A stretch of 61,613 bases of DNA, counting the filler, from an uncultured Clostridia bacterium (GTDB lineage Bacteria > CAYTYR01 > UBA6262): the NCBI GenBank assembly GCA_964441745.1. It is 5 parts of 5 records of this genome, joined end to end, with 100 filler letters (N's around TTAATTAATTAA, not from the genome) between each part and the next. Parts side by side here need not be neighbours in the genome. Positions count along the whole stretch, not along the records: positions 48,575 to 55,153 come from CAYTYR010000037.1; 4 more parts are not named here. The stretch is one strand, 5' to 3'. Shown here piece by piece: positions 1-61,613 of this stretch; position 1 is the stretch's first letter, and each line of letters begins with the position of its first letter. The position numbers and the translations under genes were made by a program. The notes beneath the pieces were generated by a model. It was given only the letters and a program-made list of their open reading frames with translations, did not search any database and was not told the DNA's origin.

Positions 1-540
1 TTAAGCGGTTGTTTAATGGTTTTAGCTCTATTCTTGGTAGGTGGATGCGCTAAAAAAGCAATAAAAGCTACTCCGGACGAAACCAGGGCATCGCGATCAG
101 CGGTGTCTGATGAGGATACAGAAAAAGATTCAGATACAATGAATTCAGGAGCCATTCCTCCGGAAACCAGTTCACGGGGCCTGGATTTCGGCTCCATTGT
201 GAATGTGGCCTTGGAAGATGTCTATTTTGAATTTGACCAATATACTTTGTCCCAGATAGCCTTGGATACCTTGGCCAAGAACGTGGAAATGTTGAAGAGC
301 AATGCTAAGATCGTGGTCCAAATAGAAGGACATGCCGATGAACGGGGAACGGTTGAATATAATCTGGCGCTGGGGCAGAAAAGAGCGTCAGCGGTGCGCA
401 CATACCTGATCAATGCTGGTATTGACTCTGGCCGGGTATTTACGATTAGCTACGGCAAAGAACGGCCCCTTGATCCGGAACATAATGAAGAAGCCTGGGC
501 CAAAAACCGGAGAGCTCATTTTGCGCTGGCGGTTAAATAA
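1..540 (+). CDS. pal: Peptidoglycan-associated lipoprotein Pal (OmpA-like domain); frame open to window edge so true start may lie upstream
   Basis: Lipobox VGGC; OmpA_C motifs YFEFDQY, IEGHADERGTVEYNLALGQKRA, SYGKERP, AWAKNRRA. Confidence 0.95.
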   Translation, partial: LSGCLMVLALFLVGGCAKKAIKATPDETRASRSAVSDEDTEKDSDTMNSGAIPPETSSRGLDFGSIVNVALEDVYFEFDQYTLSQIALDTLAKNVEMLKSNAKIVVQIEGHADERGTVEYNLALGQKRASAVRTYLINAGIDSGRVFTISYGKERPLDPEHNEEAWAKNRRAHFALAVK

Positions 541-546
541 TAACCC

Positions 547-1338
547 ATGAAAAGAATAATTTTGTTAGGCGTCATCGGCGGGCTATTTTTGCCTGGTTGT
601 TTTGCCACCAGGGAGGAAATGGCTACGCTTAAAGAAGATCTGGCTAAATTGCAAGAGCAGGTCGGAGGAGTACAGCAGGGGATGAATAAGTCCACCTCCA
701 AGATCAAAATTGGACAGGCTGATATCGGGGCCAGGATGGATGCGCTGGAACTAGGCCAGCAAAAAGTTGAGTCTCAAGTCGAGGAAAGTAATAACAAAAT
801 TGATAAAGTAGGCATGCGCATAGACAATCTGGAGGCGGTCTGGCAGTCCCGCCTGAAAGCCCTGGAAGAAAGGTCAGCCGCCGAGTTGGCCGTCTCTTCA
901 GAAAAGATGTACCAGTCAGCGTATACTGATTATACTAAGGGTAATTATGACCTGGCGATAATGGGCTTTCGGCAATATCTGGAAAAATATCCTGCCGGGG
1001 TGTTGGCGGATAGCTCGCAATACTGGATTGGGGATAGTTTTTTCAGCCAAAATAAGTATGCCCAGTCAATTGAAGAATTCAAGAAAGTAAGCTTGAACTA
1101 TCCCCAAAGCATTAAAGTCCCTCCGGCTAAGTTAAAAATCGCTTTAGCGCTGGATTTAATGGATAAGAAAAAAGAAGCTTTAAAATTATTGGATGAAGTT
1201 ATGGCCCAATACCCTGATTCTACAGAAGCCAAAGCTGCTGCTGAAAAAAAGCAAGAACTGCAGAAACCTAAAAAGCAGGAGAAAGAGCCACCAAAGGAGC
1301 CAGAAAAGGAAAAGGAAAAGGAAAAGGAGAAGGAGTAA
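547..1338 (+). CDS. cpoB: Tol-Pal protein CpoB/YbgF (lipoprotein, coiled coil + TPR)
   Basis: Lipobox LPGC, coiled coil, TPRs (YQSAYTDY..GNY..AI..F..Y..KYP; YWIGDS; YPQS.K.P.A.LK); directly after pal. Confidence 0.9.
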   Translation: MKRIILLGVIGGLFLPGCFATREEMATLKEDLAKLQEQVGGVQQGMNKSTSKIKIGQADIGARMDALELGQQKVESQVEESNNKIDKVGMRIDNLEAVWQSRLKALEERSAAELAVSSEKMYQSAYTDYTKGNYDLAIMGFRQYLEKYPAGVLADSSQYWIGDSFFSQNKYAQSIEEFKKVSLNYPQSIKVPPAKLKIALALDLMDKKKEALKLLDEVMAQYPDSTEAKAAAEKKQELQKPKKQEKEPPKEPEKEKEKEKEKE

Positions 1339-2015
1339 TGATCGCGCCGGAAATAAGCATCAAAAGGGCGTTAATATTTTCCCTCTGCCTGCATGCGGTT
1401 TTATTTGCAATAACCGGCCCGAGATTCAAGCGCAAAACTATACGCTACTGGATGTCGGTTCCAGTAGAGCTGGTGACCTTGCCGTCCAGGGAGACGGCAA
1501 CGGTGAAACCAGCAGAACCGAATAAACCCCTGCCGGAACCAAAGAAAACCGCAGAAATAAAAAAAGCGCCAGAAAAAAAAGCAGAACTGAAAAAAGAAGT
1601 CATTACTGTCAAGCCCAAAAACAAAGTGGCTGAACCAAAACCGGAAGCAAAAGCAGCTCCACAACCTGCTCCGGTACCGGCAGCGCCGGTCAAAACCCAG
1701 TCCACAGCTATTGTGCCTGATGTCAATGATTTTCCGTTTTTATATTACCTGAACATTATCCAAAAGAAAGTCACCGCTAACTGGAATTTTGATTATGAAG
1801 GCAGTGTCCACCAAAAAGTAGTGGTTTTTTTTAAAATAGACAAAACCGGCCAGATCTATGACCAAAAAGTGGAGAATTCTTCCGGCATCGCGTTTCTGGA
1901 TCAGTCCGCGGTGCGGGCAGTTTTGCTTTCCAGCCCGTTTCCGCCCTTACCGGACGAATACAGCGGCAGTTTTTTAGGCGTTCATTTCGGATTTGAATTT
2001 AAAAAAGAAGGATAA
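1338..2015 (+). CDS. tolA: TolA/TonB-family energy transducer
   Basis: N-terminal TM with SxxxH (SLCLHAV), Pro/Lys-rich linker, TonB_2 C-terminus (SSG...LDQSAVRAV...PFPPLP). Confidence 0.8.
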   Translation: MIAPEISIKRALIFSLCLHAVLFAITGPRFKRKTIRYWMSVPVELVTLPSRETATVKPAEPNKPLPEPKKTAEIKKAPEKKAELKKEVITVKPKNKVAEPKPEAKAAPQPAPVPAAPVKTQSTAIVPDVNDFPFLYYLNIIQKKVTANWNFDYEGSVHQKVVVFFKIDKTGQIYDQKVENSSGIAFLDQSAVRAVLLSSPFPPLPDEYSGSFLGVHFGFEFKKEG

Positions 2016-2019
2016 GGCC

Positions 2020-3324
2020 ATGAATAAAAAGGCTTTTTATGCTGTTATATTAGGCTTGTTAGCAGCCTCTTTATTGTGCGCAGAGAACAAAGACGTTACG
2101 ATCGATGTCTCCAAGTTTGATTCTCGTAAGATAACTATTGCCGTAGCGCCATTTAGCGAATTAGAAAATCTGGGTGAAGATAACCTGGGAGGCCAGGTAG
2201 CCGCGATCATTAAAAATGACCTGAGCTTATCAGGGTATTTCACTATTGCTGATGTGGCCGATGAACAGAAATTGCAGTCTTCCAGCCTCAATTACATTGA
2301 ACTGAAGGACCAGGGAATAGAGGCAGTAGTAAAAGGAACTATTACTAAAAAAGACGACCAGTTTCTCCTGGAATGTTATTTATACGATACAACCAGCAAA
2401 GTAAGGGTAACCGGGGTACGCTATAAAGCCGTCAAAGCAATTTTGCGCAAATCTGTCCATGATTTTAGCGATGAAATTGTTTTCCGGTATACCGGGGAAA
2501 AAGGTATTGCCCATACCCGGATCTGTTTCGTCGGTGATATCAAAGGCCAGCGGGAAATTTACCTGGTTGATTATGATGGATACGATCTTACTACTTTGAC
2601 CAGTGAAAAATCCTTAGTCCTGCTGCCAAAGTGGACGCCTGATGGCCAGCGTATCATTTATACCTCATACAAAGATAATAATCCTGACCTCTATAGTATT
2701 AAAGATAATGGCTCTGGACGCAAGCTGTTGTCCGGATTTCAAGGCCTGAATTCCATGGCCAGGGTGGCGCCTAACGGCAAGTCCATGGTCATCGTTCTGA
2801 GCAAGGATGGTAATCCTGAATTATACCTGTTGAGCCCGGCTGGGGAAATGATCCGCCGGCTGACTAATAATAAAAGGATCGATGCTGCTCCCAGCTGGTC
2901 GCCCAGCAACCGTGACTTGGTCTTTATCAATGACCGGACCGGAGTGCCCCAGCTTTTCGTTACTGATATTGATGGCGCTAATATGCGGCGGCTGGTCTAT
3001 AACAATATTTATACTGATTCGCCTGAATGGTCGCCTACCGGTGAGCGGATTGCCTATGTTTCCAGGATGGCGAAGGGAGAATATAATATTTTTACTACTG
3101 ATATTGGCGGGAATTACCAGCAGCAGCTGACCAAGGGGACCAGGCGAAATGAAAATCCCAGTTGGTCTCCTGACGGCCGTTTCCTGGTCTTTGTCAGTAC
3201 CCGCAATGGGAAAAGCCAGCTTTTTGTGATGAGTAATGACGGCTCCAACCAGCGGCCTTTATTCCCCGGAGAATTAGAAGACCAGTTTAGGGGGGAGATC
3301 TATACTCCCTGCTGGTCACCATAA
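2020..3324 (+). CDS. tolB: TolB beta-propeller protein
   Basis: Signal peptide from ATG 2020, TolB_N domain, PD40 repeats (PKWTPDG, PSWSP, PEWSPTG, PSWSPDG). Confidence 0.93.
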   Translation: MNKKAFYAVILGLLAASLLCAENKDVTIDVSKFDSRKITIAVAPFSELENLGEDNLGGQVAAIIKNDLSLSGYFTIADVADEQKLQSSSLNYIELKDQGIEAVVKGTITKKDDQFLLECYLYDTTSKVRVTGVRYKAVKAILRKSVHDFSDEIVFRYTGEKGIAHTRICFVGDIKGQREIYLVDYDGYDLTTLTSEKSLVLLPKWTPDGQRIIYTSYKDNNPDLYSIKDNGSGRKLLSGFQGLNSMARVAPNGKSMVIVLSKDGNPELYLLSPAGEMIRRLTNNKRIDAAPSWSPSNRDLVFINDRTGVPQLFVTDIDGANMRRLVYNNIYTDSPEWSPTGERIAYVSRMAKGEYNIFTTDIGGNYQQQLTKGTRRNENPSWSPDGRFLVFVSTRNGKSQLFVMSNDGSNQRPLFPGELEDQFRGEIYTPCWSP

Positions 3325-3391
3325 TAGTATAAAAACCTAAACTTACACCTAATAACAGTTTTTTTGGCTAACTTATATTGGAGGTTAAATC

Positions 3392-4000
3392 GTGTTACAG
3401 TATTTTGTAAAAGGCGGGATAATGATGTGGCCACTTTTGTTGTGTTCCATATTAGCTGCCGCCATTATTATTGAAAGGTTCTTTTATTATCATCGGGTTA
3501 AGACTGATATCGCCACCTTTATGAGTGAGCTTAAAAAACTGGTTTATACCGGGCAAACTGCCGCGGCGATATCTTTATGCGAGCAAACTCCCGGGCCAGT
3601 GGCGTATGTCCTGGCGGCAGGGTTGAAAGAGAAAACACACGGCCGCGTAGCCATGGAAGAAGCCATGGAAGAAGCAGGGCTGGATGCCATTCCTAAATTG
3701 GAAAAATTCCTGCCTTCTTTATCTACCTTGGCCAGTATTTCCACTCTGCTTGGTTTTACCGGCACAGTGACCGGGATGATCGCTGCTTTTAACGCTATCG
3801 CGGCGGCTAATGTCACTAGTGCCCAGGTGGTCGCCAGCGGCGTGAGCGAAGCTTTGATCACTACTGCTTATGGATTATTCATCGCGATCCCCACCGTGGT
3901 GGCTTATAATTTATTTATTACCCGGGTGGATAGTTTTGTGCTGGGCATAGAAAAGAGTTCCACAGAGCTGGTCGGCGTTGTGACCAGGGAGAAAAAGTAA
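3392..4000 (+). CDS. MotA/TolQ/ExbB proton channel
   Basis: GG.MM.PL start, LLGFTGTVTGMI.AF, GVSEALITTA.GL.IAIP. Confidence 0.92.
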   Translation: MLQYFVKGGIMMWPLLLCSILAAAIIIERFFYYHRVKTDIATFMSELKKLVYTGQTAAAISLCEQTPGPVAYVLAAGLKEKTHGRVAMEEAMEEAGLDAIPKLEKFLPSLSTLASISTLLGFTGTVTGMIAAFNAIAAANVTSAQVVASGVSEALITTAYGLFIAIPTVVAYNLFITRVDSFVLGIEKSSTELVGVVTREKK

Positions 4001-4021
4001 TACTAAAGACAGGACACTGGA

Positions 4022-4429
4022 ATGAAATTCAAAAGAAGGCATCACCGCCTGATAGAACGGCTTGATCCTACCCCAATGACAGATGTTATTTTTAACCTGG
4101 TCATATTCTTTATGATCGGGGCCAGTTTCGGTTTACCGCAGGCGATAGGAGTAAAACTGCCGAAAGCAGTCACCAGTGACCCTCATCCCGAAAAACAAAT
4201 TGTGTTGACTATTACCAAGGACAATAAATATTATCTTGGCGAAAAAAGAATAGATGTGAATACCCTGCCTAAAGAGTTGAAGGCAAAGTTCGCCGGGCAT
4301 AAGGATAATTCGCTGATCATTAAGGCCGACCGGGCCGTCCTGCATGGGATAGTAGTACAAGCGATGGATATTGCCAAGAGAAACGGTGTGGAAAAAATGG
4401 CTATCGCCACAGAGCCGGACAAGCCATAA
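4022..4429 (+). CDS. ExbD/TolR family protein
   Basis: TPMTDVIFNLVIFFM with conserved Asp; IKAD...HG.VV..MD. Confidence 0.92.
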   Translation: MKFKRRHHRLIERLDPTPMTDVIFNLVIFFMIGASFGLPQAIGVKLPKAVTSDPHPEKQIVLTITKDNKYYLGEKRIDVNTLPKELKAKFAGHKDNSLIIKADRAVLHGIVVQAMDIAKRNGVEKMAIATEPDKP

Positions 4430-4528
4430 AAAAGCTTTACATAGGAAAAGAATATTTGATATATTTAAGATCAGGCAAATAATATAATGCAAGCTACGAA
4501 ATAATCTAAAGAAAGAGGGGGTAAAGAA

Positions 4529-4720
4529 ATGTTAAAACGTCTTTCTGAAATATTCATTTTTCTGGCTTTTGCCGGATTTCTGACATCCGTAGTGGCGGCC
4601 GCCAGGACAAGTTCTATGTTGTATGGATTTTCGGTGAAGGCTTACGGCCAATTTACTATTTGTGCTTTGGTTTTTTCTATTGCCCTTTCGCTCCTGGAAA
4701 TGAACAGGCCACAAAAATAG
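4529..4720 (+). CDS. Small 2-TM membrane protein, unknown function
   Basis: 63-aa ORF with two hydrophobic segments; GAGGGGG RBS upstream. Confidence 0.6.
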   Translation: MLKRLSEIFIFLAFAGFLTSVVAAARTSSMLYGFSVKAYGQFTICALVFSIALSLLEMNRPQK

Positions 4721-4782
4721 ACTCATTACCAGTCTGCAGTACCGGCTGAGCCGGTCAACTCTGCTTTATACTCAACAGCTCT

Positions 4783-4817
4783 AATCTGTGTAATCTTCTT
4801 TTTCAATCTGTGTAATC
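4783..4817. repeat. AATCTGTGTAATC doublet repeat (also 10418-10452, 11575-11635, 43908-43941, 51226-51238)
   Basis: 13-mer recurs in pairs 21-22 nt apart in intergenic DNA, both orientations. Confidence 0.8.
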
Positions 4818-5058
4818 TCCTTTCAAAAAAAAGCGCTTGACAAAATAGAAATCTCTGGCATATTTATTTCACCATACAAAAACTTCATAAGAAAACACCA
4901 AGCCTCAGGTACTGGCGTACCTATTGTTGTTTACCCCAATAGTGCTTCGTTGAGGTGTGTGAAAGTAGGATCAAAGGATACGGGGAAAGACCGTATCAAT
5001 TTGGTAACATTTTCAAACACTAAATCGAGGAACTATATTATTTTTTAGGGGGGCAACA

Positions 5059-8000
5059 ATGAAAGCGAGTACCATCTTTAAGTCTGCAGTAAGGATCCTG
5101 GCTGTTTTTTCCTGCCTCGCGTATGGGCAGGTGGCTTTAGCTGCCACTACCAGCTTTACCGAGACATTCACCAGTACAACTTACAAATCATCCAATACCA
5201 CTGCAGTATGGAACACTTCCACCGGGCAAGTTTCTTTGCCGACCACCAGCACATCCAGCTACACCCAAAAGAACATGAGCATAGCGCGCGATGCCTCCGG
5301 CAACATGGTTATGGTCTGGATCGACAGCCGCAACGGGGCCATTGACGTTTATGGCGCCAAATACAATACCAGCGGCACCAAGATATGGGGAGACAAAAAG
5401 TTAAACCAGTCAGTGCTGTTAGACGGTGTCTGGGACCAGGCGCCAAGAGTAGCCTGTGACAGCAGTAGTAATATATATGTATCTTACGCGGTCAGTACTG
5501 GTAACCTGAGGCTTTTAAAATACAATTCCAATGGGGACTATCAATGGGACCGGCAGGCAGATTCAGCCGCTTATTCGGCAGAATGGTGCTTGCATGACCT
5601 GGCTGTTGACAGCGTCAGTAATATATATGTTATCTACCAGAGATACGGACCGCAGGGCACTGGTTCATTTATGTCCAAATTTGATGCCAACGGCAATAAG
5701 CAGTGGGGTGATAAATACAGCGGCGTGGGCAATGATCCTTGTATCGCTATCAATGGCGGTTATATTTATGTGGCCAGCAGTAACGGCACTGTTGCCAGGA
5801 TCGATGCCAATGGTAATCAAGTACTTTCGTATTCTATAGGAACGGTAACCAGTGCGAGGATCGCAGTCGACTCTATTGGCTATGCTTGTATTGCTTATAG
5901 CTCCAATTACACAGTGCAATATGTGAGATACAATACAGCTGGCACCCGGGTTTCCGGGCCAGTCCTGGTCTCTGTTGCTGGGTCATCGTACCTGCAAAAA
6001 GAAATGCCAATGATAACCATCGATTCTTCCAATAACAAATATATCGTTTTCCGTGATCGTTACGACACTGGCAGTGGTTATGATATTCGTCTCAAAGGTG
6101 TGAAACTGTCCTCGTCTGATACAAATTACTGGACCCAGGGCGGAATCCAGCTTACTAATAATGATTTCATTGAGCAGAGCGCAGCGGCTGTGGCGCATGA
6201 TGGCGCCGGCGGACTGTTTGGCATCTGGATGGCTAACAGCAATCTGTATGCCAACAAAATAGTATCTGCCGGAACCAGGGCTTGGAGCGCTGACCTGCCC
6301 TTATTCACCGCCGGGACAGCCTATATTAATAGTGCTTTTGCTGAGACAACAGCGATAGATACAGCTACCACTAACATATTAGCAGCTACTTTAACCTATA
6401 ATGCTACCTTGAACGGGCAATCAGTCACTTTCCGGATGAGCAATAATGGCGGCGGCGAGTGGCGTGATGTGACCCCTGGCACAAAATACACCTTCCCCAC
6501 AACCGGGTCTGACCTGCGGGTCAGGGCTTTCCTGGCTACTACCAATACTACAGTTACTCCTTATCTTAATGATATAACTATTGCCTATGACCACTCAGAT
6601 ACTAGCGGATCAGGCACGTTCCCATATCGCATGTACTGGGACACCACCTGGACACCTGGCCTTTCGGGCTGGATGGGATCCAGTAACGGAGCCAGCTTGA
6701 CCTGTGACACTGCATTTACCGGTGAAAAGTATAGCGGCACTAATAGTACAAAATTCACTTATAATCCAGCAGTGGAAAGCTGGGCTGGTATTTACAGTTT
6801 ATACTCTGGAAGCTGGAGCGGAACAGGCATTAACCTAAGTGGTAATAGACGGTTGACTTTCATGGCCAAATCCTCAGTTAATGGCGTAGTAGTTACCTTC
6901 GGTACAGGCCAAGATACTGATACGGCCAAGAAAGAGCAGGCCTTCACCTTAACTACTGCCTGGCAGCCGATCACCATTGACCTGGCAGGATTAAATCTCA
7001 GCTCCATCAATGGCGTGTGGTACTTCTTCATTGAAGCATCACGCAATACCGGTATCGCCAGCCCGATCACTTTCTATGTTGACGAAGTTTCCTATGATGA
7101 AATAGCAGTGGTAACAGATACGACTCCTCCTACCGGAACTCCATCTGTTCCGACTGACCAGGGAGCATCTACTACCAGCACTTCCTTGGTCTTTAATTGG
7201 ACCATTGGTACTTCTGCCGACACACAATCCGGTATAAATGGATATTACCTGCAAGTAGCGAGAGATACCGGATTTGCTAATTTAGTATTCAATACTGATG
7301 TCGGTAATGTCACCTCTTATACTGTTACCTCAGGCGTGGCTGCTGGCAATACCTATTATGCCAGGGTCAGAGCTAAGAACGGCGTTGGCTTGTATGGCAG
7401 TTTTTCTGGCACCAGTGACGGCATCTTAGTCCAGACCGCAGACACGACCGCGCCGGTTATTTCCAGTGTAGCCAGCTCTGGCCTGACGGCCAGTGGAGCA
7501 ACTGTTACCTGGACCACGAATGAAGCCAGCAATACCCAGGTAGAGTATGGCTTAACCACCAGCTATGGCAGCAGCTCAACGCTGAACACCAGCCTGGTAA
7601 CCAGCCATAGCGTAGCTTTAACTGGTTTAAATGCGAGTACCTTGTATCACTATCGCGTTAAATCCAGAGATGCAGCTGGTAATTTAGCTACCAGCGCTGA
7701 TTATTCATTGACAACGGCCAGTGCGGCAGACACGACTGCGCCGACGGGAACGCCGACGGTGCCGACGGATGCGGGGACCTACAGTACCAGCACCTCAATC
7801 GTGTTCAACTGGACCATCGGGACCTCCGCGGATGCGCAAAGCGGCATTACCGGCTATTACCTGCAAGTAGCCAATAGTTCTGCCTTTACCACCCTGCTGT
7901 TCAATGGCGATGTGGGCAATGTCCTGACCAAGACTGTTACTGGCTGCACACAAGGCCAGACCTACTATGCACGGGTCAGGGCGAAGAACGGGGTAAACTT

Positions 8001-9234
8001 GTACGGCAGTTATACCAGCGCCTCGAACGGGATCAAGATCGATAATACTGTACCAACCGGCGTCCCAACCGTCCCAACCGATGCTGGAACCACCTCAACT
8101 TCAACCACGATCACCTTTAACTGGACCGCAGGAACATCCGCAGATGCGGAAAGCGCGATTAGCGGCTATTACCTGCAAGTGTCCAATAGCTCATCATTTA
8201 CCACCCTGCTCTATAATGCGTATGTGGGCAATGTCCTGACCAAAGCAGTTGCTAATTGTGTCAATGGCAGTACCTACTACGCGCGGGTCAGAGCCAGGAA
8301 CAATGCCGGCTTGTACGGCAGTTATACCGCGGCCTCGAATGGGATCCTGATCAATACCGGTAGTGTCCCGACCTATACGGTAGGCACAACCACCTATAGT
8401 TGGATCACCACCAGCACCGCAACCGGGATTACCCTGGATGACCAGAGCAAGCTATTTACCTTACCGTTTACCTTTAAATACTATGGAGTGAACTATAGCA
8501 GTGTGTATGTCTGCAGTAATGGGTTCATGAGCCTTAACTCATCGGCCACTGCGTACTCACCGAAAACAATACCCAATACAATAGCACCGAATGCGTTATT
8601 AGCCGCTTGGTGGCGGGACCTGAGCCCGGCCAAGAGTGGCGGGACCATCACCTATAGCAGTTCATCCACGAGATTTGTAGTGACCTGGAGCGTATACAAC
8701 TATGCGAACGCGAACAAGCAGACGTTCCAGATAATCCTCTATCCCAGTGGGGAGATCAGATACCAATACCAGGCCATCACCAAGGACCTGACTACGGTGG
8801 TTGGAGTAGAGAACCAGGCTGGAACAGCCGGCAAATCTTATGCCTCCGCCAGCATCAGCAATGGGATAGCCTTGAGATTCGTGCCTACCACGCAGGCAGC
8901 CGCGGCCCTGGGTTATGCGCCGAGCCTAGACTTTGCCGAAGGTGAGAGCTATGTGTATCCGAATCCGGCCAAGGGAGGGCAGAAACCTACGATCCATGTG
9001 GAAGTCGGGGAAGCGGACAAAGTAGAAGTATATCTCTATGATGTGGCTGGCGATCTGCAGGACAGCTTTGAGCTTACTGATGCGCCGACCATCAATCCTG
9101 ATAATTTGCAGTATGCTTACGAGTACCAATGGGATACCACGGACAAGGCGAGCGGCGTGTACATCGCCTATATCGTGGCGACCAAAGGTTCGGATAAGCT
9201 GAAGATAACTAAGAAATTCGCCGTAGTGAAGTAA
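5059..9234 (+). CDS. Large secreted multidomain protein: beta-propeller, CBM-like, four FN3-like, NIDO-like domain, T9SS type-A-like C-terminal sorting domain
   Basis: Sec signal (ALA-A), Thr/Ser-rich; repeats DTT.PTG.P.VPTD.G...YYLQV...TYYARVRA.N; C-terminus YVYPNP...LYDVAG...WD...ASGVY...KKFAVVK. Confidence 0.8.
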   Translation: MKASTIFKSAVRILAVFSCLAYGQVALAATTSFTETFTSTTYKSSNTTAVWNTSTGQVSLPTTSTSSYTQKNMSIARDASGNMVMVWIDSRNGAIDVYGAKYNTSGTKIWGDKKLNQSVLLDGVWDQAPRVACDSSSNIYVSYAVSTGNLRLLKYNSNGDYQWDRQADSAAYSAEWCLHDLAVDSVSNIYVIYQRYGPQGTGSFMSKFDANGNKQWGDKYSGVGNDPCIAINGGYIYVASSNGTVARIDANGNQVLSYSIGTVTSARIAVDSIGYACIAYSSNYTVQYVRYNTAGTRVSGPVLVSVAGSSYLQKEMPMITIDSSNNKYIVFRDRYDTGSGYDIRLKGVKLSSSDTNYWTQGGIQLTNNDFIEQSAAAVAHDGAGGLFGIWMANSNLYANKIVSAGTRAWSADLPLFTAGTAYINSAFAETTAIDTATTNILAATLTYNATLNGQSVTFRMSNNGGGEWRDVTPGTKYTFPTTGSDLRVRAFLATTNTTVTPYLNDITIAYDHSDTSGSGTFPYRMYWDTTWTPGLSGWMGSSNGASLTCDTAFTGEKYSGTNSTKFTYNPAVESWAGIYSLYSGSWSGTGINLSGNRRLTFMAKSSVNGVVVTFGTGQDTDTAKKEQAFTLTTAWQPITIDLAGLNLSSINGVWYFFIEASRNTGIASPITFYVDEVSYDEIAVVTDTTPPTGTPSVPTDQGASTTSTSLVFNWTIGTSADTQSGINGYYLQVARDTGFANLVFNTDVGNVTSYTVTSGVAAGNTYYARVRAKNGVGLYGSFSGTSDGILVQTADTTAPVISSVASSGLTASGATVTWTTNEASNTQVEYGLTTSYGSSSTLNTSLVTSHSVALTGLNASTLYHYRVKSRDAAGNLATSADYSLTTASAADTTAPTGTPTVPTDAGTYSTSTSIVFNWTIGTSADAQSGITGYYLQVANSSAFTTLLFNGDVGNVLTKTVTGCTQGQTYYARVRAKNGVNLYGSYTSASNGIKIDNTVPTGVPTVPTDAGTTSTSTTITFNWTAGTSADAESAISGYYLQVSNSSSFTTLLYNAYVGNVLTKAVANCVNGSTYYARVRARNNAGLYGSYTAASNGILINTGSVPTYTVGTTTYSWITTSTATGITLDDQSKLFTLPFTFKYYGVNYSSVYVCSNGFMSLNSSATAYSPKTIPNTIAPNALLAAWWRDLSPAKSGGTITYSSSSTRFVVTWSVYNYANANKQTFQIILYPSGEIRYQYQAITKDLTTVVGVENQAGTAGKSYASASISNGIALRFVPTTQAAAALGYAPSLDFAEGESYVYPNPAKGGQKPTIHVEVGEADKVEVYLYDVAGDLQDSFELTDAPTINPDNLQYAYEYQWDTTDKASGVYIAYIVATKGSDKLKITKKFAVVK

Positions 9235-9263
9235 ATATATACAATAAAAATTTGGAGGAAGAA

Positions 9264-10163
9264 ATGAAACGGATATTGAAAGTGGCAATACTCATAAGCA
9301 GTTTAACCTTACTTCTGACTAACGCAGTCTGGGCCGCCAGCAGTGGAGCAGCCTTTTTGAAGATCGGCGCTGGCGCCAGACCTGCGGCTTTGGGCGGAAA
9401 TTATGTAGGATTAGCCAATGACGTCAATGCCGTCAACTGGAATCCCGGCGGCTTAGGGTTTTTGCAGGACAGAGAATTAACCGCGATGTATGCCAGCTGG
9501 CTGGCGGATATGAACTATGAGTTTGCCGGCTATGCCCAGCCATTGAGCGACACCTGGTCTATCGGCGGCAGTATCATCATGCTGCAATCAGGGGACATGG
9601 AAAAGCGGTCAGAGACCCGGGAAAAACTAGGCACTTTCAGCGCCACTGATATCTGCGGCACCCTGGCCATAGCCAAGAAAGTACAGGAAAATGTTTCCCT
9701 GGGAGGCAGTGTAAAAGTCATTAACCAAAAAATCGATGATGAAAGCGCTACTGGTATGGCCGTGGATCTGGGAGCATTAATCAAGACCAGTATTGATAAT
9801 TTAAGTTTGGGGATAGCTGTCCGCAACCTGGGACCGCAGATGACATTTATCAGCGAAGGATATGACCTGCCGTTAACGGTGGCGGCTGGTGTTAACTATG
9901 GCTTAGGCCAGATGAACCTGACCAGTGACATAAACTACTATGATTCGACCACGACTATTGGGGTGGGTATGGAGTATAAGGTGATCGATGCCCTGGTCCT
10001 GGACCTGGGTTACAAAGCAGGCCAAGACAATAAATTAGAAGGCTTAGCGGGATTGAGCGCGGGATTAGGGTTTAACATTAACAGGATCAACCTGAGTTAT
10101 GCCTGGGTCCCTTATGGCGAGCTCAGCGATACCCATAGAATCAGCTTAGGATTTAAATTCTAA
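9264..10163 (+). CDS. PorV/PorQ (UPF0164) family outer-membrane beta-barrel
   Basis: GAAFLKIGAGARPAALG...ANDVNAVNWNPGGL N-terminus; C-terminal THRISLGFKF with terminal Phe; GGAGG RBS before ATG 9264. Confidence 0.85.
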   Translation: MKRILKVAILISSLTLLLTNAVWAASSGAAFLKIGAGARPAALGGNYVGLANDVNAVNWNPGGLGFLQDRELTAMYASWLADMNYEFAGYAQPLSDTWSIGGSIIMLQSGDMEKRSETREKLGTFSATDICGTLAIAKKVQENVSLGGSVKVINQKIDDESATGMAVDLGALIKTSIDNLSLGIAVRNLGPQMTFISEGYDLPLTVAAGVNYGLGQMNLTSDINYYDSTTTIGVGMEYKVIDALVLDLGYKAGQDNKLEGLAGLSAGLGFNINRINLSYAWVPYGELSDTHRISLGFKF

Positions 10164-10197
10164 TAACCGGAGAGATTAAGATAGTTCGGATTACGCG

Positions 10198-10236
10198 AAA
10201 ACCTCTGTTAAGAATGCTAACAGAGGTTTTTCTTTT
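10198..10236 (+). terminator. Intrinsic terminator after the PorV-like gene
   Basis: AAAACCTCTGTTA-loop-TAACAGAGGTTTT followed by T-run. Confidence 0.75.
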
Positions 10237-10468
10237 ACTGCTCATTTAGGGATATTGGCTCGCTGTCTCGCTGTGCCGTTTTCCGCCACTAAAGCGTTGG
10301 CGGACGCGGCGAAATCGTGTTTATATAGCTTGAATTTGCGGTAAGCAAATTCACCCGCCGATCTTTTTGGATGGCCGAACGTTTTCTTCACTGGCAGCAG
10401 CGGCCGCGCTCGCCTGTAATCTGTGTAGTCGCTCTTAGAAATCGGTGTAATCGTTACTAAATAAAAAA

Positions 10469-10552
10469 TGGACGAGAAGGGAGTTGAACCCTTAAGGTCT
10501 AACGACCATAGCGTCCTGAGCGCTACGCGTATGCCAATTCCGCCACTCGTCC
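10469..10552 (-). tRNA. tRNA-Leu(CAG), CCA not encoded
   Basis: Reverse complement folds: acceptor GGACGAG/CTCGTCC, anticodon arm TAGCG-CTCAGGA-CGCTA, long variable arm GGTC-GTTA-GACC, T arm AAGGG-TTCAACT-CCCTT. Confidence 0.95.
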
Positions 10553-10596
10553 AAATAAATATAGGCCCGCCTCTGTATTGCTTGGCGGGTATTTAA

Positions 10597-10625
10597 ATTA
10601 TACCCTAAATCACTGGTTCTGTCAA
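10597..10625 (-). promoter_or_regulatory. Sigma70 promoter for tRNA-Leu
   Basis: Perfect TTGACA-N17-TATAAT on minus strand. Confidence 0.8.
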
Positions 10626-10631
10626 GATACA

Positions 10632-10660
10632 TTGAAAAAAGTGGATTTTTGTGGTATATT
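10632..10660 (+). promoter_or_regulatory. Sigma70 promoter for smpB (probably leaderless)
   Basis: TTGAAA-N17-TATATT with TG extension, ATG 6 nt downstream. Confidence 0.65.
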
Positions 10661-10666
10661 AATTAA

Positions 10667-11122
10667 ATGGAACTTAAAAGCATTTCCACGAACCGCAAAG
10701 CCCTGCATAATTTTGAAATCCTGGATTCATTTGAGGCTGGTATTGTCCTGAAAGGCAATGAAGTGAAGTCTATTCGGGGGGGGCATATTAATATAGGCGA
10801 TGCTTATGCCAGTATCAATAAAGAAGAAATATTCCTTTATAATATGCATATTTCGCCTTATGAGCATTCCCGTTTGGAAGAATGCGATGCCTTGAGGGTA
10901 CGAAAACTTTTATTGCATAAAAAAGAGATCAAAAAGCTCATGGGTAAAGTCAAGGAGAGAGGCCTGACGCTGGTCCCTTTGGAACTTTATTTCAGTAAAG
11001 GCAACGTGAAAGTAAAACTAGCCCTGGCGCGCGGCCGGAATTTCCGAGATAAGCGGGAAGAATTAAAAAAGAAAGATGCCCAGCGCGATGTACAAAGGGC
11101 ATTTCGCGAAAAACATAAATAA
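10667..11122 (+). CDS. smpB: SsrA-binding protein SmpB
   Basis: NRKALHNF..EAGIVLKGNEVKSIR, RKLLLHKKEI, DKRE motifs; adjacent to tmRNA. Confidence 0.97.
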   Translation: MELKSISTNRKALHNFEILDSFEAGIVLKGNEVKSIRGGHINIGDAYASINKEEIFLYNMHISPYEHSRLEECDALRVRKLLLHKKEIKKLMGKVKERGLTLVPLELYFSKGNVKVKLALARGRNFRDKREELKKKDAQRDVQRAFREKHK

Positions 11123-11207
11123 AACTAGCGTGTAGCGGGTAGCGTTTAGCGTATAGGATGTATTCATTCTTTACTTTACGCTATACGCTTTACGCCGAAT
11201 TACTAAT

Positions 11208-11566
11208 GGGGGTGAAAGGTTTCGACCGGAATATCTGGGGTCTTGGATGGCAGGTCGGCATGGTTGGGTCGCCGTTAAATACCTAGCAAATTATAACTGC
11301 TAACTATAACACGAACACGCAGTTCGCATACGCCTGTTAAGGCGTAGTATCTTTACCTGCTCTGCCTACGGGCGGTAGAGGTACAAAAACTGTAGGCTGG
11401 CTTGACGAGTTACTCCTTAGCGAGTCAAGTGAGATCAGTAAGGATAGCTGTCTTTGTATCCTATCTAGTGGAGCCAGAAGCAGCGAATTCAATTACTAGA
11501 CTAAACCTGTAGAAGTTCTCGACACCGTATTTTGGGACCCGGGTTCGATTCCCGGCACCTCCACCA
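11208..11566 (+). ncRNA. ssrA: tmRNA; tag ORF 11299-11340 reads ANYNTNTQFAYAC*
   Basis: 5' GGGGGTGAAAGGTTTCGAC, 3' GACCCGGGTTCGATTCCCGGCACCTCCACCA, ATAACT-GCT resume context; directly after smpB. Confidence 0.95.
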
Positions 11567-11654
11567 TTTAAAACGATTACACAGATTAATAAAGAGATTA
11601 CCCGCCAAAAAGCGCTGGCGGGCGCAGCACAGATTAAATCAAAAAGGAATCGTT

Positions 11655-13250
11655 TTGTTACTTAACATTATAAAATGTTTAGTATTATTTCTATGCTTCT
11701 TGAATGTCGTACCGGCACAGGCACAGCCAGTGCCTTTACCGATCCAGGTTACCCTCGAAAACGGAACCCGCACTGAAAATGCTAAACTATATGAAATAAA
11801 CAAAGAAAAATACCTCGATGTCGCCGACCTGGCTGATTTTCTTGATGCTGATATTAAATGGCTGCCAGTCAGTAAAAAAGTGATCCTTTCGCTCAAAGGC
11901 GTCAGGATTGAATTTATCTATTTTGGCCGGACAGCTACGATCAATGGCCAGAAGATCAAGATGCCTTTAGTCTGCCGCTTGGAAAAAGGGGATCTCTATG
12001 TCCCGCTTAGTTTTGTTACCAGCCGCGGCTTTACCAAGCCTGTCGGATTGCGGATAAAATGGGATGCGCCAGCCAAGGTCTTAAAAGTATTCCAAACCCC
12101 AAATATCTCCGGAGTGAAGGCCCAGCAGGAAGAAGGGCTCAGCCGTTTGGTCCTGGAAACCCAGGGAAAGCTATATTATGAATCATCCCAGACTGCTGCT
12201 AATAAGATCACCATAGATATTTATAAGGGAGTCCTGGATCAGGATAAGAAGTATGCGATACCTGGTAATACCCTGATCACCGGCATGAACCTGGTACAGA
12301 AAAGTAATAAAGTATCCTGGCTAATAGAAGCTTGTCCGGACTTTGAATATAGTGTCAAGGTAGTGGATAATCCCTGGCGGATACTGGTGGATATTAAGAA
12401 AACAGGGGAACAAGTTTGTCCGCCGGAGCCGGAAATATCTGCCTCCACGCAGACGGCACAGGTGGCGGTGGTGAAAATCCCGCCCATCACTCCGGAATTG
12501 TCTTCGCCCCCGGTGGTAATACCGGAGATCAAACCAAAACCTGAACCGCCGAAGAAAGCCAGCTCTAAAATAAAGACCATTGTGATCGATCCTGGCCATG
12601 GCGGCCGTGATCCTGGAGCGATCGGGCAATATGGCACCAAGGAAAAGGATGTTAATCTTAATATCGCTTTTAAATTAGCCCAGCAACTGCATGAGAAAAC
12701 AAATTTACAGGTGATTTTGACCAGGAAAGAAGATGAATTCATCCCTTTAGCCGAACGGACCCAGATCGCTAACCTTAAAAAAGCAGACTTATTTGTTTCT
12801 ATTCATTGCAACTCTGGCCTGGACCGGGAGGCCAAAGGATTTGAAATATATTTTTTAAGTGAACGCGCTACGGACATGGAAGCTGAAGCGGTTGCTAATA
12901 TAGAAAACTCCGTCATTGACCTGGAAGAGAGATCAGCCGTCACTGATAAGCTGAAGGCTATCTTGTGGTCCCTGACTTTGAACGAATTTGTTAATGATTC
13001 CAGCGAATTATGTTCCTTTGTGGTTGGCCGGGTCAATGAGCTGGATGTAGATCTCTTGAACCGGGGTGTAAAACAGGCTGGTTTCTATGTACTGCGCGGA
13101 GCCAAAATGCCGGCGGTGCTGGTAGAATGCGCTTTCCTGTCCAATAAACGCGAAGAGCGGCTATTAAACAATAAAAAATTTACTGACAAAATGACTCAGG
13201 CGATATTTAATGGGATCATCGATTATATTGAACGAAAGGAACAAGAATAA
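11655..13250 (+). CDS. N-acetylmuramoyl-L-alanine amidase (Amidase_3) with N-terminal Cu-amine-oxidase-N/AMIN-like domains
   Basis: IDPGHGGRDPGA, EKDVNL, FVSIHCN, PAVLVECAFLSN; TTG 11655 after AAGGA gives a signal peptide (ORF-track start lies inside tmRNA). Confidence 0.9.
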   Translation: MLLNIIKCLVLFLCFLNVVPAQAQPVPLPIQVTLENGTRTENAKLYEINKEKYLDVADLADFLDADIKWLPVSKKVILSLKGVRIEFIYFGRTATINGQKIKMPLVCRLEKGDLYVPLSFVTSRGFTKPVGLRIKWDAPAKVLKVFQTPNISGVKAQQEEGLSRLVLETQGKLYYESSQTAANKITIDIYKGVLDQDKKYAIPGNTLITGMNLVQKSNKVSWLIEACPDFEYSVKVVDNPWRILVDIKKTGEQVCPPEPEISASTQTAQVAVVKIPPITPELSSPPVVIPEIKPKPEPPKKASSKIKTIVIDPGHGGRDPGAIGQYGTKEKDVNLNIAFKLAQQLHEKTNLQVILTRKEDEFIPLAERTQIANLKKADLFVSIHCNSGLDREAKGFEIYFLSERATDMEAEAVANIENSVIDLEERSAVTDKLKAILWSLTLNEFVNDSSELCSFVVGRVNELDVDLLNRGVKQAGFYVLRGAKMPAVLVECAFLSNKREERLLNNKKFTDKMTQAIFNGIIDYIERKEQE

Positions 13251-13251
13251 A

Positions 13252-14055
13252 ATGCCTAAAAATATTGGGGTCTTTGATTCTGGGGTTGGCGGTTTGACTG
13301 TGGTAAAAGAGTTAATGAAACTCCTGCCCCGCGAAACCATCATTTATTTCGGAGATACGGCCCGGGTACCGTACGGGAATAAATCAGCAGCTACCGTAAC
13401 TAAGTATTCACTGCAAAACGCGCGCTTTTTAATACAGCAGGATATTAAATTACTGGTTGTTGCCTGTAATACGGCCTCAGCTTTAAGTTTGCCCGCTCTT
13501 CAGGAAAAGTTTCCTGGTTTGCCGATCATTGGCGTGATCGATCCTGGAGTAAAAGCAGCGCTCAAAGCGACAAAAAGCAAAAAAATTGGGGTGATCGGGA
13601 CAATGGCCACTATTTCCAGCCAGGCCTATAACCGTCTGCTTACAGCTAAAGCGCCAGACCTAAAAGTATATGGGCAAGCCTGCCCTTTATTTGTGCCGCT
13701 GGTTGAAGAAGGATGGGTCCATAAAAAAGTAACTGCGCTGGTTGCTGCGGAATATCTCTCAGGAATGAAGCGGTTAGGTATAGACACATTGATCTTAGGC
13801 TGCACTCATTATCCCCTGCTGAAGAGGATAATCGGTCAGGTAATGGGCAAAAAAGTAAAATTAGTGGATTCGGCCCAGGAAGCGGCGCTGGAGGTACAGC
13901 AAATTCTGGAGAACAAAGAAATGGCAGTTACCAAGGGAGTGGGTAATTGCTTGTTCTATGTCAGCGATGTTCCGGATAAATTCATTACCGTGGGCCAGCA
14001 GCTTCTCGGCGAAAAAATACAACAAGCAACCCAGATCGATATAGAAAAGTACTAA
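13252..14055 (+). CDS. murI: Glutamate racemase
   Basis: IGVFDSGVGGLTV, PYG.K, ACNTAS, LGCTHYP. Confidence 0.96.
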   Translation: MPKNIGVFDSGVGGLTVVKELMKLLPRETIIYFGDTARVPYGNKSAATVTKYSLQNARFLIQQDIKLLVVACNTASALSLPALQEKFPGLPIIGVIDPGVKAALKATKSKKIGVIGTMATISSQAYNRLLTAKAPDLKVYGQACPLFVPLVEEGWVHKKVTALVAAEYLSGMKRLGIDTLILGCTHYPLLKRIIGQVMGKKVKLVDSAQEAALEVQQILENKEMAVTKGVGNCLFYVSDVPDKFITVGQQLLGEKIQQATQIDIEKY

Positions 14056-14059
14056 AGAA

Positions 14060-14181
14060 AACTCTAAATCCTAATATCTAAATTCTAAACAATATCTAAT
14101 TTCAAAATACAAAATGTTTTGAGAATTAGAGTTTGGAATTTTGAATTTGTTTAGGATTTCGATATTAGAAATTAGTATTTT
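14060..14181. repeat. Degenerate heptamer-unit inverted-repeat element (relatives at 35745-35830, 52515-52657)
   Basis: CTAAATC/CTAATAT/CTAAATT units mirrored by TTAGGAT/TTAGAAA units. Confidence 0.7.
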
Positions 14182-14194
14182 GATTGGAGTACTT

Positions 14195-14566
14195 ATGTTT
14201 ATCTTAAAAGTGATTAAGGTTTTTAGTGCGGCGCATAACTTGCGCGATTACAAAGGCAAATGCGAGAACCTGCACGGCCACAACTGGAAAGTGGAAGTAG
14301 AAGTGCAGGGAAATAAATTGGGCAAAGCCGGCATGTTGATCGATTTTCATGAATTAAAAGAAAGGGTAGCTGATATTTTAGTAAATCTTGATCATGGCTA
14401 TTTGAACGAAATACCTCCTTTTGATAAAATCAATCCTACCAGTGAAAACCTCGCTAAGTATATTTTTACGTCCCTAACCCGCCATCTGCCGTCTGCTGTC
14501 TGCCGTCTATATAAAGTTACTGTTTGGGAAAGTGATACTGCCTGCGCTATGTATAAGGAAAAATAA
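14195..14566 (+). CDS. queD: 6-carboxytetrahydropterin synthase
   Basis: FSAAH, CENLHGHNW, LDH, NPTSENLA, VWES; GGAG RBS before ATG 14195. Confidence 0.93.
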   Translation: MFILKVIKVFSAAHNLRDYKGKCENLHGHNWKVEVEVQGNKLGKAGMLIDFHELKERVADILVNLDHGYLNEIPPFDKINPTSENLAKYIFTSLTRHLPSAVCRLYKVTVWESDTACAMYKEK

Positions 14567-14597
14567 TACTTAGGTTAAGGTTTAGGTTGAGAAAGCT

Positions 14598-15284
14598 ATG
14601 CTGAAAAAAAAGAAAGCAATAGTACTATTATCTGGCGGGTTAGACTCAACTACTTGTTTGTATTGGGCCAAGCGCCAGGGCTTTGATTGCCATTGCCTGA
14701 TATTTGACTATGGCCAGAGACATAAGAAAGAAATACAGCAGGCTGTCAAGATCGCGAAAACCGCTAAAAGCCCTTACCAGATAGTGAAAATATCCTTCCC
14801 CTGGAAAGGCAGCTCCTTATTAGATAAAGCTTTGCCTGTTCCACGCATGACGCACGACGCACGACGCACGACTGCAATCCCCTCCACTTATGTCCCCGCC
14901 CGCAATACCATTTTCCTCAGTTTTGCTTTGTCCTTTGCTGAAGCTATTAAGGCCCAAGCCATCGTGATCGGGGCCAATGCCCTTGATTATAGCGGGTATC
15001 CTGATTGCCGGCCAACCTATTTCCAAGCTATGCAAAAAATGGCTAATTTAGCTACTAAAGCAGGAGTAGAGGGGAAGAAGATTAAAATACTAACTCCTCT
15101 TTTACATAAAACCAAAGCCCAGATCATCCGGTTAGGAAAAAGCTTAAAAGTACCATACCATCTGACCTGGAGCTGTTACCGCGGCGGGGCCAAACCCTGT
15201 GGTACTTGTGATAGCTGCCTTTTGCGCGCCAAAGGATTCCGGGAGGCTAAAATCGCTGATCCAGCGATTTTGGATAGCAGATGA
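14598..15284 (+). CDS. queC: 7-cyano-7-deazaguanine synthase
   Basis: SGGLDS, YGQRH, TYVPARN, YPDCR, TWSCY..CG.CDSC..R. Confidence 0.96.
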   Translation: MLKKKKAIVLLSGGLDSTTCLYWAKRQGFDCHCLIFDYGQRHKKEIQQAVKIAKTAKSPYQIVKISFPWKGSSLLDKALPVPRMTHDARRTTAIPSTYVPARNTIFLSFALSFAEAIKAQAIVIGANALDYSGYPDCRPTYFQAMQKMANLATKAGVEGKKIKILTPLLHKTKAQIIRLGKSLKVPYHLTWSCYRGGAKPCGTCDSCLLRAKGFREAKIADPAILDSR

Positions 15285-16009
15285 TGGATAGCAGATGGCA
15301 GTTGCAACCAAATAGCAAGGCGTCGATCACTGAAATATTTACCAGTATCCAGGGGGAAGGTTTATTTGTTGGTGAGAGGCAAATCTTTATCCGGTTTGCG
15401 GACTGTAACCTGAAATGCGATTACTGCGATACTGTAACCAGTGGTAAAGTGGCAGAGTGGTCAAGTGGCAAAGTGATAAGCCAAATAAAAAGAATCCTAC
15501 GCGGGAAGATCCACTCAGCTTCGATTACCGGCGGTGAGCCGCTGATCCACGTTGACTTTTTACAGGAATTGCTGCCACAGATCAAAGATCTTGGTCTTAA
15601 AGCTTACTTGGAAACGAATGGTACTTTGCCCAGGGAACTGGCCCAGGTAGTCAACTTGCTGGATTATGTGGCCATGGATATCAAGCTTCCTTCTGCCTGC
15701 GGTAAAGCTTTATGGCAGGACCATAATATATTTTTGCAGATATTGAAAAATTCTTCACTCCGGCCTGGCGACTATTTCGTGAAGATCGTGCTCACGTCTA
15801 AAACTACTCAGCCAGAAATAAGAAAAGCAATTGAAATTATCGCACGCGTTGATCGTTCAATTCCTTTAATCCTGCAACCAGTGTCTCCGGGGGAAAAGAG
15901 CAAACCAATCTCGGCGAAAAACATTTTTGCTTTCCAGTCTTTAGCTTTAAAATATTTATCAACGGTAAGAGTCATCCCGCAAATGCATAAAATACTGGGA
16001 GTAAGATAA
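15281..16009 (+). CDS. queE: 7-carboxy-7-deazaguanine synthase (radical SAM)
   Basis: EIF.SIQGEG, RFADCNLKCDYCDT, TGGEP, ETNGT, PQMHK. Confidence 0.92.
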   Translation: MMDSRWQLQPNSKASITEIFTSIQGEGLFVGERQIFIRFADCNLKCDYCDTVTSGKVAEWSSGKVISQIKRILRGKIHSASITGGEPLIHVDFLQELLPQIKDLGLKAYLETNGTLPRELAQVVNLLDYVAMDIKLPSACGKALWQDHNIFLQILKNSSLRPGDYFVKIVLTSKTTQPEIRKAIEIIARVDRSIPLILQPVSPGEKSKPISAKNIFAFQSLALKYLSTVRVIPQMHKILGVR

Positions 16010-16010
16010 A

Positions 16011-16274
16011 ATGATAAAAGAAATAAGCTTGATCGCCTCTGTCGTATTGCCCATGTTTAACATCCCGCTGATAATCAGGGTAATTCGCCGTAAGTCCTCC
16101 AGCGATATCAGCCTGACCTGGGCATGGGGAGTCTGGATCTGCCTGTTGCTGATGGCTCCATCCGGATTTACTTCAGCTGACCTGGTGTGGAAAACCTTTA
16201 ATATCGTCAATCTTATACTTTTTACCGCTGTGGTTGTCACTGTCACTATCTACCGTAAAAAAACTAATAATTAA
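16011..16274 (+). CDS. PQ-loop/SemiSWEET-like small membrane protein
   Basis: 87 aa, three TMs, PLIIRVIRRKSSSDIS motif. Confidence 0.7.
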   Translation: MIKEISLIASVVLPMFNIPLIIRVIRRKSSSDISLTWAWGVWICLLLMAPSGFTSADLVWKTFNIVNLILFTAVVVTVTIYRKKTNN

Positions 16275-16304
16275 ATCAGACCTAATTGCTTAAAGGAGAA
16301 ATAA

Positions 16305-16691
16305 TTGGACAAGAAGTCGTTAAAAAAACAGTACAAGGAAACCTTGCAGCCGATGGGTGTTTTCAAAATACAGAATAAAGTCAATGGCAAGATATTGCTC
16401 ATCAGCAGTAATAATATGCCAGGCAGGATCAATAGGGAGAAATTCCAGCTGGATATGGGCAGCAATCAAAATACAGGTCTGCAGCAGGATTATAAGGAAT
16501 TTGGTAAAGATAATTTTGCCTTTGAGATAGTTGACCAGCTTAAGCCAAAAGAAGACCCAGCCTATAATTATACTGATGACCTGGCTGTGCTGGAGTCAAT
16601 GTGGCTCGATAAACTCCAGCCCTATGGCGATAAAGGCTATAACGAGCTAAAACCCAATAATAACCAACCTCAACCTACGCGGTTGAGGTAA
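16305..16691 (+). CDS. GIY-YIG-like family small protein
   Basis: KK.LKKQYKE..PMGVF.I.N..NGK....S, LQ.DY..FG.DNF.FEI; AAGGAG RBS + TTG. Confidence 0.7.
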   Translation: MDKKSLKKQYKETLQPMGVFKIQNKVNGKILLISSNNMPGRINREKFQLDMGSNQNTGLQQDYKEFGKDNFAFEIVDQLKPKEDPAYNYTDDLAVLESMWLDKLQPYGDKGYNELKPNNNQPQPTRLR

Positions 16692-16718
16692 GCGGTTAAA
16701 TAAAGGTAGGATAAAGTA

Positions 16719-17222
16719 ATGAAAAGGATGATAGTGCCTGGCAGGGTGATAACCCTGGAACATAAGAAAATACCGCTGCCTAATGGCTACATTGTGCAGA
16801 TGGACGTCATTAAGCATTTAGGGGCGGCATTGATCGTGCCATTCCTCAATCAGGATAAGGTAATCTTATTGAGGCAATATCGTCCGGTCATAAATAAATA
16901 TCTTTATGAACTGCCGGCAGGCACAGCGGAGAAGGGTGAGAGCAACCTGCAGACTGCTAAGCGGGAGTTGATAGAAGAGACAGGATATTCAGCAGGAAAG
17001 ATGACCTTGATGGGACATATTTACCCTGTGCCGGGGTATTCCACCGAGAAAATAGCGATCTACAAGGCAGAAAAGCTTAAACCAGTGAAATATCATGCCG
17101 AGCAAGATGAGGTTATAAAAATCCTTACAGTAAACAGGGCCACGGTTAGGCAGATGTTCAAAAAAGGCCAAATGACCGATGCCAAAACCATCTGCGCCTT
17201 CGCAATGTGCGGGTGGTCATAA
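16719..17222 (+). CDS. NUDIX hydrolase (ADP-ribose pyrophosphatase-like)
   Basis: RQYR, ELPAG..EKGE....AKRELIEETGY Nudix box. Confidence 0.9.
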   Translation: MKRMIVPGRVITLEHKKIPLPNGYIVQMDVIKHLGAALIVPFLNQDKVILLRQYRPVINKYLYELPAGTAEKGESNLQTAKRELIEETGYSAGKMTLMGHIYPVPGYSTEKIAIYKAEKLKPVKYHAEQDEVIKILTVNRATVRQMFKKGQMTDAKTICAFAMCGWS

Positions 17223-17325
17223 GGTAGATAATAGTCAATTAAAAGGCGAAGCAGCAGATTTACTATTCTTGACCAAGGAGTATAATACCTTTGGGCTTTA
17301 TTTTTTATAAGCCAGGGAGGTATAT

Positions 17326-17505
17326 ATGCGCAAGAAATTAAGAAAGATAGCTAGGCTTTTAGTTTTAGCTGTCCTTATGACACAGGTGACAGGCTGCTGG
17401 TTTGGGTTTGGAATCAGAGGGGAAGGCGATGGAGGTGGAGGCGGTGGATATGAGCACCGTGGAGGTGGTGGTGGTGAGCATGGCGGCGGCGAACATGATC
17501 GGTAA
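17326..17505 (+). CDS. 59-aa Gly/His-rich lipoprotein (absent from ORF track)
   Basis: GGAGG RBS; MRKKLRKIARLLVLAVLMTQVTG-C lipobox; tail GDGGGGGGYEHRGGGGGEHGGGEHDR. Confidence 0.75.
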   Translation: MRKKLRKIARLLVLAVLMTQVTGCWFGFGIRGEGDGGGGGGYEHRGGGGGEHGGGEHDR

Positions 17506-17600
17506 GATAGGATCCATGGACAATATTGACAAAAAGGGGTGCGAGGAGTATAAATATATTAGATAAAGTTCCATAAATGAAATTAAGGGGGACAAAATTT

Positions 17601-17635
17601 AAGGCAACTTCATAGGTGAAGTTGCTTTTTATTTT
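17601..17635 (+). terminator. Intrinsic terminator hairpin
   Basis: GCAACTTCA-TAGG-TGAAGTTGC followed by TTTTTATTTT. Confidence 0.75.
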
Positions 17636-17653
17636 ATAGGTAAGGAATTAGAT

Positions 17654-18028
17654 ATGGATTACAAGCTTATTGCTCCATGCGGGATGAATTGCGGGATTTG
17701 TATAGCGCATCTGCGTAAAAACAATCCCTGCCCTGGCTGTAATTACCCTGATAAAAACAAGCCAAAGACGCGCACGCAATGCAAATTACTGCTTTGCGGC
17801 AAGCGGACAGGTAAATTCTGCTTCAATTGCTCTGAATTCCCCTGTGATCAGCTAAAGCGCCTGGATACCCGCTACCGGACGAAATATGGCATGAGCGAAA
17901 TTGAGAATTTGGAGTATATCAGGGATTATGGGATTAAGAAGTTCATAGAAGCAGAGAATAAGAAGTGGGTCTCGGGCAAAGGCATCCTTTGCGTTCACGA
18001 CAAGAAATATTATAAGGTTAATAAATGA
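17654..18028 (+). CDS. DUF3795-like Cys-rich protein
   Basis: IAPCGMNCGIC, CPGC, C..FCFNC.EFPC pattern. Confidence 0.8.
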   Translation: MDYKLIAPCGMNCGICIAHLRKNNPCPGCNYPDKNKPKTRTQCKLLLCGKRTGKFCFNCSEFPCDQLKRLDTRYRTKYGMSEIENLEYIRDYGIKKFIEAENKKWVSGKGILCVHDKKYYKVNK

Positions 18029-18266
18029 AACGCAAAGCGGAAATACAAATACCGAATGATAATACTAAGGGTTCTATTATCGGCATGGATGGCCGTAATA
18101 TTATAGCTTTACAACAAGAGTTGGGGGTAGAAGTTCTTATTGATAATACACCCAATAAGATATTTTTGTTAGCGGAAGATAGTAAACAATTGGCAACAGT
18201 TGGTAAGGATCAATAAGTTTACTCCAGAGGAAATCCAGAAGGCAAAGGAAGTCTGGGGAAAATGAG
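18025..18266 (+). pseudogene. Stand-alone RNase Y-type KH domain, apparently frameshifted near 18200
   Basis: IPNDNTKGSIIGMDGRNIIALQQELGVEVLIDNTP resembles RNase Y KH; LVRINKFTPEEIQKAKE continues in another frame. Confidence 0.55.
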
Positions 18267-18340
18267 TATCATGTCCACGGATTTTAAGAGGTTGCTTTCA
18301 CGATTCAGTGCCCCCGTTTTTTCTGTTGCTTCCTTTTTAT

Positions 18341-18445
18341 TATACCAAACAATATCAAATAAAAATTAATATATGTTAGGTATATTTATTGCTTGACAAA
18401 GGCTACCAAACATATTATTATATTATTAGAATAATGCTTGGTATA
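18341..18445 (+). promoter_or_regulatory. Promoter (TTGACA 18393-N17-TATTAT) with two inverted-repeat operators
   Basis: TATACCAAACA-N22-TGTTAGGTATA and GCTACCAAACA-N22-TGCTTGGTATA. Confidence 0.7.
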
Positions 18446-18459
18446 GGAAGGTGATCTGT

Positions 18460-18774
18460 ATGGGAGTGATAAGAGGCGTATTACAAGAAGAACTGGATAA
18501 TTCGCAAAAGATCGCAGCGAGATACCAGGAAGAAGTGGCTAAATTAAAAGGTGCTTTGGTTAAAAAAAAGGTAGGCAATAAGTATTATTATTATCTGGCT
18601 GTGAGGGATGGTAAGAAAGTACGGTTTATCTATAAAGGGGCAGCCTCAGAAGCAAAGAGGAAAGAATATGAAGAGAACAAAAAGAAACTCAGGCAATATA
18701 AAGTCTTGATTAAAAAGGCGAAAGAGCAGATAAAATTTCTTGGGAGAGCATTACGTGGAAAAGAAGCAGTATAG
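18460..18774 (+). CDS. Small basic coiled-coil/beta-hairpin protein, probable antitoxin/autoregulator
   Basis: KG.L..KK.G.K.YYYL..RDGKKV...Y.G motif; overlaps downstream NTase gene. Confidence 0.65.
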   Translation: MGVIRGVLQEELDNSQKIAARYQEEVAKLKGALVKKKVGNKYYYYLAVRDGKKVRFIYKGAASEAKRKEYEENKKKLRQYKVLIKKAKEQIKFLGRALRGKEAV

Positions 18775-18956
18775 TTTATGTATAGAGGTATTGAAAACAT
18801 TAAATAAGAGCGGTGCATTAAAACATTTGATATTAATAGGCAGTTGGTGTTCATATTTTTACGATCAATATTTTAAAGGCATGATTTACGAGCCAATCAT
18901 AAAGACAAGAGACCTGGATTTTTTGGTACCAGTCCCGGTAAAGCTAAAAGAAAAGA
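18755..18956 (+). pseudogene. Nucleotidyltransferase-fold protein (GSU2403-like), interrupted by an IS end
   Basis: ILIGSW and TRDLDF NTase motifs; frame runs into IS terminal repeat at 18957. Confidence 0.7.
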
Positions 18957-19010
18957 GGGTCATCTCCAAAGTGAGTGGATGAATAAATCTACTATATAGA
19001 CGGTAAAACG
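18957..19010 (+). mobile_element. IS end (variant A) at contig break
   Basis: 36 nt identical to the element end at 35592-35644; outer 17 nt differ at 7 positions. Confidence 0.75.
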
Positions 19011-19110
19011 NNNNNNNNNNNNNNNNNNNNNNNNNNNNNNNNNNNNNNNNNNNNTTAATTAATTAANNNNNNNNNNNNNNNNNNNNNNNNNNNNNNNNNN
19101 NNNNNNNNNN
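19011..19110. other. Artificial contig linker
   Basis: N44-TTAATTAATTAA-N44 (stops in all six frames). Confidence 0.98.
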
Positions 19111-19161
19111 GTGTATGCTTCCAAAACTGTCAGATTCATCCACTTGAAAAGGAGAAGAGCC
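19111..19161 (+). mobile_element. Opposite end of the same IS family (terminal IR 19134-19161)
   Basis: ATTCATCCACTTGAAAAGGAGAAGAGCC is a 27/28 reverse complement of 35592-35619. Confidence 0.8.
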
Positions 19162-19217
19162 TAAAAAATTAAGAGGAAAATCTTGATTTATACCGGGAGA
19201 GGGTATATATTATCACA

Positions 19218-19451
19218 ATGAGTATTCAATACGGGACCCAGCCGTTGGACACGATCATGACCGAGCTTGGTATTACCAATTCTGATCTGGCCCGGGCTTC
19301 GACCGAGCAATTAACCCACAAGATGGTGCAAAAAGGACGCAAGGGCCGGCGGCTCACCCTGCAGATCCGGCAGAAGCTTCTTAACGCGCTTAATAACGCG
19401 CAACAGGAGCACTTGTTTATGCTCCAGGATCTTTTTAATTATGGACCATAA
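19218..19451 (+). CDS. Small HTH-like protein
   Basis: QPLD.IM..LG.TN.DL..AS.EQLTHK.VQKGRKGRRLT; promoter 6 nt upstream. Confidence 0.65.
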   Translation: MSIQYGTQPLDTIMTELGITNSDLARASTEQLTHKMVQKGRKGRRLTLQIRQKLLNALNNAQQEHLFMLQDLFNYGP

Positions 19452-19466
19452 AAAGAAGGGTCAGAA

Positions 19467-19796
19467 ATGAAGACTATAGCCTTACTGGTAGTATCCAATA
19501 TCTTTATGACCTTTGCCTGGTATGGACATTTGAAATACAAAAATTCGCCGCTTTGGATCGTCATAGTGATCAGCTGGCTGATCGCTTTTTTCGAATATTG
19601 TTTCCAGGTCCCGGCTAATCGTATCGGCAGTTACCAGTATACCACTGCCCAGCTTAAAACTATCCAGGAAGTGATCACCCTGGTGGTATTTTCCATATTT
19701 TCGATCATCTATCTCAAGGAAGAATTCAAATGGAATTATGCCGTCGGTTTTTCCTTTATCATTGCCGCGGCATTTTTTATTTTTAAAAAATGGTAG
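19467..19796 (+). CDS. DMT-superfamily small membrane protein (DMT_6-like)
   Basis: SNIFMTFAWYGHLK, SWLIAFFEYCFQVPANRIG, QLK.IQEVITL. Confidence 0.88.
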   Translation: MKTIALLVVSNIFMTFAWYGHLKYKNSPLWIVIVISWLIAFFEYCFQVPANRIGSYQYTTAQLKTIQEVITLVVFSIFSIIYLKEEFKWNYAVGFSFIIAAAFFIFKKW

Positions 19797-19841
19797 CAGG
19801 ATCACAACGAAGAACAAAATAAAACTAAAGGGGGATTGGGC

Positions 19842-20075
19842 ATGGCTTATGACAGCAGTTTGGATCAGCAATTGTTTGTGAAGGAATTGGAAGGGGAAAA
19901 AAGCAAAATAATTATTAGCGTTTATTCCTATAATAACGGGCCCAGGAAACTACAGCTTTCCAGGTCAGTCAAGGATGAAAAAGGCAGTTTCTCATTCGCC
20001 AAGCTAGGCCGGTTAACAAAAGAAGAGCTGCAGGCTATCTTGCCGCTGATGCAGGAAGCTTTGGCCGCGATGTAA
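19842..20075 (+). CDS. Small hypothetical protein, possibly PC4-like
   Basis: SVYSYNNG.RKLQLSR...F.KLGRLT.EE beta-rich then helix. Confidence 0.6.
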   Translation: MAYDSSLDQQLFVKELEGEKSKIIISVYSYNNGPRKLQLSRSVKDEKGSFSFAKLGRLTKEELQAILPLMQEALAAM

Positions 20076-20086
20076 AAGGAAAGAAC

Positions 20087-20620
20087 ATGTTCAAAAAATA
20101 TTGTTTAGCCGCAATCTGTGCTGGATCGATAGTAGTGCTGTCAGGAGTTATGATGGGAGCAGCTAAAGACACAGGCAAGATAAGTATTTTTAATGCGCGT
20201 ACCGGGAAAGCGGAGCTGGTCGAAATAGTCAAGAAGACCGACGCTGAATGGAAAAAGATCCTGACCCCGGAACAATACCGGATCACCCGGCAAAAAGGCA
20301 CAGAACGGCCGGGATCAGGAAGTTGTTCCCTGCCCGGTCATGACGGGATCTATGCGTGCGTGGGCTGCGGAACAGCTCTTTTCGCGGTTAAGGCAAAATT
20401 TGAATCAGGCACCGGCTGGCCGAGTTTTTGGCAGCCAGTGTCGCCATTGAATATAAAAGAAATTATTGACCGCAGTCTGGGAATAGAGCGCATTGAAGTC
20501 ACCTGTGCCAGATGCGGGGCTCATTTAGGGCATGTCTTTGAAGATGGCCCGCCGCCGACAGGAAAACGATACTGCCTCAATGATGTGGCGCTGGTTTTTA
20601 AAGCAGGAAAAGGGGAATGA
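20087..20620 (+). CDS. msrB: Methionine-(R)-sulfoxide reductase with N-terminal signal/anchor
   Basis: GTERP, CVGC, KFESGTGWPSF, CARCGAHLGHVFEDGP, RYCLN. Confidence 0.93.
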   Translation: MFKKYCLAAICAGSIVVLSGVMMGAAKDTGKISIFNARTGKAELVEIVKKTDAEWKKILTPEQYRITRQKGTERPGSGSCSLPGHDGIYACVGCGTALFAVKAKFESGTGWPSFWQPVSPLNIKEIIDRSLGIERIEVTCARCGAHLGHVFEDGPPPTGKRYCLNDVALVFKAGKGE

Positions 20621-21847
20621 TTGCCTAAAACAACGATCACGGCCTGGTTAATAAAGGATCATGAACGGGTTATGAGGGAGATCATCCTACCGGAATTCAG
20701 AAAGGAATATCCGGAGATAGATGTCTTATTGACCACGACTTCCTGGGACTACTTGTGGGATAAGGTGATCCGTTTCCATAATAGGAAACAAGGACCGGAT
20801 GTATTCCAGATCGGCAATACCTTGAACGGCGTACTGGCTAAAATGGGGGCCATCAGGGATATAACTAAAATGGTTAATAGGTGCGGCGGCCTCAGGTCTT
20901 TTGTCCAGGCAGTTACGCCGCTCTGTGTTTATCCCGGGACCAGTATTATTCATTCCGTACCCTGGTATCTGGACATGCGTATCCTGTGCTACCGGGATAA
21001 TATTTTAAACGCCTTGAGTATCAATGAAAATGAATTGCTGACCATTAACGGTTTGATCAAGGTCTGCGGCAAAGTTCATAATTTTAAAGTGAATAATAAG
21101 GCCGTAGCCGCCTTTGGCGTCTTTGGCCAAAAGGATGCCATGCTGCTGCATAACCTGGCTCCCTGGATCTGGAATTTTGGCGGGGATTTTTTGAGTCCGG
21201 ATACGAAGGAAATCAGGTTCAACTCCGAAAGATCATTAAAAGGCATTAAAGCCTATTTTGATTTTATCAATACTTTCTGCTGCCATGAGACTGTTTTGCA
21301 GGATGCCAACGAGTTGTCTGACAATTTTATGGTCAAAGGTAATTGTTGTTTTGGCAATTTTGCCCCTACTGTCTATAATAAATACCTGGATCCGGCCAGC
21401 CCGGCGCGTACCCAGCTGGGACAGTATATTGACTGTATGGCTATGCCCGGTGGCCCTTATGGCCGACATACTTTCCTGGGCGGGAGTAACCTGGCTATTT
21501 CTTCCTATTCCCAGTATCCGGATGAAGCCTGGGTCTTCATTTCGTTCCTGTTACAGCAGAAGATCCAGGAATTATTTTCCCAACATACGCACCAACCGCC
21601 CAGCCTGGTCAAATGCTATACCCCAGGTTTTTTAATGAATAATAGCCTGAATAAGGCCTTAAGAGAATCGCTTAATTACGGCCGTTGCTTCCCGAATTTG
21701 GCTAACTGGGCTTTGCTCGAGGATATTTTAGTGGAAACCATTCATCATGTCTTAACCGCTATCAATGCCGGTTCATATAGTGAGGATTTACTGGTGGATA
21801 AGATCAATGCCGCCGCCGATAAAGCCAGGGAATTGCTGAGGAATTAA
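20621..21847 (+). CDS. Sugar-type solute-binding protein fold, no signal peptide
   Basis: F.KEYP.I.V, GPDVFQIG.T, VPWYLD.R.L.YR, FLGGSNLAI, EAW.FI.FL. Confidence 0.75.
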   Translation: MPKTTITAWLIKDHERVMREIILPEFRKEYPEIDVLLTTTSWDYLWDKVIRFHNRKQGPDVFQIGNTLNGVLAKMGAIRDITKMVNRCGGLRSFVQAVTPLCVYPGTSIIHSVPWYLDMRILCYRDNILNALSINENELLTINGLIKVCGKVHNFKVNNKAVAAFGVFGQKDAMLLHNLAPWIWNFGGDFLSPDTKEIRFNSERSLKGIKAYFDFINTFCCHETVLQDANELSDNFMVKGNCCFGNFAPTVYNKYLDPASPARTQLGQYIDCMAMPGGPYGRHTFLGGSNLAISSYSQYPDEAWVFISFLLQQKIQELFSQHTHQPPSLVKCYTPGFLMNNSLNKALRESLNYGRCFPNLANWALLEDILVETIHHVLTAINAGSYSEDLLVDKINAAADKARELLRN

Positions 21848-21879
21848 ATCCCCAACTAACTCTTAAAAAGGCGCTGATC

Positions 21880-22410
21880 ATGATCAACAAAGAAGAGATC
21901 GAAAAAATAAAAAAGGGAATACTCATCTTCCTGGGCTTGGTAATTTTATTTTACCTGCCGTCTATTCATACTTTTTTACAGGTGCATACCGGACGTAAAT
22001 TCAGGATTTACCTGGCAGAAAAGCCCCGCAGCTATCAAAATGCAAAAAATATGGCCTTGGCGGATTTTCAATTAGAGGAGACCCCGTTTATCCAGGAAAG
22101 AGATATCAAGGGGTATGATTTTGAAAATGCGATAATTTATTTTGACCCAGCCAGGAAAGTATTTGATTCTGTTGCCTATCTTAATTTGATCGGCCGGGTA
22201 TTTGTTGTCTGCCTGGGTAAGCAGCGGCTCTATCATGGCACATTATGGACGTATAAAATTGCTCATGGTACAGATACAATTATCGCTATACCTGACCGGC
22301 AGGGGATCAAAATTGAGCCTGGCTATTTCGGCATGGATCAGAAATTCAATGCGTTGATCCATAATGAAGAGATCAGGAAAAGATTTAGCGTTATCCAGAA
22401 ACTGCAGTGA
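21880..22410 (+). CDS. Hypothetical membrane-anchored protein
   Basis: N-terminal TM; F.V..G..R.Y.G..W and D/H..I...F.....L patterns. Confidence 0.6.
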   Translation: MINKEEIEKIKKGILIFLGLVILFYLPSIHTFLQVHTGRKFRIYLAEKPRSYQNAKNMALADFQLEETPFIQERDIKGYDFENAIIYFDPARKVFDSVAYLNLIGRVFVVCLGKQRLYHGTLWTYKIAHGTDTIIAIPDRQGIKIEPGYFGMDQKFNALIHNEEIRKRFSVIQKLQ

Positions 22411-22479
22411 AATAGTTGATTGTTCCCGCTCATAGAATGAGGCGGGCAGGAATTGAAAAAGCAAGAAACAGGTGGCCCG

Positions 22480-23082
22480 ATGAAATGGAAACTGCCGGTA
22501 ATCCTGCTAGTGAGCTATCTTATCTATTTTTGTATCCTGGGTATCCATCCCTACAGCCGGTCAGTCTGGTTTGTGGAGAATATGGCCATTGTCCCGATCG
22601 TGCTGTTCCTGGCTTTTACTTACCGCAAATTCCAGTTTTCCAATACCTCGTATATGATGATGAGTTTCCTTATTTTTATGCATACCTTGGGCGGGCATTT
22701 TACTTTCGAACGGGTGCCGTTTGCGTTGATCACTAACTGGTTTGGCTTTCAGCGCAATCATTATGACCGGATCGCGCATTTTACCGTAGGATTTTACGCT
22801 TTCCCGGTCGCCGAATATATCCAACGCCGGAAATTAGCAAATTCACTGATTTTGACCGTCTTATTCGGCGTATTTTCTATTTGCACGGTAGCTTTGCTCT
22901 ATGAATTATTTGAATGGGGATACGCGGTTTCCGCTGACCCGACTGCCGGGATCGCGGTGCTCGGCAGCCAGGGAGATATCTGGGACGCGCAAAAAGACAT
23001 GCTGGCAGATACACTGGGCGCTATCATCGCTGGTATTTTGTTCTTGATAACGCATCAACAGAGGGGAAAGGAAACAGGATGA
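22480..23082 (+). CDS. DUF2238/YjdF-like membrane protein
   Basis: W..EN, H..GGH.TF..VP, RNHYDR..HF, YE..EW, LG.QGDIWDAQKDM. Confidence 0.88.
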   Translation: MKWKLPVILLVSYLIYFCILGIHPYSRSVWFVENMAIVPIVLFLAFTYRKFQFSNTSYMMMSFLIFMHTLGGHFTFERVPFALITNWFGFQRNHYDRIAHFTVGFYAFPVAEYIQRRKLANSLILTVLFGVFSICTVALLYELFEWGYAVSADPTAGIAVLGSQGDIWDAQKDMLADTLGAIIAGILFLITHQQRGKETG

Positions 23083-23852
23083 GTGCAGATGAACGGGACC
23101 GGAAAATAGCAGAACTAGCTAAAACTATTGAAACTCTTAAATTTAGCCAGAACCAGCTGGCCCAAGCTGAAAAAATGAAAATAATCGATGAATTTGCCCA
23201 TGGGCTATCCCATGAAGTAAAAAATCCTTTAGCCATCATCCTGCAGGGAGTGGATTATCTCTCGACCAAGGTGGATACGGCTGATCCCAGCATCAGTTCG
23301 ACTATTGGCTATATGAAAGATGCGATCAAGCGCGCGGATAAAGTTATCGGTGATTTTTTGAATTTCTCCTGTATGTCCGCTTTAGAATTGGGACCAGTCG
23401 ATTTGACGGCTATTATCGATAATTCACTCGTGCTGGTGCGCCATCATCTGGAAGCGCACCGCATAGAAGTGACTAAAGAATATCAGCCAGGGCTGCCTCT
23501 GCTCCAGCTCGATCAGGACAAGATCACCCAGGTATTGGTAAACCTGATGCTAAACTCTATTCAGGCTATGTCTGATGGCGGACGGATAACCGTTAAGATC
23601 AGCCTGGAGCCAGGCCAATCACCGCCTAAACTGGTTAAACTGGAGCTTGAGGACACTGGCCAGGGCTTGGCCGAAGATGACTTAGTCCGGGCCTTTGATT
23701 TTTTCTTCACCACTAAACGCAGTAACGGCAATATCGGCCTGGGATTATCTACAGTTAAAACAATTATCGATATGCATGGCGGTGAAATCAAACTAGAGAA
23801 TAAAAAAGAAAATAATGGGGTCAAAATTACCATTATTCTCAAAGCGGATTAA
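23079..23852 (+). CDS. Cytoplasmic histidine kinase lacking a sensor domain
   Basis: H-box SHEVKNPL, N-box NLMLNS, DTGQG, FFTTK, GLGL. Confidence 0.88.
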   Translation: MSADERDRKIAELAKTIETLKFSQNQLAQAEKMKIIDEFAHGLSHEVKNPLAIILQGVDYLSTKVDTADPSISSTIGYMKDAIKRADKVIGDFLNFSCMSALELGPVDLTAIIDNSLVLVRHHLEAHRIEVTKEYQPGLPLLQLDQDKITQVLVNLMLNSIQAMSDGGRITVKISLEPGQSPPKLVKLELEDTGQGLAEDDLVRAFDFFFTTKRSNGNIGLGLSTVKTIIDMHGGEIKLENKKENNGVKITIILKAD

Positions 23853-23868
23853 GAGGAGGACAGTCACT

Positions 23869-24279
23869 ATGGCTAAAAGGACTATTTTGATCATTGATGA
23901 TGAGATCAGTTTTGCGGAGATGGTGAAATTAAATTTGGAAGATACCGATGATTACGAGATCAGGACCGAATATAAAGGAGCGGATGGCGTAAAAACCGCC
24001 CTGGAATTTAACCCGGACCTGATCCTGCTGGATATAATGCTGCCTGATAAAGACGGCTTTGACGTGCTCAAGGATCTCAAAGAGAATGAAAAGACTCAAC
24101 CCATACCAGTGATTATGCTGACCGCCTTAAAAAGCGACCCGGTAAAATTCAAGGCCGCTAACCTTTCGGCCGAAGAATTTATGGTGAAACCTGTTACTGT
24201 CAAAATGCTGGTGGAAAAAATAGAAGAAGTATTAGACCGTCGGATAGTGGAAAAAATGAAACGTGAAGAAAAAGCATAA
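23869..24279 (+). CDS. Single-domain response regulator
   Basis: ILIIDDE, PDLILLDIMLP, MLTA, KP; GGAGG RBS. Confidence 0.9.
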   Translation: MAKRTILIIDDEISFAEMVKLNLEDTDDYEIRTEYKGADGVKTALEFNPDLILLDIMLPDKDGFDVLKDLKENEKTQPIPVIMLTALKSDPVKFKAANLSAEEFMVKPVTVKMLVEKIEEVLDRRIVEKMKREEKA

Positions 24280-24296
24280 GCTAAAAAGGAGATATT

Positions 24297-25055
24297 ATGA
24301 ATAAGAAATATTTCGCCCTGGTAATGTTTTTAAGCTGTTGCCTTTTATCTGCCCTGTCTGGGATAGCTGGCGCTGAAGAAGCTGCCCTGGTTATTGATAA
24401 GCAGCCGATAGAGATGTGTGCTATCGAACCTTCAGGGAGCAATATAACCGGTAATGGTTATATCGCTTTTGAAGCCAAAAACGTAGACGCCCTGTATGAA
24501 CAGGTTAAAAGTATTATCACCAAGCATCAAGCCTTAGTCAAGAATTTTAATCTGAACAATAGTCCCGATATGAAATACAAGAACCTGACCCTGGAAGTAT
24601 CCCTGGATATAGCCACTGCTCCTTCTTTGATGAGTGAGCTCTCTGGCTTGAAAACAGTCAAAAATCAAAGCTATCATCAATATGCCCAGCCGGAAATTAA
24701 TATCCCGGCCCTCCAGCAGGAATTAGAAACCTATAATGATCGTTTAAATAAGGTTTTATCAGCAGCCAAAGCCGACGTTGAAGTGGTTAAATTACTGGTT
24801 AATAAGATCACGGAAACAGAAAATAGGATCAAGCCGCAAGAGATGAACCAGCCCATGCTTAATAAAGCCAGGATCAACATCACGATCATGCAAAAAGGAT
24901 ACCCGGCGAATTATGATCAGCGCCAGAAAAAAGATCTTTCCATAATATTGACTGTGATCATCGCCGGGATGGCGCTGGTTTTCTTTGTCCTGGGATTATT
25001 CTCCATAAAATTAATTACCAGGGTCAAGAAGAAAAAGACTGAGGGCGAGATTTAA
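24297..25055 (+). CDS. Exported protein with C-terminal TM (DUF4349-like)
   Basis: Signal peptide, coiled coil, C-terminal hydrophobic helix + basic tail. Confidence 0.55.
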   Translation: MNKKYFALVMFLSCCLLSALSGIAGAEEAALVIDKQPIEMCAIEPSGSNITGNGYIAFEAKNVDALYEQVKSIITKHQALVKNFNLNNSPDMKYKNLTLEVSLDIATAPSLMSELSGLKTVKNQSYHQYAQPEINIPALQQELETYNDRLNKVLSAAKADVEVVKLLVNKITETENRIKPQEMNQPMLNKARINITIMQKGYPANYDQRQKKDLSIILTVIIAGMALVFFVLGLFSIKLITRVKKKKTEGEI

Positions 25056-25057
25056 TA

Positions 25058-25804
25058 ATGAACGATATATTTTTTGAAATACATGCCGATAATTCCCGGG
25101 AAGGCCCGGGGGATTTTGCGTCTACTCAGAGGGCTTTCCTGGCGCTGAAAAACCTGCCGGGAAAACCGGCTATATTGGATATCGGCTGCGGTCCCGGCCA
25201 GCAGACCCTGGACTTGGCGCAGTTAACCAAAGGAAAGATCACGGCGGTTGATAATCACGCTCCCTTTCTTGAGCAGCTAAACAAGCAGATCATCAGACAA
25301 GACCTGCAAAAGAGAGTGCAAGCAATCAAGGGGGATATGACCAGCCTCAATTTTAAGCCCCAGTCTTTTGATCTAATCTGGTCAGAAGGGGCTATTTACA
25401 TTATTGGTTTTGAACAAGGCCTGGTATCCTGGAAAAAATTCTTGAAATCAAAGGGATATATCGCTGTTTCTGAACTGACCCGGCTCAAAGATAATCCGCC
25501 AGTGGAGGCCAAGAAATTCTGGGAAGGGGCCTATCCGGCGATGCGCGATATTTCCGGGAATTTGGCGATCATCGCCCGCGCTGGTTATTCCCTGGTTGAA
25601 CATTTTACTGTGCCGGAAAGCGCGTGGCTGCAAGAGTATTATCTCCCGCTGCAAACAAAAGTGGAAAAACTAAAAATAAAGTACCAGCAGGACCCGGCTG
25701 CTTTGAAAGTGCTGGCCGCAGAAGATTTTGAACGGGAGGCGTATCAGAAATATTCTGCTTACTATGGCTATGTTTTTTATATCATGAAGCAAACCAGTGG
25801 CTGA
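25058..25804 (+). CDS. Class I SAM-dependent methyltransferase
   Basis: R.GPG, LDIGCGPG, FDLIWSEGAIY, YGYVFYI. Confidence 0.9.
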   Translation: MNDIFFEIHADNSREGPGDFASTQRAFLALKNLPGKPAILDIGCGPGQQTLDLAQLTKGKITAVDNHAPFLEQLNKQIIRQDLQKRVQAIKGDMTSLNFKPQSFDLIWSEGAIYIIGFEQGLVSWKKFLKSKGYIAVSELTRLKDNPPVEAKKFWEGAYPAMRDISGNLAIIARAGYSLVEHFTVPESAWLQEYYLPLQTKVEKLKIKYQQDPAALKVLAAEDFEREAYQKYSAYYGYVFYIMKQTSG

Positions 25805-25845
25805 AATTGATAGTACTTTTGTATTAATATGTGGTATAATAATAA

Positions 25846-27108
25846 ATGGCTTTTAAAAATAGTATCAGTGCGAAAGATATAGTTGTCATTGGCGGCGGAC
25901 CGGCCGGGATGATGGCAGCTGGCCGGGCGGCTGAGCTTGGCGCAAAAGTATTGTTGTTGGAGAAAACCAGTCAGTTAGGAACTAAATTACTGCTGACTGG
26001 CGGCGGCCGGTGTAATATCACCAATAATGCCGGATTCAAGGAATTTATTAGGGCCTTTGGAAAAAACGGCAAATTCCTGTATCGGGCGTTGCATGTCTTT
26101 TCAAACCTGGATCTCATCGATTTCTTTTCCACCCGGGGATTACCTTTGCGGACAGATCCTGATGGCAAAGTTTTCCCGGTGACTGACAGTGCTGAAAGCG
26201 TCCTGAAAGTTTTACGAGAGTATATACAGCATAATAGTGTTCAGGTCTGGCCTAACCTGGCTGTGAACAGGATCATTTGCCAGGATCGCCAGGTTACTGG
26301 TTTGGAAACCGCTGATGGCCGGATAATAACCTGCGGCCAGGTGATCATGGCCACCGGAGGGATGTCCTATCCTAAGACCGGTTCCTCCGGTGACGGATAC
26401 CAGCTGGCGCGGCACTGTGGACACACTATTACTACTTTAAAACCAGGTCTCATCCCTCTCGAATCAGATGAGAAATTCATTCTTGAACTGCCTGGTTTGA
26501 CCTTGAAACATATCCTTATTTCCGTAATGATAGACGGTAAGGTAAAAGCTTCAGCTCAAGGAGACTTGCTGTTTACGCATTTCGGCGTATCCGGTCCGAC
26601 AGTGCTGATTTTGAGCGGGTTAGCCGTAGATGCCCTGGAAAAGGGAAAGACAGTAGAGCTTTCCCTGCATTTACTGCCGGAATACAGTGATGCAGATTTT
26701 GAACAGTATCTCCAGGAGGAATGGGACAGGCGCGGGGCAAAGACTTTTGCCAGCTATGTGCAGGATATTTTACCTGATTCCCTGGCTCCGGTTTTTGTAC
26801 GCCGTTGTGGAATCCTGCCGGGAAAAAAGTGCAGTATCATCACCCGGGAAGAACGGAAGATCATTGCCCGGTGTTTTACTGATTTCAGGATACATATCAC
26901 CAGTCCCCGGCCGATTGCAGAAGCCACAGTGACGCGGGGCGGAGTAGCCTTGAAAGAAATAGATCCCCAAGCGATGGAGTCCCGGAAAGTAAAAGGATTA
27001 TATTTCTGCGGGGAAATGATAGATTTAGACGGCCTGACCGGCGGGTACAATTTGCAGGAAGCTTTTTCCACCGGATACCTGGCCGGGATGAAAGCAGCCG
27101 GACAGTAA
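25846..27108 (+). CDS. HI0933/BaiN-family flavoprotein
   Basis: IGGGPAGMMAA, GGGRCNITN, LFTHFGVSGP, VTRGGV, TGGYNLQ.AFSTG. Confidence 0.92.
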   Translation: MAFKNSISAKDIVVIGGGPAGMMAAGRAAELGAKVLLLEKTSQLGTKLLLTGGGRCNITNNAGFKEFIRAFGKNGKFLYRALHVFSNLDLIDFFSTRGLPLRTDPDGKVFPVTDSAESVLKVLREYIQHNSVQVWPNLAVNRIICQDRQVTGLETADGRIITCGQVIMATGGMSYPKTGSSGDGYQLARHCGHTITTLKPGLIPLESDEKFILELPGLTLKHILISVMIDGKVKASAQGDLLFTHFGVSGPTVLILSGLAVDALEKGKTVELSLHLLPEYSDADFEQYLQEEWDRRGAKTFASYVQDILPDSLAPVFVRRCGILPGKKCSIITREERKIIARCFTDFRIHITSPRPIAEATVTRGGVALKEIDPQAMESRKVKGLYFCGEMIDLDGLTGGYNLQEAFSTGYLAGMKAAGQ

Positions 27109-27140
27109 AAGAAACATAATAACGCATAACAGGGAGATTC

Positions 27141-28214
27141 GTGAGTTTAAAATTTAAGGACCTCAATATTGGTGGATTAATAATTGACCTGCCGTTAATA
27201 CAAGGCGGAATGGGAGTGAGAGTATCTAACTCTTCCCTGGTTTCAGCTGTGTCTAATGAAGGGGCTTTGGGCGTGATCGCTGCCGTTGGTTTGGGCGAAG
27301 AGGGCGATGAAATTGGCGCTAATTATGTCGAACGGTCGCGCACGGCCTTTATTAAGAGCATACAAGAGACCAGGAAGCTGACCAAGAAACCATTTGGCGT
27401 GAATATCATGTGCGCCTTGGGTAACTATGATGACCTGGTCAACGCGGCACAGGAAGAAAACGTGGATGTGATAATTTCCGGCGCTGGGTTGCCCCTGAAA
27501 TTACCTTCATTGGTCAAGAACAATAAAACCAAATTGGTGCCGATCGTCTCCTCCGGGAGAGCGGCGGTTCTTATTTGCAAAACCTGGGAAAGAAGATATA
27601 AGCGGCTGCCAGATGCTATTGTTGTAGAAGGTCCTTTAGCCGGAGGGCACTTGGGTTACAGCCTGGAAGAATTGCAAGACAGTGAAAATTTCAACCTGGA
27701 TAAGATCCTGAAAGAAGTACTGGCTACAGTCAAGGCTTTTGAAACCAATGAGCATCAGATCCCGGTCATCGCGGCCGGCGGCATTTTTGACGGTAAAGAT
27801 ATCGCCCGGGTCATGAACCTGGGGGCCAGCGGCGTGCAGATGGCCACCAGGTTTGTCTGTACTAATGAATGCGACGTCTCGCTCAAATATAAAGAAGTAT
27901 ATTTAGCGGCCAAAGAAGAAGATATCATTATTATCAAAAGCCCGGTGGGCATGCCTGGCCGGGTCATCAACAGTGAATTCGTCAGCAGGATCAATAGCGG
28001 CGAGAAAATGGATATCGGCTGCAAGTATCAGTGCCTGGTAACCTGTGACCCGGCTAAAGTGAATTACTGCATAGCCAAAGCCCTGCTTAACGCGGCCCGG
28101 GGAGACATGGATAAAGGATTTGCCATGGCGGGAAGCAATGCCAGCCGGATCAATAAAATAGTCTCGGTCAAGGAATTGATCGCGGAACTGGTGGAAGAAG
28201 TGCGCCGGTCCTAA
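27141..28214 (+). CDS. Nitronate monooxygenase/FabK-like flavoenzyme
   Basis: IQGGMGV, SGAGLP, EGPLAGGHLG, AAGGI, GVQMATRF, C-terminal Cys cluster. Confidence 0.88.
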   Translation: MSLKFKDLNIGGLIIDLPLIQGGMGVRVSNSSLVSAVSNEGALGVIAAVGLGEEGDEIGANYVERSRTAFIKSIQETRKLTKKPFGVNIMCALGNYDDLVNAAQEENVDVIISGAGLPLKLPSLVKNNKTKLVPIVSSGRAAVLICKTWERRYKRLPDAIVVEGPLAGGHLGYSLEELQDSENFNLDKILKEVLATVKAFETNEHQIPVIAAGGIFDGKDIARVMNLGASGVQMATRFVCTNECDVSLKYKEVYLAAKEEDIIIIKSPVGMPGRVINSEFVSRINSGEKMDIGCKYQCLVTCDPAKVNYCIAKALLNAARGDMDKGFAMAGSNASRINKIVSVKELIAELVEEVRRS

Positions 28215-28229
28215 GGATATATTGAGATC

Positions 28230-30101
28230 ATGATCAAAGTTGAAGGGCTTTCTAAATCGTTTGGCGGCCAGGTTCTTTTTAATGATTTAAGCTTTACGAT
28301 CAGTCCGGGGGAAAAGATCGGCTTGGTGGGCAGGAATGGTTTTGGCAAGACCACCTTGCTGCAAATGCTCCTGGGACAGGTCGAACCTGATGCCGGTGAA
28401 ATTTCTATACCTCGAAATTACCGCTTTGGTTATCTGCAACAACAAATACATTTTACCCAGCCAACAGTGATTAAAGAAGCCGGTCTGGGCTTATGTGAAG
28501 ATGTATCCTTAAACAGCTGGAAAGTAGAAAAAGTGCTGGCCGGTCTGGGCTTTGCCAGGGAAGACTTGCAGCGTCATCCGCAAGAATTCTCCGGAGGATA
28601 CCAGATCAGGTTGAACCTGGCCAAAATACTGGTCTCTGCGCCCGACTTGTTATTGCTGGATGAACCGAACAACTACCTGGATATTATCGCCATCCGCTGG
28701 CTGATCAATTTCCTGAAAAACTGGAAAAAGGAATTAGCGCTCATTACCCACGACCGCCTTTTTATGGATGAAGTTACCACCCATACCATGATCATTCACC
28801 GCCAGCGGGTACGCAAGGTCAGGGGTGGTACGCAAAAAGTTTACCAGCAGATAGCCCTGGAAGAAGCGGTTCACGAGAAGACCCGCGTCAATGAGGAGAA
28901 AAAACGGAAGCAGTTGGAAGTTTTCATCAGCCGGTTCCGGGCGAAAGCCCGGTTGGGCGGTTTAGTACAATCGCGGGTGAAAATGCTGGCCAAGAAAGAA
29001 CAGCTGGAAGAACTGGGGAAAGTAGAAAACCTGGAATTTTCATTCCGTACAGCCGATTTTCCGGCGGCGCAAATGCTGGCGGCGCATAATTTATCTTTTT
29101 CTTACGATCAAAGCGCGCCCTGGCTCATGGATAAGCTTTCCTTCAATGTTGGCCGTAAAGAACGGATCTGCGTGATCGGCAAAAACGGCAAGGGCAAATC
29201 AACGCTATTACGGATCATCGCCGGGGAATTAAAGCTCTGCGGCGGGACGATCAAGCAGCATCCGGTATTAAAAACAGCTTTTTTCGGACAGACCAATTTA
29301 ACTCAATTAAATGAGCAGAAAACCGTCTTTGAAGAGATCATGAGCGCTGATGCTGACCTTTTGCCGCAGCAAGCCCGCAGTATTTGCGGCGGGATGATGT
29401 TCGGCGGGGATTTGGCCCTGAAACAAGTCAATGTCCTGTCAGGCGGGGAAAGAAGCAGGGTACTCTTAGGAAAATTGCTGGCTACTCCCAGCCATTTATT
29501 ACTCTTAGATGAACCCACTAACCATTTAGACCTGGAATCATGCGAATCATTGCTGGAGGCGATCGATGAATTTCCCGGTTCAGTAATGATGGTAACCCAT
29601 AACGAGCTGTATCTGCACAGGTTAGCAACCAGGTTGATTGTCTTTGACCGTGGCCAAGCTACTGTTTTTGAAGGTACCTACCAGGACTTTTTGGACAAGG
29701 TTGGCTGGGAGAATGAAGAAGTTGACTTGCGTAATCATTCGGCAGGTGGCGGACGGCAGACGGCGGTTAGAACAAATAAAGAAGATCAAAAAACTATTAA
29801 AGTAAAAAAAGCTCTGCTGGTGCAGGAAAAGTCCCGGGTCTTAAGGCCGCTGGAACAGGAAATGAAGACACTGGAAACAACTATCGCCGCTCTGGAAAAG
29901 GAACTGCATGACTGCACAGAAGCCTTGATCCAGGCGTCAACAGCGGGAAATGGCGCGGCTATTGCCGAATTATCCAGGCAGTCACACCGCTTGCGTCCCG
30001 AAATCGAGAATTATTATCACCGCTTGGATAAACTGCTGGCGCAGCATGAAAGCAAAAGCCAGGAATACAAAGAGAAACTGGAAAAAATATTAGAAAATTA
30101 A
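28230..30101 (+). CDS. ABC-F family ATPase
   Basis: Two NBDs ([38 protein letters not shown]), no TM, C-terminal coiled coil. Confidence 0.92.
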
Positions 30102-30116
30102 TAATAGGGAGGGGTT

Positions 30117-30344
30117 ATGAAAACAAAGCTGCTTAAGATCGTCAATATTATCTTGGGCTTATCATTCCTGGCCCAGACAGTATCAGTAGTATTTATGGTA
30201 TTAGATAAGGCGCCGGGATGGCTATATAAATTTCATGCCATTAACGGTATAGTTTTTATCATCTTGGCCTTTACCCATATAACGCTAAACTGGGCCTGGA
30301 TCAGGATTAATTTCTTTAAAAAGAAAGAGAATGTAATAAAATGA
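30117..30344 (+). CDS. Small membrane protein (DUF4405-like, two His)
   Basis: H...G..F..L...H..LNW.WI motif. Confidence 0.65.
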   Translation: MKTKLLKIVNIILGLSFLAQTVSVVFMVLDKAPGWLYKFHAINGIVFIILAFTHITLNWAWIRINFFKKKENVIK

Positions 30345-31807
30345 AGAAAATAGCCATAATAGGGGCCGGGATCGGCGGTCTGGTAGCTGGTAACCTATTA
30401 GCAAAAAAAGGCCATAAAGTCACCATTTTTGAAGCGCACAGCGCGCCTGGCGGTTATACCGCGGGGTTCTGGCGTAATGGTTTCTATTTTGAAAGCGGGA
30501 CCTTTTCCTTTGAATCTTTAGACCTCGTCAGCAAGGTAATGCGTGAGATCGGGGTGCAGGACAAGATCGAGTTTGTCCGCCAAAGAACCCGGATGAAGTC
30601 AGAAGATTTTGATGCCACGCCTGAATCCTATGACCAGCTGAAAGAAATGCATTTTAAAGCTTATCCCGCGGAAAAAGAAGCGCTGGAAAGATTTTTTTCT
30701 GCCGTTGATAAACTAGTGACAGGTATCCGGCCATTGATGCTCCGGTCCAGTATGTGGGCTAAGATAGCCGCAGGGACACAATTTTTGTTTTTATATAATC
30801 AATATAAAAACGTGACCATGAGCCAGTTTGTCGTAAAATATTTTAACAAGGACACGAAATTATACCGCTACTGGATGAATATGGCCTATCCCGAAATGGC
30901 TGCCTGGATGATCGGCGGTGCGATCGTTTCCTTTATCGAGGATTACTGGACAATTAAAGGCGGCATGCAATCGTGGGCTGATACCCTGGCTGATAATTTT
31001 AAAAAGCTGGGTGGGGAGATCAAGCTGAACACCTATATCGATAAAATAATCACTATTGATGATAAAGCAACTGGCGTAGCCAGCGGCCAGGAGATATTTG
31101 CTGCTGATGAAGTGATCTCAGCCTGCGATTACAAAAAAACATTCCTGAAACTATTAGACAACCAGTCGTTACTGCCGCTAGAACTAAGGCGCAGGATTGA
31201 AAGGTCTGCGGTCAGCGAAAGCTTTGTCATGGTTTATTTAGGATTAAGAGTAAGCAATGAAAAACTGCTGGCCATGATCAAATGCCCGCATCTTTCCTTT
31301 TTTGATGAAAAGCCTGGCCTGGATATTACTGATGATGCTGATGAGCATTATTTTGAGAAGACCTCGATCGGTATATATTCGCCTTCGCTGCTGGATCAGC
31401 AGCTGGCGCCTGAAGGCAAATCAACGCTCATGCTCGCGGCGATGGCTCCTCCGGAGTGGATGGAGAACTGGGGTTGTGCCGACAAGCAAAGATATCTGAT
31501 CCTGAAAGAATTTGCGAAAAAAGCCATAATTGATAAAGCGGAAAAAATAATCCCGGGATTAAGGACGATGATCGAATATGAAGATGCGGCTACGCCGCTG
31601 ACCTATGAACGTTTTACTCATAATACTGGCGGAGCATCCTCAGCGTGGAGCTGGAACCCGGAAAAGAAATTCTACCCCAATACCCTGGGTACAAATATTC
31701 ATACACCGGTGCGGAACTTGCATATCGGCTCCTGCTGGGCCAGCCAGATGGGTGGTATCCCTGGCGCGGTCAACGCCGCTGTCAAATGCGCCAAAAAAAT
31801 AGGGTAG
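30341..31807 (+). CDS. Phytoene desaturase-like FAD oxidoreductase
   Basis: IIGAGIGGL, E....PGG, ATPLTYERFT.N..G, TPVRNL...W...GG.PG. Confidence 0.85.
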   Translation: MKKIAIIGAGIGGLVAGNLLAKKGHKVTIFEAHSAPGGYTAGFWRNGFYFESGTFSFESLDLVSKVMREIGVQDKIEFVRQRTRMKSEDFDATPESYDQLKEMHFKAYPAEKEALERFFSAVDKLVTGIRPLMLRSSMWAKIAAGTQFLFLYNQYKNVTMSQFVVKYFNKDTKLYRYWMNMAYPEMAAWMIGGAIVSFIEDYWTIKGGMQSWADTLADNFKKLGGEIKLNTYIDKIITIDDKATGVASGQEIFAADEVISACDYKKTFLKLLDNQSLLPLELRRRIERSAVSESFVMVYLGLRVSNEKLLAMIKCPHLSFFDEKPGLDITDDADEHYFEKTSIGIYSPSLLDQQLAPEGKSTLMLAAMAPPEWMENWGCADKQRYLILKEFAKKAIIDKAEKIIPGLRTMIEYEDAATPLTYERFTHNTGGASSAWSWNPEKKFYPNTLGTNIHTPVRNLHIGSCWASQMGGIPGAVNAAVKCAKKIG

Positions 31808-31837
31808 ATATAATATTTATTAAGGAAGTAGTAGAGA

Positions 31838-32206
31838 ATGGCGAAGAAAATATTGATTATAGAAGACGAAAAAATATTGGTCCAGCTGCTGGCTAGCGGG
31901 TTGCAGCATGATGGATATCAGGTAGGAGCAGCTTTTGATGCCAATCAAGGCACTATGAGTGTAATCCGGGAAAAACCGGATCTGGTCCTATTAGATATCA
32001 TGATGCCCGCAGGAAGCGGGCTGGATGTATTGAACAAATTAAGGGCAAACACCAAAACATCCACTATTCCTGTGATTGTCATGACCGCCAGGTCAGATAA
32101 TGAAACCAAAGAGGCTGCAGAAAAGTTGGGGATTTCCGGATATTTTGTAAAGGGCGGGGATTCAGCCGAACTTATGGCCAAAATAAAAGAAGTCCCTGGT
32201 GGCTGA
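31838..32206 (+). CDS. Single-domain response regulator
   Basis: ILIIEDE, PDLVLLDIMMP, MTA, K. Confidence 0.88.
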   Translation: MAKKILIIEDEKILVQLLASGLQHDGYQVGAAFDANQGTMSVIREKPDLVLLDIMMPAGSGLDVLNKLRANTKTSTIPVIVMTARSDNETKEAAEKLGISGYFVKGGDSAELMAKIKEVPGG

Positions 32207-32424
32207 CGTACAGCTTTGATAATCCTTTACGCCGCTTGATCCATAAACCGGAAAAGATCCTGTCTGAGCTGGTAAAGTCTGGAATGACGGTGATGGATGT
32301 TGGCTGTGGTTTTGGCTTTTTCAGTATCGCTATGGCCAGGCCCGATGAATACCGAAAATTCACAATTGACCAAATTGGATACCAAAGAGAATTAGCAAAT
32401 ATCAAAAATCTTGTAATAGATTAA
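32194..32424 (+). pseudogene. SAM methyltransferase remnant fused to an unrelated tail
   Basis: PWWLTYSFDNPLRRLIHKPEKIL...VMDVGCGFGFFSIAMA then abrupt change of sequence. Confidence 0.65.
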
Positions 32425-32475
32425 CCAACTGTGAATTTGCGAAATTCACAGTTGGGGTTTGCGGTGGAGGGGAAA

Positions 32476-34266
32476 GTGAATTTGCGAGGTAGATTGCGTA
32501 TTGGCGATGACTGGAACGCGATAACCATTATCGCCTTGTCTCAGAATAATCCGCTTAAAGCTATCGCTGAATTTGTGGAAAACAGTATTGACGCCCAGGC
32601 GCGGCATGTTACTATTATCCGCGGTAAGGAAAAAGGACAGCAGTATCTTAAAATTATCGATGACGGGAATGGTATTCCTTGCGCCCAAGATGGCTTGCCG
32701 GATTTCAAGTATGTAGCCACTCATATCTGCGATTCCCTTAAAAGCAGACTAAAAGAACAGGGCGCTTTGGGCATTCAGGGAGAATTTGGTATTGGGTTGC
32801 TTAGCTTCTGGACAGTAGGTCATAAACTCACCGTTATTTCTTCCAACTCTGAAGGCAAGACTTATCAAATGATCATGGAAAAGGGCAAGCCTGGTTTCAG
32901 TATCAGTGCCCATCCGCACCTTATACCAAATAAAGGAACGCAGTTGATCATTTCACCGTTATTGGTCGGAACACGTTTAATTAATGGCGAAAAAATTCAA
33001 CGTTATCTGGCCGCTGAGCTGAGAGATAGAATCAAACATTCCGGTGTAAGGATAAAAGTAATTGACCGAATCTGCCGCCTGGAGTATGAAGTCAAGCCGC
33101 GAGAGTATTCCGGCCAGCTTCTGCATAATCTCCCGCCGGTGACGACACTTTTTGGCGACATCTACCTGGAATTATATCTTAATGAAAAAAAGCCGGAAAA
33201 TAAGATCAGCCTGTTTCGTTGCGGCACCCGGGTTTTGCCGGATATCAGCATATTGGAAGAATTCAATGGATTGCCCTGGCAAAGCGGCTATTTTGCCGGT
33301 ATCATGGATGCGCCATTTCTGCATCTGACACCAGGTACCAGGGATGGATTTATCCGTGACGAAAAATACGTTGAATTCTGCGCGGCGATGAACATTGTCA
33401 GGGAACAATTAGCGGTAATAGCCGGGGAACAGGAAAGAGCGGAAGAAGAGAATGCCAGCAGGAATATTTTGCGTTCAGTGCAGAATGCCATCAAAGAAGC
33501 GGTATTGGCTTTGCCTCCGGAGGACTATGACTGGTTCAATCTGCATGAAACGATAAAAAAGGAAAAACTAAACGTTGATTCTGATCAGGAAAATCCAATT
33601 GACGGCACTGAGACTGTCCCAGCGTCAGTACAAAAAATAATCGAAGACCAGATTGGCCAGAAACGATTTTTTGAATTCACCGGCCCATTGTTCAGCGCTA
33701 GAATACAACCAGCTTCCACTTTAGTACAGGCTGGGACAACTAAGACTTTTCGGGCAGTCGGTTTGGACCGTAAACGCCGCACAATCGAAGAAAATTTATC
33801 TTTTTCCTGGGAAATCAGTGAAGGCAATGGAAGTTTGGATAAAAATGAGGGCGAAATAGTATCATTCACTGGCCCGGCTGAACTTGGAATATGTCGTCTC
33901 AAGGTTAATGTCCGGCAGGGAGAAACTGTCTGTGAAGCGGAAACGGTTATTACTATTGTGGAGATACTGATAAAATCATCCATTATTGGGGATTCGTTTT
34001 CCCAGGGATTGCCAGGTTATACTTTAGAAAGTACGCCTGGAAAACCCTGGCGTTCTCATTACGATCAGGAACGCAATCTCGTTATTATCAATAACGGCCA
34101 TCGCGATTTTCTTTATGTCAGGGGTGAAAAGGCGTGCAAATTACGTTATATCTGTCGTCTCTTTGCCAAAGAACTGATTTTACAAAACTTCCCCGGACTA
34201 TCTCCTGACCAGCTGCTGGAGCGTCTGGTGGAATTGTCTATGTACACAGAAGAAAACCTGAAGTAA
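32476..34266 (+). CDS. GHKL (HATPase_c_3/MORC-like) ATPase with Ig-like domain
   Basis: AEFVENSIDA, IIDDGNG, G.FGIG, GT motifs; GGAGG RBS before GTG 32476. Confidence 0.8.
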   Translation: MNLRGRLRIGDDWNAITIIALSQNNPLKAIAEFVENSIDAQARHVTIIRGKEKGQQYLKIIDDGNGIPCAQDGLPDFKYVATHICDSLKSRLKEQGALGIQGEFGIGLLSFWTVGHKLTVISSNSEGKTYQMIMEKGKPGFSISAHPHLIPNKGTQLIISPLLVGTRLINGEKIQRYLAAELRDRIKHSGVRIKVIDRICRLEYEVKPREYSGQLLHNLPPVTTLFGDIYLELYLNEKKPENKISLFRCGTRVLPDISILEEFNGLPWQSGYFAGIMDAPFLHLTPGTRDGFIRDEKYVEFCAAMNIVREQLAVIAGEQERAEEENASRNILRSVQNAIKEAVLALPPEDYDWFNLHETIKKEKLNVDSDQENPIDGTETVPASVQKIIEDQIGQKRFFEFTGPLFSARIQPASTLVQAGTTKTFRAVGLDRKRRTIEENLSFSWEISEGNGSLDKNEGEIVSFTGPAELGICRLKVNVRQGETVCEAETVITIVEILIKSSIIGDSFSQGLPGYTLESTPGKPWRSHYDQERNLVIINNGHRDFLYVRGEKACKLRYICRLFAKELILQNFPGLSPDQLLERLVELSMYTEENLK

Positions 34267-34288
34267 ATAGAGTCTTAAGAGAGTCTTA

Positions 34289-35363
34289 GGGACAAGATGA
34301 CAAGATATTGACTTCGGGAAAGATTTTTGATAATACACGCATAGGCCCAGGAATAGAAGATTAGAAAGACCCGGAGCTTTATACCATATCATAGTGCGCG
34401 GCCTCGAGCGCCGGAAAATATTCAGCGATAATGATGACCGGGCAGAGTTTTTACGGCGCTTAGCTAAAGCACTGGGAAAATCCGGCAGCCATTGTCACGC
34501 GTGGGTCCTCAGGCCGAATCATTTTCACCTATTGATTCAGACCGGCAAGAAACCAATAAGTGATCTTATGCGCAGTCTCATGAGCGGTTACGCGGGTTAT
34601 TTTAACCGGAAATACCACCGTAGCGGATATTTGGTCAAAACCGATATAAAACAATCCTCTGCCAGCAAGATGCCTATTATAAAGAGTTGGTGAGGTATAT
34701 ACACCTCAACCCTTTAGTTAGCAGCTTGGTCAAGACCATGGATGAGCTGAATAAGTATCCCTGGAGCGGACATGCCGTCCTTATGGGGAAAGCCAAAAGA
34801 GAGTGGTATCATGAAGATGAAGTGCTTTCCTATTTTGGAAGAACAGAAGCCAACGCGCAGAGAGACTATTTAACCTTTATTCAAGATGGCCTGGCAATGG
34901 GCCGGCGGCAGGATTTGACCGGTGGGGGATTAAAGCGCAGCGCTGGAGGCTGGGCTGGTATAAAAGCCTTAAAGAAGATGAATACCCGCTGGCAAGGAGA
35001 TGAAAGAATCCTGGGAGATGGGGATTTTGTAAGTGCGGTGATAAAAGAATGGGAAGAAGATATAGAGAGTGCAGAAAAGATGCAAAGAGCAGGGTGGAAT
35101 ATAGAAAAACTGGCAGATCATGTATGTCAGCTCTTTAAGATCAAGAAGGAAGAGATAGAAAAAAAAGGGGAAAACAATCAGATTGCCCACGCTAAGGGAT
35201 TAATAGCCTATTGGGGGAAGCAAAAGCTGGGACTAAGCGGGGTAGCGATAGGGAAGAAATTAGGATTGAGCCGGCCGGCAGTATCATTGTTGGCGGCACA
35301 GGGTGAGAAGTTAGTAAAAGAAAAGCATTATAACGTGACATCTTGACAACGTTGTATGTCCCC
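34289..35363 (+). mobile_element. Decayed REP-associated tyrosine (Y1/HUH) transposase with C-terminal HTH
   Basis: PR..R...PGALYHIIVRG.ERR.IF, PNHFHLL (HUH), QNRYK..L..RYIHLNP, YPWS; AGG where ATG expected at 34343, frameshift near 34634. Confidence 0.8.
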
Positions 35364-35414
35364 AAAGTCATGATTTATGTTATGGCTTACAGTTCGAAAT
35401 TAAAGGAAATTTAG

Positions 35415-35591
35415 ATGGATAAAGATATAAACAAAACACCTAACGCATATATTTCATCTACTATTGGCTCATTATTATCAGATGATACTCCGGATCTGAA
35501 ATATGTGCCGGGGGATTATCTAGTTCAAATACTTGGAGAAAGAGATAAAAGGCGAATTAGCCTGATGCCATTTACGCCCAAACAAAAAATT
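35415..35591 (+). pseudogene. Hypothetical gene 5' fragment cut by an IS end
   Basis: AAGGA RBS + ATG; frame runs into IS IR at 35592. Confidence 0.45.
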
Positions 35592-35644
35592 GGGTCTTCT
35601 CCTTTTCAAGTGGATGAATAAATCTACTATATAGACGGTAAAAC
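35592..35644 (+). mobile_element. IS end (variant B) at contig break
   Basis: GGGTCTTCTCCTTTTCAAGTGGATGAAT IR; matches 18957 and inverted 19134-19161. Confidence 0.8.
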
Positions 35645-35744
35645 NNNNNNNNNNNNNNNNNNNNNNNNNNNNNNNNNNNNNNNNNNNNTTAATTAATTAA
35701 NNNNNNNNNNNNNNNNNNNNNNNNNNNNNNNNNNNNNNNNNNNN
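35645..35744. other. Artificial contig linker
   Basis: N44-TTAATTAATTAA-N44. Confidence 0.98.
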
Positions 35745-35821
35745 AAATAAATCCGAAACACTAAATTCCAATATTAAAACGTTTAGAAATTTGATATTGT
35801 TTAGCATTTAGAAATTAGGAT

Positions 35822-36919
35822 TTAGATATTGCTCTTAATATATTCGCCAAAAATAGGATCGAGTATTTGGAAATTACCATTGTCCTGGCGTTTCACCAGC
35901 CCTTTGTCATGTAAGCGGTAGAGGAAGTTTTTTATATTGGCTACCGGGAAGTTTTTAGCATGCTTTTCCACGATCATTATCCTTCTAATCTCACTTTGCG
36001 GCAATGCTGCTTTAGCCTCCGCCAGTACTAACAATACTTCTTTTTCCCTGTCACTTGCTCGTTCGAATAAGCTTTGGAAATAATCCTTGCCCAGTTCACG
36101 CAATGTAGTCTTAAAAGCAGGCAGCCATTCGCTCATAGTCACTTTGCCCTGTAACTGGGCTGCGAAAAGATGGCTGGCTAGTAATTGCAGTTCATAGGGA
36201 TGTCCCTGGGTATAACGGTATATTTCATTAATGATCGCCTGGTCAAAAGACACGCCAGAATCCTGAAGCGTACTAGAGATCACGGCGTGTGCCTCGGCAG
36301 GAGTTAAATTGCCGATCATTTCCCGGCGGCGGAAGAAACGCCCAACCGGGTCATGTTTATTGATGAAATTCTCCCAACCGTCAGTGGTAGAGGCCAGCAC
36401 AAATAAATACCTAGTCTGCGTAATTATTTCTTCCTTGCTCAAGACCGCGCGCAGCAGATCAATAACGACAGAAACGCTGGCCAGGTTTTGTACATCATCC
36501 ATCAAGACAACTGCTAGTTTGGTTTTCAGTTGCGGCCAAAGCTCCAGTAAATATTTGGTAAATAGTACCTGGGGCTGCAATTTTTGTTTAGAGGAGTTTG
36601 TTTCATTAACAGCTTGCGGAAAGCCGTTCAGTATTTCTTGCATGATCAGGTTAACTGCGGCAGTAGAAGAAGAACGTTCTTTGACCTGGCTGATCGGGCA
36701 AAAGCTGGCTAAATAACCCTGTTCCTGGGTAATTTTTTTAAATTGTTTAAGCAAGCTAGTTTTACCGATGCCCCATTGTCCGATAATAACCATGTGATTA
36801 GACCGGGTGGTCACTGCTTCTTCCATAGTTTTCAGGAAATGCTGGACCTGGTCTTCGCGTCCCCCGAATATTTTTGGTTCCCAGCCAGACTGGGGAGTAA
36901 ATGGATTAGGCTTGATCAT
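35822..36919 (-). CDS. AAA/STAND-like ATPase with C-terminal winged helix
   Basis: NPF.P...F.GRE, Walker A GQWGIGKT, Walker B VLMDDVQ, T.GHPY.LQ; AGGAG RBS before ATG 36919. Confidence 0.82.
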   Translation of the reverse strand: MIKPNPFTPQSGWEPKIFGGREDQVQHFLKTMEEAVTTRSNHMVIIGQWGIGKTSLLKQFKKITQEQGYLASFCPISQVKERSSSTAAVNLIMQEILNGFPQAVNETNSSKQKLQPQVLFTKYLLELWPQLKTKLAVVLMDDVQNLASVSVVIDLLRAVLSKEEIITQTRYLFVLASTTDGWENFINKHDPVGRFFRRREMIGNLTPAEAHAVISSTLQDSGVSFDQAIINEIYRYTQGHPYELQLLASHLFAAQLQGKVTMSEWLPAFKTTLRELGKDYFQSLFERASDREKEVLLVLAEAKAALPQSEIRRIMIVEKHAKNFPVANIKNFLYRLHDKGLVKRQDNGNFQILDPIFGEYIKSNI

Positions 36920-36978
36920 AAAAAACTCCTCAAAACAAGTTAATATCTTTCTTTTAGCACAGATAAGGATACAAATCA

Positions 36979-38706
36979 ATGAATTTAGATTATAACATTG
37001 TTATCGGCGGTAAAGCGGGCCAGGGGCTGCAGACGATCAGTGATGCCCTGAGCAAACTATTTTTGCGTGGCGGGTATGAAGTATTTACCAGCCAGGACTA
37101 TATGTCCCGGGTACGCGGCGGGCATAATTTTTTTATGATCCGGGTCAGCGACCAGCCTATCAGCGCGCAAAAACCTAAGATCGACCTGCTGATCGCCCTT
37201 GATCTGGAAACGATCGACCTGCATTGGCCTGACCTGGAACCCGAAGCCTTTGTCTTCTATGACGGGGAAAGCGTTCATCTTTCCAGGGAAGACAAAAGAT
37301 TGATCAGCATCCCCTGGGACAAGATCGCTTCGACGATCGGCGGGAATACTATTTTTGCCAATACAGTGGCGGTTGGAGCCTGCTGTGGCCTGCTGAATTT
37401 TGATTTAAGTCTCTTGTCCGGGCTGCTGCATGAAGTGTTTGCCAAAAAAGATCCGAAAATAGTTGAAACTAACATAAAATGCGCCGAGGCTGGGTTTGAA
37501 CTGTCCAAGAAACTGAAAAGCAAGGTCAGCATCAAATCCGGGAAAACAACCGGTAAAATGTATATTAACGGAAGTGAAGCAATCGGACTGGGAGCCATTG
37601 CCAGCGGCGTGAAATTCTATAGCGGCTATCCCATGACCCCGTCTACCGGGATCCTGAATTATCTTGCCGGCCAGGCGGATGAATTCAGTATTGTAGTTGA
37701 ACAGGCGGAAGACGAAATTGCCGCCATTAATTTCGTGGCCGGAGCAGCTTATGCCGGAGTCAGGGCCATGACTGCCACCAGCGGCGGAGGTTTCTGTCTG
37801 ATGACCGAAGGGGTCAGCCTGATCGGCAGTATTGAAGTCCCTGTTGTCCTGGTTCTCGGACAAAGGCCGGGGCCAAGTACCGGGCTGCCGACCCGGACCG
37901 AACAGGGAGACCTGGAATTCGCTCTTGCTGCCGGGCAAGGTGAATTCCCGCGTTTTATTTTTGCGCCGCGAACCCCGGAGGATGCTTTTTACCTGACCCA
38001 AAAAGCTTTTAACCTGGCGGATAAGTACCAGGTATTGGCGCTGATCATGAGCGACCAGCATTTGGCTGATTCAGGCTGGACATTGGCGAAATTTGATCCC
38101 GATAAAATAAAAATTGAGCGCTACTTATTGTCTCAGCAGGAATTAACAGATCTTAAAGAATACCGGCGGTATGACCTCAGCGAAACAGGAGTATCCCCGC
38201 GCACTATTCCCGGGGCCAGCCGGCACTTGGTCATTGCCGACAGCGATGAGCATGACAGCAGGGGACATATCACTGAAGATCTTTCCTGGCGGGAAGAGAT
38301 CGTCAAGAAACGGCTGGTTAAATATAAATATATGCGCGAGGAAATATCCTTGCCGCTAAAATATGGCGATAGCGCCGCTAAAACCGTGCTTATTGGCTGG
38401 GGCTCCACCTACGGGGCGATGAAAGAGGCAGTGGATATCCTCAATGCTAAAAACAGAAAAGTGGTAATGCTGCATTTTAATGAGCTTTGGCCATTACCGG
38501 CTGATTACCTGAGCCGTGAACTGTCGAAGTATGATAACATCGTAGCTGTGGAGAATAATGCTACGGCCCAATTCATGCGTATTATCTCCGGCCAGACCGG
38601 TATTTTGCCCACGCATAAGATCTTGCGCTTTAACGGGCAGCCGTTCTATCCGCAGCTAATTGTTGATCTCTTCCAAAAGGAGGTCCTGGAATATGGTGAT
38701 CGCTAA
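36979..38706 (+). CDS. 2-oxoacid:ferredoxin oxidoreductase alpha subunit (gamma-alpha fusion)
   Basis: GGKAGQG, SRVRGGHN, YPMTPS, QAEDEIAA, TSGGGF.LM.E, QRPGPSTGLPT. Confidence 0.93.
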   Translation: MNLDYNIVIGGKAGQGLQTISDALSKLFLRGGYEVFTSQDYMSRVRGGHNFFMIRVSDQPISAQKPKIDLLIALDLETIDLHWPDLEPEAFVFYDGESVHLSREDKRLISIPWDKIASTIGGNTIFANTVAVGACCGLLNFDLSLLSGLLHEVFAKKDPKIVETNIKCAEAGFELSKKLKSKVSIKSGKTTGKMYINGSEAIGLGAIASGVKFYSGYPMTPSTGILNYLAGQADEFSIVVEQAEDEIAAINFVAGAAYAGVRAMTATSGGGFCLMTEGVSLIGSIEVPVVLVLGQRPGPSTGLPTRTEQGDLEFALAAGQGEFPRFIFAPRTPEDAFYLTQKAFNLADKYQVLALIMSDQHLADSGWTLAKFDPDKIKIERYLLSQQELTDLKEYRRYDLSETGVSPRTIPGASRHLVIADSDEHDSRGHITEDLSWREEIVKKRLVKYKYMREEISLPLKYGDSAAKTVLIGWGSTYGAMKEAVDILNAKNRKVVMLHFNELWPLPADYLSRELSKYDNIVAVENNATAQFMRIISGQTGILPTHKILRFNGQPFYPQLIVDLFQKEVLEYGDR

Positions 38707-39544
38707 GGATTTTATCGGCGAAGAATCAGCTTGGTGTCCCGGCTGCGGCAATTTCGGCATACTGACAGCGCTGCAAAAGGCCCTGGTGGAATTAAACCTG
38801 GAGCCGCAACAAATTTTATTTGTCTCAGGTATCGGCCAAGCCAGCAAGCTGCCCCACTATACCAGGGGACATGTGTTTAACGGCCTGCATGGCCGGGCGA
38901 TCCCGCCGGCTATTGCCGCTAAGCTTGTTAATCATGAGCTAAAAGTAATTATTACTGATGGCGACGGCGGTACTTATGGAGAAGGTGGTAATCATTTTAT
39001 TCATGCTCTCCGGCGCAATCCTGATATTACCTTGATCGTGCATAATAACCAGATCTATGGCCTGACCAAAGGGCAGGCCTCCCCGACAACAGACCAAGGC
39101 GTAGTTACTAAGATCCAGGCGCATGGCGTACCAGTCCCGGCCTTCAACCCATTAGCTGTGGCGATTGCCTTAAATGCCAGTTTTGTCGCCCGGGGTTTTG
39201 TCGGGGAGCCGGAGCAGCTAAAGAATTTGATCAAGCAGGGCATCCAACACAAAGGATTAAGCCTGATCGATGTGCTGCAACCGTGCGTGAGTTTCAATAA
39301 GATCAACACTTACCAATGGTATCGCCAGCGGGCTTATAAATTACCGGTTGATTACGATCCTAAAGATAAGGCTAAAGCTATGGAAAAGGCAGCTGAATGG
39401 GGGGAGCATATTCCGCTCGGGTTGCTATATCTTAACCCGCGGCCGGTGTACGAAGAACAGATACCTATTTTAAAGAACGGCCCATTGGTGAAACAACCAA
39501 TAGATATTTCTAAAATATCCCAAGTGTTAGAGGATTTTTGCTAA
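38693..39544 (+). CDS. 2-oxoacid:ferredoxin oxidoreductase beta subunit
   Basis: WCPGCGNF, SGIG, LHGR, GDG TPP motif, YGLTKGQ.SPT, PCV.FN. Confidence 0.93.
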   Translation: MVIAKDFIGEESAWCPGCGNFGILTALQKALVELNLEPQQILFVSGIGQASKLPHYTRGHVFNGLHGRAIPPAIAAKLVNHELKVIITDGDGGTYGEGGNHFIHALRRNPDITLIVHNNQIYGLTKGQASPTTDQGVVTKIQAHGVPVPAFNPLAVAIALNASFVARGFVGEPEQLKNLIKQGIQHKGLSLIDVLQPCVSFNKINTYQWYRQRAYKLPVDYDPKDKAKAMEKAAEWGEHIPLGLLYLNPRPVYEEQIPILKNGPLVKQPIDISKISQVLEDFC

Positions 39545-39557
39545 AGGAGAAAGACAT

Positions 39558-40466
39558 ATGGAGCCAATACCTGTATTCCCAAATTTCCGGGAAATTAAAT
39601 TAGACGACAAGCGTTTGTTCGATAATTATTTTCGCCAAGTACAACCGCGTATCTCCGAATATACCTTTGCCAATCTTTTTACCTGGCGGCTTATTTTTGA
39701 TATTAAAATCGCCCTGTTGTATGAAAATATTATCATCCAGCTGGTAGACTCACATGGCCACAAGATATTCACGCCATTCATCGGTGGCATCCGGCTAAAA
39801 GAATCCCTAGACGCCTGCCTGAATTACGCGCGCAGCCAATGGAAAGAAGTACGCTTTGGGCTCTTTCCTGAGGACCAGCTGCAATTATTCAAACTTTATT
39901 ACCCGACCGCGCCTATTGCCATCGATTGCGACGCCAGTGATTATGTCTATAATGCCAGTGACCTGATCACGCTTAAAGGAAAAAAGTACGACGGCAAGCG
40001 AAATCATATCAGCCGGTTTAAAAAGAAAGTTGATTACACTTACCAGCCTCTTGATTCCAAACATATCAATGGTTGCAAAGACCTGCTGGAGAAATGGTAC
40101 CACCAGCATTGCGACTACTGGGAATGTTCGCTGTCCCTGCGCAGTGAAATAGAAGCCTGCAAAGAGGCCTTGGATAATTTCAAAAAACTGGGCTTATGCG
40201 GCGGGATAATTGACATCGATAAACAGATCGTGGCCTTTACCATAGGGGAAGAGCTGAATAAAAATACCTTTGTCGTGCATTTTGAAAAAGTAGATAGCGA
40301 TTATAAAGAACTGCCCGCGGTTATCAACCAGGAATTTGCTTCCCATGAAGCTAAAGATTATAAATATATAAATCGCGAAGAAGACCTGGGAGAGCTTGGC
40401 TTGCGGGCCAGCAAGATGTCCTACAACCCCGCGTTTTTAATAGACAAGTACTATGTTACTTTTTAG
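39558..40466 (+). CDS. DUF2156 (aminoacyl-transferase GNAT-like) protein
   Basis: SEYTFANLF.W, DYVY...DL..LKGKKY..KRNH, HFEK, INREEDLG..GLR.SK.SY.P. Confidence 0.85.
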   Translation: MEPIPVFPNFREIKLDDKRLFDNYFRQVQPRISEYTFANLFTWRLIFDIKIALLYENIIIQLVDSHGHKIFTPFIGGIRLKESLDACLNYARSQWKEVRFGLFPEDQLQLFKLYYPTAPIAIDCDASDYVYNASDLITLKGKKYDGKRNHISRFKKKVDYTYQPLDSKHINGCKDLLEKWYHQHCDYWECSLSLRSEIEACKEALDNFKKLGLCGGIIDIDKQIVAFTIGEELNKNTFVVHFEKVDSDYKELPAVINQEFASHEAKDYKYINREEDLGELGLRASKMSYNPAFLIDKYYVTF

Positions 40467-40508
40467 ACATAGTGATAGAGGGGTAAAGTGGTAGAGGGGT
40501 AGAAAACA

Positions 40509-41420
40509 ATGGTAGTTGTAGCGAATAATCTAATAAAAAAATATAAAGAGATGGTTGCGGTCAACGGCATTGAATTCAAAGTGCAAGAGAAAGAATGCTT
40601 TGGATTTATCGGTCCTAATGGCGCTGGCAAGACCACCACGATGAAAATGATCTATTGTTTTGTGCCGCGCACCAGCGGCGAGTTGTCGGTGCTGGGCCAA
40701 GATCCCAGTATCCATCCGGAACTGGTCAAGGCTGATCTGGGAGTTGTTCCCCAGGATAACAACTTGGATGAGGACCTGAATGTTTTTACTAACCTGACCA
40801 TGTATGCTAATTACTTTGATATACCTAAGGCCGTTGCCCGTACCCGCGCCAAGGAACTACTGGCTTTTGTCCAATTGACAGAAAAAGAAAAAGTGAAGAT
40901 CAATGAGCTTTCTTCCGGCATGAAGCGCCGGCTCATGATCGCCCGTGGCCTGATCAATGATCCTAAATTGCTTATCCTGGACGAACCCACCGTGGGGCTG
41001 GATCCGCAGGCGCGGCATTTGATCTGGGACCGGCTGCACGAACTGAAGAACCAGAATGTCAGCATGATCATTACCACCCATTATATGGATGAAGCCACGG
41101 AATTATGCGATCGTATAGCGGTGATGGATAAAGGCAAGATCATGATCGTAGGTAAACCCAAAGATCTTATCCGGGAACAGATCGGCGAGGAAGTGGTGGA
41201 GGTCAGGCTGCTAGATACGACAGCGGAAAAGCTAAAGCAGGATTCTTCCGGCTTCCCGGTAACTCTGGAAGAGACCAGCCAGAAATGTTATCTGTACTGC
41301 CAGGACTGCCGTCCGCTGCTTAATCATCTCGCCGATAAGGGATATAAACATATACTGCGTCGCCCCGCGACACTGGAAGATGTTTTTTTGAAACTTACGG
41401 GGAGGGATCTTGTTGATTAA
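40509..41420 (+). CDS. ABC-2 exporter ATPase (NodI-like)
   Basis: GPNGAGKTT, LSSGMKRR, LDEPTVGLDPQAR, TLEDVF. Confidence 0.9.
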   Translation: MVVVANNLIKKYKEMVAVNGIEFKVQEKECFGFIGPNGAGKTTTMKMIYCFVPRTSGELSVLGQDPSIHPELVKADLGVVPQDNNLDEDLNVFTNLTMYANYFDIPKAVARTRAKELLAFVQLTEKEKVKINELSSGMKRRLMIARGLINDPKLLILDEPTVGLDPQARHLIWDRLHELKNQNVSMIITTHYMDEATELCDRIAVMDKGKIMIVGKPKDLIREQIGEEVVEVRLLDTTAEKLKQDSSGFPVTLEETSQKCYLYCQDCRPLLNHLADKGYKHILRRPATLEDVFLKLTGRDLVD

Positions 41421-42177
41421 AGTATCGTCTCGCTGGGCCAAGGTCTGGTACAGGAATTATATTTCATTCCTGAAGTTTTTTTATGTGAACCTGGTCGGCA
41501 ACCTGGGTGATCCGATCTTATATTTACTGGCTATGGGTTTTGGCCTGGGCGCGTTTTTAGGGCAGATAGAGGGAGTTTCCTATATCCAGTTCCTGGCTCC
41601 TGGGATCATTGTTTCATCAGCCATGTTTGCGGCAGTATATGAATGCACCTTTGAAAGTTTTTTAAAAATGATACATCTGAAAACATACGATGCCATCATT
41701 GTCACTCCGGTAAATATTGAAGATGTGGTAGCGGGGGACATTGTTTGGGGTGCTACCAAGGCTATGTTTAGTGGTATTATGATGTTTGCTGTGATCGCTG
41801 CTTTTGGTTTGGTTCATTCCAGCTGGTCATTATTTATTCCATTATTGATCTTCCTGGTTGGTTTCCATTTCGCCAGTTTCGCCATGCTCATTACGGCTTG
41901 GGCTCCGAATTTTGATTATTTCAGCTATTTTCTGGAACTGGTCATTACGCCACTGTTCTTTTTTTCCGGTATTTTTTTCCCGTTGAGCCAGTCACCTGGC
42001 TGGTTAAAGGCGCTTTCGAGTGTTTTCCCCTTGACTCACGCGGTAGAGCTATCCCGCGCCCTGGTCATGGGCACGGCGCCTCAACGGCCAATAACTAATA
42101 TGCTATTTCTAATTGTACCCAGTCTTGGGCTCTTCTATTGGAGTGTCTGGCGCATGAAGAAGCGAATGATAAAATAA
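41410..42177 (+). CDS. ABC-2 exporter permease (NodJ-like)
   Basis: Six TMs, Y..FLAPG, P.FFFSG.FFP, PLTHAV. Confidence 0.88.
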   Translation: MLIKVSSRWAKVWYRNYISFLKFFYVNLVGNLGDPILYLLAMGFGLGAFLGQIEGVSYIQFLAPGIIVSSAMFAAVYECTFESFLKMIHLKTYDAIIVTPVNIEDVVAGDIVWGATKAMFSGIMMFAVIAAFGLVHSSWSLFIPLLIFLVGFHFASFAMLITAWAPNFDYFSYFLELVITPLFFFSGIFFPLSQSPGWLKALSSVFPLTHAVELSRALVMGTAPQRPITNMLFLIVPSLGLFYWSVWRMKKRMIK

Positions 42178-42184
42178 AAAAAGG

Positions 42185-42294
42185 AAACCTCCCAAGGGGT
42201 AACAGTAAGGCCGAAGCTTTAGATTTTACGGAGTAAAATCGCCGGCCGAACGCAATAGGGGCGGGAGCCCCTTTGAGCAGGGTTTGGGAGGTTT
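42185..42294 (+). other. Structured intergenic element (multi-stem) before the aldolase operon
   Basis: AAACCTCCCAA/TTGGGAGGTTT outer stem; GGCCG/CGGCC, GATTTTAC/GTAAAATC and AGGGGC/GCCCCT inner stems. Confidence 0.6.
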
Positions 42295-42309
42295 ACAGGA
42301 GGGAACATA

Positions 42310-43260
42310 ATGTTCAGGGATAAAATTAAGGTATTAGATTGTACCATCAGGGATGGGGGCTTGATCAATAATCATGATTTTGATCACCGCTTTGTGCGCG
42401 AAGTGTACAAGGCATTGTCTGAAGCCAAGGTTGATTACATGGAGATAGGATATAAGAATTCCAAACGGCTTTTTAGTACCAAGGATTACGGTATTTGGAA
42501 ATTCTGCGAAGATGATGATATCAGGAAAGTCATTGACGGGATCGAATCAAACACCAAGATCTCGGTCATGGTGGATGTGGACCGGGTGGATATTGAAGAT
42601 ATTAAGCCGCGCAAGGACAGTCCGGTCGCGATGATCAGGGTAGCCTCTTATGTCAAAGACATTGATAAAGCAATTTTTCTGGTAAATCATTTTGCCGACA
42701 AAGGCTATGAGACCACCGTGAACATTATGGCTATTTCGCGGGCACTGGACAATGAACTGACCGAATCTCTGACCCAGCTGGAAAAAGAGTGCAAGGCCAA
42801 TGTTATCTACATTGTAGACAGCAACGGCGCGCTATACCAGGAGACCACGGAATTTCTCATTAAGAAAGCCAAGAGCATAGTTAAGACCAAAGAAATAGGA
42901 ATACATGCCCATAATAACCAGCAATTGGGCTTTAGTAATACCATAGAAGCTATCATCCACGACGCTAATTATGTGGACGGCACGATTTACGGATTGGGCC
43001 GGGCCGCTGGCAACTGTCCGCTGGAGCTGATCATGGGTTTCCTGAAAAATCCCAAATACGATATCCGGCCGATATTGGATGTGATTTCCAAGGAATTCAT
43101 TCCCCTGCGGGATAAAATAGAATGGGGCTATATCATACCGTACATGATCACTGGCCTGCTGGACGAACATCCGCGCGTCGCCATGGCTTTGCGCAACGGC
43201 AAAGAAAAAGAAAATTACCGCGAATTCTATGAAAGCCTGGTTGGCACGGATGAGGAGTAG
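42310..43260 (+). CDS. DRE-TIM metallolyase (HMGL-like aldolase catalytic domain)
   Basis: DCTIRDGG, VDS.G, H.HNNQQL, G.GR.AGNCP.E. Confidence 0.85.
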   Translation: MFRDKIKVLDCTIRDGGLINNHDFDHRFVREVYKALSEAKVDYMEIGYKNSKRLFSTKDYGIWKFCEDDDIRKVIDGIESNTKISVMVDVDRVDIEDIKPRKDSPVAMIRVASYVKDIDKAIFLVNHFADKGYETTVNIMAISRALDNELTESLTQLEKECKANVIYIVDSNGALYQETTEFLIKKAKSIVKTKEIGIHAHNNQQLGFSNTIEAIIHDANYVDGTIYGLGRAAGNCPLELIMGFLKNPKYDIRPILDVISKEFIPLRDKIEWGYIIPYMITGLLDEHPRVAMALRNGKEKENYREFYESLVGTDEE

Positions 43261-43273
43261 GGGAAGATAATAT

Positions 43274-43900
43274 ATGGACATAGCCAAATTCAAACAACAG
43301 CCGATCATGGGCATTATGCGCGATGTAAGCATGGATATTCTTGATCCTTTACTGGAAACCGTGATCGATAGCGGCTTAAAAACTATTGAAATTACCATGA
43401 ATACAAAGAACGCGGAGCAATTGATCCGCCAAACCGTGAAAAAGGCTGCCGGACGTTTGACGATCGGCGCTGGTACGGTCCTTGACCTGGAGACCCTGCA
43501 AGCCGCATTGCAGGCAGGCGCCACTTTCATTGTGATGCCGACCTTGGTGCCGGAAGTAGTGCAATATTGTGTTACTAATAAGATCCCGGTGTTTCCCGGG
43601 GCCTTAACCCCGCAGGAAGTATTTAATGCCTGGCGATCCGGCGCCACGATGGTTAAAGTTTTTCCGGCCAAAGCTTTTGGCCCGGAATATTTCAAAGAGC
43701 TTAAGGGCCCTTTTAAAAATATTGAACTGCTGGCGTGTAGTGGTGTTACTCCCGCAAACTTAAAGAAATATTTAACCAATGGCGCGAGTGCGGTAGCCTT
43801 TGGCTCAAGTGTTTTCCGTCAGGATTGGCTGGATAACCGGGAATTTCCCAGTATCCACCGGCGGATCAGCCAATATCTCGCCGCCCTCATTAATAGTTAG
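43274..43900 (+). CDS. eda: KDPG/KHG aldolase
   Basis: IEITM, GAGTV, PGALTPQE, VKVFPA, GP. Confidence 0.85.
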   Translation: MDIAKFKQQPIMGIMRDVSMDILDPLLETVIDSGLKTIEITMNTKNAEQLIRQTVKKAAGRLTIGAGTVLDLETLQAALQAGATFIVMPTLVPEVVQYCVTNKIPVFPGALTPQEVFNAWRSGATMVKVFPAKAFGPEYFKELKGPFKNIELLACSGVTPANLKKYLTNGASAVAFGSSVFRQDWLDNREFPSIHRRISQYLAALINS

Positions 43901-43970
43901 GCTTTTAAATCTGTGTAATCTCCGTAAAAATCTGTGTAATCAGTTAGCGGAACGAAGTGGAGCCTAACTT

Positions 43971-45650
43971 ATGTTTTTACCCACCACTAAAAAAGAAATG
44001 CAGGAGCTCGGCTGGGACAGGCTGGATATTATCCTGGTTTCTGGTGATACGTATATTGACAGTCCTTATATTGGCGTGGCTGTGATCGGGAACCTGCTGG
44101 CTAGTGCAGGCTATCGCGTAGGCGTGATCGCCCAGCCAGATATTACCGGCGGTGCGGATATAATGCGGCTTGGAGAGCCGGAACTTTTCTGGGGTATTAC
44201 TGCCGGTTCGATCGATTCAATGGTCGCTAATTTCACGGCTTCTGGTAAAAGGCGCCGGAAGGATGACCTGACCCCCGGCGGCGAGAATACCAAAAGGCCT
44301 GACCGGGCCACTATTGTCTATGCCAACCTGGTCAGGAGATATTTTAAAAATACCAAGCCTTTGGTCCTGGGAGGTATTGAAGCATCATTGCGCCGCGTTG
44401 CCCATTTTGATTACTGGGATGATAAGATCCGCAAATCCATTCTTTTTGACGCCAAAGCTGATATTCTGGTTTATGGCATGGCCGAGAATAGTATCCTGGA
44501 ACTAGCTGCCAAAATCAGGAATAATGAAGATATCAGTGAGATCAGAGGTCTTTGCTATATTGCGAAGTCTCCAAAAGCCAGATGCCTGGTTTTGCCTTCT
44601 TACGAAGAAGTGGCTCATGATAAGCAAAAATTCAGCGAGATGTTTCACCTGTTCTACCAGAACAATGATCCTTTAACTGCCCAGGGATTATGCCAATTGC
44701 AGGATACCAGGTACCTGGTTCATAATCCACCCAGCCAGAATATGAGCCGACAGGAACTGGATCATGTTTTTGATCTTGATTACCAGCGGGATGTGCATTC
44801 TTATTATAAAAAGCAGGGACTGGTCAAAGCCCTGGAAACGATCAAGTTTTCCATCACTACGCACCGGGGATGTTACGGTGAATGCAATTTCTGTTCGATT
44901 AGCGTGCATCAGGGCCGAACCGTTATTTCCCGCAGCGAAAGATCGATCATCCAGGAAGCGACGGCTATTGCCAAACTACCTGATTTCAAGGGCTATATCC
45001 TGGATGTGGGCGGCCCGACTGCGAATATGTATAGTATTGAATGTGACCAGAAGATAAAATCCGGCAGTTGCGCCAATAAAAGATGCCTTTTTCCCAAGAA
45101 ATGCCGGCAACTGGTCCTGGATCACCGGCCACAGATAAAGCTGCTGCAAAAAATCAGCCAGGTGCCAGGGATAAAAAAAGTATTTGTTGCCTCTGGTATC
45201 CGGTATGATCTGGTACTGGATGACCAGGTGGCCGGCCTTGATTATTTACGGGAGATAGTAAATCATCATGTTTCCGGGCAACTTAAAATCGCGCCAGAGC
45301 ATTCTGTGGATCGGGTATTGGCGGCCATGGGCAAGCCAGGGTCCGGATATCTGGTAAGATTCCGGGCAGAGTTTAACCAGTTGAACAAAGAAGCCGGTCG
45401 GAAGCAATTCCTGACCTATTATTTGATCGCGGCTCACCCTGGTTGTGAATTGGAAGATATGCGCGCATTAAAAAAGTTTGCCAGCCGGGAGCTTAAAGTC
45501 TTGCCGGAGCAGGTGCAGATCTTTACTCCTCTGCCCTCTACCTATTCGGCCTTAATGTATTATACTGGGCAGGATCCTTTTACCGGCCGGGATATTTTTG
45601 TCGAAAAAGAGCCGGGGAAACGGACGCAGCAAAAAAGAGCATTAGTCTAG
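43971..45650 (+). CDS. YgiQ family radical SAM protein
   Basis: GD.YID.P, DSMV.N.T, HRGCYGECNFC, GGPTANMY, SGIRYD, APEH, QVQ.F.P. Confidence 0.92.
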   Translation: MFLPTTKKEMQELGWDRLDIILVSGDTYIDSPYIGVAVIGNLLASAGYRVGVIAQPDITGGADIMRLGEPELFWGITAGSIDSMVANFTASGKRRRKDDLTPGGENTKRPDRATIVYANLVRRYFKNTKPLVLGGIEASLRRVAHFDYWDDKIRKSILFDAKADILVYGMAENSILELAAKIRNNEDISEIRGLCYIAKSPKARCLVLPSYEEVAHDKQKFSEMFHLFYQNNDPLTAQGLCQLQDTRYLVHNPPSQNMSRQELDHVFDLDYQRDVHSYYKKQGLVKALETIKFSITTHRGCYGECNFCSISVHQGRTVISRSERSIIQEATAIAKLPDFKGYILDVGGPTANMYSIECDQKIKSGSCANKRCLFPKKCRQLVLDHRPQIKLLQKISQVPGIKKVFVASGIRYDLVLDDQVAGLDYLREIVNHHVSGQLKIAPEHSVDRVLAAMGKPGSGYLVRFRAEFNQLNKEAGRKQFLTYYLIAAHPGCELEDMRALKKFASRELKVLPEQVQIFTPLPSTYSALMYYTGQDPFTGRDIFVEKEPGKRTQQKRALV

Positions 45651-45738
45651 TTACTAGCTGGATTATTCGCTTTACAGAACAATAATTCGTGCTACATTTA
45701 ATATATAAACCATCATTGATCACCGAAAGGATCCTGGC

Positions 45739-47301
45739 ATGCTTTTAAGCTTCACGAAATCTAATAAATTTCGTATTAACTTTTTTATCATTAGTTTCCT
45801 ATTGCTGATATTATTCCGGCAAATGGCGCATGAGTTTGCCATTTCTATCGGCTATATGTATATCCTCCTGATCACTTTGGCGGCTTCCTGGTATGGCTTA
45901 AAAGGAGGACTTTCCGCAGCCATTATCTCTTGCCTTGTTTTTACCGTTGAAGCGCTGATTTATAAAGGCTGGCCTGGCCGGCAGTTTGTGTATCACGGGA
46001 TATTATTAAGATTTCTGGCTTACTTGGTGAACGGGATCGTGATCGGTTATATTGTGGATATGTGCGAGGCTATGTCCGATGAAAAGAATACGATCAAGGA
46101 CCAATTAAAGAAAATACATAATCATATACGGGAAAATCTGTTGGAGCTTTTCCCCTCCAGTCCGATCCGGCAGGGTGTGATCATTATGGGCTTCATTTTA
46201 TTGATTATCCTGCGTCAAGCAGTTCATTCATTTGGGGTTTCCCTGGGTTACTTATACATACTTTTAATTTCCATTGCCGGGTTATGGTTCGGCGTAAAGG
46301 GCGGGATCATTACGGCTTTAGTCTCTACCTGTATTTTCCTGGTCGAACTCACTATTTTCTCCACCTGGCCAGCCCGTGACCTGGTATTTAAAGGCATGTT
46401 CCTGAGATTTTTTGCTTTCTTTACTGAAGGTATCCTTATGGGGTACTTGTATGAAATAGAAAATAAATTAATAGTTGAAACTAAAGTTAAAAAAGAACTG
46501 GAAGAGTTAGCCTATCATGATGAGCTTACAAAATGCATAAATTACCGCTGGATCATGCAGCTGCTGGAAAAAGAAATGGCTTTAGCCAAGCGCTATGTCC
46601 GGGAAATGACCGTGGTTATGATCGACATAGACCATTTTAAAAAAATAAATGATCAATACAATCATCAAGTAGGCAATGAAGTCTTGAGAGCTCTGGCCCA
46701 AGATATTACTGAAAACCTGCGAGAGGTTGACTCGGTCGGCCGCTTTGGCGGCGATGAATTCCTGTTGATCCTGCCGGAAGCATCTGCTGAGCAGATCCTT
46801 TCGGTCATGAACCGTATTAAATTTGTGGCTGAGAATACTAAAATAGACACTGGATACTTGGAAGGGAAACAGCCGCCGCTGGTTACCTTTAGCGCCGGGG
46901 TGGCTTCGTTCCCAACTAACGGCCGGACTACCAATGAATTACTGGAAGCGGTTGATAAAGCCCTCTACCTGGCCAAGAAGAACGGCCGTAACCAGGTCAG
47001 GATCGAAAAGAGAAGATGGCTGCGGATTAAACCTAAACAAAAGATCAAGGTCCAAATCAGTGAAGGGGCTAAAAAATTCTTTAAGGAGCCACTGGAGATC
47101 CTGGATGTTTCCCAGCGGGGGATGCTGGTCTATACAGAGGAAAAGATCCCCCTGCTGCAAGATTTGCAATGCCGCATTACCTTGGACAATGGCCGGCCGG
47201 CTGATTATAAATGCCGGGGCGTGCATGAAGATAAATTGGCTAATCATCTCTATCGGCTCGGTTTATTTATGAGTGAGTCCTTCCTGCCAGTGTCCGAATA
47301 A
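45739..47301 (+). CDS. Membrane diguanylate cyclase with duplicated TM module and C-terminal PilZ
   Basis: DIDHFKKIND, I-site REVD, GGDEF; PilZ KRRWLR...DVSQRG. Confidence 0.9.
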   Translation: MLLSFTKSNKFRINFFIISFLLLILFRQMAHEFAISIGYMYILLITLAASWYGLKGGLSAAIISCLVFTVEALIYKGWPGRQFVYHGILLRFLAYLVNGIVIGYIVDMCEAMSDEKNTIKDQLKKIHNHIRENLLELFPSSPIRQGVIIMGFILLIILRQAVHSFGVSLGYLYILLISIAGLWFGVKGGIITALVSTCIFLVELTIFSTWPARDLVFKGMFLRFFAFFTEGILMGYLYEIENKLIVETKVKKELEELAYHDELTKCINYRWIMQLLEKEMALAKRYVREMTVVMIDIDHFKKINDQYNHQVGNEVLRALAQDITENLREVDSVGRFGGDEFLLILPEASAEQILSVMNRIKFVAENTKIDTGYLEGKQPPLVTFSAGVASFPTNGRTTNELLEAVDKALYLAKKNGRNQVRIEKRRWLRIKPKQKIKVQISEGAKKFFKEPLEILDVSQRGMLVYTEEKIPLLQDLQCRITLDNGRPADYKCRGVHEDKLANHLYRLGLFMSESFLPVSE

Positions 47302-47339
47302 CCCAGCAGCTTACCGGCCTGACATCCATAAAATAATTG

Positions 47340-47377
47340 TTGACAATAGTATTAAATAGGACTATAATAGTCTTATT
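47340..47377 (+). promoter_or_regulatory. Consensus sigma70 promoter with overlapping inverted repeat
   Basis: TTGACA-N17-TATAAT; AATAGGACTAT-A-ATAGTCTTATT over the -10. Confidence 0.75.
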
Positions 47378-47413
47378 AATATAATGATATAAATATTAAA
47401 AGGAGGATGAATC

Positions 47414-47992
47414 ATGGGCCAGTCATTAAAAGGCACTAAAACTGAAAAGAATCTCTTGGCTTCATTTGCCGGGGAATCACAGGCCAGGAACCGGTATACT
47501 TATTTCGTAGGTGTGGCTAAAAAAGAAGGTTACGAACAGATAGCGGCGATATTCCAGGATACAGCGGATAATGAAAAAGAGCATGCTAAGGTTTTTTTCA
47601 AATTCCTGGAAGGCGGGGAAACAGAAATTACGGCTGCCTATCCTGCCGGAAAGATCGGTACTACTCTGGAAAATCTGAAAGCCGCCGCGGCCGGTGAGAA
47701 TATGGAATGGGGCCTGCTTTACCCGAATGCCGCCAAGATAGCCGAAGAAGAGGGATTTAAGGAAGTTGCCGCTGCTTTCAAGAATATCGCAAAAGTGGAG
47801 AAAGGGCATGAACAGCGGTATTTGGCTTTGGCCAAGAATATTGAGCATAAACAGGTTTTCAAAAAAGACCAGCCGGTACGCTGGCGCTGTCGCAACTGTG
47901 GATACATCCATGAAGGGCCAAATGCTCCGGAATTGTGCCCAGCCTGCAAGCATCCGCAAGCTTATTATGAAGTATCAGCGGAAAACTATTAA
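47414..47992 (+). CDS. rbr: Rubrerythrin
   Basis: FAGESQARNRY, E.EHA, E..HE, C-terminal WRCRNCGY...CPAC.H. Confidence 0.95.
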   Translation: MGQSLKGTKTEKNLLASFAGESQARNRYTYFVGVAKKEGYEQIAAIFQDTADNEKEHAKVFFKFLEGGETEITAAYPAGKIGTTLENLKAAAAGENMEWGLLYPNAAKIAEEEGFKEVAAAFKNIAKVEKGHEQRYLALAKNIEHKQVFKKDQPVRWRCRNCGYIHEGPNAPELCPACKHPQAYYEVSAENY

Positions 47993-48032
47993 ACAGTGAT
48001 AGAGTGATAGAGTGGTAGAGTGGTAAAAAAAG

Positions 48033-48474
48033 ATGAAAAGAATAATTTTATTTTTGGTATTAAGTTTGGGATTGTTTGGCTTGGCGGAGGGACGGATGCC
48101 TACTGAAAAAGCTACTTTTGCGGCTGGTTGTTTCTGGGGTGTGGAGGAAGCTTTCCTGAAGGTCAAAGGCGTGCTGGCCACAACTGTCGGCTATACCGGC
48201 GGCCATTTCCAAAAACCTACCTATGAAAATGTGTGTGCGGGAAAAACCGGACATGCTGAAGCTGTCCTGGTAGAATATGACCCGGCAGTGGTTAGTTATG
48301 AGAAATTATTAGAGGTGTTCTGGAAAATACATGATCCGACCCAGCTCAATCAACAAGGTCCGGATAAAGGCAGCCAATACCGGTCAGTGATTTTCTTCCA
48401 TTCTGCAAAACAAAAGGCCGCTGCTCTCGAGTCTAAAGCAGACCTGCAGCACTCGGGCCGATATCAGGAGCCAA
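48033..48474 (+). CDS. msrA: Methionine-(S)-sulfoxide reductase with signal peptide (3' truncated by gap)
   Basis: GCFWG, GYTGG..PTY..VC...TGHAE, HDPT..N.QG.D.G.QYRS. Confidence 0.93.
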
Positions 48475-48574
48475 NNNNNNNNNNNNNNNNNNNNNNNNNN
48501 NNNNNNNNNNNNNNNNNNTTAATTAATTAANNNNNNNNNNNNNNNNNNNNNNNNNNNNNNNNNNNNNNNNNNNN
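48475..48574. other. Artificial contig linker
   Basis: N44-TTAATTAATTAA-N44. Confidence 0.98.
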
Positions 48575-48709
48575 CAAAACAATTTTAGAATCTTCTATTA
48601 TTTTGGCACATTCATCCTTATTTATTATTCTTTTTTCATTAAAATCAACTGGACGAATAATTACTTTCCAATATCCTTTTTCTTTAATTTTATCTATTAG
48701 CTTTTGCAT
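48575..48709 (-). CDS. Hypothetical protein, 5' part only (coupled to the AlbA-like gene)
   Basis: ATG 2 nt after upstream stop; IK.KGYWKVIIRP motif; AT-rich. Confidence 0.6.
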
Positions 48710-48711
48710 AG

Positions 48712-49410
48712 TTATTGTAATTTATCCCTTTTTAAGAATTTTCTATACTGTACTTCTGATTTGGCTTTCTTCACTTTTATAGCTTTTGATTTTAAATATT
48801 TAAATTTTACCGTTTTACAAACTGCTTCTAAATCTTTATAAATAATTTCCTCTTTACGACCTAATAGATTGCGAATTAACTCAGCCCATTCTTCATTTGT
48901 TTTGATCACTCTAGATTCTATAGGATCAGAAAGAGATCTAATATATAATTTTCCTTCTTCAAGCCGGCACCGACGATCCCTCGTTCTGTAATTATAGGTG
49001 CAAATTACAGGAACTGCTTCTTGTGATTCATAGACCTGCACTACTATAAATCTCTTATTAGCAGTTCCAATTTCAACAACTCCCCCAAATACTTCAAAAC
49101 TTATTGCCTGATTTGTTTTGCCTGAGAAAAAGCGAGCAATATCATCTTTACTGTCAAAGGAATTAAATTGCTTTATAGTCAAACCAGATCTTTCAAATAT
49201 ATTCCCATCTGTGCGGTCTCTCTGCTGAGTTATACCAAAAACTACAAACCCACCGTTTGTTATATTAGATAAAGCAAAAACTGCTTTCGCAATTTCAAAT
49301 TTTCTCTTATGTTGACCTTTATGCCAATGCAGTGGAGGTTTAAATTCCCATCTTCTTTCTTCTGTGCCATATTGAATATAATTAATCATTTCAGGTGTTA
49401 ATATTCGCAT
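48712..49410 (-). CDS. AlbA_2/Schlafen-like domain protein
   Basis: TEERRWEFK, A..ALSN..GG.VVFGI, G..YIR motifs; AT-rich. Confidence 0.75.
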   Translation of the reverse strand: MRILTPEMINYIQYGTEERRWEFKPPLHWHKGQHKRKFEIAKAVFALSNITNGGFVVFGITQQRDRTDGNIFERSGLTIKQFNSFDSKDDIARFFSGKTNQAISFEVFGGVVEIGTANKRFIVVQVYESQEAVPVICTYNYRTRDRRCRLEEGKLYIRSLSDPIESRVIKTNEEWAELIRNLLGRKEEIIYKDLEAVCKTVKFKYLKSKAIKVKKAKSEVQYRKFLKRDKLQ

Positions 49411-49444
49411 AAATATTCTTTTAAAATTGCCATTTTAAATTACC

Positions 49445-51202
49445 TTATCTCAACTTTATATGCAACTCTCTTAATTGTTTTTCTCCCACTGCTCCAGGAG
49501 CATCAGTCAAGAGACAGATCGCTTTCTGGGTTTTGGGGAAAGCGATCACTTCCCGGATGGAAGTTTCACCCAGCATCAAAGTCACCAGGCGGTCCAAGCC
49601 AGGGGCTATACCGCCATGCGGTGGCGCGCCATATTCAAAAGCTTCCAGCAGGAATCCGAATTTCTCCTTGGCCTCTTCCGCGCCGATCCCTAAAGTTTTA
49701 AAGACCCTTTCCTGGATCTCCTTGCGGTGAATACGGATACTGCCAGAGGCGATTTCCGTCCCGTTCAGGACCAGGTCATAGGACTGGGAACGCATCTGGC
49801 CCGGGTCAGTTTCGAAATAATCCACATCATCGTAGTTAGGCGCTGTGAAAGGATGATGCTCGCTCTCCCAGCGTTTTTCTTCATCATTATACTGGAACAT
49901 CGGGAAGTCAACCACCCAGAGGAAATTGAATTCCTTCTTATTGATCAGATTCAGTTTTTCTCCCAGGTGCAGGCGCAGCCGTCCCAGGCTCTCGGTCACG
50001 ATCTTGGGCACATCAGCCACGATCAGGATCATATCATTTTCTTTAGCCTGCATGGTTTCCTGCAATTTGGCCAATACTTCTGGCTTAAAGAATTTGGCGA
50101 TGGGAGAATCCATTCCCTGCGCGGTGATCTTAAACCAGGCCAATCCCTTGGCCCCGAATTCATTGGCCAGTTTGGTCAAGTCTTCTATTTCTTTGCGGGA
50201 ATACCCGGCAATCCCCGGAGCGCAAATTGCCCGGATCACGCCATTGTTCTTTGCCACTTCGGCAAAAACCTTGAAATCCGTATCCTTGACTACAGCCGTG
50301 ATATCCTTGATCTCCAGGCCAAACCGCAGGTCTGGCTTGTCACTGCCGTATTTGCTCTTGGCCTCAGCATAGGTCAGGCGCGGGAAAGGAGTTTTTAATT
50401 CCACGTTCATCATTTTTTGGAACACTGTGGACATTAGTCCTTCGCACAGGGCAAAAATATCTTCCTGGGTGACAAAAGACATTTCCATATCAATTTGCGT
50501 ATGCTCAGGCTGGCGGTCAGCGCGCAGGTCCTCATCACGGAAACACTTAGCGATCTGGAAATACTTCTCCATCCCGGCGACCATCAGCATTTGCTTGAAC
50601 AATTGCGGTGACTGCGGGAGAGCGAAAAACATATTCGGGTGCACGCGTGACGGCACCAGGTAATCCCTGGCTCCTTCTGGCGTGGACTTAGTCAGGATCG
50701 GAGTTTCCACTTCCACAAATCCCTGGTTATCCAGGTAATCCCGGATCACCTTCACCGTTTTATAACGGAAGATCAAATTATTTTTCATTCTGGGCCGGCG
50801 CAAGTCAAGATAGCGGTACTTTAGCCGGTTATCTTCATTCACTTCAGTTTCATCCGCTACTTCAAAAGGCAAGGTTTTGCTGGGATTCAAAACTTCAAAT
50901 TTTGCCGCTGATACTTCTATTTCACCAGTGGGTAATTTAGAATTCTCTGTGCCCGCCGGCCGCAAATTTACCTGCCCAGTCACGGTTATTACAAATTCAC
51001 TGCGCAGTTTTTCTGCTTCCTTGAATAATTCTTCTCCGGTGTTTTGGGTATTGAATACCACCTGGGTCAATCCGGCGCGGTCGCGCAGATCGATAAAGAT
51101 CAGTCCGCCATGATCCCGGCGGCTATGGACCCAACCGACCAGGATTACTGTTTGGTTAATGTTATTTTTCGTCAATTCTCCACAGGTATGCGTTCTTTTC
51201 AC
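49445..51202 (-). CDS. aspS: Aspartyl-tRNA synthetase (likely non-discriminating)
   Basis: RTHTCGEL, RRDHGGLIFIDLRD, STPEGARD, PQSPQLFKQ, FRDEDLRADRQPE, GAPPHGG...GLDR. Confidence 0.97.
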   Translation of the reverse strand: MKRTHTCGELTKNNINQTVILVGWVHSRRDHGGLIFIDLRDRAGLTQVVFNTQNTGEELFKEAEKLRSEFVITVTGQVNLRPAGTENSKLPTGEIEVSAAKFEVLNPSKTLPFEVADETEVNEDNRLKYRYLDLRRPRMKNNLIFRYKTVKVIRDYLDNQGFVEVETPILTKSTPEGARDYLVPSRVHPNMFFALPQSPQLFKQMLMVAGMEKYFQIAKCFRDEDLRADRQPEHTQIDMEMSFVTQEDIFALCEGLMSTVFQKMMNVELKTPFPRLTYAEAKSKYGSDKPDLRFGLEIKDITAVVKDTDFKVFAEVAKNNGVIRAICAPGIAGYSRKEIEDLTKLANEFGAKGLAWFKITAQGMDSPIAKFFKPEVLAKLQETMQAKENDMILIVADVPKIVTESLGRLRLHLGEKLNLINKKEFNFLWVVDFPMFQYNDEEKRWESEHHPFTAPNYDDVDYFETDPGQMRSQSYDLVLNGTEIASGSIRIHRKEIQERVFKTLGIGAEEAKEKFGFLLEAFEYGAPPHGGIAPGLDRLVTLMLGETSIREVIAFPKTQKAICLLTDAPGAVGEKQLRELHIKLR

Positions 51203-51236
51203 TAGTTTCTTCCCTTCTTAAATAAGATTACACAGA

Positions 51237-52502
51237 TTATTTCAGCTTAAGTTCTTTTAAATAACAAGAGAGGTCATTCATCTTTATTTCTTTCTGTTCC
51301 TTGGTCTGCATATCCCGTACCATGGCGATACCTTTCCTGATTTCTTCATCGCCGATAATAACGGTAATCTTGGCTTTGCCCTGGTCAGCCTGGCGCATCT
51401 GGCTCTTCAGGCTTTTATCTTCCAGGCCGGCTTCCACCCTCAGGCCGCTCTGCCGCAGGTCGCGAATGAAATTAAAAGCTTCCTGTTGGGCCTGTTTTCC
51501 CAGCAGGGCGAAATAAATATCCACCCAAGTTTCCATCAGAGCGCCGGCTCTTTGTTTTTTGAGCGCTTCAGTCACTCTTTCTATCCCCAGGGCAAATCCT
51601 ACCGCTGGCAATTCCGGCCCGCCAAGTTCCTTAACCAGCTTATCATAGCGGCCGCCTGCCGCCACCGCATCCTGGGCGCCCAGGCTCTCTGATTTTATTT
51701 CAAACACTACCCGGGTATAATAATCAAGCCCCCGGACCAGGAATTTATCAATGTTAAAAGCAATATTTTCTTTTTGCAGCGCCTGCTGGACATCCTGAAA
51801 ATTATCCCGGCAGGACTGGCACAGGTAATTCTCCATCGCCGGTATCCGGTTCACTACCTGGCGGCAAGTCTCTACCTTGCAATCCAATACCCGCAACGGA
51901 TTACGCGCCATTCGCCGCTGGCAATCGGCGCATAATTGCGCTGAATTTTCCTGCAGGAATTTTTGCAGGACCTCCCGGTAGGCCGGACGGCATTCAGGAC
52001 AACCTACGCTGTTGATATAAACTTTAATGCCCGCCAGGCCGATACGCGAGAAAAATTCCACGCACCATAAAATGATCTCTACATCCCGCCAGTAACTGCT
52101 GGACCCGATACTTTCCGCCCCGATCTGGTAAAATTGGCGGTATCTCCCGGCCTGCGGCCGCTCATAGCGGAACATCGGCCCCAAGTAATACAGCTTGGTG
52201 AGATTACCCTGAGTCAGGAGATTATTTTCGATTGCCGCCCGGACTACTCCGGCGGTGCCTTCCGGCCGCAAAGTCAGGCTGCGGCCTTTTTTATCGGGAA
52301 AAGTGTACATTTCTTTTTCGACAATATCAGTGTCTTCACCGATACTGCGGTTAAATAAACCTGATTCTTCAAAAATGGGCGTGCGGATTTCATTAAAACC
52401 ATAATCCTGCAGTAGTTCAACTGCGGTTTTTTCCAGGTACTGCCAGAGTTCGATCTCTGGCGGACAAATATCTTTAGCGCCTCTGACGCTGTTGTATTTC
52501 AT
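51237..52502 (-). CDS. hisS: Histidyl-tRNA synthetase
   Basis: LRPEGTA, FRYERPQAGRYRQF.Q, LVRGLDYY, GGRYD, GFALG.ER. Confidence 0.97.
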   Translation of the reverse strand: MKYNSVRGAKDICPPEIELWQYLEKTAVELLQDYGFNEIRTPIFEESGLFNRSIGEDTDIVEKEMYTFPDKKGRSLTLRPEGTAGVVRAAIENNLLTQGNLTKLYYLGPMFRYERPQAGRYRQFYQIGAESIGSSSYWRDVEIILWCVEFFSRIGLAGIKVYINSVGCPECRPAYREVLQKFLQENSAQLCADCQRRMARNPLRVLDCKVETCRQVVNRIPAMENYLCQSCRDNFQDVQQALQKENIAFNIDKFLVRGLDYYTRVVFEIKSESLGAQDAVAAGGRYDKLVKELGGPELPAVGFALGIERVTEALKKQRAGALMETWVDIYFALLGKQAQQEAFNFIRDLRQSGLRVEAGLEDKSLKSQMRQADQGKAKITVIIGDEEIRKGIAMVRDMQTKEQKEIKMNDLSCYLKELKLK

Positions 52503-52658
52503 GAAACCCTCAAGTTAAATTCTAAGCACTAAATTCTAAACTCTAAACAATTTCAAAACTCTAAATTCTAATGTTCTAAACATCTTACTATTTAAATTTT
52601 GGGTAATTAGTGCTTATTTAGAATTTAGAATTTAGAGCTTAGATATTAGAATTTATTT

Positions 52659-53576
52659 TTACAGTCTGTATACAATATTCTCTATGCCATTATTGGCGCT
52701 GCATTCCAAAACCTGGGTCGCCTGGTCATGCAGGTCAGACAAAACCTGGCCAACCTCTCCCGGTTGTTGGTGCGTAAACACTTCCAGCATAAAAATATCC
52801 CGGTACCCGATCTCTTTTAATCCGGTCATGATGCCAGCCCAAGGCACCCGGCCGTCACCTGGCGGCAGGTGATCATCAAATTGCCCGTGATTATCGGATA
52901 AATGCAGGCTAATGACCTTCTTATTAAAACTTTTCAGCATCCCCAACGGGTCCTGCGTCAGGTTGGCGTGTGAAGTATCAAAACAAATACCTACGTTTTC
53001 TGTATAGATGGCATCGATGAGCTGGTTCAGGTCATGAGCCTGGCCACCCAGCAAATGCGGCAGCAGGTTTTCCACTGCCAGCCGGACATGCTTGGTCTTA
53101 CAATATTCAATTAACTCAATCAGGCTTTCCTGGCATTTATTCAAGCGTCGGTATTTTTCATCCTGGTTATTCAAATCAAAAGCCTGCATACTGGGATGGA
53201 CAATAGCGATCTCGCCGGATAAATAGTGCAGTACATCAATACCTTTTTTGTATTCCCAGACCGCATGGACCCGGGTCCCTTCATCCAAGCTGGACAGGTC
53301 CATACCCGGCCAGACCGGCAAATGCAGTGAATGCACGAAAATACCGTGCTCTTTCAGCTTGTTGCGCAGGTTATAAGAATGGATTTTCTGCTGCCATATT
53401 TCTAATCCCTCTTTTAATAAAAAATTAGCATTATTATGAGCGACAGGGCTCGGCAGTCCCCATTCAATGGTATCCAGGCAGATCTCGATCACTTCAAATC
53501 CAGCGTCCTTGATCACAGGTAAATACGGAATCACATCATAATCATGGAAAAATCCCGTGGAAAGACCTAGCTGCAA
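52659..53576 (-). CDS. Xylose-isomerase/AP-endonuclease-2 TIM-barrel metalloenzyme
   Basis: S.H.P, VHP, AVENL, CFDTSHA, HLSDN.G..D.HLPPG.G, MLEV. Confidence 0.85.
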   Translation of the reverse strand: MQLGLSTGFFHDYDVIPYLPVIKDAGFEVIEICLDTIEWGLPSPVAHNNANFLLKEGLEIWQQKIHSYNLRNKLKEHGIFVHSLHLPVWPGMDLSSLDEGTRVHAVWEYKKGIDVLHYLSGEIAIVHPSMQAFDLNNQDEKYRRLNKCQESLIELIEYCKTKHVRLAVENLLPHLLGGQAHDLNQLIDAIYTENVGICFDTSHANLTQDPLGMLKSFNKKVISLHLSDNHGQFDDHLPPGDGRVPWAGIMTGLKEIGYRDIFMLEVFTHQQPGEVGQVLSDLHDQATQVLECSANNGIENIVYRL

Positions 53577-53691
53577 TTTAGCCCCCCATTTAAGACCTAA
53601 TACGCATATAGCTTATAGCGTATGGCTTATGGTAAAGACGATTTTGTTTGATTATTAGCTATGAGCCATTTGCGCTCTTGTTTTTAGCGTT

Positions 53692-55080
53692 TTATATTTT
53701 GTAGTTGGACAAATTAAAACCGCACCAGGGTTTGACGCAGTAGCCCTTTTCCTGATGGGAAATACAATTCAGATCCCGCTCATCGTCAAGATGGTCAGCG
53801 ATCAATCCGGCAAACAGGCGCACATAAAACTGAGCCCGGGTGCAGGCGTCATATTTAGACCAGAAATTACCCCAGCGGAAATCCCGTTCATATTTTGAGC
53901 GGATCAAGCCGGCAATATGTTTGGGATGCCAGTTCATTTTAGTCAAGACCCGGACGATCAGCTGGATATTAGTTGGTTTTAATAAATTATTATTTGGATA
54001 GCGCAAAGCGTGCGCAGCGCAAACCGGCAGGATATCAATTTTAAAATAGTCGTAACTGCGCGGCCATTCTTCCGGTGGATGCGAATATTCCCGGTCATAA
54101 TACCGGTGAAACTTATATAATTGTGAATGCTTGTAACTATTAATCAGTTTGCTTAAGGCCTTGGTCACATCCGGGATAGTGGTCTGCACCTGCGCGGCAT
54201 AGATCGCAGATTTATTAAAATCCTGGCGTAATTCCAGTAATTCTTTCAGGCTCAGGTCAATCCGGGGCAAGGTGATCTGGATCGGAGTTGATTCAGCTAC
54301 TAACTTGGTATACTTTTGCTGCTGGACTTTATGTTTCTGGTATAAGCTGAAAGCGCAGCGCATGTCGCGGATATTCATCGGATCGCCATACATGGACAAA
54401 TCGAGATTGATCGCCTCGCGCCCTTCCCCGCCCTTGCCCACCGCGGTATCAGTGCAAACTACCGGTATCTGCGTATGCAGCCGCACTTCCTTGATCACTA
54501 AATGCGATATGTATTCCAGAATCCGGCCCATGCCGTCATGCGCCAGGTTAAAACGTAAAGCTTCCAGGTTGGCCATGGACAAGTCACGAGTCGAAGCCAG
54601 GTTATCGCTTAATTTACCTATTTTTTCCAAAGTCTTATTGGCTTTAGAGTCTCTTTTTATTTGAAAAGCAAAATGATACCCCTGACCGGTCATAATAACG
54701 AGGGGATAAATATCCAGCCGCTGGAAGACTTTCAGGATAGCTTTGTACACCACTTCCATTCTGGTAAAAACTTCTTCCGGCTGCAAATACACTTTACCGG
54801 GAAAATCCATATTAAAATATTCAATATCCAAAACGCCCACGGTATAGTTCAAGTCGCTGACGGAACGGAAGATATCCAACCCTTTTCCCAGTATCCAGTC
54901 AAACTTATCCTTGGAAGTGGAAATAAAGTTGCGCGCATTAATATCTTCTTCCTGCAGCGCAGTACCGTACCCTACCAGGTACTGGGCGGAAAAGCCGTCT
55001 GGGTCATGAGCTTCACCCCCGCAATATTCGGCTATCCGTTTACGCACATGGGCATTACGGTAGAATTCTTTATCTGGCAT
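53692..55080 (-). CDS. Uncharacterised protein: AEP primase-like domain + PriL-like Cys4 C-terminal domain
   Basis: VLDIE, MTGQGYH, DLSMYGD...RDMRCAFS..QK; LPVC...NCISHQEKGYC...WC; GGGAGA RBS. Confidence 0.7.
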   Translation of the reverse strand: MPDKEFYRNAHVRKRIAEYCGGEAHDPDGFSAQYLVGYGTALQEEDINARNFISTSKDKFDWILGKGLDIFRSVSDLNYTVGVLDIEYFNMDFPGKVYLQPEEVFTRMEVVYKAILKVFQRLDIYPLVIMTGQGYHFAFQIKRDSKANKTLEKIGKLSDNLASTRDLSMANLEALRFNLAHDGMGRILEYISHLVIKEVRLHTQIPVVCTDTAVGKGGEGREAINLDLSMYGDPMNIRDMRCAFSLYQKHKVQQQKYTKLVAESTPIQITLPRIDLSLKELLELRQDFNKSAIYAAQVQTTIPDVTKALSKLINSYKHSQLYKFHRYYDREYSHPPEEWPRSYDYFKIDILPVCAAHALRYPNNNLLKPTNIQLIVRVLTKMNWHPKHIAGLIRSKYERDFRWGNFWSKYDACTRAQFYVRLFAGLIADHLDDERDLNCISHQEKGYCVKPWCGFNLSNYKI

Positions 55081-55153
55081 TTTTCTCCCTGCGGATGCAA
55101 ACAGATTATCAGTATCTGTCTGAATCCAGCTTATTATCCGTCTAAATCGTTCT

Positions 55154-55253
55154 NNNNNNNNNNNNNNNNNNNNNNNNNNNNNNNNNNNNNNNNNNNNTTA
55201 ATTAATTAANNNNNNNNNNNNNNNNNNNNNNNNNNNNNNNNNNNNNNNNNNNN
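55154..55253. other. Artificial contig linker
   Basis: N44-TTAATTAATTAA-N44. Confidence 0.98.
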
Positions 55254-56818
55254 AGAAAAACATCTGTCTGCTCTACTTTAAGCAGATAGATCAATAGCAA
55301 GTAAAGTACAATGATCACCATCCCGACTAGGCCCAAACTTATTATTTGTCCCAAGAAAGTATTTTGAGTGAAGATGATACTGAGTTTTGACAGGCAGTAC
55401 ACGCCCGCTCTTACTGCGATCAGCCCGGAGAAAATAGTTTTTATAAAATCCATAGCCAACTGCTTTAATTTTAATTTTCCGATCTTCCTTTGCAAAAAAA
55501 CCAATAACAAGCCCATTTGGATCATCGCCGCTATGGAACTGGCCAAGGCCAGTCCGTTTTGGGCCATCAACGTGATCAATAGTAAACTTAGGACGATGTT
55601 ACTAACTACCGCGGTGATAGCCAGTTTGACTGGAGTTTTAGTATCACTAAGAGCGTAAAATGCCCTGATCAAGACATAATTCACGGCCAAAGCAAAGGTA
55701 CCTATAGCAAAATATACCAGCACTCCCGAAGTCAGGATCGTTGCTTGCCGATCAAAAGCTCCTCTTTCAAAAAGAAACCTGATCACCGGCATTCTAAGGA
55801 ACACTAATCCGATCGTTAATGGCACAGTAATGATCAAACATACCCTGATCGCCTTGGAAACTATTTGCCGGAATTTCTCGTGCTCATTGAGGGCTATATG
55901 CCAGGACAAACTGGGGAAAATAGCAGTAGAGACTGCCACCCCAAAAACACTGGGTGCAATCTGGTTAATGAGATTGGCATAATTCAACGCTGATATGCTG
56001 CCGGCAGAAAGTCCGGACCCCAGTATCTTGCTGATCACAATATTCAATTGGTTCACTGAAAGTCCCAGGATCAGGGGGAACCAAAGCACCCCTATTTTTC
56101 TAATTCCTTCTTGTTCCAAGCTTAATTTCGGAATGTAGCGTATTCCCTTTTTGTATAAGAGCGGCAGGTTCATCACGGTGATACATATACCACCAACGAG
56201 CGCGCCGACTACCAGGGAGTAAATATCTAAAAATGGAGCCAACAAGAGCATACACACAATATTTGCCATATTTAAGATCAGCGGTTGTAAAGCCGGAACC
56301 GTAAAATGATGATAAGAATTAAGGATAGCGCCAAAAAGTGAAGCTAGTCCGAGGAAAATAATGGCTGGGAAAAATAAACGGGTAAGTTTGATGGTCAGGT
56401 CTAAGGTCTCACCTTTAAAACCCGGAGCTACTATATGGGTCAGGGCAGGAGCAAAGAGGATACCAAACAGGGTCATCAGGATCAAGGCTATAATTAGTAT
56501 GTTAAAGATACCAGACGCCAGTTTTTGGGCCTCATGCTCCTGTTTTTTAGCGAGATAGGTAGTATAGACAGGAATAAAAGCGCTGGTTAAGGCCCCACCG
56601 GCCAGCACATCCCTGAGAAGCTCAGGGATATTGGATGCAACAAAATAAGCGTCAGTTTTGTAGGTAGCGCCAAATTTTGCGGCCAGGATAAAACTGCCAA
56701 TAAAACCAAAAACTTTACTGACCAAAGCAATCACCGTGATCATGACCGTAGCGCTGGCAATGACCTTTTTGGGAGCAGAAGTATCTGTTATTTGCTGATT
56801 ATTGTCTGATATTTCCAT
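55254..56818 (-). CDS. MurJ/MviN-family flippase (3' end at gap)
   Basis: FGA...DAYF.A..IP, GAL..AFIP, APGF, G.ISALNYA, LFERGAF, RAFYA..DTKTP. Confidence 0.88.
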
Positions 56819-56832
56819 ATTTTAATATTATA

Positions 56833-57387
56833 TCACAAACATGAAGAATTGGGAAGGTTTTTAGCAGTTTTTTGGGAGACTATTGCGGTGAGGATCAGGC
56901 CCAGCAAGCCGCTGACTATGTTTAGCATTATATCCCGGACATCCCCTACCCGGTTGGGGATAAGATACTGGATGATCTCATCCAAGGTGCCAATGAAACT
57001 GACGATCAGGAATGTTTGCCAGCAAGAAAACAAAAACGACCATTCTGCTGGATATACCCTAAACACTAAGAAGCTCAACAGGCCATATTCCAATAGATGG
57101 ATCCTTTCTTCGGGTATCTTCAATATGTTGAGCCCATAGCCATATAGGCAAAAAACGATCAAAGCCAGGATCCATTGTTTCCAGGAAATCTTGCTTTTTA
57201 TTAACATCAGAGATAGACCAGCCATAACAGCAATGAGCACAATATCAGTCAACAGGTCAAATCTAGACCCTAAATGAGCCTTTAGAAAATTCAAAACCGG
57301 CCGCATGATTGGTAAGGTTAAATAAATCAAAGCTACATAACTTATGACCAGAATAATCCTGGCTTTATTTGTTTTTAAATTCAGCAT
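56833..57387 (-). CDS. VanZ-family membrane protein
   Basis: ERIH..EYG.L, DE..Q..IPNR..D.RD...N. Confidence 0.82.
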   Translation of the reverse strand: MLNLKTNKARIILVISYVALIYLTLPIMRPVLNFLKAHLGSRFDLLTDIVLIAVMAGLSLMLIKSKISWKQWILALIVFCLYGYGLNILKIPEERIHLLEYGLLSFLVFRVYPAEWSFLFSCWQTFLIVSFIGTLDEIIQYLIPNRVGDVRDIMLNIVSGLLGLILTAIVSQKTAKNLPNSSCL

Positions 57388-58487
57388 AATAAAGCTTCTT
57401 TATAAACTTTTATGTGTTCCTCAACTGTTTTTTCCCAGGTAAACTTCCTTGCTCTTTGCAAACCCTTCTCTTTTAGTTGCCTGCGCAAAACTTGGTCTGT
57501 TAGCACCTGGTCTATAGTATTGGCAAATCCTGCCGTATCGGCTGGGTTAATGATCATCGCTGCATCTCCGGCAATTTCAGGCACAGCGGTAGCATTGGAA
57601 CACACAACTGGAGTTCCACAAGCCATTGCCTCCAGTATCGGCAAGCCAAATCCTTCAAATGATGAAGGGAAAGCCAGCAATCCTGCTTGGGTATAAAGAG
57701 CCGGTAGATCTTCTTCCATCACATAATCAGTAAAGACTATGTTTTCTCCCATATTCAAAGTTTTGATAATTTCATAAATTTCCGTTCGGCACAGGTCTTT
57801 GCGGCCGGTAATGACTAGTTTGTATTCTTGGATGGCCTGGCTTTTGCTAAAAGCAGTAATAAGAGCCGGGATATTTTTCCTCTTATCATGTTTACCTACA
57901 TAGAGAATATATTTTTCAGGAAGATTATATTTGGCTAGCTGCGACTTTGGGTCTTTGACCGGTTGATATTTAGGGGCCACTGCTAGATAAATAACGCGTA
58001 TTTTTGTTTCAGGGACATGAATAGTATTCATTAGATCTTGTTTGCTATATTGGGAATCAGTAATGATCAAACGTGCCTGCCGGCAAGCAAAACCGATCAT
58101 AAAAGCAGCATAAAACCTGGCCAATATATTCTGGCAGGCTCCTGGATATTTCAGGTACATCAAATCATGTATCGTAACTACAAAAGGGAATTTCTTTTTC
58201 AAGGACACATTAAAGTTGGGGAAATGAACAAGGTCAGGCTTTAAGGCTGATAAATAATAGGCCAGCATTATTTGTTCCTTTATGCTGTATATATTAGTGT
58301 GGATTAGAGAATGCATCAATGCCGCATGATCGAGCCGGCCTATATACTTCTCATCTCCGCTGTTCAGGAATATCGTAAGCTTAATATTTTCCCCTGGGGC
58401 CAGCCGGTCAATTTTTTCAATTATATTCTGGATATAGCGTCCGATGCCGGTATTTCCCAGCATACGGGCATCAATAAACAATTTCAT
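57381..58487 (-). CDS. GT4 glycosyltransferase
   Basis: IDAR...TGIGRY, VVTIHDL, RKN...LI.AF, EGFGLP.LEAMACG.PV, F.WE. Confidence 0.92.
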   Translation of the reverse strand: MKLFIDARMLGNTGIGRYIQNIIEKIDRLAPGENIKLTIFLNSGDEKYIGRLDHAALMHSLIHTNIYSIKEQIMLAYYLSALKPDLVHFPNFNVSLKKKFPFVVTIHDLMYLKYPGACQNILARFYAAFMIGFACRQARLIITDSQYSKQDLMNTIHVPETKIRVIYLAVAPKYQPVKDPKSQLAKYNLPEKYILYVGKHDKRKNIPALITAFSKSQAIQEYKLVITGRKDLCRTEIYEIIKTLNMGENIVFTDYVMEEDLPALYTQAGLLAFPSSFEGFGLPILEAMACGTPVVCSNATAVPEIAGDAAMIINPADTAGFANTIDQVLTDQVLRRQLKEKGLQRARKFTWEKTVEEHIKVYKEALLC

Positions 58488-58490
58488 AAA
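58402..58490. repeat. 89-bp exact direct repeat, copy 1 (5' end of GT4 gene)
   Basis: Identical to 60119-60207. Confidence 0.92.
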
Positions 58491-58583
58491 TATACCTTTG
58501 CTGCGATATTACAAGTCTCTCAATAAATAACTCGTGCTCCGTCCGCCGGCGGAGTCCTTGACCAGTAACCAAAAAAACACGCG

Positions 58584-59912
58584 TCACCTTTTCTCATTAA
58601 CCGCCAAGTCAATAAATTTATCGAGATGATCCGCCAAAAATATCGGGATATTAATAAGATTATTATCTTTTTTAAGATTCTTTAGTGAAAACCTCACTCG
58701 GATTGATGGGGCATATTTTTGATTGTACAAAGTAAAACTCTTGCTTCTCACATTTTCATCTGACTTAACTTCTATAGGAATAATATCGTTACCGCGCTGA
58801 ATAGTAAAATCAACCTCTGCTGTCGCCCCGGAAGACCAATATCTCGGTAAACCTTCATATTGAGTCACCAGACTTTGCAAAATATAGTTCTCGGAGAGCG
58901 CCCCTTTAAACTCCGAGAACAACCTATTACCTTCACTAAACGAGACTGGATCGAGGAATGCCAGTCGGCGCAAAAGACCGACATCAACTGCATAAAGTTT
59001 AAACGCTCCCAGATCATCATACGCTGCGACAGGAAGACTCGGCTTTGTGTTCCGATATATTTTGTACCCCAGCCCGGCATTACAAAGCCAGGTCAGGGCA
59101 TCTTCATACTCTCTTGCTCTTATCCCTTCTTTGACCATTTTATACATAAATTTTTTATTTTCTTTTGAAAGCTGAGACGGGATCGACGACCAGATCAACC
59201 CTAGTTTGGCAATATCCTTAATTTCCGCATGCTTTGAAAAATCAAGCTCATACGCATCCAATATATCCCGCAATACTTTTTGAACCCGCGCAACATCCTT
59301 TTCTTCGGCCCAGGCACGCACTGATTCAGGCATACCTCCGGTGATAAAATACATCTTTAATTTTTCATATAACTGATTAAAGAAAATATCCGGGATAGGA
59401 TCTAAACCGCCAATATTATCAATATATTGAATAAGCTTTTCTTCTCCCATCGCCCACAAAAACTCTGTAAACGTCATCGGATCTAGCGCCAGGAACTCAA
59501 CTTTTCCAACTGGGAACGACGCCGGCTTCGACACCTTGATCCCCAACAACGACCCTGCGCAGGCAATATGATATTCCGGAGCGGTTTCGCAAAAATATTT
59601 CAAGGCGTTAAGCGCCGCGTTACATTCCTGAATCTCATCAAAAATAATAAGCGTTTTACCTGGAAGGATCGGAGCGCCATTAATCAAAGTAAGATTTTGA
59701 AGGATCCTTTGAATATCTTTGGTCGTTTCAAAATATTGTTTTAATTCTCCTTGCTCATCAAAATTAAAATAAGCCGTATTTTCATAATATTTTTTACCAA
59801 ATTCCCTTAATAACCACGTCTTACCAACTTGACGAACACCTTTCAAAATAAGTGGCTTTCTCTGTTCCGAATTCTTCCATAAAAGTAATTGCTTTATTAT
59901 TGATCGTCTCAT
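58584..59912 (-). CDS. AAA_14 + DUF4143 ATPase
   Basis: KPLIL.GVRQVGKT, FDEIQ, GSLLG, GGMP, K.Y..DVGL, AEVDF...IP.EVKS. Confidence 0.9.
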   Translation of the reverse strand: MRRSIIKQLLLWKNSEQRKPLILKGVRQVGKTWLLREFGKKYYENTAYFNFDEQGELKQYFETTKDIQRILQNLTLINGAPILPGKTLIIFDEIQECNAALNALKYFCETAPEYHIACAGSLLGIKVSKPASFPVGKVEFLALDPMTFTEFLWAMGEEKLIQYIDNIGGLDPIPDIFFNQLYEKLKMYFITGGMPESVRAWAEEKDVARVQKVLRDILDAYELDFSKHAEIKDIAKLGLIWSSIPSQLSKENKKFMYKMVKEGIRAREYEDALTWLCNAGLGYKIYRNTKPSLPVAAYDDLGAFKLYAVDVGLLRRLAFLDPVSFSEGNRLFSEFKGALSENYILQSLVTQYEGLPRYWSSGATAEVDFTIQRGNDIIPIEVKSDENVRSKSFTLYNQKYAPSIRVRFSLKNLKKDNNLINIPIFLADHLDKFIDLAVNEKR

Positions 59913-60042
59913 AGACACCTTTTGGTTGAGTTTATGTGATATAAATCACCTTTATCTAACCAAACTATATATCAAATACAAAATAAAAGCAAGTTTTTTA
60001 AATCAAAAATCCGTTTCATCTTTGTCATTACAAACCCGGTGG

Positions 60043-60204
60043 CTACTGCCTGACGGCAGGCAGGATGCCAATCTCGATTCCTTTAATCGTCTCCCTAATC
60101 CCCTCTTCCATAGTAAAAAGCCGGTCAATTTTTTCAATTATATTCTGGATATAGCGTCCGATGCCGGTATTTCCCAGCATACGGGCATCAATAAACAATT
60201 TCAT
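60043..60204 (-). pseudogene. Chimeric 53-aa ORF: GT4 first 29 codons + foreign tail
   Basis: MKLFIDARMLGNTGIGRYIQNIIEKIDRL-FTMEEGIRETIKG...*. Confidence 0.6.
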
Positions 60205-60207
60205 AAA
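60119..60207. repeat. 89-bp exact direct repeat, copy 2
   Basis: Identical to 58402-58490. Confidence 0.92.
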
Positions 60208-60245
60208 AGTCCTGATGACATATATTTAAAACAACATATTACTTT

Positions 60246-61532
60246 TTATCTTTCACGATCCATCCCGTTTGCTATACCGGACAATCCTAAAAACATAAAG
60301 AAAGCCGCTATTATCCTGATCTCCATCAGGGGAATCGCTTCAGTCATGCCCACCATGATCAAAGTAATTAGGACATAAACGACGGCGAGGCTGAATAGCT
60401 CATTGGTCTGATAAAAATACCTCAGGTTATATTTAATATTCAAAGATAAGAACAAGATTATGAACAATAAGGTCAGGATACCGCTCTTTGCCCAAAAAGC
60501 CAGGTACATATTATGCGCAGTCGTGTCAGGCAGGGCCTTATATTTCGGCGCAAAAACGCGATAGTTGATATTCCAATTATCCTTGTCCAACCCCACCCCG
60601 AACCAGGGGTGCTGTTTGATCACTTCGATACTAGCCCTCCAGATAGGCAGACGATTGTGTAGTACTACATTATCACCAAGGTATTTGAACTGGCTATTAT
60701 CGTAACGAGGATTCATAACAGTAAAAACTCTAATCCCGCCATACGAAACGATCAAAGCCAGCACCAACAAGAGGATAACCTTATACAGCCGCCAGCGGTG
60801 GGAGAAATAAACCGCAATCACTATTATCAGAGACGTAAAAAAAGAATATATCCCACTCAAAGATCCGGTAAAAACTAGTCCAAGGATGAAAACAATGCCA
60901 ACTACCAGGTAAATCACTCTCTTCTTTTCCGTGAGCGCCAACCAGATCGCTGCCGCTATCGCAAAACACATATAGATCGACGCGTCATTGGCGTTCAAGA
61001 AAAATCCACCTTCCTTATGGGGATAAAGAACATTATAAACTGCTGTTTTGTCCAGCATCGCCTGCAATCCTTTGGGCTCGATAAATATTTTTAACCACGG
61101 GAAACCCAAGAGCCGTAATTTTACCGGGTCATTGATAAAAAGCAAGATAATAAACAGAGCTAAAGGCAAAGAACTAAATAAAAATATTTTCAGGATAGCC
61201 GCCTTTTGCCTGATAGCTCCCTGGTAAATATAATAAATTGGCAGTCCCAATCCTAAGATAAAAACATGCTTAAACGCATCCGTTTTATCCCCGGAGTAAT
61301 AAAAACTAGCCAGGATCATTATCCAAAACAGAAAATAGAACAATATTTTATCCTTAAAAAACTGCCGGATTTCAATCCTTCCGCTTCCGCTCAAGAAAAG
61401 GGTCAGTGATAAAACCATGAAAACCGTTATGTATTTTCCCCGATAGGCTGGGAAATATATTTGCAATGGTATTAGTAAGGTTAACAAATAAGTTAATATT
61501 TCGTTAATCCGTAAACTTAGTACTGGTTTCAC
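60246..61532 (-). CDS. O-antigen ligase/polymerase (Wzy_C) family membrane protein; start uncertain
   Basis: Many TMs; G.F.N.N, T.S, R..IW......I..HPWFGVG, AHN.YL....GI. Confidence 0.85.
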   Translation of the reverse strand: MKPVLSLRINEILTYLLTLLIPLQIYFPAYRGKYITVFMVLSLTLFLSGSGRIEIRQFFKDKILFYFLFWIMILASFYYSGDKTDAFKHVFILGLGLPIYYIYQGAIRQKAAILKIFLFSSLPLALFIILLFINDPVKLRLLGFPWLKIFIEPKGLQAMLDKTAVYNVLYPHKEGGFFLNANDASIYMCFAIAAAIWLALTEKKRVIYLVVGIVFILGLVFTGSLSGIYSFFTSLIIVIAVYFSHRWRLYKVILLLVLALIVSYGGIRVFTVMNPRYDNSQFKYLGDNVVLHNRLPIWRASIEVIKQHPWFGVGLDKDNWNINYRVFAPKYKALPDTTAHNMYLAFWAKSGILTLLFIILFLSLNIKYNLRYFYQTNELFSLAVVYVLITLIMVGMTEAIPLMEIRIIAAFFMFLGLSGIANGMDRER

Positions 61533-61613
61533 CCGTTCCTCTTCTTTCCTATTGCTAATCACACCTGTCCGGTTAAAGTTTGCAAAAAGTCCCCCGATAC
61601 GGTAGAATAGTTT

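What the first reader, a model, noticed from the sequence alone, without database searches (positions are those of the whole stretch)
53692..55080. Bacterial single-chain PriS-PriL-like protein (AEP catalytic domain + putative 4Fe-4S domain) in an unannotated ORF
Seen: a 462-aa ORF with three AEP-like motifs in the correct order. These are hhhDhE (VGVLDIE), xGxGhH (IMTGQGYH) and a motif III region DLSMYGD..R.MRCAFS..QK resembling PriS D....D..R..R.P.S.h.K. The C-terminus has LPVC...(helical)...NC..HQEKGYC...WC. Established: archaeal/eukaryotic PriL-CTD binds 4Fe-4S through four Cys starting at a PPC motif, while bacteria replicate with DnaG. Inference: this is a fused PriS/PriL-CTD primase-polymerase in a chromosomal context with no helicase, ligase, Ku or Rep gene visible, so it may have a non-replicative job (repair, signalling or nucleotide transfer). 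Upstream context is lost at the contig break.
Basis: partly seen in the sequence, partly recalled or inferred. Interest (0 to 1): 0.85.

Follow-up and report, generated by a model that had tools for sequence, protein, structure and literature searches.

The report
Bacterial single-chain PriS–PriL-like primase-polymerase
This gene encodes a bacterial enzyme built like the one-piece DNA primase of tiny archaea, and it is genetically tied to an endonuclease-IV-like neighbour, which points to an undescribed DNA repair or re-priming module working alongside the normal bacterial primase.

Summary
It has no Pfam, NCBIfam or PDB-sequence hit. It belongs to a family of about 470-aa "hypothetical proteins": 391 hits and 463 cluster representatives.

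The DxE/D, GxH and D motifs and four Cys are conserved in 88 representatives at 26-50 % identity. They align collinearly, though weakly, with DPANN monomeric PriS-PriL primases.

New here: the downstream TIM-barrel gene keeps endonuclease IV's nine metal ligands. It is adjacent in 28 of 75 loci, co-occurs in 4 of 4 positive genomes, and is fused to this protein in two relatives.

DnaG is present in 5 of 5 genomes; Ku and ATP-ligase in 0 of 5.

This is a new AEP variant, probably used for repair or re-priming. No biochemistry has been done.

The parts
53692..55080 (-). Whole gene: 462-aa single-chain AEP + PriL-CTD-like protein (stop codon included)
   Evidence: ORF and translation. 391 homologues. 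AF2 model pLDDT 92.1.
55085..55089 (-). GGGAG Shine-Dalgarno-like element, 4 nt before the ATG
   Evidence: Read directly from the sequence. Homologues start at the same alignment position.
54121..55080 (-). AEP catalytic domain, residues 1 to about 320
54820..54840 (-). AEP motif I (VGVLDIE; D85, E87)
   Evidence: D85 84/88; position 87 is E in 58 and D in 27 of 88. hhalign aligns it to the LDIDC motif of DPANN primases, whose two D are 29/29.
54670..54690 (-). AEP motif II (TGQGYHF; G134, H136)
   Evidence: G134 88/88; H136 81/88. Aligned to SGNKGFHI of DPANN primases, where G and H are 29/29.
54328..54402 (-). Motif III region (D227 LSMYGD233 P..R238..R241..FS..QKHK)
   Evidence: D227 88/88, D233 81/88, R238 85/88, R241 84/88, F244 80/88, K249 77/88. 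D227 is assigned as motif III by order and invariance only; no residue-level superposition was available.
53695..54057 (-). C-terminal helical four-Cys domain (residues about 342-462), PriL-CTD-like
54019..54021 (-). Cys354 (in LPVC; family consensus LPPC)
   Evidence: 81/88. Aligned to the FPPC Cys of DPANN primases, which is 27/29.
53722..53766 (-). Cys439, Cys448, Cys453 (NC-x8-C-x4-C)
   Evidence: 80, 80 and 69 of 88. In register with NC-x11-C-x5-C of DPANN primases, which are 27, 23 and 26 of 29.
52659..53576 (-). Partner gene: 305-aa xylose-isomerase-like TIM barrel with an Endo IV-type nine-ligand metal site, 115 nt downstream
   Evidence: PF01261 E 2.9e-33. Invariant H85, H127, E169, D200, H203, H225, D234, H236, E265. 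hhalign to E. coli Nfo: probability 96 %, E 4e-9. Adjacent in 28/75 loci. Fused in P0153 and P0155.

Best explanation

Architecture:
- The N-terminal domain is catalytic, with an intact two-metal/nucleotide site: D85-x-E87, G134-x-H136, D227.
- Helices join it to a PriL-CTD-like helical domain whose four conserved cysteines most likely hold a [4Fe-4S] cluster.
- This is the same layout as the monomeric PriS-PriL primases of DPANN archaea (NEQ395 type).

Context:
- It works beside DnaG, not in its place.
- It forms a functional pair with the protein encoded directly downstream, a TIM-barrel phosphodiesterase that keeps all nine metal ligands of endonuclease IV.

Most likely mechanism (inferred):
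1. The Endo IV-like enzyme incises at, or cleans the 3' end of, a damaged site.
2. The AEP then fills the gap or starts a new strand there.
3. The C-terminal domain holds the 5' end or the initiating nucleotide, as PriL-CTD does.
4. The host NAD-ligase seals the nick.

What is shown: fold, motif conservation, domain order, gene linkage, fusions, and the presence of DnaG.
What is inferred: Fe-S binding, catalytic activity, DNA as substrate, and the repair role.
For: Fold
- Whole model pLDDT 92.1.
- All listed Foldseek rows are AEPs.

Catalytic motifs in 88 representatives at 26-50 % identity
- D85 84/88, acidic position 87 85/88, G134 88/88, H136 81/88, D227 88/88.

C-terminal domain
- PriL-CTD is the top VIA-align hit in both searches.
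- The 10 best rows are all PriL-CTD or photolyase/cryptochrome helical domains.
- The four Cys are 81, 80, 80 and 69 of 88.
- PF04104 gives weak hits in 3/43 and 1/88 members.

Likeness to DPANN primases
- The Atlas's nearest named clusters (score 0.94) are DPANN proteins of about 460 aa carrying PF01896 + PF04104.
- hhalign to 29 DPANN monomeric primases is collinear. The N half gives E 0.008 over 111 columns (YY, motif I, motif II). The C half gives E 0.016 over 95 columns with four Cys in register.
- Reversed-template controls give E 0.28-0.48 over 14-29 columns.

Partner link
- A TIM orthologue (>250 bits) lies 6-465 bp downstream on the same strand in 28 of 75 loci with at least 1 kb downstream, across several phyla.
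- Among 61 sampled Verrucomicrobial genomes, all 4 AEP-positive ones have it adjacent. Fisher p = 2.4e-4, not corrected for relatedness.
- Two natural fusions, P0153 (747 aa) and P0155 (724 aa), keep the catalytic residues of both halves.

Partner chemistry
- hhalign to E. coli Nfo gives probability 96 %, E 4e-9. Eight of the nine ligand positions align to invariant residues, and the ninth is an invariant His in the expected place.

Not the replicative primase, not NHEJ, not mobile
- DnaG 5/5; Ku 0/5; ATP-ligase 0/5.
- The recurrent neighbour clusters I annotated are housekeeping genes.
- No PADLOC or PHROG family.
- Present in 8 of 8 genomes of the window's phylum.

Precedent
- Prim-PolC, the closest structure, does BER gap-filling in which Endo IV was the best end-processing nuclease (PMC5663958, passages seen).
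- In NEQ395 the PriL domain is needed for initiation (PMC10250227, passages seen).
Against: - No sequence-profile method places the protein in any AEP or PriL family at a curated threshold.
- hhalign probabilities to DPANN primases are only 3-5 %.
- The TIM partner is missing next to the gene in 47 of 75 loci. No orthologue was found in one genome (G007), and only a 69-bit match in another (G005).
- Five genomes have a TIM homologue without the AEP.
- By sequence the TIM barrel is closer to MJ1311, ketose 3-epimerases and the cobamide phosphodiesterase CbiR than to Nfo (19.9 bits against a cut-off of 129.65). Its substrate therefore need not be DNA.
- Canonical Nfo exists separately in two genomes.
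- Some family members lack the Cys (for example P0148, P0193, P0155).
- NEQ395 cluster mutants stay active in vitro, so the cluster may not matter for catalysis.
- Other recurrent neighbours (DUF374, LpoB, glycosyltransferases, hisS/aspS) say nothing about DNA repair.
- No expression data and no biochemistry exist.
Confidence: 0.55

Rival explanations
1. It is a stand-alone re-priming or back-up primase, PrimPol-like. It restarts synthesis downstream of lesions or primes special templates. The link to the TIM barrel is operonic convenience, or the TIM barrel only trims primers.
For: - The PriL-CTD-like domain is the hallmark of de novo initiation: the NEQ395 PriL domain is required for priming but not for elongation.
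- The architecture equals that of DPANN replicative monomeric primases.
- 47 of 75 loci lack the TIM neighbour.
- Nine loci carry a tandem, fully intact paralogue instead.
Against: - Natural fusions with the TIM barrel and 4/4 co-occurrence argue for a shared task.
- The closest structures are gap-filling and end-joining polymerases rather than PriS.
- No helicase or SSB partner turned up among the recurrent neighbours.
Confidence: 0.2
2. It is a make-and-break pair for a small nucleotide product (a linear di- or oligonucleotide signal, or a nucleotide-linked metabolite). The AEP makes only the first phosphodiester bond(s) and the tri-metal TIM barrel hydrolyses the product, by analogy with GGDEF-EAL.
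For: - Synthase and phosphodiesterase are fused or adjacent.
- One relative (P0171) carries an N-terminal CBS pair, a typical adenine-nucleotide sensor.
- The TIM barrel scores better against CbiR, a small-molecule phosphodiesterase, than against Nfo.
- No DNA-handling partners are found.
Against: - Every structural neighbour of both domains is a DNA/RNA-template enzyme or a DNA-binding module.
- The nine-ligand site is that of a DNA repair nuclease.
- No effector or receptor gene recurs nearby.
- There is no match in a defence-system library.
Confidence: 0.08
3. It is a domesticated or resident replication primase of an integrated mobile element or plasmid.
For: - Bacterial AEPs fused to PriL-related (PriCT) domains are 'nearly exclusively' on mobile elements according to PMC5862659 (passages seen).
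- Distribution is patchy in one Verrucomicrobial order: 4 of 61 genomes.
Against: - Neighbours are hisS, aspS, phoH, ybeY, glycosyltransferases and regulators. No integrase, Rep, helicase or phage genes appear among the recurrent clusters.
- No PHROG or PADLOC hit.
- Present in 8 of 8 genomes of the window's phylum.
- Synteny with the TIM barrel and hisS-aspS holds across divergent loci.
- GC content of the gene (0.42-0.49) matches its flanks.
Confidence: 0.04
4. It is a catalytically dead structural or regulatory protein that merely keeps an AEP-like fold.
For: No curated family model recognises it. A few representatives have substitutions at H136 or at position 87.
Against: The metal-ligand and nucleotide-binding residues are conserved at 92-100 % across 88 representatives at 26-50 % identity, and in both tandem paralogues. 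This is the pattern expected of an active site under selection.
Confidence: 0.03

Closest known systems
Monomeric PriS-PriL primase of DPANN archaea (NEQ395 of Nanoarchaeum equitans)
   Same: - One chain with an N-terminal AEP catalytic domain, a helical linker and a C-terminal four-Cys PriL-CTD-type domain.
- Similar size: 393-aa NEQ395, and 411-545 aa in the 29 DPANN proteins used, against 462 aa here.
- Motif I, motif II and all four Cys align collinearly.
- Similar Cys layout, one early and three clustered late: C289/C364/C376/C384 in NEQ395 against C354/C439/C448/C453 here.
- These are the nearest named clusters in the ESM Atlas.
   Different: - NEQ395 is the only primase of its archaeal host and is replicative. 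Here the hosts are bacteria with DnaG (5/5).
- Sequence similarity is below normal detection (hhalign probability 3-5 %).
- PF01896 and PF04104 do not recognise this protein.
- No Endo IV-like partner is described for NEQ395 in the passages seen.
Mycobacterial Prim-PolC and the LigD polymerase domain (NHEJ/BER-type bacterial AEPs)
   Same: - They are bacterial, chromosomal and non-replicative.
- Prim-PolC works in excision repair, where Endo IV was the best end-processing enzyme.
   Different: - Those enzymes have no Fe-S or PriL-like domain.
- They work with Ku and/or ATP-dependent ligases. Here Ku is 0/5 and ATP-ligase 0/5.
- PF21686 does not match.
- Identity in the structural alignments is only 10-12 %.
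Heterodimeric PriS/PriL primase of archaea and eukaryotes
   Same: - AEP catalytic core with DxD/E, sxH and D motifs.
- A helical domain with four Cys, the first in a PPC motif (family consensus LPPC).
- PriL-CTD of yeast and human are among the top hits for the C-domain.
   Different: - Here there is one polypeptide, without the PriL N-terminal domain.
- It lacks the PriS insertions.
- Z to PriS is about 12, lower than to LigD-Pol.
- The spacing of the last three Cys is tighter.
PolpTN2 and the PrimPol-PV1 families (AEP fused to PriCT-1/2 or PriL-like domains on plasmids and phages)
   Same: An AEP is fused to a PriL-related helical domain. PolpTN2 has a predicted 4Fe-4S PriL-like domain.
   Different: - Those are on mobile elements, usually with helicase domains.
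- This family sits among housekeeping genes, with no helicase and no PriCT Pfam hit.
- The supplementary family lists of PMC5862659 could not be seen, so overlap cannot be fully excluded.
Endonuclease IV (Nfo), for the partner protein
   Same: - Xylose-isomerase-like TIM barrel (PF01261).
- Eight of nine metal-ligand positions align to invariant residues, and the ninth is an invariant His just outside the aligned block.
   Different: - It fails the Nfo family cut-off: 19.9 against 129.65 bits.
- By sequence it is closer to MJ1311, ketose epimerases and CbiR.
- Canonical Nfo is encoded elsewhere in two carrier genomes.

Membership tests
AEP superfamily (archaeo-eukaryotic primase / primase-polymerase) | Catalytic fold: N-terminal alpha/beta module plus an RRM-like core | tested here: met
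   [not shown]
AEP superfamily | Motif I hhhDhD/E (metal ligands) | tested here: met
   VGVLDIE. D85 84/88; position 87 is E in 58 and D in 27 of 88. It aligns to LDIDC of PF01896-positive DPANN primases. The motif definition is as quoted in PMC5862659.
AEP superfamily | Motif II sxH (nucleotide binding) | tested here: met
   G134-Y-H136. G 88/88 and H 81/88. It aligns to GFH of DPANN primases.
AEP superfamily | Motif III hD/E (third metal ligand) | tested here: inconclusive
   D227 is 88/88 and lies in the right order after a beta-strand. No residue-level superposition or profile alignment covered it.
AEP superfamily | Primase and/or polymerase activity | not testable with these tools
   Needs an enzyme assay.
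AEP superfamily | Recognition by a curated AEP sequence model (PF01896, PF09250, PF21686 and others) | tested here: not met
   0 Pfam and 0 NCBIfam families at E<=10. No AEP catalytic family appears in the per-member scans of 43 and 88 members.
PriL C-terminal Fe-S domain (PF04104 C-terminal part) | Helical fold of PriL-CTD | tested here: inconclusive
   [not shown]
PriL C-terminal Fe-S domain | Four conserved Cys, the first in a PPC motif | tested here: met
   Consensus LPPC. Cys 81, 80, 80 and 69 of 88. They are in register with the four Cys of DPANN PriL domains.
PriL C-terminal Fe-S domain | PF04104 at its curated threshold | tested here: not met
   No hit for this protein. Weak hits occur in 3/43 members (best E 0.0021) and 1/88 (E 0.029).
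PriL C-terminal Fe-S domain | Binds a [4Fe-4S] cluster | not testable with these tools
Needs anaerobic purification.
NEQ395-type monomeric replicative primase | PriS domain and PriL-CTD in one chain, in that order | tested here: met
   Domain order from the fold searches and collinear hhalign.
NEQ395-type monomeric replicative primase | Demonstrable sequence homology | tested here: inconclusive
   hhalign E 0.008 (N half) and 0.016 (C half), probability 3-5 %. Reversed controls give E 0.28-0.48. Atlas feature score 0.94.
NEQ395-type monomeric replicative primase | Sole primase of the genome | tested here: not met
   DnaG catalytic core is over its cut-off in 5 of 5 carrier genomes.
LigD-Pol / Prim-PolC (NHEJ/BER AEPs) | Partnership with Ku and/or an ATP-dependent ligase | tested here: not met
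   Ku 0/5. PF01068 0/5. Neither is among the 18 recurrent neighbour clusters annotated. The genomes are partly incomplete MAGs.
LigD-Pol / Prim-PolC (NHEJ/BER AEPs) | Closest catalytic-domain structure | tested here: met
   [not shown]
Endonuclease IV family (partner protein) | Nine metal-ligand residues (H69, H109, E145, D179, H182, H216, D229, H231, E261 in E. coli; numbers recalled from memory, residue identities checked) | tested here: met
   Eight align by hhalign to invariant H127, E169, D200, H203, H225, D234, H236, E265. Invariant H85 lies where H69 is expected but outside the aligned block. PMC2770678 speaks of 'nine residues' important for catalysis.
Endonuclease IV family (partner protein) | TIGR00587 / Nfo equivalog cut-off | tested here: not met
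   19.9 bits against a cut-off of 129.65. It is therefore Endo IV-like, not Nfo.

The most novel reading that the evidence does not exclude
The pair is not a DNA repair device. It is a make-and-break system for a short nucleotide product. The PriS-PriL-like enzyme performs only primase-style initiation (a di- or oligonucleotide), and the fused or adjacent tri-metal TIM-barrel phosphodiesterase destroys the product. That would be a new bacterial nucleotide-signalling chemistry built from a primase.

A less extreme and more probable novel reading (about 0.4): this is a third bacterial AEP repair or re-priming pathway, independent of Ku, LigD and LigC. It uses a true PriS-PriL-type initiator coupled to an Endo IV-like nuclease.
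Probability: 0.08. Interest if true: 0.9.

Novelty: new variant of a known kind. Interest (0 to 1): 0.72.

Why it matters
Textbook and review statements hold that PriL-type Fe-S domains accompany replicative primases of archaea and eukaryotes. They also hold that bacterial AEPs are either Ku/LigD-type repair polymerases or mobile-element primases with PriCT domains (PMC5862659, passages).

This family differs on each count:
- It is a chromosomal bacterial AEP with the full single-chain PriS + PriL-CTD-like layout.
- It is strongly conserved: 45-55 % identity across the phyla named in the record titles.
- It is universal in the 8 genomes of the window's phylum.
- It is invisible to Pfam and NCBIfam.
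- It is tied by adjacency, co-occurrence and gene fusion to an Endo IV-like enzyme.

If active, it would define a new bacterial DNA-synthesis pathway operating beside DnaG. It would also be a compact, soluble model for how a PriL-type Fe-S domain supports initiation. Finally, it bears on whether PriS-PriL-type primases were exchanged between DPANN archaea and bacteria.

Three cultured, non-pathogenic carriers (two Methylacidimicrobium species and strain LP2A) make it testable.

Tried and rejected
- **Sequence searches of the protein.** Pfam, NCBIfam and PDB sequences gave nothing. The A1 profile against PDB sequences gave one chance hit, an isochorismatase at E 0.88.
- **Per-member Pfam scans.** Only stray weak hits appeared.
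- **PADLOC and PHROGs.** No family for the protein or its tandem paralogue. The TIM barrel gave only E 0.026 and 0.17 noise.
- **Foldseek on the C-domain alone.** No match; best E 2.8.
- **Complex prediction of the protein with the TIM barrel.** 'No answer', score 0.00. This is not evidence either way.
- **The look-up of sequencing runs.** No RNA holder was listed. The DNA holders are aquatic and groundwater metagenomes, one of which may be the source.
- **Promoter/terminator scan of the contig.** Promoter-like sites were not above shuffles, and nothing was usable on co-transcription.
- **Search for longer fused forms (810-2310 aa).** None found.
- **The genome search 'own'.** No genome is held for the window.
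- **The search of earlier findings.** Closed.
- **Model coordinates.** Not available in the script box, so Cys-Cys distances and active-site geometry could not be measured.
- **First neighbour count.** My crude ORF caller found 21 loci. It undercounted the TIM neighbour in high-GC genomes and was replaced by the HMM count, 28 of 75.
- **DnaG replacement.** Rejected: DnaG is present in 5/5.
- **Ku/LigD NHEJ.** Rejected: 0/5 and 0/5.
- **hisS/aspS synteny as a functional clue (tRNA-related role).** Considered but not adopted. The TIM link persists without hisS in the Methylacidiphilaceae loci, and hisS-aspS is a common gene pair (that last point is recalled from memory).
- **Literature searches**. 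No description of this family or of an AEP/xylose-isomerase-like pairing was found. The library lacks most subscription journals, and supplements were closed.
Full report
**1. Observation**

One search lists a 462-aa ORF at 53692..55080 on the minus strand with an ATG start. One search gives its translation (P0001).
- VGVLDIE (residues 81-87)
- IMTGQGYH (129-136)
- DLSMYGDPMNIRDMRCAFSLYQKHK (227-251)
- LPVC (351-354)
- NCISHQEKGYCVKPWCG (438-454)

A GGGAG element sits 4 nt before the ATG.

The 'contig break' is an N44-TTAATTAATTAA-N44 spacer at 55154-55253. Identical spacers lie at 19011-19110, 35645-35744 and 48475-48574. The window is therefore a chain of contigs, and only 48575-55153 is true context for this gene.

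On that contig, all on the minus strand, lie:
- an AlbA_2/Schlafen-like gene
- aspS
- hisS
- a 305-aa xylose-isomerase-like TIM barrel (52659-53576)
- the ORF itself

**2. A real, conserved, unnamed family**

The protein has no Pfam, NCBIfam or PDB-sequence match, even at E 10.

The word-indexed search found 391 proteins at E<=1e-3. The 120 listed are 427-495 aa and 44-90 % identical, cover 88-100 % of the query (97 % or more in 116 of the 120), have no precomputed Pfam domain, and every source name is 'hypothetical protein'.

The exhaustive search of 50 %-identity representatives found 463 at E<=1e-3, 342 at <=1e-10 and 166 at <=1e-30.

A scan of species-representative genomes gave 101 confirmed loci, of which 80 were kept. 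Their record titles name:
- Elusimicrobia/Endomicrobia
- Auribacterota
- Hydrogenedentota
- Lindowbacteria, Schekmanbacteria, Wallbacteria
- Thermodesulfobacteriota
- Chlamydiota
- Ignavibacteria
- several MAGs labelled 'Clostridia'
- Methylacidiphilaceae, including the cultured Methylacidimicrobium cyclopophantes, M. tartarophylax and strain LP2A

**3.

In 43 homologues (A1) the invariant positions include Y135, D233, R241, F244, S245, Q248, K249, H250, C354, C439, C448 and C453. D85, E87, G132-G134, H136 and D227 are at 90 % or more.

In 88 cluster representatives at 26-50 % identity (A2):

| Position | Count of 88 |
|---|---|
| D85 | 84 (plus 2 E) |
| Position 87 | E 58, D 27 |
| G134 | 88 |
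| H136 | 81 |
| D227 | 88 |
| D233 | 81 |
| R238 | 85 |
| R241 | 84 |
| C354 | 81 |
| C439 | 80 |
| C448 | 80 |
| C453 | 69 |

The E/D alternation at position 87 is the classic DxD/DxE pattern of AEP motif I. Some of the shortfall at C453 is from gaps or variable spacing. A few members have genuinely lost the cysteines (for example P0148, P0193).

**4. Fold**

With A1 as input, AlphaFold2 gave pLDDT 92.1 and pTM 0.92.

Foldseek against PDB:
- Four hits at E<=1e-3, all Prim-PolC chains.
- Every row listed (ranks 1-50) is an AEP enzyme or a complex containing one: Prim-PolC, LigD-Pol, Pri1/PriS, PrimPol, RepB', CAPP, D5.

VIA-align against 48,161 chains:

|---|---|---|
| Prim-PolC 6sa0_A | 16.5 | rmsd 3.5, 251 aligned |
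| LigD-Pol 2fao | 15.3 | |
| LigD-Pol 2iru | 15.2 | |
| Archaeal NHEJ polymerase 5dmu | 15.0 | |
| PriS 1v33 | 11.8 | |
| PriS 1zt2 | 11.6 | |
| Human Pri1 | 11.7 | |

For residues 342-459 the same run gave:

- Foldseek finds nothing (best E 2.8).

The N-terminal AEP assignment is therefore firm. The PriL-CTD assignment is specific in rank but weak in score.

**5. Link to monomeric PriS-PriL primases**

The ESM Atlas's nearest named clusters (feature score 0.94) are DPANN archaeal proteins of about 460 aa carrying both PF01896 and PF04104. This is a lead, not a test.

I fetched PF01896-positive frames from 41 genomes of the phylum of one handle (39 of 41 had a match). I took the 29 frames of 400-570 aa out of 30 recovered, dropping L098 (773 aa), and ran hhalign against A2.
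- **N half:** E 0.008, 111 columns. It aligns the N-terminal YY, motif I (LDIEY to LDIDC) and motif II (TGxGYHF to SGNKGFHI).
- **C half:** E 0.016, 95 columns. It aligns LPPC to FPPC, the GW..xxI helix, and NC...C...C to NC...C...C.
- **Probabilities:** only 3-5 %.
- **Reversed-template controls:** E 0.28-0.48 over 14-29 columns.

The DPANN columns involved are those proteins' own invariant D-x-D (29/29), G and H (29/29), and four Cys (27, 27, 23 and 26 of 29).

NEQ395's cluster cysteines are C289, C364, C376 and C384, and its PriL domain is needed for initiation but not elongation (PMC10250227, passages seen). The Cys topology here (354, 439, 448, 453) is the same: one early and three clustered late.

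**6. The partner**

The downstream TIM barrel is PF01261 (E 2.9e-33).

*Its metal site.* An alignment of 18 neighbours (A4) has invariant H85, D93, H127, E169, H174, D200, H203, H225, D228, N229, D234, H236 and E265.
- hhalign of A4 against E. coli endonuclease IV gives probability 96 %, E 4.3e-9 over 164 columns.
- The nine Endo IV ligand positions I recalled (H69, H109, E145, D179, H182, H216, D229, H231, E261) are indeed those residues in the E. coli sequence.
- Eight of them align to invariant partner residues. The ninth corresponds in position to invariant H85, just outside the aligned block.
- PMC2770678 refers to 'nine residues' important for Endo IV catalysis, and lists MJ1311 as a predicted Endo IV homologue (passages). 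MJ1311 is the partner's best PDB sequence match (E 1.9e-15).

*Evidence against a simple Nfo reading.*
- The partner fails the Nfo model: 19.9 bits against a cut-off of 129.65.
- It scores higher, though below cut-offs, against psicose epimerase and the cobamide phosphodiesterase CbiR.
- Canonical Nfo is encoded elsewhere in two carrier genomes.
- That ketose epimerases use only four ligands is recalled from memory, not tested here.

**7. Evidence that the two genes work together**

(a) *Adjacency.* An HMM of A4 against all frames of the 80 loci finds an orthologue (>250 bits) 6-465 bp downstream on the same strand in 28 of the 75 loci that have at least 1 kb downstream. In the other 47 nothing above 31 bits lies in the fetched DNA. 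This replaces my first ORF-based count of 21. The 28 include five Methylacidiphilaceae/Verrucomicrobia loci that are only 43 % identical to the query.

(b) *Co-occurrence.* In 61 sampled genomes of the order of strain LP2A, the AEP is in 4. The TIM family at E<=1e-25 is in 9.
- All 4 AEP-positive genomes have it, 11-55 bp downstream.
- 5 genomes have a slightly lower-scoring homologue (252-255 bits) without the AEP.
- 52 have neither.
- Fisher p = 2.4e-4, not corrected for relatedness.

(c) *Fusion.* Two representatives, P0153 (747 aa) and P0155 (724 aa), are AEP-plus-TIM fusions. Both keep all AEP catalytic residues and all nine TIM ligands. P0155 has lost the first Cys.

Counter-evidence:
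- One carrier genome has the orthologue at a distance (G006).
- One has only a 69-bit match (G005) and one has none (G007).
- Nine loci instead carry a tandem paralogue of the AEP protein (38-41 % identical) with every catalytic and Cys residue intact.

**8. What it is not**

- **Not a DnaG replacement.** The DnaG catalytic core is over its cut-off in 5 of 5 carrier genomes.
- **Not Ku/LigD or LigC.** Ku is in 0 of 5 and ATP-dependent ligase in 0 of 5. These are partly incomplete MAGs.
- **Not obviously mobile or defence-related.**
  - The 18 recurrent neighbour clusters I annotated are hisS/aspS-linked housekeeping genes: phoH, ybeY, a 7TM-HD protein, CNNM, glycosyltransferases, PGM, Crp, sigma-54 regulators, DUF374 and LpoB.
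  - There is no PADLOC or PHROG family.
  - The gene is in 8 of 8 genomes of the window's small phylum, though in only 4 of 61 in the Verrucomicrobial order.

**9. Mechanism proposed**

*Shown:*
- an AEP catalytic domain with a conserved active site
- a C-terminal four-Cys helical domain of PriL-CTD type
- genetic coupling to a tri-metal, Endo IV-like TIM barrel
- coexistence with DnaG

*Inferred:* the pair is a repair or re-priming module.
1. The Endo IV-like enzyme creates or cleans a 3'-OH at a lesion.
2. The AEP extends it or initiates nearby, with the Fe-S domain holding the 5' end or the initiating nucleotide.
3. NAD-ligase seals the nick.

The closest structure, Prim-PolC, does exactly this kind of short-gap filling, with Endo IV as the preferred end-processor (PMC5663958, passages). 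An archaeal PriSLX primase has also been reported to mediate double-strand-break repair (PMC12019639; abstract only).

I put 0.55 on this reading. The rivals are:
- a stand-alone re-priming primase: 0.20
- a nucleotide-product make/break pair: 0.08
- a mobile-element primase: 0.04
- a dead enzyme: 0.03

**10. Comparison and novelty**

Architecturally it is the bacterial counterpart of NEQ395-type monomeric primases. Structurally its catalytic domain is nearest to LigD-Pol/Prim-PolC. It fails the curated sequence models of all of these.

PMC5862659 (passages) states that PriL accompanies replicative primases and that PriCT domains are exclusive to mobile-element AEPs. This family fits neither statement.

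Five literature searches found no description of it or of an AEP/xylose-isomerase-like pairing. Three limits apply:
- The library misses most subscription journals.
- Supplements, including the family lists of PMC5862659, were closed.
- Iyer et al. 2005 is only recalled, not seen.

I rate it a new variant of a known kind, with interest 0.72.

**11. Limits**

- No coordinates were available to measure Cys geometry.
- The complex prediction gave no verdict.
- No RNA run was listed.
- No whole genome is held for the window itself.
- The papers cited were seen only as search listings, abstracts or 'find' passages, not read in full.

Noticed in passing
window 19011-19110, 35645-35744, 48475-48574, 55154-55253: The window is a concatenation of contigs joined by N44-TTAATTAATTAA-N44 spacers. 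Gene order across these joints carries no meaning; for example, MurJ 'upstream' of the ORF is on another contig.
   Followed up: yes
L006, L007, L027, L030, L035, L039, L040, L041, L057 (gene +1 after the match): Nine loci carry a second, tandem paralogue (475-510 aa, 38-41 % identical to the query). It has all catalytic and Cys residues intact and a more canonical 'SGYH' motif II. None of these loci has the TIM-barrel neighbour. A heterodimer or a division of labour is possible.
   Followed up: partly
G002 (strain LP2A) and G003 (M. cyclopophantes), whole genomes: No Pol I polymerase domain (PF00476) was found in either cultured Methylacidimicrobium genome, while 3 other carrier genomes have it. 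If real, the AEP could be taking over gap-filling there. The 5'-3' exonuclease and other polymerases were not checked.
   Followed up: no
P0171 (612 aa; relative): One relative has an N-terminal CBS-domain pair fused to the intact AEP/four-Cys protein. This hints at regulation by adenine nucleotides.
   Followed up: partly
G104:C1:1600073-1601591: In one Verrucomicrobial genome both the AEP match (profile 4-397 only) and the adjacent TIM match (profile 144-237 only) are truncated. This may be joint decay of the pair.
   Followed up: no
L064 (3.8-kb contig of a MAG labelled Nanoarchaeota) versus L090 (same MAG, G008): The MAG holds a bacterial-type copy (42 % identical to the query) on a short contig. 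It also holds its own 468-aa NEQ395-type PriS frame elsewhere. This is either a mis-binned bacterial contig or a case of transfer.
   Followed up: partly
window 48712-49410 (-): An AlbA_2/Schlafen-like 232-aa gene lies in a stretch of very low GC (0.24-0.33, against about 0.45-0.52 in the neighbouring aspS), at the edge of the contig. It may be foreign DNA.
   Followed up: no
L021, L031, L037, L038, L043, L046, L052: In seven loci the gene sits in a tight string with overlapping stops and starts (-23 to -14 nt on the DUF374 side; -52 to +30 nt on the LpoB side): DUF374, then the AEP, then LpoB, then an unnamed protein of about 473 aa with no Pfam or NCBIfam hit. This is an envelope-type operon context that the repair reading does not explain.
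   Followed up: partly
window 49445-52502 (-) and 25 related loci: In my first ORF-based survey, hisS lies in 25 loci (at +2 in 18 of them) and aspS in 19 (at +3 in 13), downstream of the AEP/TIM pair. hisS stays close even in some loci where that survey saw no TIM barrel (L054, L026, L008, L053). The HMM recount later found the TIM barrel in three of those (L026, L008, L053), leaving L054 as the only such locus.
   Followed up: partly
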